A stretch of DNA of 61,845 nt, counting the filler, from Globobulimina sp. (lineage: Eukaryota): the NCBI GenBank assembly GCA_003354225.1. It is 16 parts of 16 records of this genome, joined end to end, with 100 filler letters (N's around TTAATTAATTAA, not from the genome) between each part and the next. Parts side by side here need not be neighbours in the genome. Positions count along the whole stretch, not along the records: positions 54,207 to 57,976 come from PIVH01002125.1; 15 more parts are not named here. One strand, given 5' to 3'. The translations under genes and the position numbers were made by a program. This document shows positions 1 to 61,845 of the stretch, in pieces. Numbering within the stretch: position 1 is the stretch's first letter; each line of letters starts with the position of its first letter. A model generated the notes under the pieces. That model saw only the letters and a list, made by a program, of their open reading frames with translations. It searched no databases and had not been told where the DNA came from.

Positions 1-466
1 TCAGATTTGTTGTGGTTTGGGCTGCTTTCAGTGCTTTGTTTGCTGTCCATTTTCTCCTCAGTCTTAAGTATTTTTTATTATGTTTATATTTTATTATAAG
101 TCATCAGAAATAAAATATAATGTTACCTCCGATTGTGTTGATTGAGTGTAACAACTACCCATTCTGCTGTCTGCTGGTTCTCTTTAAACGGATACACTCA
201 GTACGATTATATATATGCGATTATATAAACTCAGTTGTCCACGTACTGCAACGTTTTTATTTGTTTGAATCTGTCCGATTATATAGGTACAGATACTGGT
301 TGTCAGATTTGTGGTGGTTTGGGCTGTTTCTGTACGTCAAACGAAAGGATTGTCTCAGATTTGAGAAAAACTATGTTTTTGTTTTTTGTATTAAAAACTT
401 TAACCTATTGATTACAGTCGCACTTTGTATTGGAAATTTTAGACCATTTTATATTGTTTTCATTGC

Positions 467-680
467 TTTAAATATAATTCCCCATCCCGGCCCTTTGTAT
501 ACCGAAAATTCAATTATAAATTTGTTCTGACTTTGTTCTGTATTTGCAAACCTATATCAAACCGTTTCTGGATCTGAAAAGCGTTTATCAGATAATTGAA
601 TAAAATGTATACAACTTATCGACCAGGGAGGGGGAGTATCTTTTGGAATATATCGTTAAACAATATATTCCAAAAGACTC
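467..680 (+). mobile_element. Degenerate copy of a MITE-like repeat (second copy at 41609-41808), followed by an extra inverted TIR-like segment
   Basis: Shares CCCTTTGTATACCGAAAATTC, AAACCGTTTyTGGATyTG, TCAGATAATTGAA and TATCTTTTGGAATATATCGTTAAA with contig 11. A 15-bp perfect inverted repeat (TCTTTTGGAATATAT / ATATATTCCAAAAGA) lies at 639-677. Confidence 0.7.
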
Positions 681-854
681 GAGTCGTTGTGACACAATTA
701 TAACTATTTTGTAATTTATGTATCCTTGTTCCGAACGATAACATCTAGTTTATCAATGATATAAAGAAGCAGTATTTATACATCTTCGATGTCATAATAA
801 TATGTATAAATAACATTGTTTACTTATTTTTCAGACGCGGTATACAATAAAAAA

Positions 855-1554
855 TCAGGAATAGTGCATCAGGATTGCCATTTGATCAAAGACTGCCGTA
901 ACAAAGCATACATTGTATGTACCACGTATTTTCTTTTGATGGGCCTTTATATGCACTTTATAGCATAAATAGTGATTCCAAATCGGTTTCTTTTGCAATT
1001 CATCGAATATACGATTAAAACACCACAAATAACCAATCTGACATTGTAAATTATAGAATCTTTCAACAATTTTAAATGCACGCCCAAAATTTACATTTTT
1101 AATTTCATCATCAAATGAGATGAACAATTTAATTAATTCATTATTATTTATTATCGATTTTCATTTTTATCTTCGCAAAATCATAATTCATTTTAAGTAA
1201 TGACTGAAAATGAGGATAATGATCTTTAACCCATGCATTTGGTGATAAATTTGTCAATGAATATTCTATTTTGTCCAACCATAATGTTTTACGATATTCA
1301 TTCTGACATTTAACGACATTGAAATAAACATTACGATTTAAATATCGACATTCAACCAAATCTTCGAAAACAACAAATGTCATAATCCTAACTATCAAAT
1401 CATTTGGCATGTCATCAAATCCATAGGGTTTAGTTGTTTCATTTCTCAAATCTTTCCAATATCTAGCAAATAGATGTAAAATACACTGGAATGGCCACGT
1501 TAACCAACGAAATAAGATCACACAGATACTGCAAGCCGTGAAATTTTGCACCAT
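855..1554 (-). pseudogene. F-box-like protein, probably frameshifted
   Basis: Motif FDDMPNDLIVRIMTFVVFEDLVECRYLNR. Removing one base in the AAT run near 1148 joins ORF 1144-1554 to ORF 855-1127 (DNNNNELIKLFISF). Confidence 0.5.
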
Positions 1555-1731
1555 TGGAGGCTGAAATAAAAAAGATGCTGCTTAAATCAAAACACTTTCG
1601 AGTTTTTTTTGCTAAACACTCTGCTCTGTTATCTTTTGGAATGTAGCGTTAAACTATCTGTAAAAGCCGGGATAGAAACACATGAGAACAAGTAAATAGT
1701 CATTATCTATACAAACACAATCATATCAAAT

Positions 1732-2578
1732 TTATTTTGGTGCCATTCTGACCGCAGCATCCAATCGAATAACTTCGCCGTTTAAATACGTATTCTCGAC
1801 AATATGCTGTGCCAACATAGCAAATTCCTTTGGCGATCCCATCCGTTTTGGAAATTGTTTCATGTCAATTAATTTTTGTGCCATAGCTTTCGGCATTATT
1901 TTGGTCATTGGCGTTAAAAAAATGCCAGGCGCGATGGTACAAATTCGAATGCCAAAGCCACCCAAATCTCGGGCAATGGGTAGGGTCATACCGCAAACAC
2001 CTGCTTTCGACGCAGAATAAGCAGCTTGACCTATTTGACCATCAAAGGCCGCCACAGAGGCCGTGTTTATTATCACTCCACGTTCCAAGGTATCTATATC
2101 GGGTTTATTCGCTATCATTGCTTTGGCGCATAAACGTAATACATTGAAGGTGCCAATTAAATTTATTCCGATTACTTTGGCAAAGGGTGGCAATGGATGC
2201 GCTTTGCCGGATTTTGATAACGTGCGCCGTGGATAGCCAATGCCAGCACAATTTACACAGCCATGGATTGCTCCGAATTTCGACAAAGCGGCATTGACGG
2301 CCTCTTGCACGGATTTTTCTTTGGTCACATCACATTTGGTAAATAATGCTATGTTGTCACCTAATTCTGCCACCATTTTTTTACCTTTTGCGGAGTTTAT
2401 ATCTGCAAGCTTCAAATATATGGTATATAGACTCATAGAGCTTATATTTCTAGAAATTTACGTATATTTGTTTACGTACCACGACATTTGCTCCTTGTGA
2501 TGCAAATAAGCGAGCGACTCCCCCGCCTAAACCGGATACACCACCGGTGATAAAAAAAGTTTTCCCTTCAAGTTTCAT
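1732..2578 (-). CDS. HSD17B10: 3-hydroxyacyl-CoA dehydrogenase type 2 (17-beta-HSD10-like SDR), 2 exons
   Basis: Exon 1 (2578-2480) reads MKLEGKTFFITGGVSGLG, the SDR Gly motif. A GT-AG intron at 2479-2410 precedes exon 2, which carries NCAGIG, ERGVIINTASVAAFDGQIGQAAYSASK and NGEVIRLD. Confidence 0.95.
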
Positions 2579-2663
2579 ATTTTTGTAGGGCTCACAACGA
2601 AGGGATTATCGATGAATTATAAACGATGACTTCAAGAAAACCTTAACTGAGACTATTTTGCTC

Positions 2664-3350
2664 ATGTCACTGTTTACTTTGCTTATTATAACCGGCTTTT
2701 GGATATTATGTGCGAGTCAGGATGAAATTGAGGTGGATACCCATGACGGGAAAATTCAAGGAATGCGCCGTTTATCAGCTCATTCATCATGGACTAAATA
2801 TATACATTGTGAGACCTGTGAATACGCCACAGATAAATTGTATTATATGTACGAATCATTCAAAGATGGTCCCGATTGGGGAGAAGATACATTGATCGAT
2901 ATATTGCATGATATATGTAATCCATATTCGAATATCGGTTTATGGGCCACCACCATTGATTTGTATGTCGATGTTGAGAGATATCTAACCTTTGACGAAA
3001 ATGATAAGTTTGGAATGTGCCGCCGTGAATGCGAAACCATAGCCAGAGCGTGTCAAGAAGTGATATCTGATCACGCGGAAGAAACTGCCGAATGGATGTG
3101 GAGAAAGAATGAGTGGATACAAAAAGAAACAATGACTGATTTTCTGTGTGATAAATATTGCATCGATGGGGAGCGGGAAAGGAAAATTAAAGTACCCAAA
3201 AAAAAGAAAAAAAAAGATAGAATGGGCAAAGAGGAATGGATTGAAATGAGCGATAAGGAATTGACGCGAAGGAGGAAACAGCTTGAATCGGTACCTGCGC
3301 ATCAAAGGCGATGGGGTTCGGATAGAGACAAAACAAAACATGAAATATAA
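2664..3350 (+). CDS. Secreted/ER saposin-B-type (Canopy-like) protein
   Basis: Signal peptide, saposin-like Cys pattern (CETC...CNP...CRRECETIARAC...LCDKYC), basic tail and an HDEL-like C-terminus KHEI. Confidence 0.65.
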   Translation: MSLFTLLIITGFWILCASQDEIEVDTHDGKIQGMRRLSAHSSWTKYIHCETCEYATDKLYYMYESFKDGPDWGEDTLIDILHDICNPYSNIGLWATTIDLYVDVERYLTFDENDKFGMCRRECETIARACQEVISDHAEETAEWMWRKNEWIQKETMTDFLCDKYCIDGERERKIKVPKKKKKKDRMGKEEWIEMSDKELTRRRKQLESVPAHQRRWGSDRDKTKHEI

Positions 3351-3437
3351 AAACTGATATTAAGTATAGTATGACATGTAATAATATTATGTAATTATGT
3401 ATAGGATGTTTTTTTACGTACAGTTAAAACTTGCTTT

Positions 3438-3777
3438 ATGTACAGCATGACGTACATTATACTATGCGTTGTACCACTGTTATACAGGGTATTAAATAGT
3501 AAAACAGTATCAATAAGCAATGTCATTGCCAGAACAGATATTTACGGAGATTTAATGGATATTCATGACGGAACAATAATTCAATGGAATAATTCAGGGT
3601 TATATTATTGGTATGGAATGGGTTATGGTAACTGTACAGAACCAGAATACTGGGATTGTTCATCAGTGGTTACCGGTTTCCCTAAATCAATGTGTGGATT
3701 CCAAGCAAATCATACTGTAAATATATATACATCTCCAGATCTAATACATTGGACATATATTGGAGATGCATTACCAT
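3438..3777 (+). CDS. Secreted glycoside hydrolase family 43-like protein, 3' truncated
   Basis: Signal peptide, then RTDIYGDLMDIHDG...YYWYG...IYTSPDLIHWTYIG, typical of the first GH43 propeller blades. Confidence 0.75.
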
Positions 3778-3877
3778 NNNNNNNNNNNNNNNNNNNNNNN
3801 NNNNNNNNNNNNNNNNNNNNNTTAATTAATTAANNNNNNNNNNNNNNNNNNNNNNNNNNNNNNNNNNNNNNNNNNNN
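3778..3877. other. Artificial contig linker N44-TTAATTAATTAA-N44 (first of 15)
   Basis: Identical 100-bp linkers with six-frame stops at 3778, 7654, 11528, 15401, 19274, 23145, 27016, 30887, 34757, 38627, 42497, 46367, 50237, 54107 and 57977. The intervening pieces decrease monotonically from 3777 to 3769 bp. Confidence 0.99.
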
Positions 3878-4049
3878 TCACTCCCCAAATGGTTGCAAAC
3901 AAATTTGTGAAATATGGCAAAATATTGCAAGTGCGACCAATTAAAAAATCGTCAACATGCATTGTCATATTCTCCAAAGCCTCAGAAGCTTCGAATTGTA
4001 TTCGTTTATTCGAATCTCACGACAAAGTGCGTGTCACCAGGCCTGATCA
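3878..4049 (+). CDS. RRM-like exon, 5' truncated, possibly spliced to the downstream BAR-PH gene
   Basis: Reads FVKYGKILQVR...TCIVIFSKASEASNCI. A phase-compatible GT-AG intron at 4050-4179 would join it to the 4172 frame. Confidence 0.45.
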
Positions 4050-4179
4050 GTTACGTTTTCATGTATATACTAAAACAGCTATCCTTGCGCAAATTCATTT
4101 TTTGAGTGAACTTTGTGAAGTTGTTTTTTTCAGTGAAAAATCATTAAAACCATGACACACACACTTTTTCTTTGCACAG

Positions 4180-5893
4180 AGACGATTGGAACATGTGTGG
4201 CGACTCCATAGCTACTACGCCAATTGCAACTGTTTCAGGCAACACCGTTCCAGTGGTCAAAGTGGAAAAGGTAGAGAGTGTGCGTCTAAATGAAGAAAAA
4301 GAGGCAGTGGATGATAAGATTGCAAACTATGAGACTCAGCAATGTCGCATAACTATAATGTATGAGCAACGGCATGCGTACCAAATGTTGTTTGAGAATG
4401 ATGAGATTGAGACTCGTAAACGCTTAAAGAATAATAAATTAATGATCAATCGGATCGAGACTATGTCTGCAACCTCATCTGAATTGTATTCATATTTACG
4501 CCGTATGATAGATTTAGAGATAAAACATGAAGAAAATATCCATAAAACTATAATAAATACATTTGGTTTGTCAGAGAATGGCGGTTCTGTGCATTCGGCA
4601 GGAATTGCCATTGATGCTTTGTTAAAAAATCGGTATTCGCAGTTTAATGATATAAATGATCGCGTTTTCAAAAATATATTATTAGCGTCACAAAAATATG
4701 AAAGTAAAACAAAAACACAAATGTCATATTTTCAGAATAGAATTAAAAAATTTAACGATAAAATTAATGAAAGCAAAACTAAATTATCCAGGTCTGAGTT
4801 TTGATATTTTCTATAAACTAAATAATTAATATCAAATCGGATATATTTAGAGAATGGAATAAGTATCAAAATATTTTAAATCGTACCCTCAAATCACAGC
4901 AATTAAAGCAAATCGAAGGAAATGCAAAAAATAAACAAGTCAGCATCGATGATGGCAGTCATGGAACACTCCAAAGCGACCCATTTTTAATTGGCAAAAG
5001 CTATGCATTGGTACAGAATGAATATAAATTATCATTAGTTAAGCAATAAAAACCTAACACTTCTTTTACATAACAACAGCAAACAAAATAAGATCGAATA
5101 CAACGAAGAAATGTCGCGACTGTTCAACAAAGTCATCGTAGAGGACAAGAAACGCATCGATGGCATCAAGAATATTTTAATCGATTACTTTTTGGCTGAA
5201 AAGGCCAAAGGTGTCAACCACGTAAAATTAATCGACTCCTCCTTGGAATATATCAAATGCATCGATAAAGAAAGCGACACAAACGATTTTGTTAAGAGAT
5301 TTGGCCACATTCAACAGCCAATATCCAGTGTGGCGTTGTCATCGTCAGATCATAAGACCGAAATAAATCAATCTAAACTAAAGAAATCCGTATCACAGCC
5401 AATTATAACTAGTAAGGGAGCGACCTTGACCCAGACACCAGAAGGCGTACTGATTAGAGGCGCCTCGGCCTCGCCATCGCAGCATACTTCATTTAATTTC
5501 AGTGAGTCTGAAACCTTTGCATTGCATTCAAAAGAATTGACGTCGTTGATTTATACGGATGTGATCAATCGAGGTAAGATCTATCGGCCGGGAAGGTTCA
5601 TGTCATCGAATTGGAAGCCAATCTATGGAAATATTACAAAATTCGGATTTTTTCATGCGTTTGAAAAGAGAAAAGATATCAAACCAATTCTTTCCATCTA
5701 TTTGAATAATAAACATATTATTATTCAAATAAAGGATAATGATAAGAAACATAACTTATTTTCGTTTGAAATTATTGTCCCAAATGCTTCCTGGTTCTCG
5801 TTGACAGGCACACCGACAAAGTATTTGTATCGAGCTGAGAATTATAAGGAGTGTTGTGAGTGGATCACAAATTTAAAAAACTATGCAAACTGA
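4180..5893 (+). CDS. BAR/coiled-coil + PH domain protein (Slm1-like), multi-exon
   Basis: Intron 4792-4850 restores the frame (REWNKY...SDPFL). A second intron lies near 5038-5092 (boundaries uncertain). C-terminal PH domain: RGKIYRPGRFMSSNWKPIYGNITKFGFFHAF...YRAENYKECCEWITNL. Confidence 0.7.
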
Positions 5894-6230
5894 ATGTTTT
5901 TTTTTGTGTTAATTATATTACTAAATGGAGTTCGCGGTAACGGGTTGTTCTTATATTGCATAATAGTCACTAGCTTAAAGGCGTCGTCGTCGTCGCATAT
6001 TCCTGGATTTCTTAGAGTATATTTTGAAGAACGTTTTGAAGAATTTCATGGTACCTAATTCCTACGTAACTTATCTGGAGTCCATCGTTAAAATATCTGG
6101 ATGACGAATGAGAAACAAATAACAATTTACACACAAATAACAATAACAACCGCGCTTTCATAGATATAAAATTCGTGCGGTGCTTCACACAAAACAATAC
6201 GAAATATGATCGATGAACCATACATATAAT

Positions 6231-6845
6231 TTACAATTGTTGCAATTTAATATAATTACTATGTTGCGGTTGTTGTCCTTCGTTCGATTGGTTTATGGCT
6301 ATAGTTCTTATATTGAATCCATACGAACCCCAAGAAATACTATATTTTGCATTATAATTTGGATGACCCTTTCTTTTATTATAATTAATATGCCATATAC
6401 CACAAAATTCTTTTTTATCAGCTTCATATTCTAATCTTATTTCAACTTTATGTCTGTTAATATATTGCAGTGTCATGGCAATTCTTAACGTTTCATTGTT
6501 ATAAATACCATTTAATATATATTCACCAACATCATTTGTTCCATAACCATTCAATGTGTTTGTTTCGTGATCAAATTGCATATTAAATACAAAATAATGC
6601 TTTGCTGAGCCACTCACTGTCATCATATACCATCCTTTATACACGCCATTATGAAATATATTATTGTTATTATTATTTGTGACATTAGCTCCATTTATCC
6701 ATTCTTTTTGTGATACAAAATATGGCTGCATAGTGTCCATACATTGTTTCATATAAATTTCACGTTGTTTTGGGTCTCTAGGTATACCACCGGCTTTACG
6801 TTGTTTTGTTTGTCCGGCAATTCGGCAACAAGAGACTTGTCCCAT
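6231..6845 (-). CDS. Hypothetical protein with N-terminal MGxxxCC acylation motif and a small beta-rich domain
   Basis: The ATG at 6845 gives MGQVSCC. Later segment GVYKGWY...LNGYGTNDVGEYILNGIY...FCGIWHI. Confidence 0.6.
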   Translation of the reverse strand: MGQVSCCRIAGQTKQRKAGGIPRDPKQREIYMKQCMDTMQPYFVSQKEWINGANVTNNNNNNIFHNGVYKGWYMMTVSGSAKHYFVFNMQFDHETNTLNGYGTNDVGEYILNGIYNNETLRIAMTLQYINRHKVEIRLEYEADKKEFCGIWHINYNKRKGHPNYNAKYSISWGSYGFNIRTIAINQSNEGQQPQHSNYIKLQQL

Positions 6846-6932
6846 TATTACAAAAGAAAGTTGATCGAAGGGGGTTATATATTTGAATATAAGTAGTGAG
6901 TACTGAGGTTGGGTGTTTTTATCAGATCGATA

Positions 6933-7653
6933 ATGGCGCAACCAAAAAAGATAGCGAACATCAACAATAACAATTATGCGCAAAAATATGAACCAACATT
7001 AGAGTCGCAACTAAAATTAAGCAAAACTGATTTAGAATTACTGGCCAAAGTGAAGAAAAAATACGGTGCCCGACTGACCACCTTATATCCATTTGTAATT
7101 CGTACATTTATCACTGGCTATGCCCATGCAAAGGAACGCGAAAAGGAAACCTATTTGCGATTGGATCATTATTTAGATAGATATAATTCATATAAATTCG
7201 AAACAATTTTAGATAATCCATTGCCAAATGAAGCCGTATTGTTTAATGCATGGAAATTATATATTTATGGTTATGACAAACAAGGCCATCCGGTGTTGTA
7301 TGATGAGATTGGATCCGCAGTCATAAAAGACGTGGAAAGTGCCTTTAAAAATGACATGGATTTATTACGAAGATATAGGTTTAGATTCCATCGAAGATTG
7401 GCAAATTGTAAACGAATACAAGCGGACAAATTCAATACAGTTTTGTTTAAACATGCAATGGTGATGGATTTGGCTGGCTTTTCGACCTCGCATTTTGGCT
7501 CAAATTATAGAGCCATTATTAGGGAAATTATTGGTGATGAACAGTTATTATATATTATATGTTATCTATTGTTTGTACGCAAAATCGCATTATAAATGCT
7601 GTATATTTTACTTTTTTGATGGAGTTATTTGAATAATACGTTTTTATATAGCA
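6933..7653 (+). CDS. CRAL-TRIO/Sec14 lipid-binding protein, 3' truncated
   Basis: Motifs YGYDKQGHPVLYD and VMDLAGFS. A probable intron begins near 7544 and runs towards the contig end. Confidence 0.85.
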
Positions 7654-7773
7654 NNNNNNNNNNNNNNNNNNNNNNNNNNNNNNNNNNNNNNNNNNNNTTA
7701 ATTAATTAANNNNNNNNNNNNNNNNNNNNNNNNNNNNNNNNNNNNNNNNNNNNTCCAAAATAGCGACAAATTA

Positions 7774-10080
7774 TTACATGTAATACAATTTAATGATCGT
7801 AGTAACTTTAGTTTGACATATTGGACAATTTTTGTTTTCAAATTGCTGCGCACATTCACCACAAAATACATGACCACAATTAAATGCATGAGATTTCATT
7901 CGATCCATACATATCACACATGCATTCTTTTCAATTGCAATATTTTCATTAGTTTCCTTGTTAATGTTATCCTTTGGTGCTGATGGTTTTATATTTTCAT
8001 AGTTTGGCAGTTGCCCCACTGTGTTGTTAGAAATTCCAATATCTTGTGGTTGTGGTACAAATGCCGGTGCTGATGGTTTAAAATCAATTTGTTTTGGTAA
8101 TGTACCCAAAGTATCAAGTTTTACTGCTTCTTTCTTAGCCGATTTATCGTATTGTAATTTGATTTCATTTTCATTGAGTATTGAGTATTGGACGTCGACA
8201 GCTTTCATTTTATTCATCTCCACGCTTTCAACAACTGCAACATTCACTCTTTTCATATTTCTCTTTCTTATCACTACATAAAATATTACACAAATTGTGA
8301 CAAACAGAAATAGACATAAAAGGACTACAATAGATACAGCGGCTATATCAATATCTGTGGTACAGTAAAAAACATATAATAACATTTAATTATAACAAAG
8401 GAAAATGTACAGTTTAAAACCTGTTTGTTTTGGTGCATGTGTTGGTGTTGGGTTTTGTGTTGAATTTGCAGTGCCCGCCCATCCAATTGGACACCCCGTG
8501 TCTTGATTACATTCAACAACACATATCCCATTGCAATATAAATTCATATATAAACAAGCTTCATATGCGTAGCATGATATTCTACAATGATCATTTTCAT
8601 CACATGTTATTGATGCATATGAACCCGACCAATAACCAGCTAAATGTATATTAATATTTTTTCCTGAGCTTGTAATATTTGCAGACCGACACGAATAAGA
8701 TGCAGTGCAATAAATATGTGATATTTTTGTTATTGTTGTCTCATGACATGATTTATACCCATAACAATATAGCCTCCCTCCATTCCCAGTAATAGAGCCG
8801 CCATAACATGCATATTGAGCAGAACACTCAACCTTTAAATCATTACTGTTCGATATTATGTCTGAATAACGACATGACTCCTCTCCACTACATATAACAG
8901 ACACTGTGTTACTAGTATTACTATCATATGATATCAAACAAGAATAACATGCTTGGTAAGCTCTGCAACATATTGGGCCAACATTTGTTGTATAAATAAG
9001 ATCTGATCCATCATAATGTTCCCTGTAATTATCAAATGTTTTATCAGTTATTTGTGTTGAACATTCGTGTTCATTTGATTTTGTTATTTGTGTTGCATTC
9101 CAAAAAAAAATTAAAATTTCAGCGGGATTCTGTTTTAATTTATTTATTTTAAATGAACAATAAGCGATATATATATTTTAAAATAACATACCAATGTTAC
9201 ATCTGTGTTTGGCAATGCTAATGAATACTTACTACTTTTAATGATATTACATCGTGAATTACCATCACATATTAAAGATATTCCACCACATCCATTATAA
9301 TAACAATATATATTACAGACACTTCCAGCACCACAATAAATTGTGGATTGATAACCTGAATAATATCCATACAAAAATGCATTCAAAGTACCAGATATAA
9401 CATTTATTGTTGTTGCAAATAATGATAATGCTCCATATCCATTTATTGTACCGGAAATGCCAGCAATTTGTGAATGTGCACATGATTTATCACCATAGCA
9501 ACCAATCTGTATAACGGGGAAAGCATTGAATTAACTGTAAATTTCCTGCACCCGGCATGGGGACCTTTTTTTACTGACAAATCAAAGGAATCGAACCAGC
9601 GCCTCTATGTTTTTGGTGACATAAAATTTACAGTTGCTTCCAATGATATATTTGTATTCATTAATGAGTTTGCTCCATATCCATAGATGTATGAGTTTGC
9701 TTTAATGGATTTCTGATATCCACTATTTGAACATGAAGATGTTCCAGAACAATGAAGGTAATCTGTATCAATATGTGGTGTTTCTTTGCAGGATAATGCA
9801 CCATAACAATAACGATAATATGTGACCGACAATGTTGATTGGAATAAACCTATATAAAAATAAATAACATTTTAAAATAAACTTGTTCAAACTTCCTCTA
9901 TCATAGAAACAAACTCTTATAACCAAAACCATCGACCCAATAATCATAACTTCCATTAACTCCAATATCTCCAGCACATTCAGACTCATCATAGCAATTA
10001 ATGTACGGCTTACCATAGCCAATGAAAGCTAAGAAACTATAAATGTTGGCATAAACTAAGAAAGAATAAAGAGAGATCAT
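7774..10080 (-). CDS. Type I membrane protein: signal peptide, Cys/Gly/Tyr-rich repeat ectodomain, PT stalk, TM helix, C-terminal C3HC4 RING; 5 exons
   Basis: GT-AG introns at 9914-9850, 9631-9507, 9191-9130 and 8420-8355 join five coding segments in frame. Repeats CYGALSC/CSGTSSC/CYGDKSC. RING: CVICMD...CGHVFCGEC...CPIC. Confidence 0.85.
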
Positions 10081-10338
10081 GTTCCTGCTGCACACTTACA
10101 AAGTTTTCTAATCTCATTCTTGACATTAGGGATAGTTTAAAGGAGCGTAGTGGTAGTATGTCTAGACGTCCTTAATTACAATATCATGCTATCTAGGTCC
10201 AAGGTCACAATTTATATTGCGCAATATAAGAACAACCCCTTATTGAATGCCGAAAGAGTCAGTGTGGCCATCTCTACTACAGATGCTACAAAGCACAATT
10301 GCAACATTTAAAATTTATCGAACTTCACTTAAACGACC

Positions 10339-11010
10339 ATGTGTTGTTTTCTTTTTCGCAAAGGTGACGTATGTCAGGCCCGTTTGTGGCAGTCAGTGCT
10401 CTACATCACACTTGGAGTGCTTGTGTTATTTTGTTATCTAGGATTAAGCATTACTTTTTATATTGAATGTGCTGCATTAAACGATGATTCATTGTATCCA
10501 TTCCAATGTGGCTCAAAAGCAATGTGGTCCTGCATGGGTTGGGTACCGTTATTCTTTTTCTTTATCATCACCGGATTAACATTTTTTTATTATTTTAAAC
10601 AATCCTCGCGAACCACAAAAGCAATATCCTCTTCTGATGCATGGCTAATATTATTTGTAACAATTGCTTGTTGCATATTATTCTTTATCCACATCTGTTA
10701 TCTGGCGTACATTGCTGCGGAACTAACAGACAACGCTGGCTGCGATCCATTCAATGAGCTAACTCTAAAGGGTGTGCCTGCTGTGGATTGCAACAAAGCA
10801 CGGCAACTAATCTCTGCATTGTTGTTTTTCTCCATCTTATTAATCATATTTGTCTGCTGCTCATTAACCATATTGTTCGCTTTAGTGAATGGACGTATTG
10901 CCACACCAGTCAATTATAAGACGGTTACAAACATAAGCACTGAGAATATGGATTTGGATGATGTAAAAGATCCAACTGAAATAGCTGAACGCGCCAGGAA
11001 TAGGGTATGA
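10339..11010 (+). CDS. Four-TM membrane protein of unknown family
   Basis: Four hydrophobic segments, Cys pairs in the loops, N-terminal MCC. Confidence 0.7.
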   Translation: MCCFLFRKGDVCQARLWQSVLYITLGVLVLFCYLGLSITFYIECAALNDDSLYPFQCGSKAMWSCMGWVPLFFFFIITGLTFFYYFKQSSRTTKAISSSDAWLILFVTIACCILFFIHICYLAYIAAELTDNAGCDPFNELTLKGVPAVDCNKARQLISALLFFSILLIIFVCCSLTILFALVNGRIATPVNYKTVTNISTENMDLDDVKDPTEIAERARNRV

Positions 11011-11206
11011 ACATCAATGCATATGCATGGCGATCATGCATTGTTTTTTTAACCATACTAAGATCGCATTTAATTGCCTTCATAAATACGAGCACAATCA
11101 AATGGATTCTGAAACATTTTCTATTTGTCCAATAAAACAGCATTTGATTTGGTTGCATATTTATGAATGCACAGCGTTGACCTTTGCAATATTTGTAACA
11201 ACGCAG

Positions 11207-11527
11207 ATGGAAAATCTATCCGCTCATAAATGGGGCGACCGTGTCGTTGTTCGGTTGTCTTATGACGATAAAACCGCTTGTTATGGAACAGTGCGCTGGT
11301 ATGGCCAGGTCAAATCGAGTGAATATGCCACTGAGTCGACCACAACTTTCCCATTCTTATACGGTGTTCATTTGGATGAGAAACGTGGAAATTGTGATGG
11401 CTCGATCCAAGGGAAACATCTTCGACCATTTAAATGTCCTCTCGGGTTTGGTATATTTGTGCCATTGGACCATATCCAAGCATTGCCAGCTTGTGATGAC
11501 CCAACAAAACAGAATATGCATGAGGAG
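11207..11527 (+). CDS. CAP-Gly domain protein, 3' truncated
   Basis: GDRV...GTVRWYG...YGVHLDEKRGNCDGSIQG...FKCPLGFGIFV. Confidence 0.85.
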
Positions 11528-11627
11528 NNNNNNNNNNNNNNNNNNNNNNNNNNNNNNNNNNNNNNNNNNNNTTAATTAATTAANNNNNNNNNNNNNNNNN
11601 NNNNNNNNNNNNNNNNNNNNNNNNNNN

Positions 11628-12269
11628 TTTCTATCGCAAATGAAATGTATATCAAAGGCTTCAAATAAATTGCTAGCCTCATCCGGTGATCGCAGTGTTA
11701 AATTATGGGATATTAAAAAAGAAAAATCAATTAAAACGTATATAAACCATACGCAAGATGTTGAATGTGTGGATGTCAATATCGAGAGAACATTGTTTGT
11801 CTCCGGTTCTGTGGATAATATGATATATGTCCATGACTATAGAATTGATGAAAAAGATGATTCAAAGTCCACAAAATTAAGATTTAAAGGACATAGTCAG
11901 GACGTAAATGCAGTGAAATGGTGTCCTGACAACAATGCATTTTTAAGTGGTTCCGAAGATTCAACGGTAAAACTATGGGATTTGCGATCAATGCAACAAT
12001 TAAATGAATATAGTGATCGACATAAATCGAGCGAGGATTTAAGTGTAACAAGTATCGATTGTTCCAAATCTGGATATTATGTTATTGCCGGCTTTGATGA
12101 AGCACCCTGTTGTATGATATGGAATGTTATGACTTCAAGAATGGCATTGAATGATGATAGACAAAAACAATTAGTGCATCCATCGAGGGTCTCTTGTTTA
12201 GAAGTGTCTCCAAAAGGCAATTCTATTGCTACCGGTTCTTGGGATACTACTGTTCGACAATGGAATTGA
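11628..12269 (+). CDS. GNB: Heterotrimeric G-protein beta subunit-like WD40 protein, 5' truncated
   Basis: GHSQDVNAVKW, SGSEDSTVKLWDLRS, SKSGYYVIAGFD, and a C-terminus RVSCLEVSPKGNSIATGSWDTTVRQWN that matches the G-beta ending. Confidence 0.85.
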   Translation, partial: FLSQMKCISKASNKLLASSGDRSVKLWDIKKEKSIKTYINHTQDVECVDVNIERTLFVSGSVDNMIYVHDYRIDEKDDSKSTKLRFKGHSQDVNAVKWCPDNNAFLSGSEDSTVKLWDLRSMQQLNEYSDRHKSSEDLSVTSIDCSKSGYYVIAGFDEAPCCMIWNVMTSRMALNDDRQKQLVHPSRVSCLEVSPKGNSIATGSWDTTVRQWN

Positions 12270-12362
12270 TTTATTTTGTATTGTTATTATATAAATGAAA
12301 AGAAGTTTTTTAAAGTAACACACTACGTACCATCCGTCTAAACCACGTGCCACGAACATACA

Positions 12363-13446
12363 ATGTTGGAACCAATTTATTCGGCATTTAACCTGATAAT
12401 ATGGTTGTTAAGCGCTTTATTGTGGATTATTTGGTGGTTACTTGTTATAATCGCTATCATTACATTCATTGGATTCATCAATGTGCGATTCTACACTAAA
12501 AACAACGGTATATAATCCCTTTCAAATTACACAGTGTACAAACAACATTGATATTTGATAACAATCAGCTGAATTCGCAGACATTCTACGAGATGAAGAA
12601 GCATTTAATAATTCCCTACGATCTCAACGAAAACAACAACAACAAAATAAATCATTATCACAAAATTCGAGTGATTCAGATGCAGATTCAGATGATAACG
12701 AAGAGTGTAATGAGGATGAGGAGGATGAGACTCATGACACAATATCAAATCCAGCATCTCATTCAACCCATAAACGTAGTCGTCGCGGTCGCGGTCATCG
12801 TGGCTCAAAAACAAACGTACCCTCTGATATTACACCAACATGGAAAATGTCAAAAAGAATGAAAACTGTGACCGCTGAAAAGAAAATAAATCAGCAAGAA
12901 TCATCTCCATCACACTCAGTCTCATCTGATTCCACACATTCTATACAGTCTATACATTCAACCTCTGTCTCTGTCTCTGTCTCACAAACACTTTATAATA
13001 ATCTAAGCACACAACATCTATCCATACCATCTGCAGAGCCAACAGAGGATATAAATAATATGAATAATGCATCACATTTTCAGTTTAGGTTAACGCCTAG
13101 AATGAGGAGAAAGAGAATGGAAAATAACAAACGGAACGAAGCTCGGATTTATAGTCCCTCACCAAATGAATATCAGGTATTATCAGATGAGAATGATAAA
13201 TTTGAGCCATTGGATGATGAGGGAACACCAAATATCAATATGGATAAATTAGAATTTGATATGGATAAAATGGAATGTTTTGATGATTTATATAATTTTA
13301 TGGAACAATTTGCAATTAACAATATCAAAATTAATGGATCTGTAAAATCAGTCATTCAGAATTTTCTTGGAAGTGAAGCTTTGAAACTAAAGAGTTTTGA
13401 GCAAGCATTATTGCGACAAAAATTGTTGGAAATGTCGACAAAATAA
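12363..13446 (+). CDS. Hypothetical protein with N-terminal TM anchor and acidic/Ser-rich disordered region; 2 exons
   Basis: Exon 1 (MLEPIYSAFNLIIWLL...) is missed by the ORF track. Intron 12508-12568 joins it in frame to ORF 12847-13446. Confidence 0.7.
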
Positions 13447-13723
13447 ATATTTAATTAATTATATACAGTGTCAGTAGTTGACAGTTGTAATATGTTTCGA
13501 ATGTGTGTTAATTGTAGTGTTTTTAGTGTTTTTGTTTATTTCGCCATCATTTATTCATAATATTATACTATTGGTTCAATTCGTGAGTTTGTTAAGTAAA
13601 AATGTTTTTCGTTTTTAATCTGCTCAGAGTAACTTGCAAACTCAAAATAATCAGATCATCTGCGTTAATTTGATAATATGATTTATATCAGGATTCAGGA
13701 GGACTGTCAACTTTATCATATTC

Positions 13724-13816
13724 ATGTGTAGATTATGAACCGGATAATTCTATAAATGTGTAGATTATGCAGAATGTGTAGATTATGAAGCGGTAATTCT
13801 ATAAATGTGTAGATTA
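13724..13816. repeat. Four ATGTGTAGATTA cores in an irregular tandem repeat
   Basis: Cores are separated by 20, 6 and 19 bp. The two long spacers are near-identical. Confidence 0.9.
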
Positions 13817-13910
13817 AGTATCATAAATAGACTCTAATTTTAGAATTAAAATTGCCATCAACATCAACCTACTCAACCATCAAGATTCAAAAGTCAAAAC
13901 AGAAGAAAAG

Positions 13911-15400
13911 ATGATCGAGTTTTCAGGAATAAGTTATTCTGTTTCTAAATGGACCATTTCCTCGCCGCAAACATGGTTTACTGAACCAACGAACATTATA
14001 CACAAAGAAACAAAGACAATTCTCCACGATATTAGTGGAACAATTCCAAATCGTTCTTTCTGTGCAGTGGTAGGAAAATCGGGAGCAGGCAAAACAACAT
14101 TTATTCAGATGTTAGCAAACGTAAATAAGTTAGGCATAAAAAAAGGTGTTATCTCAACTGCACACAAAGACGATGCAGTCGTATTTGTAGCTCAAATTCC
14201 AAATCTTCCAAACTCAGAAACTGTAGAACAAATTATTAGGTTTGCATTTTATGCGACTTCCGATGAATACGTTCCAAAAGCAAAAGTACAAGAAATGGTA
14301 GATTCAATTTTGAGAGATTTATGTTTAGAGAAAATACGATCGCAACAAATCCGTAATTTAAGTGGTGGGGAAAAGAAGAGAGTTTCGATTGGTATGCAAC
14401 TGCTTAGAAATCCAAAGGTATTGGTCCTCGATGAACCAACATCCGGACTTGATACAATTACTGCATTCGCTCTGTTAAAGACATTGAAAACATTGACTAA
14501 ACAAAGAAATTGCACAATCATAGTATCGATACATCAACCATCGATTACAATGATTGATTTTTTTGATCATTTAATTTCATTGAAAGATGGCTATATTGTT
14601 TTTGCAGGACCACCAAAGGATGCTGTATCAAATCGGCAATCATTTATGGATAAATTGGACATTGATTATCATGGCTGCAAGGCGGTGAATTGTGTCGATT
14701 ATTTGATGGAAACAGAACATTTGGTGACAGATACATTTAAATTACATCGTTGTCGGCAAGAAAGTATGGAGCTAAATATGGCATTGTGCACTGATGTCGA
14801 GTCTGAGAGTGCTGTTGGTTTAATCAGTCCAGCTGGAGATAAAGGTAAAAGTAAACATTTTCATTTTCGGAGAAATTGGAATGCATTTTGTGGTTTAAGT
14901 GCCCGTGCATTTAGACACTATGTCAATAATCCAACGCTGGTAATTTTAAATTTGATGATCAACGTATTTTGTGCTACAATTTTAGGTCAATTATATGGAA
15001 AAATGGGCAGAGAACAAGACGATATTCAAAACAGATTTGGGGGGTTGGCGTTTTGTTTATTGTTTATTGGAATGCAGTCGGTATGTTATGCTGGACACTT
15101 CTTTGAAGAAAGATTAGTTTTTCTTGACGAATATAATGCAAAATTATATGGTGTAATCTCGTATTTATTATCACAACTTGGACCAACTTTATTTTTATTA
15201 AGAATGATACCGACACTCGTATTTGCGATTATATTTTTTATTTCTGTTGGATTTCAAGAACATACATTTGCTGAATTTACTTTGATTTTATTATTGCTGT
15301 GTGTAGTGACAACACTTTGTGTATATGCAATATCAGCAGCTTGCAGTAGTCTTTATCGAGCCATTTGGACAGCAATTTTCATCAATTTATTGTTTTTATT
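13911..15400 (+). CDS. ABCG (White-family) half transporter, 3' truncated
   Basis: Walker A GKSGAGKTT, signature LSGGE, Walker B LVLDEPTSGLD and SIHQP, followed by a TM domain (NBD-TMD order). Confidence 0.95.
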
Positions 15401-15500
15401 NNNNNNNNNNNNNNNNNNNNNNNNNNNNNNNNNNNNNNNNNNNNTTAATTAATTAANNNNNNNNNNNNNNNNNNNNNNNNNNNNNNNNNNNNNNNNNNNN

Positions 15501-15945
15501 AATGCCCCCTCCTCTGCTCCCACCCAACCTCCCACCGATGCACCATCCTCCGCACCGTCACAACCACCCACCACCGCACCTAGCAGCGCACCTACAAACG
15601 CGCCGTCCTCTGCTCCCACGCAACCACCGAGCTCTGCGCCCACCTCACCACCAACAAATGCCCCCAGTACTGCACCGAGTATTGCCCCGAGCTTAGCTCC
15701 CACACTCAATCCAACATTAGCTCCCAGTACAGCGCCTACCTCACCACCTACAAATGCGCCCAGTGCTGCACCGAGCTTAGCACCTACATTGGCTCCGAGT
15801 ATCGCGCCAAGCTTAGCGCCCAGTAATGCTCCCACCTCACCGCCCAGCACTGCCCCTACCTCACCACCCACTGCAGCACCAAGTAATGCGCCCAGTATTG
15901 CGCCCAGCGCAGCACCCACATTAACACCGACCGGAGCTCCCCATA
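15501..15945 (+). repeat. Coding tetrapeptide repeats (xAPS/xAPT/xPPT)
   Basis: 12-bp periodicity encoding NAPS-SAPT-QPPT-DAPS and similar units. Confidence 0.9.
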
Positions 15946-18900
15946 GCACTGTCACATTACCACCATCGCGGTCGCCTAGCAGGCGACCAAATGATGGCAC
16001 ACCTTCACCAACACGGGAAGAGATACCTGATGGTGGCGAGATACCCGACATCCAGTTCCCACCCATTGTATTGAGTGCTTATTTTAACGTGGAAGGCACT
16101 GCGATAACCGTTATATTTGATATTGAGACTAATATGCCTACGCATTCGGACATGCATGACACGTGTTACTATGTCTTGTCGTTGAGTGATGATTCTGCGC
16201 TCGGGAATAATGCACTTTGTGTGTGGAAATCGAGCACCACACTTGTGATTACATTGGATGTGTCCAGCGCGAATATCAGACCCTCGGATAACTTGCGTAC
16301 ATTGACCAATGTGGTGGACAGATGGGGCACATTCACGACTGGTATATCTGCCTATTTTGCTGTATACGCACCGTTGCAAACTATACCGATTGTAGCGGAG
16401 ATTAATGGGCCGAATAAAGTCGGTCAATGTGCGCGGTTTATACTATCGTCTGCGTCGTTGGGAGTGAAGGATGCGAGCTTATCTATGTGGCGATTACTGT
16501 CACCACAACCCAATGGATTACAGACGGTGTATTATGGGAATACGTTAAGTATCGATGCCAATGAGTTTGGGACTTATTTAGGTGATGTCCAGATATCATT
16601 GACGGTGACAAATTGGATTGGTGTCTCTGATGTGACTGCCATTAATGTAGCACGAGTGGCCATTGATGCGCCGGTCATATCCATTGCGGGCAAAACCATA
16701 CAAATCATGGACACTTCGCAGGAATATACGTTAATATCGAATGCGTTTTTAGCTTCATGCACAGGTACATTTTCCTATTGATTTCTGTTTCTTGTTAATA
16801 CCCAAAATTACAGGGACTTCTATATGGCAAATTGAGTTCCAATGGATGCAGATTACTGATCATAATCAGATCATTACCGATGGCATAGATACGAGCGCGT
16901 TAATTACGGGCATTACATATGACGATATATTAAGCTTTGAGTATGACTCAACGAGCTCACTTTCGATCCCTGCGTTTGGATTAAAGGACGACAATTCGTA
17001 TTTATTTTATGTCTACGCCTCCAATGGCGGTGATTTCACGGATGCGAATACCACCGCCTTTGCGTACGTTATTGTCACTGCCTTCGATATACCATTCGTG
17101 AAAACCGTACACCAGAAAACTATCGGCACGGACGCATTCAATTTATATTATCACGATTTGTTTGAGTTTCCCAGAGGAGCAGCTCCAGTCAATACCCATT
17201 ATACTTATACATGGAATTGCAGCCATGCTAAAATCCCGAACGGCGTAGCTCTATCCTCCGCGGATAAGAACCATATCCATGAGTTTGGCTATGCATTCAC
17301 AGAGTGCGTATTTGCCAACGTGTCAGATTATGTCACCAATAACGGACAGTTCCCTATGAGTGATACTGTGCCATTTGCGTTGCATTTCGGTGAGTTTACC
17401 TTTCTGCCCAATAGTGTTTATATAATCAGCTTAGAAATCGCGGATAATAATTATTATTTTGCTGCCAAAACCTCCTCAGTCTCATTGTTTACAAAACCAG
17501 CGCCGTTGCCCGACATTACCATCGTGTCTACCATCGGTGCGATGAACCCAAACGACCACGCTGTTATATCAGTGACTGTGTCGCCATTCGATGCTGTCAT
17601 TACGTGGAAAGCGACTGATTCAGTCTCTGCTTTATTGCCAGTGGACCTATATTCGTTGTCTTATATTGCGATTAAGGAGGAAATTGATATAAGTAACGAT
17701 CAAATGATATCCAATCTAGTCTTGAATCCTGATTTCGATTTGGATGTTGATAACACCAAACGGTGCAGTAATGATGGTAGCGCAGCATTTGCGGCCGGGA
17801 AGGAATATAGTTTTACAGTTTGGGCCAGGAAAGCTGGCACAGCAAATACCATCGACTATTATGCATCGACCAATGTGATTGTCACTATAAACTCAGCTCC
17901 GACGGGCGGAACTTGTGCGGTTTCGCCCACCATCGGACAAGCTGTGGACGCACAGTTTGTATTTTCCTGTGAAAACTGGTACGATCCGGACGGTGATTCG
18001 GAGAAATTGACATATAATTTCATGTCAAATAATGTGTTTTTAGGCGAGGACTTCTCGACCAGTTCGTATTTATCCTCAGTTATAGGCAGTACTGACGTGA
18101 CTATGACTGCCTATATCAAAGACGAAGATGGACTGAATACGTGTTATGATATACCGATTACTGTGACACCGCGCTTTGATGGAGAGGATGAGCAGCAAAT
18201 GACGGTGACTATTGATGGCGATATGGTTGCTATTCAGGCCTATTTAGTGTCGCAGTCCATCGCCAATACGTTGCAGAGTGCATTAGCAGTTTCGCAAATG
18301 ATTCAGGAGCTTTCCAATGAGTTTGGTAACGGCAATTTCACCAAAACATTGAATCGGTATAAAAGCAGTTTGATGCAATTTGTGATGCAATCGCAGGATA
18401 ACTCTGCGCAATCTATAAACAGCGCATTGCAGCATATCCAAACTGTGAATGAAATGCTAACTGAACAGGTAACGGACGGCGTGGATGCGTGCTCCATTGA
18501 TTTTGGCACAGCGGATGGCATATTATTATGGATTGAGCAGATGCTAGAAAATTATCAAAAAACATCCACCTCCGATTCTAATATATTGCTGCCACCAATG
18601 TTGAGCTTATTGGCGAAAATACAAAACAAAGCATTGCATAATCACATAGTCGAAGATGAAGGTAATGTGACACAGCAAATATTGCAAGGAACAGTGGATA
18701 TAACTATGAGTACTTTTACCTATGGTTTACAAGGACGGGTATTGGGCGAACAAATCACGCATAACACCGACATACTCGACGGTATGGCTATGCGCACACG
18801 GCCCAATCCGGACAGTTTTGCGTGTCCCAGCAGCATTGGACCGAAACTTAATTTTCCCAATGCATTTTTCAACGGTATGCTGAATTTTGAATCCGTTGCT

Positions 18901-19273
18901 TGTGGCATCATCAAAATGCAGTCAGATTATTTCGGATTTGATGCATTTGTAAGTACAGAAATATTTGAATTCGATGTATTGGCAATTGATGACAATGAGG
19001 GAGTGGTTGCGGCCAATCCCAGTGTGTCATATTCATTTAATCAACGCAGACGACAGAGGAGAAGACGCAGACTGCAAATAAGCGAGGATGTCAATGTAAC
19101 ACTCGATGATAATGCCACATTGACTGCCTGCGAATCCATTGTATTCTCATTGGACTTAACAACGGAGGCAAGTGAGATATTCTTTGACGATATCGAAGCT
19201 GAAGCAAATAAAACAATTTATATCCCAACTTGCAAGTTTTATGATGTCGCTATTGAAGCATGGTCCTCTGCGG
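15501..19273 (+). CDS. Large polycystin-1-like surface protein fragment: APS/APT mucin repeats, REJ-like region, start of a GPS motif
   Basis: The frame is open from the contig start, with intron 16765-16813. REJ-type segment NSAPTGGTCAVSPTIG...FSCENWYDPDG. The contig ends in CKFYD...WSS (GPS-like). Confidence 0.75.
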
Positions 19274-19374
19274 NNNNNNNNNNNNNNNNNNNNNNNNNNN
19301 NNNNNNNNNNNNNNNNNTTAATTAATTAANNNNNNNNNNNNNNNNNNNNNNNNNNNNNNNNNNNNNNNNNNNNT

Positions 19375-21147
19375 CAACCATTTGCAAAGAATATCTTTAA
19401 TTTATTAGTTGCATCGAATGATGATTTATTATTCAATTTTGAGGGTTTGATGATTGATAATCACAAATTATCCGTTGAATATGCTAAATATTTATCAGAT
19501 GTTATTATTAATTTGGATGATTTTGATAAATATATAAATAGTAATATTCTAATTAATAATCAATGCAATGCATCACAAATGTTATCATTGTGCAATAAAT
19601 TTAAATCTTTGAAACAATGTAACTTTCATTCTTTAATCAAACAGCAAAATATCATTAAATTATTATGTTTGATGGATAAATCATTTTTTTTCAAGGTTTT
19701 AATCAAATTAATTATTAATTATGACAATATTCAATCTTATTTGCAAATATTTGACGCGGATAAGTTTTGTCAAATAATTGAAACTGACATTGATATCATT
19801 GCTTATTATTCATTAAAACAAAGCGATTCACGCAATAATGCATTCTGCATAAAAAATTTATGTGTTCTTTGTGATAAATTTAAAGTGAAATTTGTGGTGA
19901 ATACATTTTTAATATCACAAATATATGATTTATTAACCAATATTAACATGGATATAGTTGCTTTATTTAATCATATAAATATAGAAAAAATACCAAAAAA
20001 TGTAGGAATTATATTATGTAATTATTGTTTTACTGCGTTGATTGCATCAGAAAATAACAGAGATTTTGAGAATGGACTCATTGAATTAATATTAAAATTG
20101 TGTAAATACGACAAGAGAGTCAGTAAAGAACCAATCGAATTATGTATTTCTTACATTTTATGCCAACAATTGAATGGTGAGAAAATTAGCAAATTAAAGT
20201 CAAATCCAAAAAAAAACAAAAAACAAAAACACACAAAAACATTAACTCCGAAAATACGAATAAATCCGTATGCCACGGCATTATTAAAACAAATTGATAA
20301 GGAAAATATGCATAAATTTGATGCATTGAAAAAAATAATACATGAAAATAATAGAAAAAAACAAGAATTTAAACAGGAAGATAACAATAATAACAATGCT
20401 ATGCCAAAGAATGAAAAAGAGGCCAAAACATATGAATTATGTTGGTATTTACTCTCAAAATTGTGTGTATTTTATGTGCCATATTTATCGGAGTTCATTC
20501 AACAAATATTGCCAGGAATCCATTTGGAACCTTCACAATCGCGGTACACAGAATCGGTGCAAAAAGGGACAGTTTTAATGTTTGACCACGACATTTTAGT
20601 TTTGTTTGAAGCCTATCCCGATTTATTAATGATAATAAAATTATTTTGTGTTCATAGCAAACTCTCTGAAAATAACAGCACACACAACGACATATTGGTG
20701 TATTTACGCAGTTTATGTGTTTCATATTATATAAAATGCACAAAATATACAAAAGCATTGAAAGTGAATGGTAAGAAGTGCATGGCGCGAAATAGAAATA
20801 GAAATAGAGATAGAAAGGAAGAGTATGATCAATTTTATGGTGTTTGTAATGTATTATTTGAGTGTATATATTTGAGCGAGAAGATATCGTTAAAATTTTA
20901 TAAAATGGTGGGATTATTATTTGATTTGGATTTGAATGAAATTGGTAAATTATTTCGTCATATTTGTAATTTATGTCTGCAGCCCCAACAAAATCAAATT
21001 GTGGCAAAATCCGCACCGTCTTTTCCATTGAAATTAAATCAGAAAATGCTAGAAACAGAAAAACGAGTGATTCGACAAATATTATTACAAAATACTGATT
21101 TAATGAGCAAACACGTCGTCTTTGTGGCCTCCATACTGTCAAAGTGA
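19375..21147 (+). CDS. Hypothetical alpha-helical protein, 5' truncated
   Basis: An open frame of more than 560 codons in AT-rich DNA; no motif recognised. Confidence 0.7.
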   Translation, partial: QPFAKNIFNLLVASNDDLLFNFEGLMIDNHKLSVEYAKYLSDVIINLDDFDKYINSNILINNQCNASQMLSLCNKFKSLKQCNFHSLIKQQNIIKLLCLMDKSFFFKVLIKLIINYDNIQSYLQIFDADKFCQIIETDIDIIAYYSLKQSDSRNNAFCIKNLCVLCDKFKVKFVVNTFLISQIYDLLTNINMDIVALFNHINIEKIPKNVGIILCNYCFTALIASENNRDFENGLIELILKLCKYDKRVSKEPIELCISYILCQQLNGEKISKLKSNPKKNKKQKHTKTLTPKIRINPYATALLKQIDKENMHKFDALKKIIHENNRKKQEFKQEDNNNNNAMPKNEKEAKTYELCWYLLSKLCVFYVPYLSEFIQQILPGIHLEPSQSRYTESVQKGTVLMFDHDILVLFEAYPDLLMIIKLFCVHSKLSENNSTHNDILVYLRSLCVSYYIKCTKYTKALKVNGKKCMARNRNRNRDRKEEYDQFYGVCNVLFECIYLSEKISLKFYKMVGLLFDLDLNEIGKLFRHICNLCLQPQQNQIVAKSAPSFPLKLNQKMLETEKRVIRQILLQNTDLMSKHVVFVASILSK

Positions 21148-21156
21148 AGTTAGATT

Positions 21157-22698
21157 TTAATAATAACATAGATTGATACATCGCGGAGGCTGTCCATTGT
21201 TCGCCTTTCTTGCTGCACTCTTTTCATTCTCTTTGATACGATCACCTAATTTACGGCTCACGTATTTCGTTGAAAACGTACATCCGATCTTATTGTTCAT
21301 ATAACTGTGAAATACTTCCATTGTCCACTCCAAATTGACATCAATATACAAATATGATGGGAAAAATATAACATCTGCCTTCATCCAATAATAATCGATG
21401 CAAATACATGGACCTGTCACATTATACATATTTATTAATATTCCATCGCGTTGCTCTACATTTAAGTTTATTGCCTTCAATGCTAATTGTTTATATTTTG
21501 CATATTTATTGTAATTGACATGTACGCATTCTTTGCTTTTTGTGATTGGCCATAACTTTGTCTGATCGAATGTATTCGAATAACTTTGTCTGAGCTCTTT
21601 TGCTTCAAATAAATCATTTTGACAATGCTTGCTTTTGCTTTTCTTGGTCGACACAGTCAAATCGAATGCAAACATAAATACAACGCCTTCTTCTTCATAT
21701 TTTCCACTATTTTCCCTTGTTTCATTGAAAACATTTATTAAGTCATTTACTTTCATTTTAGTCGGGTTGATATTTTCGATTATTTTAAACCCAAAACCTA
21801 CACAATTTAAAATAAGATATGATTTTGGATACGATATCGATGGGTTTTTGCTGATATGTTTTGCAGAAAACAATAAATATATTTCATTTGAAGGGAATAA
21901 TAACTCGTTTTCAGCAAATGTTTGCTTCAAACAATGAATTCTTTGTATTCCTCTATGATCATAATAATGAAACGGCGCTAACTGTGTTAATTGCGGATAT
22001 TTCATAAATAAATGGGTTTGAATCAAAGTATTAATTTCATGGAATGTCATCCCGTATAATATATTCATCGTAAATGACTTGAATATATCTCTCGGTAAGA
22101 AATTAATTTTAATTTGAGTAACACCTAAAAATTTCATAATCATTTTACAAATATTTAAATCTAAAACCTTTTGGGACATATTAGCAATAATAATATTATC
22201 TGCCTTCAATAAATATGGTATTTTTAAATATTTCTCATTGAACTTTGTAGTTAAACTAAATTGAGCGTTTTTAGGATTATTAGGATTGAATTGTTCATCG
22301 TGGATACTTAATAATATTCGTTGTGCTGTATTGTGCGGTGTAGGTGACTCAGGAAAATACACCAAATTATCACTCCATGTATTTGATAGACTGGTAATGT
22401 TAACATCTGATACACAATCAACACTATTTGGGTTGGAACAAAGCCATTCATATTCAATGCCTGCATTATATCCAAGTCGAGGTGTGATAAACATTCTGAT
22501 TCGATGATAATCATAGTCATGTTCCATATCACTATATGCGTCAGAATATGCCTGTTCTGTCAATTTAGTCTCTATGGTTGATACGTGATATCGAATAGAC
22601 GCAGTGGTTGCGATTTCATAACAATTAAATGTTTGGCAACTGCTCCATTCTGAGTGGGAAGACATGATTGAGACTGAGAGTGCAGTCCCGAAAAACAA
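21157..22698 (-). CDS. Hypothetical protein; the upstream ORF 22704-23009 may be a frameshifted 5' part
   Basis: 513-codon ORF. Its stop is only 9 bp from the stop of the convergent gene. Confidence 0.6.
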   Translation of the reverse strand: MFFGTALSVSIMSSHSEWSSCQTFNCYEIATTASIRYHVSTIETKLTEQAYSDAYSDMEHDYDYHRIRMFITPRLGYNAGIEYEWLCSNPNSVDCVSDVNITSLSNTWSDNLVYFPESPTPHNTAQRILLSIHDEQFNPNNPKNAQFSLTTKFNEKYLKIPYLLKADNIIIANMSQKVLDLNICKMIMKFLGVTQIKINFLPRDIFKSFTMNILYGMTFHEINTLIQTHLFMKYPQLTQLAPFHYYDHRGIQRIHCLKQTFAENELLFPSNEIYLLFSAKHISKNPSISYPKSYLILNCVGFGFKIIENINPTKMKVNDLINVFNETRENSGKYEEEGVVFMFAFDLTVSTKKSKSKHCQNDLFEAKELRQSYSNTFDQTKLWPITKSKECVHVNYNKYAKYKQLALKAINLNVEQRDGILINMYNVTGPCICIDYYWMKADVIFFPSYLYIDVNLEWTMEVFHSYMNNKIGCTFSTKYVSRKLGDRIKENEKSAARKANNGQPPRCINLCYY

Positions 22699-23039
22699 AT
22701 ATCTTAATAGTCATATTCACCACTGGCAGTGTGATAATTAAGCTGTAACAATCTAACCTCATTTATCTCTCTTTGCGACCACATAAAATAATAATTCTTA
22801 AATGACTCACTGTATTCACTTTTTCTTGTATTATAAGAGGTGGAATAGCTTCCTTGACAAATTACTATTTTTTCAATGCATTGCAATGAAGGAAGCAACA
22901 GTTTATGCAATATATCTGGCAATGATTTCTCGTTTGCGATCCATTCTGGACGTTTCTCATATTTTCCATTTTTCCTTTTCTTCAATATATACCAATTCGG
23001 CAAATACAATGTTTTGCATTCATGGATATTAATAGGATA

Positions 23040-23144
23040 TTATGGTTTTTGGGACAAAATATCGGTGATATTTTCGTTTTTTGGAATTGGGACTGATATT
23101 TTTGGTTTTTGGGTATCGCGATCCCCGAAGGGGTCGCGATATCC
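23040..23144. repeat. Repeat-like segment ending in a GC-rich hairpin at the contig edge
   Basis: TGGTTTTTGGG occurs twice. Hairpin TATCGCGATCCCC-GAA-GGGGTCGCGATA at 23114-23141. Confidence 0.6.
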
Positions 23145-23244
23145 NNNNNNNNNNNNNNNNNNNNNNNNNNNNNNNNNNNNNNNNNNNNTTAATTAATTAA
23201 NNNNNNNNNNNNNNNNNNNNNNNNNNNNNNNNNNNNNNNNNNNN

Positions 23245-24876
23245 AAATTTGCACATTTTAAGCAGAAATTGTTAAATAATAAGTTCTCGTCCATGGCCAG
23301 TCCGCACCGCGAGCGGTACCACGAAAAAAAGCAGCAAGAAGCCAGTCATTTAATCCTATTATCCGACTTAAATGCGGATGAAACCTTCATATTCAAATGC
23401 TATTCCTTGCAACACCAAACCCTTTGGATATATTCGCTCCAACGGGCCTTGGAATATAAATGCAATTTAATCCAAAACGTAATCGGCTCAGAGATCATTA
23501 AATATATCCTTTCGTTGTACTTTCTATCCTATCAACGCTTATCCACTTTGTCCACCATCTCGACGTATTTCAACCAGCTATTCAATTATAAAAATTATAA
23601 TTGTCAATATCATTACCACCACGATGCCATTTATTGGAGCAAGCACTTTAAATCTTTAATTTATAGCAACCGCTGCCATGCGCCCTCCATCTCGCTCTCC
23701 ACCAAGAAAACTGACAACTTCTTGACGTATTACAATGAGAGCAAACAGGAAAAAGAAAATGTGTCCTTGCAATTGGAAGACATGCAATTTAACGAAGCTT
23801 CCTTCCATTTGTCGAGCAATGACTGGGCCAAATTCACCAACGCTGAACGCCTGCAATTGAAATATTTCTTTATTTTTTATCATGAATTCTCTGCCTTAAA
23901 TTATAACAAACGACAGACGGAACTCAGTACTTTTTATATACGCTCCAATCATCGAAAGAAAAAGAAGAGCGATGAGGAGGAGGAGATCTGCGAAGAGGTT
24001 ATGGAAGAACTGAATAGATTGGATTTGAAGTACGAGAATATCCGCATCGATGGGTACGAATGGAACGATTTCTTCAACGATTGGATGACTTATCCTTTTA
24101 TCAAATCGTTGTTCGTGTCGTGCAACATCCAGACATTATGCATTGGTTCGGACAATTTCTATGATGAAAGCGCATCGATGATGACGCAAATGGCCAACAA
24201 TGCCATCGATTTGAAATTGGAGAATATATATCAAGGCTATGTCAGCCACAAAGATAAATATAAGAAAAGGTTTTGGGACAATGGTGGAATTGACTGGTTT
24301 TGCGATATTTTGAAATATTCCTTTTCGTTCAGCTCACATTTGTCCACTATACGCATCTTATCGTTGCGCGATAGCAATTTGACTGATAAACATATAAAAT
24401 TGTTATGCAATGCAATCAATTCGAAACGCTACGAATCGTCCAAGTCATTAACGATTCGCAAATTGAATCTGTCGCATAATTATCAGGTAAGTGATAATGT
24501 GATGAAATTGTTGTTTACGACCATTGGGAATAGGTTGCAATATTTGGAAGAGTTGGAGTTGAATGATTTGGGCGTTACTGATAAAATTGCCAGCATAATT
24601 TATGAGTTTTATTTTAATTTCCATTACAATTATAACAAAATACAGTTATTTTCTATATCTTTATTAGGGAATGCGTTCAGTTTGCAAGGCTTCAAACGAT
24701 TAAATAAATTATTTGAAAATGAGATAATTGATGAAGCAAAATTTATTAATATAAGGAAAGGGTTTCATATTGGAGTGAATGGGCGGAGAGCAGATGTAAA
24801 ACGTTTTGGATTTGATGCGAGATTACATATTGTCGTCTCAAATATTAGTATTGATATTCAACGACTTGACGAATAA
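23245..24876 (+). CDS. PH-domain C-terminus plus RNI-like leucine-rich repeat protein, 5' truncated
   Basis: PH end TFIFKCYSLQHQTLWIYSLQRAL. LRRs IRILSLRDSNLTD, IRKLNLSHNYQVSD, LEELELNDLGVTD. Confidence 0.75.
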   Translation, partial: KFAHFKQKLLNNKFSSMASPHRERYHEKKQQEASHLILLSDLNADETFIFKCYSLQHQTLWIYSLQRALEYKCNLIQNVIGSEIIKYILSLYFLSYQRLSTLSTISTYFNQLFNYKNYNCQYHYHHDAIYWSKHFKSLIYSNRCHAPSISLSTKKTDNFLTYYNESKQEKENVSLQLEDMQFNEASFHLSSNDWAKFTNAERLQLKYFFIFYHEFSALNYNKRQTELSTFYIRSNHRKKKKSDEEEEICEEVMEELNRLDLKYENIRIDGYEWNDFFNDWMTYPFIKSLFVSCNIQTLCIGSDNFYDESASMMTQMANNAIDLKLENIYQGYVSHKDKYKKRFWDNGGIDWFCDILKYSFSFSSHLSTIRILSLRDSNLTDKHIKLLCNAINSKRYESSKSLTIRKLNLSHNYQVSDNVMKLLFTTIGNRLQYLEELELNDLGVTDKIASIIYEFYFNFHYNYNKIQLFSISLLGNAFSLQGFKRLNKLFENEIIDEAKFINIRKGFHIGVNGRRADVKRFGFDARLHIVVSNISIDIQRLDE

Positions 24877-24979
24877 TAATCGGTTCTTGACTGTTATTTA
24901 AAACTAATTCCATCTTTTGTTTGTCATATGTTTTTCTTTAATTGACATGAAGTTTTCTTGAAGTGAGCTAGTCCTCGTC

Positions 24980-26954
24980 ATGGCAACAAGCGTTCCTGCT
25001 GAGATAGAATTAGAACGCAAAGTAGACCGTAACCATAACCCTAACGAACTACAACAAACGAATATTTTATTAGTGCAATCCAAACCAAACCAATCTCGCA
25101 TAATATCAAAATACCAAAACAGCACTCCAAACGCAGTTCTAATCTTTATCGAATATATTCGATGGAAACTTAATTTAATATTATTATTTCGCCCTTTTGC
25201 CTGTTTATCATATATCCCAATCAAGCACCACTTTCACCAATGTTTGTATCGATTAACATTGTCAGAAATCATATTTTGGGCTATATTAATTTACATAGCC
25301 TATCCTCAAACACTTTGGTTTGTGCAAACCTTGTCATATTCGCCAGTTGTAATATTAGGTTCCGATGCTGTTATTGGTCGCAGATTGCTTAGCTCTGACT
25401 CTGGCGATGGAGATGGCGATGGAGGCCATAGCGAAAGTGGTGAATCTGCAGAAATATGGTTAGCCATTGCATGGGTTTTAGCATTAAGAAATACGTTTTT
25501 ATGGAATGTTCTGTTTGGATTTTCTTTTGGTATTACTTCCCAGCAACACAACCAACGCAATATCTTCTGACATGCACCAATACACAGAGAGAATGGTCGT
25601 AATCCATCGTATAATCGGACGCTTTGCAGTTGTATTGGGCGTATATCATTTTTGGGAGTATAGAAATTTTGATTGGTTTGCCGGTAAATGTTACACCGGA
25701 TCGATGGCATTGATTCCATTACTTGTGATATTGCTAACTAGTTTGAATATATTTCGCCGCAATATATTTACAATTTTTTCGAAACTCCATTGGATCGGTA
25801 TTCTTATGTTTGCATTTTATGCATATCAACATGGCGCACCATGGCTGTTATTGCCATTGGGCTTAACTTTGATGGATGTAATGTATCGATGGTATACAAC
25901 GTTTGCAAAGCCAGTGATCATTGATGACATAGCAATGTTGCATGGCAATGTGATGCGCATTGTATTCAACAAAACTGGCTTTAAATACGAAGCTGGACAA
26001 TATGTGTTTGTCTGTATTCCCGCCATTGATTTCACGCAGTATCATCCTTTCAGCTTATCGTCGTCGCCGCATCACGCAGACAATCTGTCCATTCATATTC
26101 GTGTTTTAGGTGACTGGACAGCAAAATTAAAAACGCTGACAGCACATTACCAGAACAACAAAAATAAAGCAGATTGGCAGCAGTTGACTTGTTTCGTGGA
26201 GGGACCCTATGGTTCATTGCAAGTTCCTTTGCACGAATATGAATCTATTGTGATGATATCAGGCGGCATTGGTATTACTCCGCTGCAGTCCATATTTAAT
26301 GAGTTGCTGCACAATATATCGACAAATAGTAATGCTAGAAATGATGAGTATATGTTTAGCGATTCTAAGGTGAAAAGGATTCACTTTGTATGGAGTGTAC
26401 GGGATCCATCCGTGATTTGTGAATTTAATACGAGACATTGGGCGGGCATTACATTTAAGGATGTTTTGTATTTCAGCGATGGTGATACTGCAGCTGATAC
26501 AGGCAGATTACCTCACTTTTTCTCTCCGGATTTGTTGATTGTTAAGAATGAGTCGCAAATTGTGCAACGTTGCGAGGTGATTACACATTTTTATATTACA
26601 CGGGTATTGGATCAAGATCTACGGAATGAAATGTCGAGCCAGTATCCATATTTACGTTTTGGGAGACCAAATGTTGAGGACATTTTAAAACAAGCAAAGG
26701 AGGAATATAATCATAATAATAGCACAAAAATTAATTGCGTCAGTTCATTTGTAACAAGAGGAGGACCGGGTGTTACTGTCTTAAGTTGTGGACCAAAAGG
26801 CATGTTACAAGACGTTAAAAAATATGCAACGCGATATGGAATTGACTGTCATGAGCCTGCAGCCTCATGTCAGCTGCATGATCTGAGAGGGTTGCTGGGT
26901 GGTAGTGTGTCTGAAAACTGGCACTGCATGCAAGTGAGATGGCTGGTGGACTGA
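24980..26954 (+). CDS. Ferric reductase / NADPH oxidase family flavocytochrome; 2 exons
   Basis: Intron 25530-25587 gives LFGFSF-ERMVVIHR. Two H-x13-H heme pairs, HPFSLSS (FAD), EGPYG, GGIGITP (NADPH) and CGP. Confidence 0.92.
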
Positions 26955-27121
26955 AGAACCCCCATCAATCAGGAGATTTGTATCAGGACAATGGTATCAT
27001 TGGGGTATCATTGGGNNNNNNNNNNNNNNNNNNNNNNNNNNNNNNNNNNNNNNNNNNNNTTAATTAATTAANNNNNNNNNNNNNNNNNNNNNNNNNNNNN
27101 NNNNNNNNNNNNNNNATTACA

Positions 27122-28438
27122 ATGTTGAAATGTTTAATCGTTTGTTTATTACCATTAGTTACAATTTCAAAACGTTATATTGTAAAATTAAAAGAAGATC
27201 CAAATGTATGGATGGAAAATACAATAGTAAATAATAATCATATGAAAAAATTAAATACAAAGAAAACAAAAATGATTTTTATGGATACAGAAATTGAACC
27301 AGAACAATGGAATGATGAGAATGTTTTATCATATGAAGAAGATAAATTAATATCAATACCACAAGATAACCATAAACAATCACCTTATTATACTTGTAGT
27401 AAAACCTGGGGTAATGACCGTATTAATGAAGAAAATTTACCATTAGATGGTATACATTTAGGAGATGGAACAGGAGAATTAAGAGGTGATGATGTAGATG
27501 TTTATATATTAGATACTGGAATTAATGTAGCACATAATTCTTTTCCAACACCCCCAACTTGGTTGGCCCATTTTGGTCCTGGTACAGATGATGATTGTCA
27601 AGGTCATGGAACTCATGTAGCAGGAACAATTGGAGGAACTTTAACAGGTGTGTCACCAAATGCAAATATATTTGCTGTAAAAATCTCAGGTTGGTGTACT
27701 GGTTCAGCACAGTGTTCTGACATGATTGAAGCAATTGGGTATGTTCAAGATAGAATGGAAAGTAATGGTAGAAAAACAGTTATTAATTTATCTTTTGGTA
27801 TTTGTTCTTCAGTAACAACTGCTATCAATGAGTTTGTAGATGCTGGTGGTTTATTTGCATTAGCATCAGGTAATGATGGAGAAGACCAATGTTCTTATAC
27901 AGGATATTCAACATTAGATAAATCAGGTTCATTTTTAGTAGGAGCAAGTGAAAGTGACGATGATGTATCATGGTTCTCAAATCATGGGTCGTGTGTTGAT
28001 ATTTATGCTCCAGGAAGTGCTATTTTATCAGCAGATTATTCAAATGTAAATAGTTGTGTTTCTTGGGATGGAACTTCTATGGCGTCACCTCATGTAGCAG
28101 GAGCAATGGCTTTATTATGGTCAAGGAATCCTTTATTCACAAATACACAATTAAGAACCTTATTAATGAATAATGCTTTATCAAATAAATTAGATTTTAA
28201 AAGTTTCTCTGGGAATAATAAATTATTATATTTAGATAATGATGCGAGTAGTTCACCTACACCGAATGATTCTTCTGAAGATAAAGAAGAAGATGAGAAA
28301 TGGTATGAAATAGTTTTAGATAAGTGGTGGTTAATTTTTCCATTTATGGGAGTTTTCTTTGCTTGTGTAGGAATATGTACTCGTCGTAAACGAGAAACTA
28401 TTATTAGAGAAATCCAACCAGGAGATTCTATCGTTTAA
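27122..28438 (+). CDS. Subtilisin-like serine protease (S8A, proteinase K-like) with signal peptide, prodomain and C-terminal TM anchor
   Basis: Catalytic triad motifs YILDTGI, HGTHVAGTIG and GTSMASPHVAG. TM segment WWLIFPFMGVFFACVGIC. Confidence 0.95.
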   Translation: MLKCLIVCLLPLVTISKRYIVKLKEDPNVWMENTIVNNNHMKKLNTKKTKMIFMDTEIEPEQWNDENVLSYEEDKLISIPQDNHKQSPYYTCSKTWGNDRINEENLPLDGIHLGDGTGELRGDDVDVYILDTGINVAHNSFPTPPTWLAHFGPGTDDDCQGHGTHVAGTIGGTLTGVSPNANIFAVKISGWCTGSAQCSDMIEAIGYVQDRMESNGRKTVINLSFGICSSVTTAINEFVDAGGLFALASGNDGEDQCSYTGYSTLDKSGSFLVGASESDDDVSWFSNHGSCVDIYAPGSAILSADYSNVNSCVSWDGTSMASPHVAGAMALLWSRNPLFTNTQLRTLLMNNALSNKLDFKSFSGNNKLLYLDNDASSSPTPNDSSEDKEEDEKWYEIVLDKWWLIFPFMGVFFACVGICTRRKRETIIREIQPGDSIV

Positions 28439-28465
28439 GTTCTTGATTCTTCTCCATTTAATCAA

Positions 28466-28499
28466 ATAATTAGGAAAAATAATTATATTTCTTAATTAT
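28466..28499. terminator. AT-rich near-perfect palindrome between genes (candidate hairpin terminator/polyadenylation signal)
   Basis: ATAATTAGGAAAAATAA / TTATATTTCTTAATTAT. Confidence 0.5.
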
Positions 28500-28506
28500 A
28501 TAAAAA

Positions 28507-30552
28507 ATGTTTTTCTTATCAACATTACTATCATTAATAAATATTGTTCAAAGTGTTCCATTATATATGGATTACCAGGTTCAGGAAGATTTAATACCTA
28601 TTATCGGATATCACAGAATAGATGATGTTTATGAAGATTCAACAAGTATCCTTACACAAAATTTTAGAGATCAATTAGATTATTTAACAAATGTTATAAA
28701 TTGTAATTGGATAAGTATGGAAACTTTATCATATTATATTAAAAACAAAGAAAAAGTTCCAACAAATGTTTGTATTATCAATTTTGATGATGGTGGAGAT
28801 TCAGAATATCATAAAGGTTTATGCACATTAAACACTCATAAAATAATTTCCACATTTTATATTATTACTGATAGAGTTGATGAGGGGAATTATATGACAT
28901 GGCAAGAAATTGATAATTTACATGATATTGGTCATGTTATTGGATCACATACATTAACCCATCCTCATTTAGATGATTTGAGTTATTCTGAACAAGAATT
29001 AGAGATTTTACAATCAAAGATAGATCTAGAATCTAAAGGATATGATGTTACAACAATTGCATATCCATTTGGTGGCGAGAATGAAGATACAATAACAATA
29101 TTAAAAAATTCAGATTATATTTTAGGTAGAGAAACTGTAATAAGTTTTTGGAAAGATAGACGGGCAGTAACAACTAGTTATAATGATGATTATTTATGGT
29201 CATTTAATTATATAAAACCTGAATTTTTAACTCCGATAGAATTAGCTAATATAGTAAAATATACAGGTTGGTGGCAATTTCAGAATAATTATCAGATTAT
29301 CAATGGTAATAGTGTAAATATTAAAGCATTCTCATCTTCAAAATATCTTCCTACAGATACAAGTTATGGTGTTCTTGTTATGAAATTAGAAAATGATGAA
29401 ATATTAACTACATTTAAAACTAAATATTCTGGTGATTTTACTTTAGATATATTATCAAGTAATACAACTACTATTCCATTTTCTGTAAAAATAGATGATA
29501 TTTCATATCCTGTTTATACACATGAATATGATTCTCCTTATCATTTGTATTTTTCAGTTTTTGTTGATTATTATAATTTTTATATAAATATAGGAATATT
29601 AAATCCTGGAGTTCATACTCTAAGTATTATTAATGATAATTCTGATATTTTGTATCTAGATAAATATAGATTATTTTCAAATGTAAATCAAGATTTTAGT
29701 GATACAACGGATGTAGATAATTATAAAGATTGTAATGAAACAACTAATGATTATTGTTCATGTGATCCAATATCATTACCGTCATCAGACCCAACTTGTG
29801 AAAATGGAATTATATGGAATGAAGTTTGTTGTGATATTAAATGTGGAACTTGTGGAGGTTCTGGGTGTAGTGGAAGAGAAGGTGGTTCATCAAGTTGTTG
29901 CACTTCTTCTATTATAGCTGCTGATAATTCTTGTGATGAACAAGAAGCTCCTTGTATGATAAAAATAGAAATAGGATCAGATCCAACTTGTGAGAATGGA
30001 ATATTATGGGGAGATGTTTGTTGTGATAGTTCTTGTGGAACTTGTGGAGGTTCTGGGTGTTCATTAAGATCAGGAGGATCAACAAGTTGTTGTACTGGAA
30101 GTATAATATCAGATGATAATAGTTGTGATGTTCAAGGAGCACCTTGTGTAATAAAACAACTAAGTAAAGAACCAGACCCAACTTGTACTAATGGAATATT
30201 ATCTGGAGATGTTTGTTGTGATAGTTCTTGTGGAACTTGTGGAGGTTCTGGTTGTGGTAATAGAGAAGGAGGATCATCAAGTTGTTGTACTGGAAGTATA
30301 ACCTTAGATGATAATAGTTGTGATGTTCAAGGATCACCTTGTGTAATAAAACAACTAAGTGAAGAACCAGACCCAACTTGTACTAATGGAATATTATATG
30401 AAGATGTTTGTTGTGCTAGTTCTTGTGGAACTTGTGGAGGTTCTGGTTGTGGTAATAGAGAAGGAGGATCATCAAGTTGTTGCACTTCTTCTATTATAGC
30501 TGCTGATATTTTTTGCGATGTTCAAGGAGCACCTTGTGTAATATCAAATTAG
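28507..30552 (+). CDS. Secreted polysaccharide deacetylase (CE4/NodB) with a beta-rich middle domain and four 10-Cys repeats
   Basis: PIIGYHRI, INFDDG, GSHTLTHPHL and AYPFG, followed by C-terminal repeats. Confidence 0.9.
   Translation: MFFLSTLLSLINIVQSVPLYMDYQVQEDLIPIIGYHRIDDVYEDSTSILTQNFRDQLDYLTNVINCNWISMETLSYYIKNKEKVPTNVCIINFDDGGDSEYHKGLCTLNTHKIISTFYIITDRVDEGNYMTWQEIDNLHDIGHVIGSHTLTHPHLDDLSYSEQELEILQSKIDLESKGYDVTTIAYPFGGENEDTITILKNSDYILGRETVISFWKDRRAVTTSYNDDYLWSFNYIKPEFLTPIELANIVKYTGWWQFQNNYQIINGNSVNIKAFSSSKYLPTDTSYGVLVMKLENDEILTTFKTKYSGDFTLDILSSNTTTIPFSVKIDDISYPVYTHEYDSPYHLYFSVFVDYYNFYINIGILNPGVHTLSIINDNSDILYLDKYRLFSNVNQDFSDTTDVDNYKDCNETTNDYCSCDPISLPSSDPTCENGIIWNEVCCDIKCGTCGGSGCSGREGGSSSCCTSSIIAADNSCDEQEAPCMIKIEIGSDPTCENGILWGDVCCDSSCGTCGGSGCSLRSGGSTSCCTGSIISDDNSCDVQGAPCVIKQLSKEPDPTCTNGILSGDVCCDSSCGTCGGSGCGNREGGSSSCCTGSITLDDNSCDVQGSPCVIKQLSEEPDPTCTNGILYEDVCCASSCGTCGGSGCGNREGGSSSCCTSSIIAADIFCDVQGAPCVISN
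29788..30543 (+). repeat. Four coding repeats of 192-195 bp: DPTCxNGIxxxxVCCxxxCGTCGGSGCxxRxGGSxSCCTxSIxxxDxxCDxQxxPC
   Basis: Units start at 29788, 29980, 30175 and 30370. Confidence 0.95.
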
Positions 30553-30561
30553 GGTTTTAAT

Positions 30562-30614
30562 AATTTTTTTAATTAAATAATTAGGAAATTTTTTTATATT
30601 ATACTATAATATAA
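30562..30614. terminator. Two AT-rich intergenic hairpins
   Basis: TTTTTTAATTA-AA-TAATTAGGAAA and a perfect TTATATTATA-C-TATAATATAA. AAATAATTAGGAAA is shared with the previous intergenic region. Confidence 0.5.
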
Positions 30615-30619
30615 CAAAA

Positions 30620-30886
30620 ATGAATAAATTAGTAATCACGTTCGTTTCCATCGTTTCATTAATAAATGCAGATTGTAATAATGATAATATAATGCCTGTT
30701 GTAACATGTCCATCAATAGTTACCTTACCAGCAGGTGATAATTGTTATGTTAATGTGCCAGATTATTATAATAAAGTATCTGTTACAGATAATTGTGATA
30801 CTTTTGTAAGTATTACACAATCACCAGAACCAACTTTATCATTATTCGCTTTAGGAGATTCTCTATTAACATTTACTAGTATGGAT
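30620..30886 (+). CDS. Secreted HYR-like domain protein, 3' truncated
   Basis: Signal peptide, then DNIMPVVTCP...VPDY...VTDNCD...ITQSP...LTFTSMD. Confidence 0.7.
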
Positions 30887-31058
30887 NNNNNNNNNNNNNN
30901 NNNNNNNNNNNNNNNNNNNNNNNNNNNNNNTTAATTAATTAANNNNNNNNNNNNNNNNNNNNNNNNNNNNNNNNNNNNNNNNNNNNATCCTGAAACATGC
31001 GATCTAATTCCATAAATTCCCAACCTTGCGACCCAAATAATACGCCATTCCATGCATG

Positions 31059-31145
31059 TCATCGCCGTAGGATTTGAACCTACATCCATTTGGTTTGCTA
31101 TCCATTCAAACCAATGCTCGGATCTACCATTTGAGCTAGGCGACC
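31059..31145 (-). tRNA. Aberrant tRNA-like element (pseudo-tRNA or tRNA-derived SINE head; nominal anticodon GAA or TGA)
   Basis: Minus strand reads GGTCGCC-TA-GCTC-AAATGGTAGATCC-GAGC-A-TTGGTTTG-AATGGATAG-CAAACCAA-ATGGAT-GTAGG-TTCAAAT-CCTAC-GGCGATG-A. A and B boxes are intact and the T arm is perfect. Confidence 0.65.
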
Positions 31146-31364
31146 TTCCATATGACTTCCGAATGCTTTTTACTTGATTTCAAAGTAAATCGGGACGAGT
31201 CGATTTTAGATTGTCCCAAATATGATTTTTGATTCGTTGTAGATACTTTTAGACGAAATCCTCTCGTAAAAATCATATTTAGGATTGCCAAATCTAAAAG
31301 AAAGTGGAGACATTGGAGACATGAAACGTAACGGTCTCGAAAAACACTTAGTTGGACATTCTCA

Positions 31365-31498
31365 ATTCGGCACGGATTGGTGCTTAGCTTACATTCGGCA
31401 CAGATTGGTGTCCTATCATACATTTGGCACGGATTGGTGCCTAGCTAACATTCGGCACGGAATGGTGCCTATCTCACATTGGGCACAGAGCAGTGCTC
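31365..31498. repeat. Minisatellite of about 4.7 units of 28-29 bp, each with an internal GGCAC-N6-GTGCC inverted repeat
   Basis: Consensus ATTCGGCACGGATTGGTGCCTAkCTxAC. Confidence 0.9.
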
Positions 31499-31932
31499 AA
31501 AACTTAGTTCAAAACATCAAGCTCCCAAAGCACCAGTCCGATCATCATGGTTCATTTTTTTGGTTTCAACCATACATCAACAGTATGTCATGAAATCAAA
31601 ACATGAAATGGAAATATGTAATATTTTCCAAAATAAAAACAAATCCGAAAGTAGTATTTCACGATCATATTAAAGTGACAAAAGAAATACAAATAGATAA
31701 TCCACAGTTCCTTGAACTAAACCAAATGGACAATCATGCGGACACCACTGCGGATCACCAATACTTGCAAAAAATGTAACTTGTGCATCATTTAGAATGC
31801 CACCAATTTGTATGGAAACAAAAGTGCATCATTTAGAATGCCAAACAAAAGTGCTGTTAATATATACAAAAGACATAGCGATAATTACTAGGAGCAATAC
31901 CAAATTTTGATACAACAGTCACACCAAAACAA

Positions 31933-32628
31933 ATGTATTGTGATACTGTATCATTTTCATCATCTCATTCAATAAGAAACAATGGTGAATGGATAATACG
32001 TAAACATGAGAGCGGATGTGCGCGGACCGAAGGATATTATAGTTTGGCAGCCTCAAATAAACGTCATTTGGCAGCATCGTCTTCAACGAACAAAGTAGTG
32101 GGTCATATGCAGGGTGTTGGCGCAGAACGGAATTTGCGAGCACATCAAAGGAGATCAGGAACCATCGAAACAAAGCGAGAGAGATCGAGTGCATTGTCAT
32201 TTCGGCAAAAAAATATCCAATTTGGCAAATCATCAATTCATTCATGGGGCGTATTCGCATTGCAACAGATAAATGCGGAAGAAATGGTCGTTGAGTATAT
32301 TGGCGAATATATCAAAGAGAAATATGCCAATGTCAGGGAGAAATTATATGAAAAACAAGGTTATGATGATTATATGTTTAGAGTTGAGAATGATTTAATT
32401 ATTGATGCAACAAAAAAAGGAAATTTAGCCAGATTTATTAATCATTCATGTGATCCAAACTGCTATACGCGGATTATACACGTTGCAAATACACCGCGTG
32501 TTGTTATTTATAGTAAAAGACATATTGGAGCTGGCGAAGAATTAACATATGATTATAAGTTTCCAATGGAGGACGATAAAATACAATGTTTGTGTGGCTC
32601 AAAAAATTGTAGAGGAACACTTAATTGA
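31933..32628 (+). CDS. SET1: Set1/COMPASS-type histone H3K4 methyltransferase (Win, n-SET, SET, post-SET); 5' exons uncertain
   Basis: Win motif GCARTEGY, KSSIHSWG, IDATKKGNLARFINHSCDPNC, ELTYDYKF and CLCGSKNCRGTLN. Confidence 0.9.
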   Translation: MYCDTVSFSSSHSIRNNGEWIIRKHESGCARTEGYYSLAASNKRHLAASSSTNKVVGHMQGVGAERNLRAHQRRSGTIETKRERSSALSFRQKNIQFGKSSIHSWGVFALQQINAEEMVVEYIGEYIKEKYANVREKLYEKQGYDDYMFRVENDLIIDATKKGNLARFINHSCDPNCYTRIIHVANTPRVVIYSKRHIGAGEELTYDYKFPMEDDKIQCLCGSKNCRGTLN

Positions 32629-33006
32629 TTGGATGATTATTTTGTGCAGCAATCATATATTCCGTATTGTTTAATGTTATAAAGTTTGTTTTTTTTTGAG
32701 TTTTTGCTGTTGAAAATATATTATAACTTTGTAATATTATAATAGTTAACACCGCAACCCGTGTCTACCAAACTCATGTAAACAACTATTAAATGAAAAA
32801 GCTTATTTTTGGATATAGCTTAAATGTATTCTATTATATCAAACGCAGTAAACAAGATCGACAGAATGGGGATGATATGCAGCAATCAGCTGTAATGCCT
32901 ATGAATGCTCATAATCACAATATAATTATCTATCTTTATCAATTATCAATCACATTCTATATAAATACATTTAATTTCCTGCAACAGAAACAGTTTACAA
33001 ATAAGG

Positions 33007-34653
33007 ATGATGTGCAAAGTAATCAGCAATTCCGTTTTGTGGCTGACGTACATTCAACGCATGTGTCTAAATCTATTCTACGCAATCATTCCATTTTACG
33101 TGTTATCAACACCGCAATTAGGTTGGGGCGCATCTGATTTATCATTCATTTTCATCATATCTAACATTGGTAGCATTGTAGCATCACAAATGTGTCTAAT
33201 GTTAGTTAATGTATTCCCTGAGAAACATTTGCTGTCATTATTCATTTCGCACTTATCGCAGTTAATTGCAGCCGTCGTAGCTTTTGTGATTGTGGGCGAT
33301 ACATTTTTTGCCTTCAATTATTATCTATTTTTATTTGCCTCATTTTTGATTGGCTACACTGGAGATGTGACCATTATTCAGTCATACGTGCTTCAAGTAC
33401 AAAACGCAACCGCTTTAATGACAAACATTGGTCAAGTTATGATTGTCTCCATTATCGTCGACCAATTATTACTTCCAACCATTTACGATAACCTTGGACT
33501 CAACTTTCTTTGTATTGGTGTACTTTGCTTACTTATAGTTAGTTTCATCATATTTTTTATTTTATGGACACGAATTGCAGACACAAGGGAACAAATAAGT
33601 GAACGCGTGAGGCGTCGCAGCTCCACTTCTCAAGTTAAACGACGTCGCTCCAGTTCTCAAGTTAAACGACGTCGCAGCTCCAGTACTCAAGTCATGTATT
33701 CATCAGTTGACATGACATTCTTAGCTGCATCTTTACCTAACCTTGATGCCACAGTTAAAGAATCCTCAGACAGCATAGAAATTGTACGACGGCTGAGTCA
33801 TGTAGAAACTTTAAAGGATTTATTAACAACAGAACCGGAGAACAAGACATCGCAAAAAACTGCTACAGTTAACGAAGTAACAGCAAACGATGCACGCTCC
33901 AGTAGCTCCTCAGAAAGCATAGAAATTGTACGAAGGCTGAGTCATGTAGAAACTTTAACTGATTTGTTAACAACAGGACAGGAGAACAAGACGTCGCAAA
34001 TAACTGCTCCTATGTTGGTTTTGGTTTTATTTGCATTTGTCGTTAATTTCTGTATGGAAATTTATGCAGTGTCATTCCCAATCATATTTGTGAAAGATTT
34101 TCAGATTTCGGCATCAATATCAGGTTATTTAGCATCCGCTGCGTCCGCCATTGCTTTCTGCTCACTGGTAATAAGCAACAAATTATCAATCAAGTATGTA
34201 AGATGGCAGTATCCATACAATATGTCCACTATGATGGTAGCGTATATGTTGGGTTATCTGGCGTATATTATATTTTATGGAAAATGGATTGCGTACTCAT
34301 TTCATTTGTTGCTATACTTTAACTCATTACCGCGGGCAGTCGATACTTTGCAAATGTCATCACGGTTGAAATTATGTTCTGGTAACACTATCTTTCAAAA
34401 GGTAACAGGGATAACAGGCTTAGTTACAAATCTTGCGTATTTAATTGGCTCTGCTATCGGTCCACAGCTGGTTATGTTTTGGACGAGAACTCCGTTTATA
34501 ATATGCTTTGCTTTGCATTGGTTGTTGTTGGGCGTAATTTTCATTGTTTACAATCGAAGGAAAGCATTTTTAACAAAAAATAGTGATGCTGAAACAGTGA
34601 ATGAGAATTATCTGGAAGCTGAACGGAGTGCTGTGCATTTGCCAGTAAAATAG
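33007..34653 (+). CDS. MFS-type multi-pass transporter with a repeat-expanded central loop
   Basis: Two blocks of about six hydrophobic helices separated by a long hydrophilic loop. Confidence 0.75.
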   Translation: MMCKVISNSVLWLTYIQRMCLNLFYAIIPFYVLSTPQLGWGASDLSFIFIISNIGSIVASQMCLMLVNVFPEKHLLSLFISHLSQLIAAVVAFVIVGDTFFAFNYYLFLFASFLIGYTGDVTIIQSYVLQVQNATALMTNIGQVMIVSIIVDQLLLPTIYDNLGLNFLCIGVLCLLIVSFIIFFILWTRIADTREQISERVRRRSSTSQVKRRRSSSQVKRRRSSSTQVMYSSVDMTFLAASLPNLDATVKESSDSIEIVRRLSHVETLKDLLTTEPENKTSQKTATVNEVTANDARSSSSSESIEIVRRLSHVETLTDLLTTGQENKTSQITAPMLVLVLFAFVVNFCMEIYAVSFPIIFVKDFQISASISGYLASAASAIAFCSLVISNKLSIKYVRWQYPYNMSTMMVAYMLGYLAYIIFYGKWIAYSFHLLLYFNSLPRAVDTLQMSSRLKLCSGNTIFQKVTGITGLVTNLAYLIGSAIGPQLVMFWTRTPFIICFALHWLLLGVIFIVYNRRKAFLTKNSDAETVNENYLEAERSAVHLPVK

Positions 34654-34856
34654 TTTTATTGTTTTTGTTTTCAGTGAGGATGTATGACAATTGTCCTCTG
34701 GTGTTTTTAATTTTAATTGTCCTTAATAACCTATTTTATTAGATGAATAATATCACNNNNNNNNNNNNNNNNNNNNNNNNNNNNNNNNNNNNNNNNNNNN
34801 TTAATTAATTAANNNNNNNNNNNNNNNNNNNNNNNNNNNNNNNNNNNNNNNNNNNN

Positions 34857-35546
34857 CCATAATCCAAAGATGGGATTGACGTAATATGGATTCATAATGC
34901 GAGCGAATCTGAGAAACCAAATACTCGCTCCTTTCATAACAATTTTTAAAAAGAGAAAAATTCAAATTGAATATGCTTTAATTGATAATAATGAGAATAA
35001 ACAGGATGAGAATAAACAGGATGAAACTGCAGCAGCAGCAACACCAATGACATGTACACCAGACAGAGTTTGGTATAATGAATTGGAAGAAATATCGGCG
35101 TTTGTTAAGGAACAGAATGACAATAATCACAATCTAGAATGTAAATCATCTGAATGGGATAAGGCAAATCAAGTTAAAAAGGAACTACTCGATAAAGTGA
35201 TGGATGGTATGTGCGATTTTGTTGGTGATCAGACCCGATTTGATTTTCGAATGACTATTTGGGAGCGGGTAGAGGTCACAAAAGAAACAATGAAGACACA
35301 AAATGGTTTACCCAAATTATTGTATGAATAGGTTGTTGAATTTATGAGACAAAAAAATAAAAAACAAATACCTCCAAAAGCAGAATCTGTACAAGATTTT
35401 ATGTCGTATCTCGCATTCTCGCTGCAAATATGATGAATTTAGAAAATTTTCCGGATGACCAAAAACAATCAATGTCTAAAAAAGAATTTGCGCGAAATAT
35501 TGATAATTGGATGACTGCCATGCAACATCATTATAAAAATGCATAA
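34857..35546 (+). pseudogene. Decayed gene fragment
   Basis: Protein-like sequence continues after TAG 35329-35331 (VVEFMRQK...) and again after frameshifts (DDQKQSMSKKEFARNIDNWM). Confidence 0.5.
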
Positions 35547-35732
35547 ACAATATATGTTGTTATCTTTTTATCGAAACTTAATTTGTTTATATGTTTTTTT
35601 TTTGTAATTAATTATTACTTATTTGTTTGCTGATTTTTTTTGTTGATATTACCATCTGTGTTTTTACGTTGCAGATCAAACTGATTGATGTGCTACAAAG
35701 TTTACTTGAGTAATATAAAAATCACATTCAAA

Positions 35733-37376
35733 ATGGCTCAAGCAAGTAATCAATTATCATTAGACGATATTATTGTGAAAGTCACAAATATGGTCTCTTA
35801 TGATTCAAACGCAAATGTATTAGCAAAAAAAGCAGGTTATAACATTAACTACGTCTCCTGGGAAGGTATGTTGCCATCTGTCATATTTTGCATTATCACA
35901 TCCTTGCACGCGAACAACAAACAAAAAACATTTTGCCAAACCATAGATTGTGCTCGTAATAAAAACAGTTGTTGGGGTCCATGCATATCGGATGTGACAT
36001 TACGAGTAAACAACAGTTGCATGCCCGTCATACGCAAACCAAACTATTCTGATCAAACATGGGATATTAAAATGAATACAATCCCCATCGTGGTCGGCAA
36101 TCACACCTCAAATCCAAATGAAAAATTACAAACCATTTCCTTAACGCATTATTTATGCAATTTCAGTGATTATATCAGCAACAATCATTATAAAGACATC
36201 GCCAAAAAACAGATAGATTTAACCTCACAAAAAGAAAGCAAAGACTCGCATGTTATCATGTCCTCACAAACCTGTTTCTTGCCCATCCAATCGGAGCAGC
36301 AAACAAAATTTAATGTGGCTTTATTTAATTACAAATCAGAAATGAAAAACCCTGCTGTTTTACTCATTGTATCCACCGCAAAAGGAACCTCTGCACAGAT
36401 CATTGAAGGGAAAGAGCAGTATCTATTGTTCAATAATAACGGCAAAAAAGCAGATTTCATAGGGGAGCGGGTTTCGGACACACGCAAAAAAAAGGGACAG
36501 CATAACATTTATGATAAACAGTTATCAATGGAGGAGAAAGCAGATAATGTTATTGTTATTGTACAAGTTCCGTTGAAACAGAAAATTAAACAGATACAAA
36601 AACGAAATTGGAGCTTTGGATTGGCTGCGGTCGGTATGGCGGCGCCTCGAATGCAAATGGAAGCGGACTGTAAAAGTGAATCAGTAAACGTAGAAGCAGC
36701 CATTGTGAAAATATCTGAGCGGACTAAACCAGTTTGTATTTGCGATAAAGAGTTGCAAAAATATCAAGTGCAGTATGCGTATGATGGGAGAGGGATAACT
36801 TGCGATGAATGTGGCAAAACTGTCAATGGCAAACAAGAGATTATTTATCATTGCGGCGATGCAAAGAGTTCTAAACATAAAAATGGCTATGATTTGTGTG
36901 TGGAATGCGGTGAGAAACAGTTGGAATTTGATGAGTTGCGAGGAATGATTGAAAGTGATGCAAATTATGTCTTGCAGAGAGATGAGAGGTTTCCTATTCG
37001 CTGCACTCTGCAATATTATAAAGCCACTGATAATGGTGTTGTTAATGAAGAGATTATGAATGATATTGTAACGCAGTTAGAGACATCACAGAAACGGGCC
37101 GATTTTATGGGTTCTTTGGTGACGGAATATAATGCAAATAGACCATCGGAATGGAGTGATGAAAAGGGGCCGATTTTAGAGGATGGATTTAAAGAAATTA
37201 GGAAAGCATTGGAGATTTATTGTGGAAAGGATTGGCGAGTTTATATGCAAAATTTCCAAGATGAAGAAGTGAAAGACAGTGATTTAGTGAATATTCGTAA
37301 CGATGATTTAAAGGAATTGATTGGAAAAATTGGGCCACGGAATAGATTTAAGAAATGGATGGATTCAAGAAAGTAA
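35733..37376 (+). CDS. Uncharacterised 'VSWED-R-SCWGP-ISD' family protein with inserted ZZ-like zinc finger and C-terminal SAM-like domain
   Basis: An in-frame 81-bp GT-AG intron at 35866-35946 restores VSWEDCARNKNSCWGPCISDVTL. Zinc finger CDECGK...YHC...YDLCVEC. SAM-like NFQDEEV...DDLKELIGKIGPRNRF. Confidence 0.7.
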   Translation: MAQASNQLSLDDIIVKVTNMVSYDSNANVLAKKAGYNINYVSWEGMLPSVIFCIITSLHANNKQKTFCQTIDCARNKNSCWGPCISDVTLRVNNSCMPVIRKPNYSDQTWDIKMNTIPIVVGNHTSNPNEKLQTISLTHYLCNFSDYISNNHYKDIAKKQIDLTSQKESKDSHVIMSSQTCFLPIQSEQQTKFNVALFNYKSEMKNPAVLLIVSTAKGTSAQIIEGKEQYLLFNNNGKKADFIGERVSDTRKKKGQHNIYDKQLSMEEKADNVIVIVQVPLKQKIKQIQKRNWSFGLAAVGMAAPRMQMEADCKSESVNVEAAIVKISERTKPVCICDKELQKYQVQYAYDGRGITCDECGKTVNGKQEIIYHCGDAKSSKHKNGYDLCVECGEKQLEFDELRGMIESDANYVLQRDERFPIRCTLQYYKATDNGVVNEEIMNDIVTQLETSQKRADFMGSLVTEYNANRPSEWSDEKGPILEDGFKEIRKALEIYCGKDWRVYMQNFQDEEVKDSDLVNIRNDDLKELIGKIGPRNRFKKWMDSRK

Positions 37377-37579
37377 AGACAGATAAATAAAATAATGCAA
37401 TATTTTGTTGGCACTTTTACCACTTTTTAACGCGTACTTTGATTGATGAATTGATAATTTTTCAATTTTTAGTATTTTTTTTCCCGCTGAACAATTTACC
37501 AACATTTTGAAAATCTTTTTTGTATTATTTCTCATTCTCGCAATTTCGCACTACTGATTTGCAAATCAACAAAAAATTA

Positions 37580-38608
37580 ATGAAACCAATCAGAATTCCG
37601 CTCATTTCCATTCTAATAACATTTGTAATCATTTCCCTGCCATTCACTGCGTCGATAGATGTTGTTCGAATGCTGCGAGCTCGTTCAAACTGGCAAAAGA
37701 GATTTGGAGGAATGGATACATTGACAAACATCATCCAATACATTGGTCCTATGCAATTATTGCACGATGGGGATATCGAGTTATTAAAAAGATTTGTGAT
37801 TAACAAATCAGGAACCAACATCAGCACCGATCACATGCAAATATTGAAATGGTTAATAAATGTGCAATCAACTGATCCTGACTTGTTTTATCAAACAGAT
37901 AAAGCAGAGATTTTAAGTTCTTATGCACATTGGAACGACACATTAAATAAATACATTATAACGGAAAATCTCATTTCATTGATTCATCCATTACAATTAT
38001 TGAGCATTAACTCATCAAATCATTTTCAATTATTTCGCGATAATATCTATGCTGTAGAAACGGAGTTTTATTTTCGTAATGCAAAACTGACTGATTTCCA
38101 ATTAGAATTATGGAATTTTGTTAAAAATGTTCGTTTCCGTCGTAATGAACATTATTTGCAATATTTGGGCGCAAAAGGTCGAATGTTCGCGCATTTAGGG
38201 TGGCAACCGGCAGATCTCACGCGTTATTTGAATCAATCCAAACATTTAGTGATGGTACGCAGCAACGTGCAGTCTAGATTTTCGATGAAGGAAATAAATG
38301 CAACGTTGGAAGGTGTAAATTTCAAGAGATTACCGTCAGAAATAAAAATAGTTACTTTGGAAAGAGATAACAGATCGACTGCTGTGATTCGAAATAATTT
38401 GATTGATTTGTCACAAATTCCATGTGGCCATGACATTCAACTCAAAAAGTTAGTAATCATTGCAACTGAATATGTTGTTAAGTTTGGATTGTGTTTACCA
38501 CCGAATTTGGAAGAATTAGTGCTGCATACAAAGAAAATCGTTTTTGGTGATCCACGAGCTCTCGATGGAAGCATCTGGTCCGGCATTCATAAGATAGATA
38601 GAAACTGA
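37580..38608 (+). CDS. Hypothetical secreted protein with a few LRR-like segments at the C-terminus
   Basis: Signal peptide MKPIRIPLISILITFVIISLPFTAS, then LPSEIKIVTL and LPPNLEELVL. Confidence 0.6.
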   Translation: MKPIRIPLISILITFVIISLPFTASIDVVRMLRARSNWQKRFGGMDTLTNIIQYIGPMQLLHDGDIELLKRFVINKSGTNISTDHMQILKWLINVQSTDPDLFYQTDKAEILSSYAHWNDTLNKYIITENLISLIHPLQLLSINSSNHFQLFRDNIYAVETEFYFRNAKLTDFQLELWNFVKNVRFRRNEHYLQYLGAKGRMFAHLGWQPADLTRYLNQSKHLVMVRSNVQSRFSMKEINATLEGVNFKRLPSEIKIVTLERDNRSTAVIRNNLIDLSQIPCGHDIQLKKLVIIATEYVVKFGLCLPPNLEELVLHTKKIVFGDPRALDGSIWSGIHKIDRN

Positions 38609-38726
38609 GAAATGTAGATATCAGAGNNNNNNNNNNNNNNNNNNNNNNNNNNNNNNNNNNNNNNNNNNNNTTAATTAATTAANNNNNNNNNNNNNNNNNN
38701 NNNNNNNNNNNNNNNNNNNNNNNNNN

Positions 38727-39063
38727 CATCAAGATACCTACCATGTTTTTCATTATCTAGAGTGGTTAAATTCCAATTTTCAAATGATATCACGTTATGC
38801 TGTTTTTTTAATCGTATTTTTTCTTCACATAATACCATCCAATATTTAAGATGTAAATCATTCTTTTTTTTAGAGGTTTCCTTCATATGATAACATTTAA
38901 AACCTAATTCATGCAAACCAGACTGCAATGATGATGTTCCCGTGCGACCGAAACCAGCACCAATGATAATTGGTTTATCTTTGGTTGTACTTTTGATAGT
39001 AATATTGCCTGTTTGGGGATCAGTACGTTTCTCACCAAAAAACTTCATGACCAACGAAAACAT
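38727..39063 (-). CDS. Sulfotransferase-like P-loop protein, 3' truncated
   Basis: IIGAGFGRTGTSSLQSGLHELGFKCYHM. Confidence 0.85.
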
Positions 39064-39193
39064 GATGCTTCACAGCTTAACCAAAAAACCTGAACGATGA
39101 GTTTAATAGATAACAACACCCCTGCAGCTGGTCGAGATGTAGACAAAGAGGGGGTTATTTAACCAGGGGACTCACGTGTTTTTTTGTGCAACC

Positions 39194-41498
39194 ATGGAAT
39201 CTATCATTTCATCACTCCAATCCATTCCAAAACCGTCATTTTTACGTTCCAGCAACAACCAATCATCTAACAGACAAAGGACAGAACAAAAACAACCACC
39301 AAAACCTGACAAAAACGAACAAAAAAAAGCACCTAAAAGTAATACAAAAAATGTATCATGCAATAAGACTGTGAGTAACAATGCATTTGAAAAATTAAGT
39401 ACCATACGATTGCCACCAAAACAACAAAATGAGAATGAATCAGAATACAAAATAGATTTACCAGCAATAAGTTTTACAGATTTCAGCCAATGGGATTTAA
39501 TGCCATATAATGAATTATTTGTTCGTGAACGACTACGTCGCCGCATTGATCAAAACAAAAAAGAATATGCTAAACATGGCATTATTGCAAAATCAGTTCC
39601 ATTAAAATTGGAAATAAAATCCATTGGTGAGATATTAATGTGTGGGGGTACATTGAGGTAGCTTTTCGTCATCAAACTTCCATCAAACAAATGTTTCTCA
39701 TAAACAATTCAATTAAACTTTGCAATTTATCAGAAACATTTGTTTTTTTTTTAAATTAAGTGAATTGAGAATGAGCAGATATAGCAAGAAATTATCGGTG
39801 ATTTTATCGTATTCAGTACAGTCAGCCCGACCAGTAACAAAATTAATATCTGATTTAAATGACAATGAATTATCGCAAATAATAAATAAATATAATAATT
39901 TGCGAAGAACAACACTAATAAATCAACCATGTTTATTATGTGGTATTTATGATTTATATTTTTTACATTTTATGATTGCAATTATCGAGAGATTAAATAT
40001 TAAAACAATTCAATCAAAATTGATGCAATATTTAACGAAATCATTAATTTATTGTGTTATTGGCATAAATGGGGATGTTTTAAATCTAAATCTAACACGA
40101 GATACAACATTGGATTTGTTGAATTACGAAGCAATACACACACTGTTAATGTGTATAAACAATAATTGTCATATTTGTTATCAATGTATCAAAAAATATA
40201 AATTATTTACAAGAAAAATCAATAAATCATCTCATAAATGGTTTACTTCCTTGTTATGTATGCTTGTAAGTCATGGATTTAATTTAGACAAAGTGATAAA
40301 AAATGCATCTTTGAAACATGAAACTGCATTAATGAATATTTACAACTGCGAATGGTTAGATTTGAAACAATTTTTAATTATAAATATGATGTTTCAACCA
40401 TTTAATAACAACAATGGTGTTTTAAGCAGTGATTATTTACGGAAATGGGTGCAATTTTGCGATCATTTATTGATTGAATATAATGAAATGTCAATGAAAA
40501 ATAAAGAAGAATCTAATCGTTTTTCATTAGAAATCAGATTAACTATTTTTGAGTGTTTGTTAAAAACAATAATCGAATCTAAATATTTAAATGAAATGAT
40601 TAATTATTTATATCTGAAAAAAATAGATTTTGTAACAAACAATGATATATTAATTATGTTATTGTTTTGTGGACATTACAGCGGATATCAATATATGGCA
40701 AATAAATTATTAAATACAAATAAAAAAAACATATTTAAAATATTTGAATCATTTGATGTATTATTAAGTATTACCAATATTATCTCATCAAATATCTTAA
40801 ATATTGGCAAAATCATTGCGATTCGATCATGTTTATTTCATTATAAATTTACTAAAAAATATAACATAAAAATTAATGATAAATTAATAAATAAATATAA
40901 GTTTGAATTTATTCAATGCCTAAAAATATTATTTTATGATTATGGTTTATACGAAAATGAAAAAGGGAATAATAATAATAAATATTCTCGAAAGTTACCA
41001 GGAACAGATTATAATAATGCTTATAACAAAAATGAAGTGGCTTATGTTAATATGATATCGCAAGGTTTAAAAACGCAAAAGAAATTTTTAATGGAATGCG
41101 CGTTTTTAGATATTGATATTTTACGCTGTTTAATGGAATTAAAATTATTGGATGAAAGTTTTATTGTTGATAGATTTCGAAATACATTCGATTTTATTAA
41201 ATATGAAATTAATATAAATGTTAAACAAATTTGGTATACGTTACAGCATAATGTCTTTATATATAATAAAAATATTTTTTTATTTCGTAAAATGAAGGAA
41301 AAAGAATTACGACTATTATTTCGAAAAGTAATTCGCAATGTTGTTTCAAAGGAATATAGAAAATGGATAAGTGAATTTATTATGAACGGTGTTACGCAAA
41401 ATATTGACAAAAATATGCAAATTACGAAAAGAGCGCAAATCGAAGATAAGTATAAATTGCCAAACAATGCAATATTTTTAATACATCAGTATGTTTGA
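39194..41498 (+). CDS. Hypothetical protein, 2 exons, with a weak F-box-like motif at the exon junction
   Basis: Intron 39658-39733 joins the two ORFs in frame (GGTLR-NICFFFKLSELRMSRYSKKL). Confidence 0.7.
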
Positions 41499-41608
41499 CA
41501 ATAATTATTATCAGCAAAAATGTTTTTAAATCGGACTTGTGCTCGTTTGCATAGAATCGTGTGTGAATATTAGTGTATACTTACTCTTGAAAGTATAACG
41601 TGTATATA

Positions 41609-41808
41609 TTTAAACGATATATCCCATTGGATAACCCCTTTGTATACCGAAAATTCGATTTGCAAACCCAAGACAAAGTTATAACAAACTGGTATCGAAG
41701 ACAAACCGTTTTTGGATTTGCAAACCGTTTCTCAGATAATTGAAAAAAATGCATACAATGTGGCACCAAAATACAACTGGGGGTTATCTTTTGGAATATA
41801 TCGTTAAA
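41609..41808 (+). mobile_element. MITE-like element of about 200 bp with imperfect TIRs and a possible TAA target-site duplication
   Basis: Left end TAA|ACGATATATCCCATTGGATAACCCC, right end GGGGTTATCTTTTGGAATATATCGT|TAA. It sits between convergent genes and has a homologous copy at 467-660. Confidence 0.75.
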
Positions 41809-41825
41809 TTAAAATGAATGTAGCT

Positions 41826-42496
41826 TTAAGACAAAAGCATCGGCCACGGCGTCGGCAAAGATTGTGACCATCCACATATCCTACAGTTGTTACTTGTGAT
41901 TACAAAACATAATCCATTTGCTGTGGCTTCTACATTTGATGAAATCTCATTTAATTCATTTAAAATCTCAACTGAATCTACTTCATTTCGCAAGGCTTGT
42001 TTTGTTGTATTCATATCATAAATAAACATAAAATCATTTATTTTTGAGGACTCCAACAAATATATTATTCGGCCAATATTTAATATTATACTTTTTAAAT
42101 CAATCTGTGAATTGTTGGCTGCATCAACTCTAATTTTCATTTGTCTCCTTTCAAATTTTTTTGTATGATATAAACCACTCTCAATTCCATCCAATACTGA
42201 TATATAATTTACATCATTTGTCTCAATTTTAAAATATTGTAATAATTTACATTTAAATATTTGCGGAATAACAGTTTTTAATTCTTGGTGATATATCACA
42301 TCATCATCGATGAAAATGTTTGATTCCTCTGGATAATAATGAAAATTTGTTATATTTTGTCCTGTTTTTAATATTTGATTTATCATTTTAATGGATGGAT
42401 CCTTCAATATAACTTGTTGCAATTTGCTAAAATTAATGTTACTAAAATCAGTGGTAGTATACGAATAAGAATACAATAAAAATTGTAAATTATGTC
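41826..42496 (-). CDS. Hypothetical protein, C-terminal fragment
   Basis: Open frame of more than 210 codons reaching close to the contig edge. Confidence 0.6.
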
Positions 42497-42596
42497 NNNN
42501 NNNNNNNNNNNNNNNNNNNNNNNNNNNNNNNNNNNNNNNNTTAATTAATTAANNNNNNNNNNNNNNNNNNNNNNNNNNNNNNNNNNNNNNNNNNNN

Positions 42597-43772
42597 CAAA
42601 CATTGGAAGTAAGATGGGATTTTGAAGGATTAACCGACACTCAAATATGGTTCAAAGAAACATATAAAAAAACATATGATTACAGATGTAAAGGTAGCAT
42701 AAATGCAAGTTTTGTTCCAACACCAAGGCCTACAACACTGTCACCAACTAAATCGCCAACGACAACACCTCCAACAACCAACTCGCCAACGACCAACTCG
42801 CCAACGACCACGCCTTCACCAACTAAACCGCCAACGCCAAGCCCTACAAATTCAACAATAACTGCGAATGTGCGCCGTCAATTCGCAATAAATAATGATA
42901 CATTAATACAATATCAAGTACCATTGCCAATGGGAGATACAATATATTATCCATTCACAATAACAGAAGAATATGAGTATGATTATTTTGAGTATTATGG
43001 TGACAGACAAACTACCAATAACGATACAAAAGGATGTGATGATTTAGAGATTGTGATCGAAACTGGGAGATCATATTTTAGCTTATTAGTATGTGGATTA
43101 TTGTTTGAATGTACTGCATTATTATTATTAATACCGCCAACCTGCCATATCGTAAATGTTAAAACCAGACGTTTATTAAAACATATTGTAATTGGACTAA
43201 ATACTGTCAGTTTTATGTTATTATTAATGGCCTTTGCCATATGGTTTGCATATTTCTCAATAAATATTAATCAAGTAATTGAAGAGCGAGGCAATAGGAA
43301 TTTTAGTGTGTGTCTCTTAGGTGAACCCGTTTTTGGTGATAGTATTGCTTATGTATTGTCCGGGTGGTTATTAATTGGAATTGCTACGATGTCTGCTTGT
43401 TATTTGAGTAATAGACCAAAACAATGGTATAGATTTCTTAGACAGAAAAGAAATTTCAATTTCGGTGTTCCGGTCCCTATCAATATTAATCCACAACGCT
43501 TAACTATAAATGGTACTATTTTAGAGGAAGAATCGCAAACTGACTCCTCCTCTCAAAACGACTCTTCTTCTTTAAATGATTCGAGCAGTCCGGACTTAGC
43601 AGAGGAAAAAGAAAGGGCGAGATTAGGCACTTTACTTTATAGGACACCAAGTAATAATTCATGTGAATCCGGATCAAATGAGACGTATATGACTGCGGAC
43701 ATCGATGGCTCATTTGGAAATGCTATCGTTATGAAAGGAGATATGTATCCTGTTCACTACTCACCAAATTAA
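42597..43772 (+). CDS. Multi-pass membrane protein with Pro/Thr-rich extracellular loop (claudin-like topology), 5' truncated
   Basis: PTTxS repeats, three visible TM helices and a Ser-rich tail. Confidence 0.65.
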   Translation, partial: QTLEVRWDFEGLTDTQIWFKETYKKTYDYRCKGSINASFVPTPRPTTLSPTKSPTTTPPTTNSPTTNSPTTTPSPTKPPTPSPTNSTITANVRRQFAINNDTLIQYQVPLPMGDTIYYPFTITEEYEYDYFEYYGDRQTTNNDTKGCDDLEIVIETGRSYFSLLVCGLLFECTALLLLIPPTCHIVNVKTRRLLKHIVIGLNTVSFMLLLMAFAIWFAYFSININQVIEERGNRNFSVCLLGEPVFGDSIAYVLSGWLLIGIATMSACYLSNRPKQWYRFLRQKRNFNFGVPVPININPQRLTINGTILEEESQTDSSSQNDSSSLNDSSSPDLAEEKERARLGTLLYRTPSNNSCESGSNETYMTADIDGSFGNAIVMKGDMYPVHYSPN

Positions 43773-43794
43773 CAGAACTTTAATTGTCATATTA

Positions 43795-45221
43795 TCAGTT
43801 ATAACCAACATGTTTCTGCAGTGTATGATATTTCTTGATTAATACAATACACTCATTCTTTTTAGCGTCGTCAACCAGTTCGTTATTTACTAGAAAAGGT
43901 AGTTTTTTCTCAAAAAACGCTTTATTCAACTCCTTGTCCACTAGTAATGCCTCCATTTTAGGTAAATCCTCATTTAACATTTCTATTTCTTCAATCCGTT
44001 TTAATGTTTGTTGATTTTTATCACTGTTAATATCATCAACATCTTTATCATCAGTATTGGCTTTCTGTTTCATTTCCTTTTCCCAGTCCTTTACACTTTG
44101 TTTAATTTTATCCTTTGTTTGACGGATTTTTTCCAATCTTAAATTATTTTGGGCTCGCGCTTCTGCGGTTTTTTTGCCTCGTTCCCTTTCTAGTTTTTGT
44201 TGTGCGGTTAAATTTGCTTCCTCCTCTGCTTCCAATTTTTTCTTTAAATCTTGAGTTCCTCCAATACTGCCACTGCTACCTATATATATATTATTTATTA
44301 CAAAGTTATAGAATTTTATAGAAAATTCCACAAACCAGATTCAATATTAATAATTTTTGATAGTTGTAATTGTGAATAATCGCGGCCATAAATATTAATA
44401 TTATCGTCTTTGTCTTTGATAGCTGAAGTGGCGGCACTTCCTTTTGTCGGAACTGGAATATTTGTGCCAGGCTTCCAATTATAGTCAAAATATGATTTAA
44501 CATATGCTGGTTGCGTCCGTATGTCGCTTGGATCATATAACGGTGGGAAATATTGTAATGGTGAAGTAGAAAATTTGTATGATTTCATATTATTCATTCT
44601 CGCGTGCTCCAATGCTTCAATCTGATGTGGTTCTTTATATTTTAACTTGGCCATATTCATGTTATCTATGTCTGTGTCTGTCTCTGTGCTATTATGTAAA
44701 TGATGTAAATTATGATATGTGTTATGTATCGTCGATGATAAATCCTTTTTCCATGTTGGTTCTTTACTTACTTTACAGATAAATGATAATCGCGGAGGAA
44801 GTGCCTCAATGGCTTCTTGTTTACGGTTTGTTGAAATTAATATATTTGACTTCATTTTGTTTATACGTTTTATATTTAATTCTTTATATTGTTGACGTTT
44901 GTTAATGAAATCTAACTGCAATTCACTTGGTAATGAGGTAATATCTAATCGTGCTTTTTTGGTTTTATTCCACCACGACAATATTTCTGAATATTGTTGA
45001 GTTGTTTTATCGGCCTGCAATTGATTTAGAGTTGATTGACTTTTCTCTTTTTGCTTTGCTTTTGCAAAATATCGTCTGTTATGATTAATTGTTATTTTAC
45101 ATATTGTTTTTTTAATATTATTATTCATTTCAGCATACTTGTGGGTAACATATGGTTCATGTAATATTGAGATTGGTAAAGGCAATATGGATTGGAATGA
45201 TTTCGAGAGCGCCATGCTCAC
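43795..45221 (-). CDS. Probable mitochondrial protein, 2 exons, with weak resemblance to mitoribosomal mL40
   Basis: Presequence-like N-terminus (RRYFAKAK) and segment RKQEAIEALPPRL. Intron 44335-44280 joins the two ORFs in frame. Confidence 0.5.
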
Positions 45222-45301
45222 TTTGTTGAGTTTCAGTTAACTGACTAAAAAATTAAAAAATGATTTTAAAAAATTGTGATGTAATCGTGAAATCATTTGT
45301 A

Positions 45302-46260
45302 TTATTTGGTTGCCAAACTTTTCTGTAATTTTAATAACTGTGTCCTTAATCTTTGATTTTCCATTTCAGCAATTTCAACTTCTTCTTCCTTGACTTGATA
45401 CAACAACAATAAATTATCCTTTTCACTATTTGCAGCATTTAATTTTTTTTCTGATTTGGACGTTTTTTTATTCAATTTAATTATTTTCTGTCGTAACGAT
45501 TGTACCAAATTTAATTGTTTTTGATATTCTGATTCCAACGCTTCTTTATCTGAAAAGGTGCCATTTTCATTTTGTAATTCATTTAACACTTTTAATAAAT
45601 CAATACCATCAATTTCGTGCATTTCTTTCTTTATAACATTTTTTATCCATTTTGTACACATTTTATTATTCCATGATTCCATATTATTGACATTTAACTC
45701 AAATGATTGTTTATTATCTATTTCATTAAAATCCTCATCGCCATCATCATCATAATCATCATCATCGATTTGGCCATCCCCAATCAATTCAATTGCATCG
45801 TTTTTATCAACGATAGACACAGCAACTCGATATTGTATACTTTGGTCAATAACAATATCATTAAAAGCAACACCCAAATTTTTATTATCATTCATAAATG
45901 ATAATTTTTTCTTATTTAAATCCAAAATAATTGTAATAATTTGTCCTGTTTCAATTGGAATGCCATAATTATCATATTTGGTTTTATGTGAAATTTTTGA
46001 ACCATCCCAATTATATCCATAATTTGGATATGATTTCTGACGATGAAACTGTTTATTTATTGTTTCTGTGGATGCTGATATACCGACACATATTTTGGTA
46101 GTTTTTTTGATGATTTTTAATTTCCAAATATGTTTCCCATTATTTACTGCAACATTACCAAAGGCTGTGTTATATCCACTATGTTTAAGATGTTTTACTG
46201 TTAACGTTGTTTGTGACTGTTGATCCACGTTTAAATTATCTCCAATGTATTTCCAATAAT
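45302..46260 (-). CDS. SPRY/B30.2 domain + coiled-coil protein; 5' end unclear
   Basis: NTAFGN...GKHIWKLKI...ICVGI...YGYNWDG...GQIITIILDLNKKKLSF..N..NLGVAF. Confidence 0.8.
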
Positions 46261-46466
46261 ATATTTACAAAAGTTTTTTTGTTGTCATTTATTTGCTTGC
46301 TGCTGTCTTGCGGTGTGAATCTAACTCGGGACGACGTTGGTTTTGGGATTGTACCAGAAACATTTANNNNNNNNNNNNNNNNNNNNNNNNNNNNNNNNNN
46401 NNNNNNNNNNTTAATTAATTAANNNNNNNNNNNNNNNNNNNNNNNNNNNNNNNNNNNNNNNNNNNN

Positions 46467-47254
46467 TAGTGTATATTTCTTTCCTTTTTCCCACAGCTTG
46501 TCATGAGTTATTAGACGCAGTGCATTGCTTTGAATCGGTCGGCTCCAAAATTGGATATATTCGATCGCCGGATATGACGTTAAAGCAATATGCGGCGCAT
46601 TTACAGGGAAAGTTGCAGAATCAGACCCTACCATTAAATCGATTATATATTGATTCGCAGCATCAAAATAACATAACACACATAAATAACAACGTTAACA
46701 ACACACAAAACAACAACAACAACAATAATTTTGCGCCCATCACAATGCCCTCCACACCAACTCCTTCGTGTATGTCCATGTCGGTATCATCCAACAACAC
46801 TGTCAATACCGCACCGATACGGATAAATAACATAAATAATAACAATAATATCTCCCCATTCCTCTCTCATTTCGCACCTGTAAATAATAACAGTTCCCAC
46901 CAATTTAACTATAATACAAATTATAATAATAATCGGCGTAGAATGCAGATGCAGCAACAATTGAATATCAACACAACTACACGGCAAAGAATGCGTAGTT
47001 TGTCAGCGGCTGCGGCCGCCAATACCCACCAAATATTATTGACGCCAATCACGACCAATACCTATCCATTGCAAATGCACTCGCATCGTAATAATGGCAA
47101 TAATCATATCAATAATATAATATCTCCCGCCATTCCGGTGCCACTCAATGCAGCCACCTTGCAATCATTAGGTATTACCATCCCTACGATTTCCTCGATT
47201 ATGCCTGGCCAGAATCTACCGACTACCTTCAATATGGATCTGTTTTCTGTTTAA
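46467..47254 (+). CDS. Asn/Gln-rich low-complexity C-terminal fragment
   Basis: Open frame with poly-N tracts, followed by an AT-rich 3' region. Confidence 0.6.
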
Positions 47255-47975
47255 TTGTCAGATGTTTTGTTGGCTCTCGCCCCGTTTTTTGTTATCTGTA
47301 ACATATTTAAACTGTAAAAAGAGAATTTTGTCATTTCAAAACCCATAATTTTAAAACTCGATCATTCGATCATTCATTCACTCACTGTTTTTGTGTTTGT
47401 TATAATTATTTGTTTTTATTGTTTTGCATTATATACAGACACATTATCAGTGGATGAAACTAAATTTGGTTCTTATTTTGATTTTGGCGTTGACACTGAA
47501 TCCGAGTCTACCGACTCTCTGTTGCATCAATATAATGTAATTTAATTTAAATTATATGGACTTTTTATAATAATTTTTTTAATTTTAAATTAAATATAAA
47601 AAAGATAACATAAAATTATATATTTGTTTATGTAATTGTTGTGAATTTTATTTTGTAGTTTGTTTTAATTTCCTTGTTTTTATTTTTCAGTGTTTCCGTT
47701 TAATCATAATATATGTGACACGATTACTAATTAGTTGGTAGTTGTGTGTGAAGTTAAATTTACTTTTTTTCGATGACTATTTCGCAATATACGGTACTGT
47801 ACATTTCATTAATCTTGTTATACATGTTCCCGTTCCGTCGAATCCTGGCAATTCTCTATCATTCAAATGAATTTGTTTCGTTGTTTCCTTCGCAAACATT
47901 AAAAAACACTCTGAGTTTTTTTGCAAACCACACCTTCAAAATCAGAAACGTTTTTGCAATCCCAAACTAAACATC

Positions 47976-50042
47976 ATGCTGTTAATATTATTGTTTTGTG
48001 TGGTCCATAATATTGCTCTTTTGCGTTGTTTATGTTTAACAGAGTCGCAAGCAATTCGGCATGGAGCAACAGGCACTGATATTGAATGGACCACAATATC
48101 CGCAAACGTGTATGCCACCACATTTGTATTCGATGTGTCAACACAATCATGGCCAGAATCCAATATCAATGCGCAAATAACCACGCGTTTATTCAACGAT
48201 TCGTTCCCGTCACAAACTATGCGATTTGAACGGGGCAATCAGTATCAAGTGACTGTCATAAACAATTTAGGCCCTGAATCGCCGAACAATCCGACAACAA
48301 TGAATGTGTGGAAAGACCCAAACACCACAAACATCCACACCCACGGATGTCATATCAGCGGTACGAGCGCCGGCGATTCAGTCTTCGTGAAAATCGGTCC
48401 CGGCGAGCAACATACATTTATTTATAACGTTCCTTGTGACCATTCCGGAGGCACACATTGGTGGCACCCTCACCACCACGGATCCGCCCATTTGCAGGTC
48501 GCAGCGGGTGCCGCCGGCGCACTTATCATCGAAGACGACGCGGAAATGGAGGGATTACCTGCTTGGTACACCAATATGGAAGAGATAATATTCTTCATCA
48601 CACACATTCATTTCCTGAAATACGGGACGATGCTGAATCGGACTTGGGATTATGTGTGGGATTACACTCAACCCTCTGTTGGGCCTCCTGGCGACATCGA
48701 TACCTATTTCGTAAACGGGCAGTATCTGCCAAATGTATGTATGACAGCTGGGGTATGGTTGAAATTAAGGTTCGCTTTGATTGAAACCACTGAGTTGCCT
48801 CCCACTTATTACATTGCCGACGGTGAGTGTACCATATATTTATTAGCCAGAGATGGCGTGATAGTGCATGGCGAAAACGATGAGGATATGATAAGACTGG
48901 TTGGCAATGCTGTTTTTTTGCCGCAATCAGGTCGAGCTGACGTAGCGGTGTCTTGTCCTGGCGGCTCGTATGACTTTTGGACCTATGATGCAAATGGAGA
49001 CCGAAAAGTTATTGCCATACTTGACGTGGCTGGCAGTGCAACGGAGCCTCTTTCTGAGTTAACTCCATTTACTCCCATTCGGCCCACTTATTTACGCGAC
49101 AATTTGCTACATTATGATGGTGCTTTAGAGGATCAGTTATATGCCGACGAAACCGGCAGTAATCAAATTGCGTATTGGCCAAACTTATTGGTTACCGGAG
49201 CCACCATCGCTGGCAAAGCTATGCGGAATGAAACTGCCTATTTGCAGAGAATCGCATTGGACACAATCAATACATGGGAAGTGACCACCTCTTATGTGTC
49301 AGAGCAGCGGTTATTGCATCCCTTCCATGTCCATTTGCATCACTTTCAAATGCTTAATTCGACGCTGCCCAGCGATAATTCGCATGGATGGACCAATTAT
49401 GCCTATCCGGCGGAGGGCTATCAAGTTCGCGGAGATTGGTTGGATACCATATGGGGTCCCGGATGGATAAAGTTTAAACCCTCTCTCTTTGCCGGCACTG
49501 TCACTGTCCATTGCCATATATTGATGCACGAAGATCAGGGCGCAATGGGGACGGTGGAGGTGATCAATGGCTGCGATGCATTGTATGAGGATTATGCGGG
49601 CGATGGAGCGTGTCAAGTCTATCAATGTGAAGATCCCACAGAAGATCCCACACCAAAAAAGCGGAGAAACAAGCGGAGAAGTTCTGAAACCTTCAGTTCT
49701 GATGGTGGCTCTGATGCATATGATAGTTCTGATGGTGGTTCTGATGCATATGATAGTTCTGATGGTGGTTCTGATGCATATGATAGTTCTGTTGATAGTT
49801 CTGATGAGTTAGGTATTGCCGCAGCAGAGGCACTATCAATTCCAGATAATAATGCATTGCCAGACGTAAAATTGACGAAGTACTATAGTTTAACAGTTCA
49901 ATTGGGCAATGATGCAGATGCCTGGATTTATGTATGCTTCATTGTAGGCGTATTTTTGTTATGTAATGGAATGTTGGTATTTTATTGGTGGAATTCTAAA
50001 AGTAATGCAAAAAAAACTCAAACATCAAAAATGTCGTATTAA
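47976..50042 (+). CDS. Membrane-anchored three-domain multicopper oxidase
   Basis: All four copper motifs are present: NIHTHG, WWHPHHHG, HPFHVHLHHF and HCHILMHEDQGAM. Signal peptide and C-terminal TM helix. Confidence 0.95.
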   Translation: MLLILLFCVVHNIALLRCLCLTESQAIRHGATGTDIEWTTISANVYATTFVFDVSTQSWPESNINAQITTRLFNDSFPSQTMRFERGNQYQVTVINNLGPESPNNPTTMNVWKDPNTTNIHTHGCHISGTSAGDSVFVKIGPGEQHTFIYNVPCDHSGGTHWWHPHHHGSAHLQVAAGAAGALIIEDDAEMEGLPAWYTNMEEIIFFITHIHFLKYGTMLNRTWDYVWDYTQPSVGPPGDIDTYFVNGQYLPNVCMTAGVWLKLRFALIETTELPPTYYIADGECTIYLLARDGVIVHGENDEDMIRLVGNAVFLPQSGRADVAVSCPGGSYDFWTYDANGDRKVIAILDVAGSATEPLSELTPFTPIRPTYLRDNLLHYDGALEDQLYADETGSNQIAYWPNLLVTGATIAGKAMRNETAYLQRIALDTINTWEVTTSYVSEQRLLHPFHVHLHHFQMLNSTLPSDNSHGWTNYAYPAEGYQVRGDWLDTIWGPGWIKFKPSLFAGTVTVHCHILMHEDQGAMGTVEVINGCDALYEDYAGDGACQVYQCEDPTEDPTPKKRRNKRRSSETFSSDGGSDAYDSSDGGSDAYDSSDGGSDAYDSSVDSSDELGIAAAEALSIPDNNALPDVKLTKYYSLTVQLGNDADAWIYVCFIVGVFLLCNGMLVFYWWNSKSNAKKTQTSKMSY
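49695..49805 (+). repeat. 30-bp coding tandem repeat (SSDGGSDAYD) x3 plus a partial unit
   Basis: AGTTCTGATGGTGGyTCTGATGCATATGAT. Confidence 0.95.
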
Positions 50043-50682
50043 GAATGAATAGGACTCATTTTTTTTTTTTTAGTCTAAGAGTACGCACTTTTTTCATTTT
50101 TCTGTTTTTCATCTTATTAGTCTGTTTTTCTGTTTTTCATCTTTAGCAATTAGCAATCTATTATATTTTATTTAGCTCTTAGTTTCTTATCTTTTATTCT
50201 CGATTTATTGTGCAAGGAGAACAGAACAGAACACTANNNNNNNNNNNNNNNNNNNNNNNNNNNNNNNNNNNNNNNNNNNNTTAATTAATTAANNNNNNNN
50301 NNNNNNNNNNNNNNNNNNNNNNNNNNNNNNNNNNNNATGCTGTTGCCATTGAAATGATGCAAAAATTACATGAACCAGTACCGAAAGTAAGAAAAAGCAG
50401 AAACAGACGTATTTCTAGATCTACATCTTCATCACCTGCTGTTACATTAGAAAGTATCAATGAGGATTCTGAAGTTATTACATTATAAAAACGTTTGAAT
50501 GTGATTGCATTTTGCATGTATCTTTCTTAAAATGCATATTATTCAGAATATTTCTTTCGTTTTTTTTTTGAAAAACTATAACTGAAAATCTTGTGCCTTG
50601 CGCAATTGACGGTGTGCATGCGCAACTACTTAGTAGTTCTTTCCTCTACAAGTTGGGACAACGCCTTTATGACACAATATAT

Positions 50683-51795
50683 TCACGATTGAGTTTCATA
50701 TATGTATATGTGTCTTGTTTGACTTTCGTAGCGAGTGATGTATATATGTCTTGTTTGACCACTGTTATCCTTCGTATCTTTTTTATTGTTTTCATCGGTT
50801 TCAAAAGTTTCAAAAGTTTCAATTGTTTGGCTGTTTTTACCATTATAGCTATTTTTTAGACGACAATCATATGTATCATTTTCACTGCTTATATTGCGTA
50901 TGAATTTATCTTTACATTTCTTATGCAGACATAAACATAATTTTGTATGACTAATTGTTGTTTGTTCTGTAAATATTGTATACAAACAAAACATAATAAA
51001 TGTTGAATCCGAACAAGATATGGTTCCATTCAAATGATATAACCATTTCTGTGCATCATTTCTGTTTAAATGAATTTCCAACAAAATCAATAAAAATGTG
51101 GAGATAAAATTTATAATAGTTATAATTATACCGATCAATATTATTGATATCACTTTATCAATTTCATGCTTTTTGCTTATTGTATTTAATTGAAGTCTAT
51201 CTTGAGTTATTTGCTTTTCTTCTTCTTCATATCCAATGTCATCGGCATCACTGTCTGAGCTGTTGCTATTATTATAATCAATATAATAAAATAAATAATT
51301 CACATTTCTAATATACATTGACAACATAATAACCATTGAAACATGAAACAATAAAACTAATATAATTGCAATCAAATACCAATTTGTAGCAATATACAAT
51401 GCTTGCGATCCAAATAAAAACAACAAGAAGCAACTTAATACAATTAATGAGCGTGAACATTTTTGATTGAATAATACACAAAAACGTACAAAATAAATCA
51501 AATAAACTCCGATAACCAAAAAATTATAAATATTTCTTCGTAATGAAGATGTTGATTCAAATAATGATAAGTCATTTTTTATCAATATAAACATTGAGAC
51601 AATCAATACAAATGATGAATAAGTTGAGGATGACACAGCAACCCAAATTAACAATACTTTTATTATAAATGATAGTGGATTACAAACAACTTTATGTATG
51701 GTTAGAAATAATAAAACGACGGAAAATAGTGATACAATACATTGGATTATCAACAAAACACCATCAAGAGCACTAGAGACAGTTTCGACAGCCAT
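50683..51795 (-). CDS. Seven-TM GPCR-like membrane protein
   Basis: Five hydrophobic helices, a long acidic loop, two more helices and a Cys-containing tail. Confidence 0.65.
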   Translation of the reverse strand: MAVETVSSALDGVLLIIQCIVSLFSVVLLFLTIHKVVCNPLSFIIKVLLIWVAVSSSTYSSFVLIVSMFILIKNDLSLFESTSSLRRNIYNFLVIGVYLIYFVRFCVLFNQKCSRSLIVLSCFLLFLFGSQALYIATNWYLIAIILVLLFHVSMVIMLSMYIRNVNYLFYYIDYNNSNSSDSDADDIGYEEEEKQITQDRLQLNTISKKHEIDKVISIILIGIIITIINFISTFLLILLEIHLNRNDAQKWLYHLNGTISCSDSTFIMFCLYTIFTEQTTISHTKLCLCLHKKCKDKFIRNISSENDTYDCRLKNSYNGKNSQTIETFETFETDENNKKDTKDNSGQTRHIYITRYESQTRHIYIYETQS

Positions 51796-51829
51796 GCTTA
51801 TGGAAGTCCGGAGTTTTTTTATGTTACAT

Positions 51830-52720
51830 TTAAGTATTTATCTCACAATCTATTTTCACATCCAATTTACCAACAATACCAACATCACCTAACAAAATAC
51901 TCTCTTCTTCATCGCATGGAATACTGACCAAACGATCATATTCATACATTTCCATTAAACTTGTTAATGAATCCGGATATAAACGTTTTACATCTCCAAA
52001 TTTAAACCATAAATGTATACGATCCAACCGTATATTGCGTTTCTTAATTATATTTGTCATTTTTTGTTTCAACATTTTTACTGAATCATAAACAGAAACT
52101 TGCGATTGCAAATCCACCATAAAATTGACGTGAACTTTATCAACAGTTTCCATTGGAATGATGATTGGAGGCAATGCTGTATACTGCGATATCAATTTTG
52201 TAACTTCATGATCAGGTGACGTACTTTTATGAATGAAGCCAAATATTAGCAAAGAATGTTTTTCTTGTATCGATAGTTTGCTATTCAACAATTTCTTTTT
52301 TTTTAATGTGATTGGAGATAAATTCATGGTAAGCACCAAGAAATATGTAGTGTGCTTTGGAAGTAGTCGTACCTTCCATCTTTGTGTATTTTCGAAATAT
52401 TCCAAAATCTTTACAACTTTCCCGTTGTACATTGAATGATGTGTCAAGTCTTTCAAAAATGCATAGGAACCAATAACTGCATCCCCTGGATCTGATTCAT
52501 ATTTTGTGCACGTTTGCTGTTGCTGTGTGTCAGATGGCTTAATATACATTTGATTTAATTGGTGTCTATAAAGTTTCTCTTTGTTAATTTTGTCCAATTG
52601 TAGTTTATCTGTTAATTTCTTTTCACTTTGTATTTGTACCAATTTTAAACCTGCAATGGCTTTCAGCTTTTTCTTGAGCTGCTTATATCTACGCCTCCGG
52701 ATTGATGCATACGAATTCAT
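51830..52720 (-). CDS. Hypothetical multi-module protein
   Basis: Basic coiled coil KKKLKAIAGLK, SH3-fold-like DLTHHSMYNGKVVKI...RWKV, and LLIFGFIH motif. Confidence 0.6.
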   Translation of the reverse strand: MNSYASIRRRRYKQLKKKLKAIAGLKLVQIQSEKKLTDKLQLDKINKEKLYRHQLNQMYIKPSDTQQQQTCTKYESDPGDAVIGSYAFLKDLTHHSMYNGKVVKILEYFENTQRWKVRLLPKHTTYFLVLTMNLSPITLKKKKLLNSKLSIQEKHSLLIFGFIHKSTSPDHEVTKLISQYTALPPIIIPMETVDKVHVNFMVDLQSQVSVYDSVKMLKQKMTNIIKKRNIRLDRIHLWFKFGDVKRLYPDSLTSLMEMYEYDRLVSIPCDEEESILLGDVGIVGKLDVKIDCEINT

Positions 52721-52815
52721 AATAGGCTGAGGCCAAAAAAATGTTTTCTTGTGGTCGTTTGAACTCAGTTTTTAACATTTTTAAGCATTCTTACTGTGTT
52801 ACACACATTTCTGTC

Positions 52816-54106
52816 ATGTCCCAAAAAAAAAGAAGAGGCGGTTCCCACACATCAGCACAACTGTCTCGTGTTGTATTTCTTGGCACATCATCTGCTCAAC
52901 CAATCCCATTAAAACGCAATGTCTCATGTTTGGTGATTCAGGTATCGATCAAAAACAAAAACACAAAATCAACTTTTACTGATAAATTAATACAAATTAT
53001 ACAATAAACAGACCTCAAAAGGAAATTTATCCATTGTTGATTGTGGAGAAGGCACTCAACATCAATTTAAATTATCAACATTGAAAATTGGCAAATTACG
53101 GAATATTTTCATAACGCATTTGCACGGTGATCATTGTTACGGATTATTTGGTTTATTACATTCCATAAGACACGAAAATAGAGACTTTACTTTACACATT
53201 TATGGGCCAAAAGGAATTAAAGAAATGATCAATACAACATTAGCATTATCCGGCGGTTTATATCATTATTTATTAAAAATCCATGAAATCTCACTACCGA
53301 ACAACCGTAACAAAAACACTAAAAACACTCAGAACGATAATGATAATGATAATATTTGCAATATGGATGTAAGTTGCAATGAAGCTGAAACAGACGAGGA
53401 TTTATCAATGATTTCGAACAAACCTAACGAGAATGTATGGGAAAATAAAGCAGCGTTATTTGATACAAATGATATCATAGATTTGGGAGAAATTGAACCA
53501 GGAATTAAATGCTTTGCATGTGCATTGACGCATGGAATTGAAACATTTGGATATGTATTTATTGAGGACAATCAATTGGGGAAATTAGACGCAGCCACGG
53601 CTATGGCAATGGGTGCGAAAGGGAGACAGTTGGGATTGTTAAAAAGTGGAATTGATGTTACATTGGATAATGGAGTCACGATTTATAGCAAAGATGTGGT
53701 TGGAAAGCAAATAATTGGCAATAAAATTGCAGTGATGCAAGATTGTTCTGATTGTCGTAGTTGCTTTCGAATTGCACAAAATTGCGATTTATTTATCCAC
53801 GAATGTACTTATGATGAAGAATACAAATTGTATGCAATTCCGAGAGGACATTCAACGGCGAAAATGGCTGCGTTGAATGCATGCAAAGTGAATGCCAAAA
53901 TGTTGATGTTGACACATTTCTCATCAAGGTTTGTGGAGGGGGCTCCGGTCAGCGCAGAGACAAAGAACGATGATGATGACGATGAAGATGATGATGATTT
54001 AATGAATGTGCAGCGATTGCAAATAGAAGCAGAGGAGGAAATTGATCATAACGCATCAAAATGTATTGTTCGATGTGCTGCAGATTTTATGAGTATAAGA
54101 TTTGGT
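52816..54106 (+). CDS. ELAC1: Ribonuclease Z, short form (ELAC1-like), 2 exons; last codons truncated
   Basis: FLGTSSAQP..KRNVS, intron 52942-53011, DCGEGTQ, THLHGDH, exosite arm, HECTY, GHSTA and LTHFSSRF. Confidence 0.93.
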
Positions 54107-54284
54107 NNNNNNNNNNNNNNNNNNNNNNNNNNNNNNNNNNNNNNNNNNNNTTAATTAATTAANNNNNNNNNNNNNNNNNNNNNNNNNNNNNNNNNNNNNN
54201 NNNNNNTTGTAATATAACAAAATATCATCATATAAATACTAAAGAAATTGAAAACGAATATAAAATTTGTACAGTGACAGTGAA

Positions 54285-57200
54285 TTAAAAATAATTCTGT
54301 TTTGGTAGAGATTGAAACTTCGTAAATATATATTTAAATTCCGGCACTCTTTGTATCCACATTTTCAATCTATCCCTTTGATAGTTATTCGGATTTGCAT
54401 TTTGATACAAATCGCAATTATTTGTCCGGATTAAGCGTACATGCGTAATGGGGTTATTTTTATATGTAATCACAATGTCTGGCTTCGGCGCCGTAAATCT
54501 CACAATAAACGTACCAAATGGTCTCGTCGCGCCTTGCAACTCTCTCTCCGCATTCTCGCGTGTAATAAATCCGTGATTTCTCGCAATTTTATTATTCCAA
54601 AACGTACGCGTTTCATTCACAATATCACATAGACAATCAAACCATTTCCACACTTTAGCAAATATTCCCGCCGTAATCTCCAACCTATCCCTGCCATGGC
54701 CATGGCCGTCATCGTCAGACACAAACTTCCGAAACAAGGGCCCAATGGATTGCTTATCAAATATTAAATACTTATTCCTCGTTTTATCCGTCCAATAATT
54801 ATACAAATCCGCCATCAAATCCCCTTCCAACAAGCACACCGTGCCCAGTACGCCATTGCCTCCATTTTCGTTCCAGATCTGCCGCGCATACTCATTGTCG
54901 ATGATATAGTTCGAACTCACTGTCCTTCCATTCAAGTCACACTCAAATGTATTGATTCTCGCAGTCGCATCATACGATTGCGATACGTTTTGATTTGCGA
55001 ATGGCGGCTCATGGTTGATAGTCAGTATGCTATTCCGCGGAGAGGACACATTGATTTCCAATTTGGCCGCATTCACATTAATATCGCCCAACGTCTGTCG
55101 GTGCGCATCCATATTGGCAAAGCGTCGCTGATTATGCTTCTTGGAATTATTCAAATTGATATGTTCCTGTATCATTCGCTCATCCTCCAAGTTTCTGAAG
55201 CCTTCCACAATGGCATCCAAATCGGGCCAGGCTGCTTTTATTTTGTCGCCGAGATCTTCATTACAATCCGCCTCATACACCTCAGCACTCGCTTGTGCAT
55301 TATGAGGCTGGTTAGTCTGTGTATGGTTGATCGGTATGGATTCGTTGGTAAATCGCAACTTAGGCCGCGACAATTTCGTCGACAATGTCTGCAAATGCTG
55401 CGTCGATTTGTTGTTCGAGATTTTAAACTCATCCATACCGACTCCGGACGCTATCTCCTGCAAAGGAGCCACATCCGGCAATGAGTACGGCGCGAACTCA
55501 AAAGACTTATGCAAACGCTGTATTTTCTGCCGAATGAATGTTTTTTTGTAATCTAAGGAAGTTATCGCCATATCCACGCAGAAATTGCGTGAGGATAAGT
55601 TGCTGTTTGCATTGGCCGTTAAGAGGATGCTACAGTCACCGGAGGGCACGATGGTGGATCCCAACAATATGCGCTTGCTTTGTTTGTATGCGTCTGCGGG
55701 TAACACCTTATACGATTTCGCGTTGGTTTCCCGCAATGAATGCTTGCGCGTGGAATAATCGATGGAGTCATTGAATGGAAATGAGCCTCGCGATAAATTA
55801 TACGATGTGGTGGAGGTATTGGACAACCGCGCTTTGACCGATTTGAACGATTCATACGATTTGATTTTCCGGATAGACTTTCCTTGCAACTGCAGTATAC
55901 TCAACTTATTCTCGTCGATTTTCGGCGCGTAATCGCTAAATTGATCCATATCGATATCGATATCTAACTCCAGTTTGCTTGTATTCATATCGATATCATT
56001 GGCATCCTTTGTATGCTGTGCTTCATCCTCAGACTCTGAATGTGAGTCGGATTCATCTTCGAATTCGTAGATTAAGCCGTATTCCGCGTCGCCAGTCTCT
56101 TCGTATTGGAACTGTTGACGGGAGAGGTTATCGTCGAAAGTCTGCAGTACATATTCGGCGACTTGCTTCACTTTAAATGGTTTGTAGTCAAATAAAGTCA
56201 GCAACGCTTTGTGTTTGATAATATTATTGAACTTGTAGATGGTTTCAGTGCTCGCGATGTTGATCATTTGCAAGAATAAATGCACCAAATCGTCGTTGGT
56301 CAAGGGTTTGATCACTTGATGGCCGCGCTTGTACTGCATGGGCAGTTTGCTGTACTTACTGTAACTATGAAGAGGCGCTGGCTCCGACCCGCCGCGTACC
56401 CGGCCATTGCTGTGGGTATTGCCGTTATGGAAATAGTTCGTGATGTATTTGGCTGGCAGTTTTTCAGTGGGCATGGACTTATAAATGCGGTCCATATAAT
56501 ATTGTATCTGCGACACGAATTTAGTCACACACGTAATGACAATACGCGTGCCAATGTCGGGCGGGTTCTCCATCTCATCGTCAAACCGCTCGATCAAGGC
56601 ACAGATGAACGAGAACTTGTCCACTGCATCGAATTCAATCTCGTCAAAGTCTGAAAATAATAAACAAATCGGCCGCTTGGCCTCATCCATACAAACGTAT
56701 TTGTACAGCAATTCAACCGCTAATAGGTGCGACTTGTTCACATACAGCGGATTCCCCCGTATTTGGTCATAAAATTGCGCGATTTCGTGGAAATTATGCA
56801 CCTCCGCCACGTCTAACGTATCCAGCACCAATTCGGCTAAGTTTCGGATGCGTTTGGTGTCAAAATTATTCTTTATATGAAACACACCGCCTTTAAACTT
56901 GCGCCGCTTCCATAAATACCTTGTCACACAAAAAAAAAACTGAGCAAACGCACACAAAAAACACATACAACAACCTGGCCGCCATGGTGATAATAGCCGT
57001 CCTGCCGCACCCCGGCTGGTCCGAGCATATAATGGACAGCTTCTTATCGCGTATCATATTCATCACTTTATACACATCGTTCCAGCGCCCTATAAACGGG
57101 CGGATCGCATGCAAGTTATTATGCGGCGACAGCGTCCGCGTATAATCGCGCGGTTTGCCGTGGTCAAACAAGCCGTCGCGGAACAATATCAACTCATGAT

Positions 57201-57976
57201 CCACGTTCTCGGGCAGCAACTTGAAATCGTCGTAAATCGTGTCACGGTACTTCTGGTGCATATAATTGCTGTCATCGAACAGCTTAAACGCCGTCCGGAA
57301 CGCCCTCGCGATCGTAGTGTTGGACTCTATCAATGCAAAGTAAAATTGCGTGATGAAATCGGTAATGTGGTGCGCAAAATTATCGTCCACCTGTCGTATG
57401 GCCACCACATGCTTCACCTTCAACTGCGTCAAGAAGATGTTGGCCACTTCCAAGTGCGTCGGCGATTGGACTACGACGCACTGCGTCATGCGGTCAATGA
57501 TGTTCTTGTTACAGGGCTCGAACAGCTGTCCTAAGCCCACATCGTCGTCACTTTCCAGCAACAATTTGCCGTCGAAGGCATAGCCGATATAATGTAATAA
57601 CTTGCAGCCATTCAGCTGGCTCAAGGCGTTGCTCACTGTGCCTCCCAAGGTGAGGAAGCGCGCAGTTTGGTGGATACTGCATAATATGCCGTCGTATAGC
57701 AACGTTTGCAAGCCTTTGATGTCGAAGTGTTGCAGCATTGCGATATCGTTTTCGTGGCTATGTTGCAAGATATATGGCTGTGGGAGCCCGTGGCCGTGGC
57801 TTTGTGGCTCTGTTGGTTGGAAGTCTACAGATTTATTTTTCTGCATTTTCGGGTGTGATTTGTTTTGAATATAATTGTGTTTATATAGTAATAAGCTATC
57901 CGAGGCAGCGATGCTTTTACTGTCTCTATTCTGAAGAGTGTTTTTCTTCTTTTTGGAGGACTTTTTCTTGCGTTTC
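54285..57976 (-). CDS. Degenerate CHAT-like domain + STAND-like P-loop NTPase + disordered linker + SH2 domain; 5' truncated, 2 visible exons
   Basis: The frame is open from the contig edge, with intron 56974-56920. CHAT-like LLHYIGYA...LLLES...CVVVQSP...VKHVVAI...FITQFYFALI. NTPase FIGRWND...QPGCGRT...LLFSDFDE...IVIT. SH2 HGFITRENAERELQG...GTFIVRF. Confidence 0.75.
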
Positions 57977-58076
57977 NNNNNNNNNNNNNNNNNNNNNNNN
58001 NNNNNNNNNNNNNNNNNNNNTTAATTAATTAANNNNNNNNNNNNNNNNNNNNNNNNNNNNNNNNNNNNNNNNNNNN

Positions 58077-58345
58077 TATGATCAAAATCTCTATGTACAG
58101 ATATATATGTAGTCATGTGATCATATCATATATATAGATATGATCAAAATCTCTATGTACAGATATATATGTAGTCATGTGATCATATCTATATATATAG
58201 ATATATGATCAAAATTTCAATGTACGGATAGTAGTCATATACATATCTAATTATGATCATATTTAAATTATATATATATGCAATTGTAACCTAGCTTTGT
58301 GATCATATATGCAATTGTAACATATAGCTTTGTGATCATATCTAG
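58077..58345. repeat. AT-rich tandem repeats (about 62-66 bp x2.5, then about 33 bp x2), rich in TGATCA
   Basis: TATGATCAAAATCTCTATGTACAGATATATATGTAGTCATGTGATCATATC occurs twice, as do ATATATGCAATTGTAAC and TAGCTTTGTGATCATAT. Confidence 0.9.
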
Positions 58346-58927
58346 TTTTGATTTAATATAATTTAATACAACAAACTTATAAAAATACAAACAAACTACA
58401 AAAAAAAATCATAATAGATCACATTTGATCGCTGATTCATTTGTAAATATAAAATTATTCATATCCACTCCCAATCCATAAGAATCCTGCCTTTAGTTAC
58501 CATGCGATTAATGTCTGTAGGATCCCAATCTTTTGGTCTCCAAATACTTAAAAAAGTTAAATACCAATAATCATTCCTTTGAAATAAAAGGTTCATTTGG
58601 CTTGAATGGCTTGCCACAGCGTTCGTTATTACAGAGTAATATGTTTTGCGCTGACATTGAGAGCTCACAGTTTTTTGTGAAAATGAGTTGCTTAAATGAA
58701 CCTTTTCATTTCAAAAAGATTTACAAGTCCGAGAGGCTAATAATGCAATTAATGCATTATAGATGAATATTGTGTCGCGGACTTCTACATCATTTTTGAA
58801 ACGAAAAGGTTTAATTTAAGCTGGTTTTCATCTAATGGCGCACAGTGTGTAAATTAATATGATAGGTAATTGTGAATGGAATGAAATACTGACCACTACT
58901 ATGTGAAAACATTTTTCTAGTTCAACC

Positions 58928-60320
58928 ATGCCACTTTTGACCTCAAAACCCAGAAACCTATTGCCGTTGGACCTCCATTTTGAGAAACCCATTCCCAAAC
59001 CATGTTTCTCTCCTTTAGAGACACCGACCTATACCCACTCCAACGTAGACCCCTCCACTCACAAGCACCAATACTTCACTGCACTCACTCAGTCGTGTCA
59101 CTTCCATGGCACTGTTCTAAACACACAACACAGATCCGTCGTGTCTATGTCACTCTGTCCCAACCGTGGCATTCGCGGTAGAATTGAAGCCTTTGATCAA
59201 ACCTTACTCATTACACCCTCTGCCTATTATTTGGACTTAGAAAAAGATCAGAACGGCTTTCATTCCCTCAGCGATCAAGTCTTAATTTACAGAGAATTCG
59301 ATTTTAATCGCTCCGATGTCAATGCTATCAACGAAGGCGTCATCGATCCTAACAAAGAACCCTTAAAAACTAGTGAACGCAGACGGTTATTTACGTCTTC
59401 CAACCCTGCACAATTGGAAGAAATGATAGGTATGCATACATTATTTTGTAAAAAAATCAGTGATCGGACCTGTGCGAGCAAGAAATTATCAGAGCAATTA
59501 CGGCGACAAATGGTACCAAGAATTGCACGCAAAGACAGCAGATATGATCAATGATATGTCTGCGATTTATAAAGCCACAAATTGGGGATCGGCAGTGGGT
59601 GGAGTCAATAGTCTCAGTATTGTCTTCGCAGGGATACATGTCATATTTGACTTGACGGGCGATTATTCCTCGGTGAGACCCAATAGATTGCCCGGAAAAT
59701 CAGGGGGGACCTGTCCAGTGGGGACGGGTGAATTCAGCGATGATAATTACTGTGCCATTGATGGGCAGGAGTGGTTGGGTAAGATTAAAACGTGGGTCAG
59801 TAATTATTTACAATGGAATGGACAGATGGACAATGTGCAATTATTGTCTGATATGAAATTCGATTGGAATGGCTTTGCATTTATTATCTCAGTTTTATCA
59901 ATTGTGTGCACTCCATTGCACTGCAGTTATTGCAGAGGCACTCCTTTTAAATATTATATTCAAATCGGATCGAAATCGATGGAAGCGTTGAGAAAGGATA
60001 GAAATACAAATGAGATTAGACACATGCTCTGTGAGGCATTTGGTACGCGACCCAAACAGATCCAAATATCGAATAATTGCAGCATTACTGACAAAAGTGA
60101 ATTACAATTGTATATTGTGCACTTTGGTAAGCATTACGCGAATATCAATCAAATAATGGAATTATACAGAGACACTGAGGATTTCTTAAAATTTGAGTTC
60201 AAAAAATATTTTGGTTTGAAGGGAGAGTGTGTCATTCGGTTTAAAAGTATCGATGGTATGTATGACATTGCCATTGGTGAACAGAAGAACAATGATGGAA
60301 GCAAAGGGAGTCCACTATAA
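58928..60320 (+). pseudogene. ADAM/reprolysin (M12B)-like prodomain and partial catalytic domain, lacking HExxH and fused to an unrelated tail
   Basis: Prodomain SCHFHGTV...SVVSMSLC..GIRGRI, RRRL site, 31-bp intron 59430-59460, then INDMSAIYK and DNVQLLSD. No zinc motif occurs before the stop. Confidence 0.6.
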
Positions 60321-60329
60321 TTCACAAAT

Positions 60330-60964
60330 TGAAAAACATAAGTTTGTGCATGGTTTGTGTGGCACTGTAGTGACGGGAAATACCGATGGCGAAGTTGAAT
60401 TACAGAATATAGTTTTGAAAAGCCGCACAGACTATGCACACTATCACAGTCGGACACTCGACACCCGTGCTTTGAAGTGGCGTCGACTTCGCAGAGCACG
60501 GTGTCCGCATGGTCCAATACAATGTGTATGCCATGCGCGATGCTTCCCTCGTTATAATACTCTCTCGTCGGCGGGTGTTTCCCGATGCGAGCGGCCAGCT
60601 CCTCCCGAAAAGTCCCCATCGTGGACCATCTCTTTTCCAGGAGATTTCTTGCGTGGCCTGCGATGACATCATCTCGCCTCTCGCTTAAGTACGCCCACAG
60701 CTCGGCGTAGACGGCGAGGCTATCGTCATTCAATCGCGAGAGCAACTGTGATGTCTCGCGCAGCTTGTCAGCGTCGGAATGTTTGTTCCGCTCCCGCAGA
60801 CGCTCAATGGTTGCAATTGATCGATTAATCGCGCGCCGGTACGCCTCGTGAACCAGTCGCAGTAGCATTGTCTTATGCACTCGCGTCTCATCCATCCCAT
60901 CCTTCAATGACCAAATGACGTCCAAAGTGTACATACTGTGCGACACCTGTCGTTCATTGTACAA
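60330..60964 (-). CDS. Hypothetical protein fragment in a GC-richer island
   Basis: A helical, protein-like ORF coincides with visibly GC-richer DNA at about 60420-61000. Confidence 0.4.
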
Positions 60965-61845
60965 GCTTCGATGTCAGTCCTCAGTGACACAAGATCGCGT
61001 AAGAAAGCTTATGCCATTTTTATTATGTCTCTCACTTGGATCTTGTTTTGAGATTTGTGCAATAGGATTGGCTAATCGAGAAATAATAAAATTGGAATAT
61101 CTGCTGGAATATTGAATTTCATGCCAAATCGCTTTCACCACCAATCTTAGAATATTTTTTTGTAGCTTTGTGTATTTTTTTTTTTTGCGAGGGAGCAAAC
61201 CTGTGAGATTTAAAATCTTACTCAATCTTACTCAATTTCACCGATTTTCGAAAAACTCAAATTCAAGCAATCTGGTCGTTAACAACGTCTATAAACACTA
61301 ACAAGTCACTTCCATCGCCACAGTGACGTTTTCAACAAAACAAACGAAACAAAACACAATAAACAAACACAAAAATCAAAACATATTAAAACATTAACAA
61401 AAAACAATGAAATTACTTATAGACTCAACGCAAATTCGCATTGAAATTTGCAATCTTATAATTGTTGATAATGAGATTCGTTGCATTTTGAGTTTAATTG
61501 CTTGGATTTTGAAGGAAATAATTCGATTGAACCATTATTTATGTCTTGAATGACTTGAATTAGATTGGATTAAGTTGTATATTTATAATCAGATTATAAA
61601 ATAAATTGAATTCCTAATGAATAGATTGCATTGCATTGACATTTGACATATAATAATGTCTTTTATTTTTGCTTTTGCTTGAGATTGTAGTTTCGCGACG
61701 TTTTAGCGGTTTACATACGAAAAGATTTTTAAACTACGATAGCGGTTTACATACGAAACATCTATGTAACATAAGCATATGCTATCTTAGTTTAAAAGCA
61801 ATCTCAAAAACAACAGGCGATTTTACGATAAAAAATAAAAAAAAA

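Follow-up and report, generated by a model that had tools for sequence, protein, structure and literature searches.

The window analysed here, a 61,845-nucleotide stretch of DNA from Globobulimina sp. (GCA_003354225.1), is composed of 16 unlinked pieces of 3769-3777 bp each, which are separated by linkers of N44, 12 nt and N44. One of these pieces, contig 8, holds three co-oriented genes whose products are an S8 subtilase, a CE4 polysaccharide de-N-acetylase and a HYR-domain protein (Table 1). An initial annotation had described these as intronless genes with strongly A/T-ending codons, 67-68-bp spacers, A-runs before both internal starts and no Shine-Dalgarno site, and each of these features withstood measurement: the ORFs are uninterrupted (the third being cut), the two spacers have the lengths given in Table 1, the internal starts are preceded by …ATAAAAA and …ACAAAA, and a purine-rich block adjoins neither internal ATG. 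The signal peptides postulated for all three products are retained as predictions, in that the N-termini are hydrophobic and have small residues before a likely cleavage site, as judged by eye and by hydropathy; the leader of the subtilase is kept among its homologues.

Table 1. Features of contig 8, with positions counted from the first letter of the window
Feature	Position	Strand	Description
Contig 8	27116-30886	+	Fragment of giant-virus-like character; 29.5% GC; carries three co-oriented genes
S8 subtilase gene	27122-28438	+	438 aa; proteinase-K type; PF00082
S8 hydrophobic TM span	28325-28381		~aa 402-420; by hydropathy
Spacer 1	28439-28506	+	68 bp; AT-rich hairpin, 12-bp stem, arms within 28466-28499
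CE4 polysaccharide de-N-acetylase gene	28507-30552	+	681 aa; PF01522; leader aa 1-16
CE4 Pfam match	28750-29118		Within NodB/CE4 domain, ~aa 20-210
CE4 beta-sandwich	29269-29691		CBM-like; ~aa 255-395
CE4 Cys-rich repeats	29788-30549		aa 428-681; four of ~60 aa each; period 192-195 nt
Spacer 2	30553-30619	+	67 bp; weak palindromes
HYR-domain protein gene, 5' part	30620-30886	+	89 codons; predicted secreted; cut by contig end

In composition, contig 8 departs strongly from the protist DNA surrounding it and is foreign to it. Measured against the other 15 contigs, it has a dinucleotide distance of 206, whereas these differ among themselves by 81 +/- 23; its CpG o/e is 0.28 compared with 1.01 +/- 0.14 (minimum 0.68) in the other 15, its GpC value 0.56 compared with 1.21, and the GC3 of its genes 0.13, 0.08 and 0.12 compared with 0.20-0.53 for 15 ORFs elsewhere in the window. 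The other contigs carry Pfam matches of eukaryotic kinds (REJ, SH2, SET, SPRY, NOX, ABC-G) in 12 of their 31 long ORFs. While unlike these cellular contigs, contig 8 resembles AT-rich giant-virus-like contigs from elsewhere, with dinucleotide distances of 45-84 (PJEL-named loci L008, L010, L012 and L023) and 82 (L001, a giant-virus MAG contig). The claim that this contig stands apart from the rest of the window was borne out.

Enzymes and spacers of contig 8

The first gene encodes a proteinase-K-type member of the S8 subtilases, as assigned by profile (Peptidase_S8, E 8.8e-40, 137.3 bits against a curated cut-off of 21.8) and by residues, and its product is predicted to be proteolytic. The N-terminal hydrophobic leader is followed by a pro-like region of ~75 aa, in which no Pfam I9 match was found, a catalytic domain (~aa 94-371), an acidic/Pro-Thr linker, and a single C-terminal hydrophobic span with a short basic tail, RRKRE; profile and span together agree with the earlier description of a TM-anchored subtilase. 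The best PDB matches, keratinase 5wsl, aqualysin-1 4dzt and bacterial proteinase K 2b6n (E 4e-49 to 2.5e-47), align with it over aa 93-371 through the DTG, HGTH and GTSMA blocks. D131 (DTG), H165 (HGTH), N251 and S319 (GTSMA) are invariant among 11 members of its clade, and we take these to be the catalytic Asp-His-Ser, in that order, together with the oxyanion Asn.

By profile, fold and motifs, the second product is a member of the CE4 (NodB-type) family, for which deacetylation is predicted. The Polysacc_deac_1 profile matches at E 2.2e-20 (73.3 bits against a curated cut-off of 23.1), confirming the initial assignment, and an AlphaFold model has a mean pLDDT of 83.2. Foldseek matched the CE4 part to PplD 6dq3 (TM-target 0.86), BC0361, IcaB and PgaB, the top matches all being CE4 enzymes, and the sandwich to CBM6/27/61-type modules. 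The FDDG and HTLTH blocks align to BC0361, and 33 CE4 sequences all keep D94, D95 and H148, while H152 is kept in at least 90% of them; motif 1 (Asp-Asp) and motif 2 (His-x-x-x-His) presumably form the catalytic base and metal triad. Among the later motifs of CE4 enzymes, motif 3 is of the Arg-Pro-Pro-Tyr type and motif 5, Leu-x-His, provides the catalytic acid; the corresponding block of BC0361 is matched by YPFG in the contig 8 protein, and no motif-5 His was placed with confidence.

The third product is HYR-like chiefly by virtue of a homologue. The fragment itself scores 17.9 bits, below the Pfam cut-off of 21.7, because the contig ends when the domain has reached position 67 of the 81 in the profile, but a full-length homologue (P0168, 363 aa) that is 82% identical to it passes at 30.2 bits, its match spanning profile positions 2-80. 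The C-terminal end of this homologue is one copy of the Cys-rich module found in the CE4 protein. The module represents a large family without a Pfam model and is found in euglenid and brown-alga proteins as well.

Transcripts of mimivirus-like viruses end at AT-rich hairpins, a ‘hairpin rule’ by which the palindromes in both spacers had been brought forward as an argument for viral origin. Palindromes do exist in both, but just spacer 1 folds better than its shuffles (MFE -9.2 kcal/mol and z -2.2, equalled by 4 of 200 shuffles; in a repeat run, z -2.28 and 7 of 200), whereas 27-30 of 200 shuffles fold as well as spacer 2 (z -1.1). Folding at z below -2 was found for one of the two spacers of contig 8 and for 4 of 23 overall, and the terminator argument is not supported as put forward, the palindromes being marginally above chance at most. 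Over 51 nt, spacers 1 and 2 agree at 76% of positions, and AAATAATTAGGAAA is common to both.

Origin of contig 8

The nearest relatives of all three proteins are metagenomic proteins and not named bacterial or eukaryotic ones. Among 120 listed matches to the S8 protein, 10 have 50-80% identity over 84-100% of its length and the others at most 42%. In a 57-row tree, it falls inside a 14-row clade (SH-aLRT 99) that includes the IMG/VR loci L004 and L006, and a branch of length 1.09 parts this clade from the S8s that were sampled from bacteria and chytrids. Genes for a D5_N/DUF5906 primase-helicase, PCNA, DUF5764, Pox_A22 and an HMG-box protein precede the S8 gene on L006, the D5_N/DUF5906, PCNA and Pox_A22 genes lying at most 10 kb from it. 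The CE4 protein has 30 relatives at 40-57% identity, of which the best in IMG/VR (55%) is encoded next to a GH18 chitinase on contig GVMAG-M-…-10, the label ‘GVMAG’ (marine giant-virus MAG) being IMG/VR's own. On the CE4 loci L013/L015, genes for a dUTPase, a RING protein and a kinase are present, and no core capsid or polymerase gene was found within the stretches examined.

The loci of these relatives also bear the motif AAAATTGA, which is the early promoter of Mimivirus (~45% of genes) and CroV (35%) according to the portion of the literature cited here (PMC5294985). Of 44 genes in the relatives, 16 have it upstream in sense orientation at a distance of 29-66 nt, where 0.54 occurrences would be expected from spacer composition (Poisson P ~1e-18). 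Neither of the two complete spacers of contig 8 contains it, the sole copy on the contig being antisense within the CE4 gene; since the same portion of that source reports AAAATTGA to be absent from Mimivirus late genes (PMC5294985), two spacers are not decisive. With no hallmark gene (MCP, PolB, A32, D5, VLTF3), no chitin synthase and no spacer copy of AAAATTGA on this 3.8-kb contig, the viral assignment therefore rests on composition and on relatives at 45-82% protein identity.

Composition, the viral context of the S8 and CE4 relatives and the promoter motif therefore support a giant-virus reading, and the Nucleocytoviricota affiliation first proposed gains from each of them; the protein searches led to metagenomic relatives, and the S8 phylogeny to a well-supported clade with IMG/VR contigs. 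On these grounds contig 8 very probably stems from the genome of a giant virus of mimivirus-like (Imitervirales) type in the sequenced material, which is either a free or replicating virus or a recent, little-changed insertion.

The second of these states, a giant-virus-derived segment integrated in the protist chromosome as a recent endogenous element, is compatible with the finding itself, and protist genomes are well known to carry giant-virus insertions. Diverged copies of the genes on other short contigs (S8 at 80, 78 and 68% identity, HYR at 82%) could be explained by multiple insertions, and sequence of both contig 8 (0.72 of sampled words) and the host contig 7 occurs in run X1. However, contig 8 includes no host flank, its composition is fully unameliorated, and its three ORFs are intact with catalytic residues kept; although a recent insertion would be compatible with the latter two features, we regard integration as rather unlikely.

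It is far less probable that contig 8 derives from an AT-rich eukaryote with a compact genome, such as a microsporidian- or fungus-like parasite. Organisms of this kind have chitin synthases, chitin deacetylases, chitinases, subtilases, short spacers and few introns, so that S8 and CE4 genes, joined in the relatives by chitin synthase and GH18 genes, would be typical of a chitin-walled eukaryote; the lack of a viral hallmark gene on contig 8 and the presence of the Cys-rich module in euglenid and brown-alga proteins would fit as well. Yet such an origin is at odds with the frequency of AAAATTGA, at a fixed distance, upstream of genes in the relatives and with the D5 primase-helicase, Pox_A22 and DUF5764 genes that adjoin members of the S8 clade, and the nearest named relatives of the S8 (among the matches listed) and HYR proteins are bacterial rather than fungal, chytrid S8s being distant in the tree.

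A bacterial contaminant or a host-native gene cluster is the most improbable source, for although bacterial proteins form the outgroups (S8 at 33-42% among the matches listed, HYR at 42-45% to Flavobacteriia, and for CE4 heparinase-CE4 fusions in exopolysaccharide loci at 34%) and 2 of 52 CE4 loci in prokaryote species genomes are close relatives under bacterial MAG labels (L086 at 50%, L087 at 45%), the genes lack a Shine-Dalgarno-like block, no S8 relative emerged when 185,579 prokaryote species genomes were scanned with the S8 protein's own peptide patterns, the two MAG-labelled contigs are short (1.7 and 6.6 kb; one with viral composition and the motif) and are probably mis-binned, and the composition of contig 8 is remote from that of the 15 host contigs.

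Gene neighbourhoods and proposed function

The S8 and CE4 genes adjoin each other on two further contigs, in the order CE4 then S8 on L012 and S8 then CE4 on L023. In three genomes (L010, 26.5% GC; L013/L015, 23-25%; L087, 48%), the CE4 gene lies among chitin synthase genes. The relatives' CE4 genes are surrounded by chitin synthase genes (two or three) and a gene for a GH18 chitinase, the chitinase carrying a CBM2 and adjoining CE4 in L001, L013 and L010, and a nucleotide-sugar dehydrogenase-like gene is a further flanking gene. These neighbourhoods support the initial idea of a module for remodelling a surface or matrix and sharpen it to chitin or chitosan, the substrate being suggested because chitin synthase and GH18 genes neighbour CE4 in the relatives rather than on contig 8. 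We give chitin/chitosan surface remodelling an even chance of being the function; giant-virus origin and this mechanism taken together, with most weight on the origin, form a reading that we consider likely.

The three proteins are predicted to enter the secretory pathway as a type-I membrane-anchored subtilase, a metal-dependent CE4 enzyme and an adhesion-type protein with an Ig-like HYR domain. The substrate of the CE4, the place and time of its action and the role of the protease are what we infer in the following scheme. Virus-encoded chitin synthases, as present on the relatives' contigs, would extrude GlcNAc in polymer form at the infected cell's surface, a polymer to which the secreted CE4 might bind through its sandwich and Cys-rich modules and which it would partly deacetylate, yielding a chitosan-like polymer. 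The HYR protein could be held to the same matrix through the shared Cys-rich module, and the anchored subtilase may process viral or host surface proteins there.

The enzymes might instead be degradative: secreted late or carried in the virion, they would help the virus to enter or leave by loosening a host wall, theca or test that contains chitin or protein. The GH18 chitinase with CBM2 next to CE4 in three of the loci would suit such a role, the protease is compatible with wall lysis, and the cited part of a review suggests that a chlorovirus deacetylase may strip acetyl groups during wall degradation (PMC5408694). The chitin synthases and the nucleotide-sugar dehydrogenase-like gene that flank the relatives' CE4, however, form a biosynthetic arrangement; moreover, the nearest folds to CE4 are those of biosynthetic exopolysaccharide deacetylases, and the S8 protein is membrane-anchored and not freely secreted. 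We therefore consider a degradative role possible but on balance unlikely, and note that it and the matrix-building scheme are not mutually exclusive.

Comparison with known systems

The closest structural counterparts of the CE4 protein are the bacterial exopolysaccharide de-N-acetylases PplD (6dq3), BC0361 (4hd5), IcaB (4wcj) and PgaB (3vus/4f9j), with which it has the NodB fold in common (TM-target 0.60-0.86) as well as alignable Asp-Asp, His-x3-His and YPFG-type blocks. These enzymes are extracellular and act on freshly exported GlcNAc-containing polymers, namely PNAG, rhamnose-GlcNAc polymers or peptidoglycan and not chitin. The contig 8 protein differs from them in sequence (just 14-25% identity), in the added beta-sandwich and Cys-rich repeats, and in its viral context, in which chitin-synthase-type GT2s take the place of PgaC/IcaA. 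The S8 protein likewise has the alignable catalytic domain and the Asp-His-Ser blocks of the proteinase-K-type subtilases with PDB structures but has its own pro-like region, is anchored by a C-terminal TM span whose tail is conserved, and belongs to a clade made up, in the 57-row tree, of giant-virus-like contigs alone.

In fungi, chitin extruded by a synthase is deacetylated to chitosan, while the chain is still nascent, by a CE4 enzyme that is either secreted or anchored, a coupling whose mode of working is akin to that proposed here for the virus. The fungal chitin deacetylases are nonetheless weak PDB matches to the contig 8 CE4 (2y8u, E 3.6e-4; 7bly, E 1e-7) and not its orthologues.

Virus-encoded surface and chitin enzymes are already known in other giant viruses. 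[quoted passage not shown] Chloroviruses, as far as the cited parts of two sources extend, encode a chitin synthase, GH18 chitinases, a GH46 chitosanase and a polysaccharide deacetylase, the domain of the latter occurring in 24 of 43 chloroviruses (PMC5408694), and cells infected by them become coated with chitin fibres (PMC5408694, PMC9614988); they are thus likewise giant viruses whose enzymes synthesise a GlcNAc polymer on or at the host surface and modify it. The relatives of contig 8 bear the promoter motif of the Mimivirus/CroV type and therefore probably belong to a different viral order, and, by comparison of descriptions, the contig 8-type CE4 is distinguished from its chlorovirus counterpart by a leader, a CBM-like sandwich and one to five Cys-rich modules, by its clustering with synthases in the relatives, and by an anchored subtilase and a HYR protein as neighbours.

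Gene layout and composition of contig 8

The 61,845-base window consists of 16 pieces of 3769-3777 bp each, joined by linkers of N44 + 12 nt + N44. The boundaries of the eighth piece, here termed contig 8, coincide exactly with positions 27116-30886, and the sequences flanking it in the window are physically unlinked to it. The initial annotation described three co-oriented, intron-less genes, and these were recovered as three uninterrupted ORFs reading in the same direction (see the table below). The spacers, reported as 67-68 bp, measure 68 and 67 bp; a run of A precedes both internal ATGs, as claimed; and the preference for A/T-ending codons is borne out by GC3 values of 0.13, 0.08 and 0.12, vs 0.20-0.53 for 15 ORFs from other pieces. 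Other elements of that description stand only in part. Hydropathy places a hydrophobic leader on all three products, in accord with proposed secretion, but the HYR assignment is sub-threshold in a domain cut by the contig end. Palindromes are indeed present in both spacers but are weak when compared with 200 shuffles: spacer 1 folds with z of -2.2 to -2.3 (4 and 7 of 200 shuffles equal it in two runs) and spacer 2 with z of -1.1 (27-30 of 200). A feature absent from the initial annotation is the resemblance of the two spacers to each other, at 76% identity across 51 nt. An Rfam search of contig 8 returned no match.

Features of the window and of related contigs (window coordinates for the first nine rows; coordinates on the named related contig for the remainder)
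Feature	Location	Strand	Description
S8 subtilase ORF, 438 aa	27122-28438	+	Uninterrupted; Peptidase_S8 E 8.8e-40
CE4 deacetylase ORF, 681 aa	28507-30552	+	Uninterrupted; Polysacc_deac_1 E 2.2e-20
Cys-rich module, four CE4 repeats	29788-30549		About 58 aa; ten conserved Cys; core CC-x3-CG-x-CGG-x-GC
HYR ORF, 89 codons	30620-30886	+	Cut by contig end; HYR 17.9 bits vs Pfam cut-off 21.7
Contig 6	19374-23144		29.6% GC
Contig 7	23245-27015		One Logan contig in run X1, word depth 13.7 (23245-26042), then pieces of depth 3-6
Contig 9, tRNA match	31059-31145	-	87 nt; 37.4 bits; sole Rfam match in window
Contig 11	38727-42496		27.3% GC
Contig 8	27116-30886		Whole piece
L010	1-9498		Short nucleotide-sugar-dehydrogenase-like gene, chitin synthase, CE4, 1357-aa chitin synthase, GH18 + CBM2
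L013	7017-15476		GH18 + CBM2, CE4, dehydrogenase-like gene, two chitin synthases, second CE4, third chitin synthase
L015	3-11036		Same gene set as L013
L087	1442-6576		CE4, chitin synthase, dehydrogenase-like gene
L023	231-3212		S8 clade member, 994 aa; long C-terminal extension; weak PAN_4 match
L012	1-2822		458-aa neighbour protein and CE4 with Notch LNR domains in place of Cys-rich module
L017	6431-10075		Heparinase II/III (N and C domains)-CE4 fusion, ~1200 aa
L019	7724-11329		Heparinase II/III (N and C domains)-CE4 fusion, ~1200 aa
L020	7733-11365		Heparinase II/III (N and C domains)-CE4 fusion, ~1200 aa

Contig 8 is foreign to the other contigs in composition. By dinucleotide signature it lies at a mean distance of 206 from the remaining 15 pieces, vs 81 +/- 23 among those 15, each of which is nearer to its fellows than to viral-type loci. 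The main source of the difference is CpG (0.28 in contig 8 vs 1.01 +/- 0.14 in the other 15, minimum 0.68) together with GpC (0.56 vs 1.21 +/- 0.09). Coverage and a k-mer profile matching those of the host had been named among the grounds for rejecting a viral origin; in view of this distance and the CpG and GpC contrast, contig 8 does not match the other pieces, and the k-mer half of that objection fails. Four short related contigs bearing PJEL names share the composition of contig 8 (distance 45-84). The other pieces encode eukaryotic-type genes (REJ, SH2, SET, SPRY, NADPH-oxidase-type ferric reductase, ABC-G and multicopper oxidase), with Pfam matches in 12 of their 31 long ORFs. Contigs 6 and 11 are AT-rich like contig 8 and carry ORFs of 517-605 aa lacking Pfam matches; by dinucleotide signature they cluster with host contigs and not with viral-type loci. 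The tRNA match on contig 9 exceeds the 71-position model and may contain an intron or a long arm.

Sequencing-run data do not set contig 8 apart from the host, because host contig 7 is likewise confined to one run: contig 8 has word shares of 0.72, 0.14 and 0.00 in runs X1, X2 and X3, and contig 7 is found in 29 of 30 bins in X1 and in 0 bins in X2 and X3. The three runs derive from one sample and are represented as Logan contigs, which makes them unusable for depth comparison. Within its 3.8 kb, contig 7 is of uneven depth in X1, with four single-base differences listed.

Relatives and architecture of the three proteins

The S8 subtilase combines its hydrophobic leader with one hydrophobic span near the C-terminus (about aa 402-420), behind which lie basic residues. 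Ten of the 120 best matches listed align over 84-100% of the length at 50-80% identity, and in most of them the leader, pro-like region, Pro/Thr-acidic linker, TM span and tail all recur; the remaining matches among the 120 do not exceed 42% identity and are mainly from bacteria. Among solved structures, bacterial proteinase-K-type enzymes come closest, and their catalytic blocks align with those of the S8; no Pfam family was matched by the pro-region at E values up to 10. A single-protein scan of viral contigs found nothing, and a search with its own peptide patterns across 185,579 prokaryote species genomes found no relative. An alignment-based scan of IMG/VR recovered three contigs, 44-62 kb long, each with a terminal copy at 48-49% identity. 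On one related contig, L006, genes for a D5_N/DUF5906 primase-helicase, PCNA, DUF5764, a Pox_A22-type resolvase and an HMG-box protein precede the S8 copy. In a 57-row tree (the window protein, the ten close hits, L004, L006, L023, 15 named and 27 unnamed distant hits), the window protein falls inside a 14-row clade with the IMG/VR copies (SH-aLRT 99), and a branch 1.09 long sets this clade apart from every bacterial and chytrid S8 sampled; 12 rows, that of the window among them, deviate in amino-acid composition, which calls for caution. The tree was built without the partial L012, L007, the remaining listed distant hits and L005, whose match figures equal those of L006.

For the CE4 deacetylase, thirty proteins are 40-57% identical, with names absent or of generic JGI type. 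One IMG/VR contig, labelled as a marine giant-virus MAG, carries a relative at 55% identity that adjoins a GH18 chitinase with CBM2, and another contig from that MAG matches the chitin synthase query from L013 at 100% identity. A metagenome scan yielded 128 relatives; 78 loci were kept and 16 (L008-L023) examined, and the other 62 (L024-L085) match mostly at 20-43% identity across the CE4 domain only. Among prokaryote species genomes 52 CE4 loci matched, five of which were studied further. Close copies lie on two contigs assigned to bacterial MAGs (labels Gammaproteobacteria and Verrucomicrobiales): L086 (1718 bp, 24% GC, distance 52 to contig 8) at 50% identity, and L087 (6578 bp, 48% GC) at 45%, the latter together with a eukaryote-type chitin synthase and a dehydrogenase-like gene. 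Both are probably giant-virus contigs mis-binned into bacterial MAGs. The next-nearest homologues (34%) are clearly bacterial: heparinase II/III-CE4 fusions whose neighbours include GT2, Wzy, LexA and TraG genes. Such fusions adjoin chitin-synthase-like GT2 genes in exopolysaccharide-type loci and form the nearest cellular outgroup of the viral CE4.

A structural model of the CE4 protein built from a 33-sequence alignment (mean pLDDT 83.2) has four small repeats in addition to a NodB domain and a beta-sandwich. In Foldseek searches the NodB domain is nearest PplD (TM-target 0.86), BC0361/BA0330, IcaB and PgaB, which are extracellular de-N-acetylases of exported GlcNAc-containing polymers, and the beta-sandwich matches carbohydrate-binding modules of the CBM6/27/61 type. 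The Asp-Asp and His-x3-His blocks are conserved. Pfam at E values up to 10 gave no family for the beta-sandwich or the Cys-rich repeats, and BFVD matches (phage esterases, tail proteins and a few giant-virus proteins) are of low TM and uninformative.

The best relative of the third gene, the 363-aa protein P0168, shares 82% identity across the full 89 residues, scores 30.2 bits for HYR, above the Pfam cut-off, and ends in one Cys-rich module like those on CE4; the next matches are Flavobacteriia HYR proteins at 42-45%. P0168 and P0049, an S8 homologue at 78% identity, are each attributed to a 9969-bp NCBI contig, which suggests that S8 and HYR may also be linked in that source. With a nine-copy profile of the Cys-rich module, the representative proteins matched number 1397 at E <= 1e-3, falling to 343 at E <= 1e-10 and to 48 at E <= 1e-30. 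Partner domains were scanned in 109 of the 150 listed matches: CE4, beta-helix, alginate lyase, GH26 and LRR occur three times each, WSC and CHAP twice each, and LPMO10, GH5, pro-kumamolisin, CAP, PAN and Chitin_bind_1 once each. As the top counts are only 3 of 109, most members lack any of these domains. The module also occurs on the S8 peptidase P0039, on P0034-P0038 and on euglenid and brown-alga proteins. From the pattern of partners, it would serve as a matrix- or carbohydrate-binding tag. The ESM Atlas held no usable match for the repeats, and a stand-alone model of one module was unusable (mean pLDDT 40.8).

Promoter motif and chitin gene clusters in relatives

The octamer AAAATTGA is, according to PMC5294985, the early-promoter motif in Mimivirus, where about 45% of genes have it, and in CroV, where 35% do; Mimivirus late genes lack it. 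Contig 8 and ten relatives were surveyed for it (L001, an IMG/VR giant-virus MAG contig, with L008, L010, L012, L013, L014, L015, L016, L023 and L086). In the sense orientation it lies 29-66 nt before the ATG in 16 of the 44 genes with a usable upstream spacer, against 0.54 expected from spacer composition (Poisson P about 1e-18), and the other 124 kb of strand sequence hold only 15 more. On L086 it stands 42 nt upstream of the CE4 gene. Neither of the two spacers of contig 8 contains it, which is compatible with a non-early gene class but lends no direct support. A CroV-type TCTA late motif, found in some relatives' spacers and not in those of contig 8, was rejected. Hairpins are not a general feature, with a z below -2 in 4 of 23 spacers; perfect stems of 11-12 bp, reached by 0-2 of 200 shuffles, occur in three spacers of L010.

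Adjacency of S8 and CE4 recurs on two PJEL-named contigs, with CE4 then S8 on L012 and a 994-aa S8 then CE4 on L023. CE4 is linked to chitin synthase in three relatives of different GC, and on L013 and L015 the gene order opens with a kinase, a dUTPase and a RING protein ahead of GH18 + CBM2. The dehydrogenase-like protein of these clusters is short (~280 aa) and resembles UDP-glucose/GDP-mannose dehydrogenases. This giant-virus-type chitin gene cluster is conserved across genomes of 23-48% GC.

A candidate viral chitin system and its precedents

The initial annotation proposed a Nucleocytoviricota fragment. With its foreign composition, the viral context and chitin-synthase linkage of its relatives, and its conserved catalytic blocks, contig 8 is probably a fragment of a mimivirus-like giant virus, either free or recently inserted, and would code for the secreted protease, deacetylase and adhesin part of a chitin/chitosan surface system. 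Chitin would be the substrate and the surface of the infected cell the site of action, with the protease presumably contributing to the same process. One contig of a fragmented protist assembly is thereby flagged as viral and not host, which bears on annotation and on claims of horizontal transfer, and the virus-host pair is worth pursuing.

A more elaborate scheme is put forward tentatively, as one we consider rather doubtful. A marine mimivirus-like lineage might possess a complete, clustered chitosan-coat system made up of two or three chitin synthases, two CE4 deacetylases, a GH18 chitinase, an anchored subtilase and an HYR adhesin, of which contig 8 would be the protease-deacetylase-adhesin arm. 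The ~58-aa Cys-rich module, which is also distributed among secreted carbohydrate-active enzymes from algae and protists, would direct secreted parts of the system to the polymer. The virus bearing contig 8 would infect, or have lodged in, the sequenced protist, and would coat the infected cell, or its own particle, with a polycationic chitosan layer.

Mostly among titles and abstracts, and outside the supplements of MAG catalogues, the literature yielded no clustered synthase-deacetylase-chitinase set in mimivirus-like viruses and no description of the S8 clade or the Cys-rich module; the CpV-BQ1 paper makes a single generic mention of chitin synthase. The findings expose a large unnamed Cys-rich family (1397 representative clusters, lacking a Pfam model) on secreted polysaccharide-active enzymes. 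Among the closest known systems are the chloroviruses, which encode chitin synthase, chitinases and chitosanase, with a polysaccharide deacetylase in 24 of 43 genomes, and whose infected cells become chitin-coated (PMC5408694, PMC9614988). Contig 8 does not overturn current views; it widens virus-encoded chitin chemistry, experimentally studied in chloroviruses, to marine mimivirus-like viruses with clustered synthase, deacetylase and chitinase genes.

What the first reader, a model, noticed from the sequence alone, without database searches (positions are those of the whole stretch)
54285..57976. Pseudo-CHAT + STAND-NTPase + SH2: a candidate phosphotyrosine-linked NLR-like signalling protein
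Seen in sequence: after removing one 55-bp intron, a single frame carries three modules. The first is a CHAT-like fold in which the catalytic-His motif (typically LHFxGHG) reads LHYIGYA and the catalytic-Cys motif (typically VxLxAC) reads VVVQSP. The second is a STAND-style module (FIGR, a Walker A altered to PGCGRT, LLFSDFDE, IVIT). The third is a helical/EF-hand-like segment directly before a C-terminal SH2, as in STAT-like proteins. Established knowledge: CHAT-STAND proteins are immune/death switches that usually end in TPR or WD40 sensor repeats. Inference: here SH2 takes the sensor position and both enzymatic modules look dead, suggesting a pTyr-gated scaffold derived from an innate-immunity architecture. 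I know of no characterised protein with this arrangement.
Basis: partly seen in the sequence, partly recalled or inferred. Interest (0 to 1): 0.8.

Follow-up and report, generated by a model that had tools for sequence, protein, structure and literature searches.

The report
Dead CHAT–STAND protein with STAT-type SH2
This protist gene encodes an immune-receptor-like protein (caspase-like domain, NLR-type ATPase, STAT-type phosphotyrosine-binding SH2) whose two enzyme centres have been lost, and it belongs to a so far undescribed family of such proteins in Rhizaria.

Summary
On the minus strand of one 3.77-kb contig (54207-57976) lies a two-exon gene. Its 55-nt GT..AG intron (56974-56920) is confirmed by two homologues that read AAR|YLW straight through and by contigs of two public runs that skip exactly these 55 nt.

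An exhaustive HMMER search with exon 1 found 60 relatives. Of the 60 proteins scanned against Pfam, 47 carry CHAT. Most of these also carry NACHT, NB-ARC or AAA_16. Fifteen carry SH2, and 10 show all three.

- **Folds:** a model of a 71%-identical homologue matches a solved CHAT protease (Z 18.4) and NLR/Apaf-1/Cdc6 ATPases (Z 13-14). The window's own C-terminus matches the STAT linker plus SH2 (Z 13.8).
- **Lost motifs:** family consensus LHYSGHG / SACHS / GIGKT / TSR reads LHYIGYA / QSPTH / GCGRT / TCV here.
- **Retained:** the SH2 arginine.

Named relatives are all Rhizaria. My searches found no paper describing the architecture. The proposed role, a non-catalytic phosphotyrosine-binding regulator of active paralogues, is inference.

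The parts
54285..57975 (-). Whole gene as far as the contig holds it: exon 1, intron, exon 2 and stop codon. The spliced product is 1211 aa. The 5' end is open at the contig end.
56975..57975 (-). Exon 1 (333 full codons = P0001, plus AG of a split Arg codon).
   Evidence: P0004 is 71% identical to P0001 over 77% of it.
57844..57846 (-). First in-frame ATG (MQKNK...). The 43 codons upstream are also stop-free, so the true start may lie off the contig.
   Evidence: Chance of a stop-free stretch is about 0.06. X1/X2 contigs run on at least 255 nt upstream.
57106..57753 (-). CHAT-like (caspase-fold) pseudo-protease module.
   Evidence: HMMER hits cover query 78-333. 47 of 60 scanned proteins carry Pfam CHAT. 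The P0004 model matches SAVED-CHAT 8tl0_C at Z 18.4, rmsd 3.2, 189 aligned. ESM look-alikes are CHAT clusters, best 0.91.
57577..57597 (-). LHYIGYA. It sits in the column of the family's LHYSGHG. The catalytic His is replaced by Tyr (57582..57580).
57460..57477 (-). VVVQSP. It sits in the column of the family's VFVSAC. The catalytic Cys is replaced by Pro (57462..57460).
57085..57096 (-). FIGR, the nearly invariant F-x-G-R lead-in to the NTPase module.
   Evidence: G583 and R584 are at least 90% conserved in A1.
56998..57021 (-). Degenerate Walker A, DQPGCGRT (family: GxPGIGK[TS]).
56920..56974 (-). 55-nt GT..AG intron in phase 2, splitting an Arg codon (AG|G).
   Evidence: Homologues read AARYLW. 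The joint skips 55 nt in X1 (2 contigs) and X2 (1 contig), while an X4 contig is unspliced.
56124..56919 (-). Rest of the STAND NTPase module (strands 2-5 and helical domain). Walker B-like LLFSDFDE = 56663..56640. Sensor-1-like IVITC = 56543..56529. The Pro of the GxP motif lies in YKPF = 56186..56175.
   Evidence: P0004 model residues 576-792 match 2qen at Z 14.0, a wheat NLR (9h2l) at 13.8, MalT (8bob) at 13.2 and Apaf-1 (1z6t) at 13.1.
54909..56123 (-). About 405-aa low-confidence, Ser/Asn/Asp-rich middle region with no repeat sensor. It holds 13 Tyr.
   Evidence: pLDDT is mostly under 50 for P0002 264-669. Composition. No Pfam family found.
54576..54899 (-). Helical STAT-type linker domain directly before the SH2.
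   Evidence: P0002 model 674-877 matches STAT6 (9big 420-624) at Z 13.8 and Dictyostelium STAT (1uur 489-686) at Z 13.5. Foldseek matches STAT5a at E 3.8e-5. phmmer matches STAT3 at E 0.027.
54288..54575 (-). SH2 domain. GFITRENAE = 54572..54546. GTFIVRF, with the retained beta-B arginine, = 54515..54495. It ends in LPKQNYF followed by the stop codon.
   Evidence: Pfam PF00017 at 26.5 bits, cut-off 21..

Best explanation
**Shown.** The gene encodes a spliced, conserved member of a rhizarian family built as CHAT (caspase-like protease), then STAND NTPase (NACHT/NB-ARC type), then a disordered spacer, then a STAT-type linker plus SH2.

In most relatives the protease dyad (His, Cys) and the P-loop (GK[ST]) are intact. 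In the window's small clade (window, P0003, P0004, P0011, and by motif also P0005, P0007, P0008) several catalytic residues are replaced:
- the dyad residues;
- the Walker A lysine;
- the first Walker B aspartate;
- the sensor-1 arginine.

The folds, the SH2 arginine and the reading frame are kept.

**Inferred.** The protein cannot cleave substrates or hydrolyse NTP. It acts as a non-catalytic adaptor or regulator. Its SH2 docks on a phosphotyrosine ligand. Its pseudo-CHAT and dead-STAND surfaces pair with catalytically active paralogues, or hold a fixed conformation. In this way it tunes, positively or as a decoy, a phosphorylation-triggered oligomerisation and protease switch. The logic is that of pseudo-caspase regulators and of sensor NLRs with degenerate P-loops (both recalled, from no call).

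For the family as a whole, the SH2 stands where relatives carry TPR sensors. I therefore take it to be the input module.
For: **Gene structure**
- The intron is confirmed by homologues.
- It is also confirmed by contigs that skip 55 nt with GT..AG ends.

**Family**
- 60 hits at E <= 1e-3 in 1.84 billion representatives.
- Of the 60 proteins scanned, 47 carry CHAT (42 at or above the cut-off) and 15 carry SH2 (10 at or above the cut-off). Ten show CHAT, a STAND-type family and SH2 together.
- The family profile A1 hits these PDB sequences: SAVED-CHAT at 1.3e-15, Dictyostelium STAT at 3e-14, AfsR at 1.2e-13, Apaf-1 at 1.6e-10.

**Folds**
- CHAT at Z 18.4, and STAND/AAA+ at Z 13-14, both on the 71%-identical P0004.
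- STAT linker plus SH2 at Z 13.8 on the window's own exon 2. This stands well above Cbl TKB at Z 6.8.

**Dead motifs at canonical places**
- 43 of 54 rows that fill both dyad columns have His and Cys. The window has Tyr and Pro.
- 47 of 53 rows have the Walker A Lys. The window has Arg.
- In the P0004 model these residues sit right after strands 418-422 and 458-463, and in the loop between strand 601-606 and helix 612-625.

**Not a pseudogene**
- The same substitutions recur in 4-6 relatives.
- 28 of 39 listed in-CDS differences from a 90-95% similar relative fall on third codon positions (binomial p 1e-6). Only 40 of 235 differences were shown. Indels are in frame.

**SH2 pocket**
- It keeps GF(I)T-R and FIV-R-F, aligned with STAT3 GFISK and FLLRF.

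**Tree**
- The dead clade is well supported (SH-aLRT 100 and 99) and sits on long stem branches of 1.33 and 1.24 (quick tree).
Against: - No binding, nucleotide or protease assay exists. Loss of activity is read from motifs only.
- The window's own exon-1 protein gets no Pfam family even at E <= 10. Its CHAT and NTPase folds were modelled on homologue P0004, not on the window's own sequence.
- Arg for Lys in Walker A, with PG-x-G-R-T otherwise kept, might still allow nucleotide binding.
- The SH2 beta-B motif reads RFTAP rather than the family's usual RFSES, so ligand preference may have shifted.
- I could not check whether the organism has tyrosine kinases, because no genome is held.
- No partner paralogue from the same genome was found in the window.
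- Runs X1 and X2 are only guessed to be RNA. The intron-less form could in principle be genomic in that relative.
- The tree is a quick, unrooted search.
Confidence: 0.55

Rival explanations
1. It is still a nucleotide-dependent switch. The Arg-substituted P-loop binds, but does not turn over, ATP or ADP. The protein oligomerises on its own, locked in one state. The pseudo-CHAT domain serves as a platform that recruits a separate active protease in trans, as CARD does in an apoptosome.
For: - The Walker A glycines and Thr are kept (PGCGRT). The acidic DE pair after Walker B and the GxP proline are also kept.
- The NTPase fold is predicted with pLDDT of about 90 in P0004.
- The same Arg recurs in P0003, P0004 and P0007, which suggests it is selected rather than random decay.
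Against: - P0004 has a much more degraded loop (EEETGRRS) and P0011 has none, so the clade does not conserve a P-loop.
- The first Walker B Asp and the sensor-1 Arg are also lost.
Confidence: 0.2
2. The SH2 does not read phosphotyrosine. As in Spt6 (recalled), it binds phosphoserine, phosphothreonine or an unphosphorylated partner, or it serves only as a dimerisation module. The protein would then be a scaffold unrelated to tyrosine-kinase signalling.
For: [quoted passage not shown]
- The window's beta-B motif is RFTAP, not RFSES.
- The protein ends with the SH2 and has no STAT-like tail tyrosine. Its last Tyr sits in the structural P-K-x-x-h-F motif, where relatives have Ala, Ile or Val.
Against: - The two basic pocket residues, alpha-A Arg/Lys and beta-B Arg, are kept throughout the family.
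- The closest solved structures are phosphotyrosine-binding STAT SH2 domains.
Confidence: 0.15
3. It is a decaying, non-functional paralogue (a pseudogene in the making) of an active CHAT-STAND-SH2 gene.
For: - Four catalytic motifs are lost together.
- The clade sits on long branches.
- No Pfam model recognises the first two modules of the window's protein.
Against: - The 1211-codon spliced frame is intact.
- The same substitutions are shared by relatives at 38-71% identity.
- Differences fall mostly on third codon positions, 28 of 39 listed.
- Indels against the relative are in frame, and the contigs carry a precise intron-less form.
- Fold predictions for the clade are confident.
Confidence: 0.05
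4. It is a STAT-like transcription regulator. The linker plus SH2 works as in STATs, and the N-terminal modules replace the coiled-coil and DNA-binding domains. Alternatively the dead STAND acts as a nucleic-acid receptor, as was proposed for inactive bacterial STAND domains (PMC8195603; passages seen).
For: - The STAT linker plus SH2 is the best structural and sequence match for the C-terminus.
- STAND domains descend from ORC/Cdc6-like DNA binders, and those are among the fold hits.
Against: - No STAT coiled-coil or DNA-binding domain was found.
- There is no tail tyrosine for reciprocal dimerisation.
- No nucleic-acid-binding domain was detected.
Confidence: 0.05

Closest known systems
CHAT-STAND-TPR proteins (Pfam CHAT PF12770 + NACHT/NB-ARC + TPR), e.g. 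P0037, P0048, P0039 (with an added TIR), and P0071 from an Anaerolineae MAG
   Same: - The N-terminal CHAT module, the F-x-GR lead-in and the STAND NTPase are the same and align end to end.
- The domain order is the same.
   Different: - They end in TPR repeats and keep His/Cys and GK[ST].
- The window's protein ends in a disordered spacer followed by a STAT-type linker plus SH2, and it has lost the catalytic residues.
Rhizarian CHAT-STAND-SH2 relatives found here: P0009, P0010, P0012 (Norrisiella sphaerica), P0014, P0016 (Nonionella stella), P0044, P0049, P0051, P0053, P0059. Also P0040 = Reticulomyxa filosa ETO28075.1 / X6NP69, annotated 'CHAT domain-containing protein'
   Same: - The three-module architecture is the same.
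- The STAT-type helical prelude and SH2 are the same.
   Different: - These keep LHYSGHG, SACHS and GIGK[ST].
- The window's clade has Tyr/Pro and G-R-T and sits on a long branch.
- None of them is characterised. Where a source gives a name at all (for further relatives), it is a hypothetical or automatic one.
SAVED-CHAT protease of type III CRISPR systems (PDB 8tl0)
   Same: - Best structural match of the N-terminal module: Z 18.4, rmsd 3.2, 189 residues.
- Best sequence-profile match: E 1.3e-15.
   Different: - It is regulated by a SAVED cyclic-oligonucleotide sensor, not by a STAND NTPase or an SH2.
- It is an active protease. The window's module lacks the dyad.
Apaf-1 / CED-4 apoptosome proteins and plant or animal NLRs
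   Same: - The STAND nucleotide-binding domain fold matches at Z 12-14.
- The family profile gives E 1.6e-10 to Apaf-1 and 1e-9 to NLRP3 and plant NLRs.
- The logic of coupling an NTPase switch to a caspase-type protease is the same.
   Different: - They recruit caspases in trans through CARD and sense through WD40 or LRR repeats.
- Here the caspase-like domain is fused in cis and is dead. The P-loop is degenerate, and the C-terminal module is an SH2.
STAT transcription factors (metazoan STAT1-6, Dictyostelium STATa)
   Same: - The linker domain plus SH2 unit matches: Z 13.8 and 13.5, profile E 3e-14.
- Shared motifs are GF(I/L)S(K/R), GTF(L/I)(L/V)RF and a closing P-K-x-x-h-F. The comparison with STAT's PKEEAF is recalled.
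   Different: - No coiled-coil, no DNA-binding domain and no C-terminal tail tyrosine are present.
- The unit is attached to CHAT-STAND instead.
Pseudo-caspase regulators such as c-FLIP, and sensor NLRs with degenerate P-loops (recalled, from no call)
   Same: The idea is the same: a catalytically dead paralogue keeps the fold and regulates active relatives.
   Different: The analogy is only functional. No homology beyond the caspase-like and STAND folds was shown, and no interaction was tested here.

Membership tests
CHAT domain (Pfam PF12770, caspase-like clan) | Sequence match to the Pfam model above its gathering score | tested here: not met
   P0001 gets 0 families at E <= 10. The close relatives P0004-P0008 and P0011 also get none.
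CHAT domain (Pfam PF12770, caspase-like clan) | Significant homology to proteins that do pass the Pfam model | tested here: met
   P0001 hits P0009 (8.3e-12), P0010 (2.7e-11), P0012, P0013 and others across query residues ~80-333. 42 of the 60 scanned proteins reach the CHAT cut-off of 24 bits.
CHAT domain (Pfam PF12770, caspase-like clan) | Caspase-like alpha/beta fold | tested here: met
   The model of 71%-identical P0004 matches 8tl0_C at Z 18.4, rmsd 3.2, 189 aligned, and by Foldseek at E 1.6e-5. The window's own exon 1 was not folded.
CHAT domain (Pfam PF12770, caspase-like clan) | Catalytic His-Cys dyad | tested here: not met
   Tyr stands in the His column and Pro in the Cys column. 43 of the 54 rows that fill both columns have His and Cys.
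STAND NTPase (NACHT PF05729 / NB-ARC PF00931 type) | P-loop NTPase fold of the AAA+/STAND kind | tested here: met
   P0004 model residues 576-792 match 2qen at Z 14.0, 9h2l (wheat NLR) at 13.8, 8bob (MalT) at 13.2, 6j6i (ZAR1) at 13.2 and 1z6t (Apaf-1) at 13.1. The window's exon-2 part alone gives only Z 6.4-6.5 to ORC2 and MalT.
STAND NTPase (NACHT PF05729 / NB-ARC PF00931 type) | Walker A GxxxxGK[ST] | tested here: not met
   The window reads DQPGCGRT: the first Gly is replaced by Asp and the Lys by Arg. 47 of 53 rows have Lys.
STAND NTPase (NACHT PF05729 / NB-ARC PF00931 type) | Walker B hhhhD followed by an acidic pair | tested here: inconclusive
   The window reads ICLLFSDFDE. Ser stands in the Asp column, an Asp follows one place later, and the DE pair is kept. 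The alignment could shift by one residue.
STAND NTPase (NACHT PF05729 / NB-ARC PF00931 type) | Sensor-1 arginine (hhhTSR) | tested here: not met
   The window reads IVITCV, with Val in the Arg column.
STAND NTPase (NACHT PF05729 / NB-ARC PF00931 type) | Pfam match of the window's own protein | tested here: not met
   No NTPase family is found for P0001 or P0002 at E <= 10. Relatives match NACHT, NB-ARC, AAA_16 or nSTAND.
SH2 domain (Pfam PF00017) | Pfam match above the gathering score | tested here: met
   26.5 bits against a cut-off of 21, E 7e-6, P0002 782-839. P0003 scores 24 bits.
SH2 domain (Pfam PF00017) | Beta-B arginine of the FLVR-type motif, and a basic alpha-A residue | tested here: met
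   GTFIVRF and GFITR align with STAT3 GTFLLRF and GFISK and are conserved in the family. Their role as phosphotyrosine ligands is established knowledge and was not assayed here.
SH2 domain (Pfam PF00017) | Phosphotyrosine-peptide binding | not testable with these tools
   Needs a binding assay.
STAT family | Linker domain fused to the SH2 | tested here: met
   P0002 674-877 matches STAT6 420-624 at Z 13.8 and Dictyostelium STAT 489-686 at Z 13.5. Cbl TKB scores only 6.8.
STAT family | Coiled-coil and DNA-binding domains upstream, and a tail tyrosine downstream | tested here: not met
   No STAT Pfam families are found. The upstream 400 aa are predicted disordered. The protein ends at the SH2's closing motif.
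NLR in the strict sense (NBD plus C-terminal LRR, WD40 or TPR sensor) | C-terminal repeat sensor | tested here: not met
   No repeat family is found in P0002. The model shows a disordered spacer and then the linker plus SH2.

The most novel reading that the evidence does not exclude
Rhizaria possess a so far undescribed class of NLR-like death or immunity switches. In these, a STAT-type SH2 replaces the repeat sensor, so that tyrosine phosphorylation, rather than direct ligand binding, triggers STAND oligomerisation and activation of a cis-fused caspase-like CHAT protease. The window's gene would be the system's built-in pseudoenzyme regulator, a FLIP-like decoy or a helper. If so, phosphotyrosine signalling and apoptosome-type machinery were wired together independently of animals.
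Probability: 0.3. Interest if true: 0.8.

Novelty: new variant of a known kind. Interest (0 to 1): 0.62.

Why it matters
- **NLR evolution:** STAND/NLR switches with caspase-like effectors are a recurring solution for immunity and cell death from bacteria to animals. Their input modules are almost always repeats (LRR, WD40, TPR). A family that uses a STAT-type SH2 in that place would link two signalling systems usually treated apart: phosphotyrosine reading and NLR/apoptosome-type assembly. It would do so in a eukaryotic supergroup where neither has been studied.
- **SH2 evolution:** the linker plus SH2 unit is held to be the ancestral SH2 form (recalled). These proteins give it a new, non-transcriptional context.
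- **Pseudoenzymes:** the window's gene adds a natural example in which protease and NTPase centres were lost together while fold, frame and SH2 pocket were kept. That is the signature of a regulatory pseudoenzyme, and it is testable with simple binding and co-expression assays.

Tried and rejected
- **Alternative 49-nt intron (GTATGT donor at 56968).** It also restores the frame. I rejected it because the contigs skip 55 nt and the homologues lack the extra Leu-Leu.
- **Conserved tail tyrosine.** I asked whether the C-terminal NYF is a STAT- or Src-like phosphorylation tail. I rejected this because the Tyr sits in the SH2's closing P-K-x-x-h-F motif, where relatives have Ala, Ile or Val.
- **Whole-genome search for paralogues and tyrosine kinases.** No genome is held for this window.
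- **Paralogues inside the window.** tblastn with P0001-P0003 found only the gene itself.
- **RNA evidence.** No RNA holder is listed. X1-X3 are only guessed to be RNA. X3 showed no joint at the intron.
- **Profile search of the 5.8-billion-protein set with A2.** Only the 8000 candidates sharing most words were scored. They yielded P0003 and, from their names and Pfam domains, mostly bacterial STAND regulators, with one plant NLR. No further SH2 forms appeared, so this says nothing about the family's true size.
- **First search with P0002 residues 1-300.** It found only P0003.
- **Opposite-strand ORFs** (54768-55484, 56944-57534, 56280-56654). No Pfam family at E <= 1. I treat them as shadows of the gene.
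- **First literature search.** Useless, because 'stand' is a common word.
- **'Reticulomyxa' + SH2 and Rhizaria + 'SH2 domain' + STAT.** Neither gave a listed title or abstract start that points to this architecture. Of these I looked into only PMC4758236 (passages), which does not treat it.
- **NLR + 'SH2 domain' + foraminifera.** It returned only unrelated mammalian papers.
- **Complex prediction.** Not used. No same-genome partner was available, and a stand-in from another species would not have changed my odds.

Full report
**1. What is in the sequence**

The window is not one stretch of genome. It is a chain of about 3.77-kb contigs joined by N44-TTAATTAATTAA-N44 linkers. The finding fills one such contig, 54207..57976, so it has no genomic neighbours to read.

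On the minus strand, two long frames (56893..58020 and 54285..57053) differ by one base of phase. They are joined by removing 56974..56920, a 55-nt GT..AG intron that splits an Arg codon.

I kept the two exon products apart for all tools. P0001 is exon 1 (333 aa) and P0002 is exon 2 (877 aa). I joined them only inside scripts (1211 codons, no stop).

**2. The splice is real**

- Two database homologues read straight across the junction. P0003 (1263 aa) is 48% identical to the end of exon 1 and 33% to exon 2. P0004 (861 aa) is 71% identical to exon 1. Both read ...ITMAARYLWER....
- I laid contigs of four public runs on the contig. X1 (2 contigs) and X2 (1 contig), from a 90-95% similar organism, carry a joint that skips exactly 55 nt. 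Its ends are CT..AC on the + strand, which is GT..AG on the gene strand.
- A 99%-identical contig of X4 runs through the intron unspliced. X3 showed no joint.
- X1-X3 are only guessed to be RNA, and no holder is on record as RNA. The joint therefore shows that an intron-less form exists, not how strongly the gene is expressed.
- A 49-nt alternative intron, with a GTATGT donor, is excluded by both lines of evidence.
- Contigs of X1 and X2 run on at least 255 nt beyond the contig end at 57975.
- The 43 codons before the first ATG (57846) are stop-free, with a chance of about 0.06.

**3. Selection**

One search displayed 40 of 235 differences between the window and the X1/X2 relative. Of these, 39 lie in the coding sequence and 28 of the 39 fall on third codon positions (binomial p 1e-6). 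The listed indels are multiples of three or add up to three. The gene is under purifying selection and is not decaying.

**4. What family it belongs to**

Pfam recognises only the SH2 domain: PF00017 at 26.5 bits against a cut-off of 21, P0002 782-839. Nothing is found in exon 1 even at E <= 10.

An exhaustive phmmer search of 1.84 billion representatives with P0001 gave 60 hits at E <= 1e-3, of which 7 are at <= 1e-10. Most cover query residues about 80-333.

I scanned 60 proteins against Pfam: P0004 plus 59 of the hits. P0003 was scanned. The results:

| Pfam finding | Proteins of 60 |
|---|---|
| CHAT at E <= 0.01 | 47 (42 at or above the 24-bit cut-off) |
| SH2 at E <= 0.01 | 15 (10 at or above the cut-off) |
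| CHAT + a STAND-type family + SH2 together | 10 |
| TPR at the C-terminus | 5 |
| No CHAT hit | 13 |

- Most CHAT-positive proteins also carry NACHT, NB-ARC, AAA_16, NPHP3_N or nSTAND families.
- The 13 without a CHAT hit include all the window's closest relatives (P0004-P0008, P0011).
- A profile of the family alignment A1 matches PDB sequences at several levels. SAVED-CHAT scores 1.3e-15, Dictyostelium STAT 3e-14, the STAND regulator AfsR 1.2e-13, STAT5/6/3/1 about 1e-12 to 1e-10, and Apaf-1 1.6e-10. Plant NLRs and NLRP3 score about 1e-9.
- ESM-Atlas look-alikes of P0001 44-333 are CHAT clusters, best 0.91. Those of P0002 1-270 include NACHT/NPHP3_N clusters at 0.92. These are leads only.

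Named members are all Rhizaria:
- Reticulomyxa filosa: ETO14314.1, and ETO28075.1 / X6NP69 ('CHAT domain-containing protein');
- Nonionella stella and Bolivina argentea (Foraminifera);
- Norrisiella sphaerica and Partenskyella glossopodia (chlorarachniophytes).

One TPR-type relative sits in a cluster with an Anaerolineae MAG protein.

**5. Folds**

AlphaFold2 on alignment A1, with P0004 first and 53 rows, gave pLDDT of about 90 over residues 370-780.
- Foldseek finds the SAVED-CHAT filament 8tl0 at E 1.6e-5. It also finds ORC/Cdc6, CED-4, Apaf-1 and the Sr35 resistosome.
- VIA-align gives 8tl0_C at Z 18.4 (rmsd 3.2, 189 residues, model 271-559).
- For model 576-792 it gives 2qen at Z 14.0, a wheat NLR at 13.8, MalT at 13.2, ZAR1 at 13.2 and Apaf-1 at 13.1.

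The window's own exon 2, folded on alignment A2 (35 rows), has four parts:
- a confident partial NTPase, residues 1-150;
- a small helical domain, residues 200-265;
- a long low-confidence spacer, residues 264-669;
- a confident C-terminal unit, residues 670-877.

That C-terminal unit matches STAT6 (9big 420-624) at Z 13.8, rmsd 3.2, 177 residues. It matches Dictyostelium STAT (1uur) at Z 13.5, and STAT5a/3/1 at Z 11-13.5. Cbl TKB follows at 6.8.

The window's own exon 1 was not folded. Its fold is inferred from the 71%-identical P0004.

**6. The catalytic motifs**

I built a MAFFT alignment of 58 rows: the spliced window protein plus 57 relatives. Three of these, P0064-P0066, are copies at 90% identity or more of other rows. 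P0016, P0018, P0032, P0036, P0047, P0051 and P0061 were left out, because the local phmmer did not return them or their segment was too short.

The window's motifs fall in the family's catalytic columns:

| Site | Family consensus | Window | Count in family |
|---|---|---|---|
| Catalytic His | LHYSGHG | LHYIGYA | 43 of 54 rows that fill both dyad columns have His and Cys |
| Catalytic Cys | VFVSACHSE | VVVQSPTH | as above |
| Walker A | GxPGIGK[TS] | DQPGCGRT | 47 of 53 rows have Lys |
| Walker B | hhhhLD..ED | ICLLFSDFDE | Ser in the Asp column |
| Sensor 1 | hhhTSR | IVITCV | Arg lost |

- The same Tyr/Pro pair occurs in P0004, P0005 and P0007 (R. filosa). P0008 and P0011 share the Pro. P0006 keeps His but has Pro.
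- The Walker A Arg recurs in P0003, P0004 and P0007. P0004's loop is further degraded (EEETGRRS).
- In the P0004 model these residues sit at the canonical places: the ends of strands 418-422 and 458-463, the loop between strand 601-606 and helix 612-625, and strands 702-706 and 743-749.
- A quick, unrooted IQ-TREE of 45 rows dropped 10 short rows and 3 near-copies. It groups the window with P0004 and P0003 (SH-aLRT 100), then with P0011 (99), on stem branches of 1.33 and 1.24. SH2-bearing and TPR-bearing rows separate with one change (support 95).

**7. The SH2**

The family's C-terminus has three conserved elements:
- a helical prelude (F..W..WF..L);
- GF(I/L)(S/T)(R/K)..A...L;
- GTF(I/L)(I/V)RF(S).

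The window has GFITRENAE and GTFIVRF. These align with STAT3's GFISKERE and GTFLLRF, so the two basic pocket residues are kept. The following residues, RFTAP, differ from the family's usual RFSES.

The protein ends in LPKQNYF. This is the family's closing P-(K/R)-x-x-h-F motif, not a phosphorylation tail.

**8. How it most likely works**

*Shown.* The architecture, the folds, the loss of catalytic residues, conservation, and a spliced form.

*Inferred.* The protein is a non-catalytic adaptor or regulator. Its SH2 reads a phosphotyrosine mark. Its dead CHAT and STAND modules pair with, or compete with, active CHAT-STAND-SH2 paralogues.

In the family at large the SH2 stands where relatives carry TPR sensors. 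I therefore read it as the input that gates STAND assembly and proximity activation of the protease.

Rivals:
- a locked nucleotide-binding switch;
- an SH2 that reads something other than phosphotyrosine;
- a decaying gene (unlikely, see section 3);
- a STAT-like or nucleic-acid-binding role. Passages of PMC8195603, seen, propose that inactive bacterial STAND domains act as nucleic-acid receptors.

**9. Novelty**

- 'CHAT domain' + NACHT + SH2 returned 0 papers.
- 'STAND NTPase' + SH2 returned 1 paper (PMC8195603). In the passages I saw, it names SH2 only among the C-terminal domains of an unrelated TRADD-N clade.
- 'Reticulomyxa' + SH2 and Rhizaria + 'SH2 domain' + STAT gave no listed title or abstract start that points to this architecture. 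Of these I looked into only PMC4758236 (passages), which does not treat it.
- The library lacks most subscription journals. The R. filosa genome paper (Curr Biol 2014) was not held and not read. Supplements were closed. The absence claim is limited to these searches.
- Database records of the relatives are unnamed or carry only hypothetical or automatic names.

I therefore class the finding as a new variant of a known kind: CHAT-STAND switches with a new C-terminal module. This gene is a degenerate member of that variant.

Noticed in passing
window 1-61845, with linkers e.g. at 54107-54206 and 57977-58076: The window is a concatenation of 16 pieces of about 3.77 kb, joined by N44-TTAATTAATTAA-N44 linkers. 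Adjacent genes are therefore not genomic neighbours.
   Followed up: yes
window 52991-54106 (+), on the preceding contig: An ORF with metallo-beta-lactamase / tRNase Z-like domains: Lactamase_B_2 at 37.8 bits, Lactamase_B at 27.9, Lactamase_B_4 at 20.4. It has an acidic low-complexity tail and runs into the contig end.
   Followed up: partly
window 58907-59554 (+) and 59430-60320 (+), on the following contig: Two long ORFs with no Pfam family at E <= 0.01.
   Followed up: partly
P0064 (1126 aa, cluster of P0012, Norrisiella sphaerica): It carries a second, tandem copy of the helical prelude plus SH2 unit at its C-terminus.
   Followed up: no
P0032 / P0074 (Norrisiella sphaerica and MMETSP transcripts): A response-regulator receiver domain (58.4 bits) is fused in front of CHAT + NB-ARC. 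This gives a two-component-type input on the same chassis.
   Followed up: no
P0039 (1060 aa) and P0035 (695 aa): P0039 is TIR + CHAT + NACHT + TPR. P0035 is EAD7/EAD1 + CHAT + NACHT, and its cluster includes an Anaerolineae MAG protein. These are bacterial-style conflict-system architectures among the relatives.
   Followed up: no
P0004 residues 39-268 and 294-367: The closest homologue has about 300 aa of Lys-rich low-complexity sequence inserted before the core of the CHAT fold. The window's frame starts with a similar Lys-rich stretch at the contig end.
   Followed up: partly
window 54909-56123 (-): Against the X1/X2 relative this spacer collects in-frame indels: +18, +3, +3, +6, and -12 as 1+11. 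This fits a fast-evolving disordered linker.
   Followed up: partly
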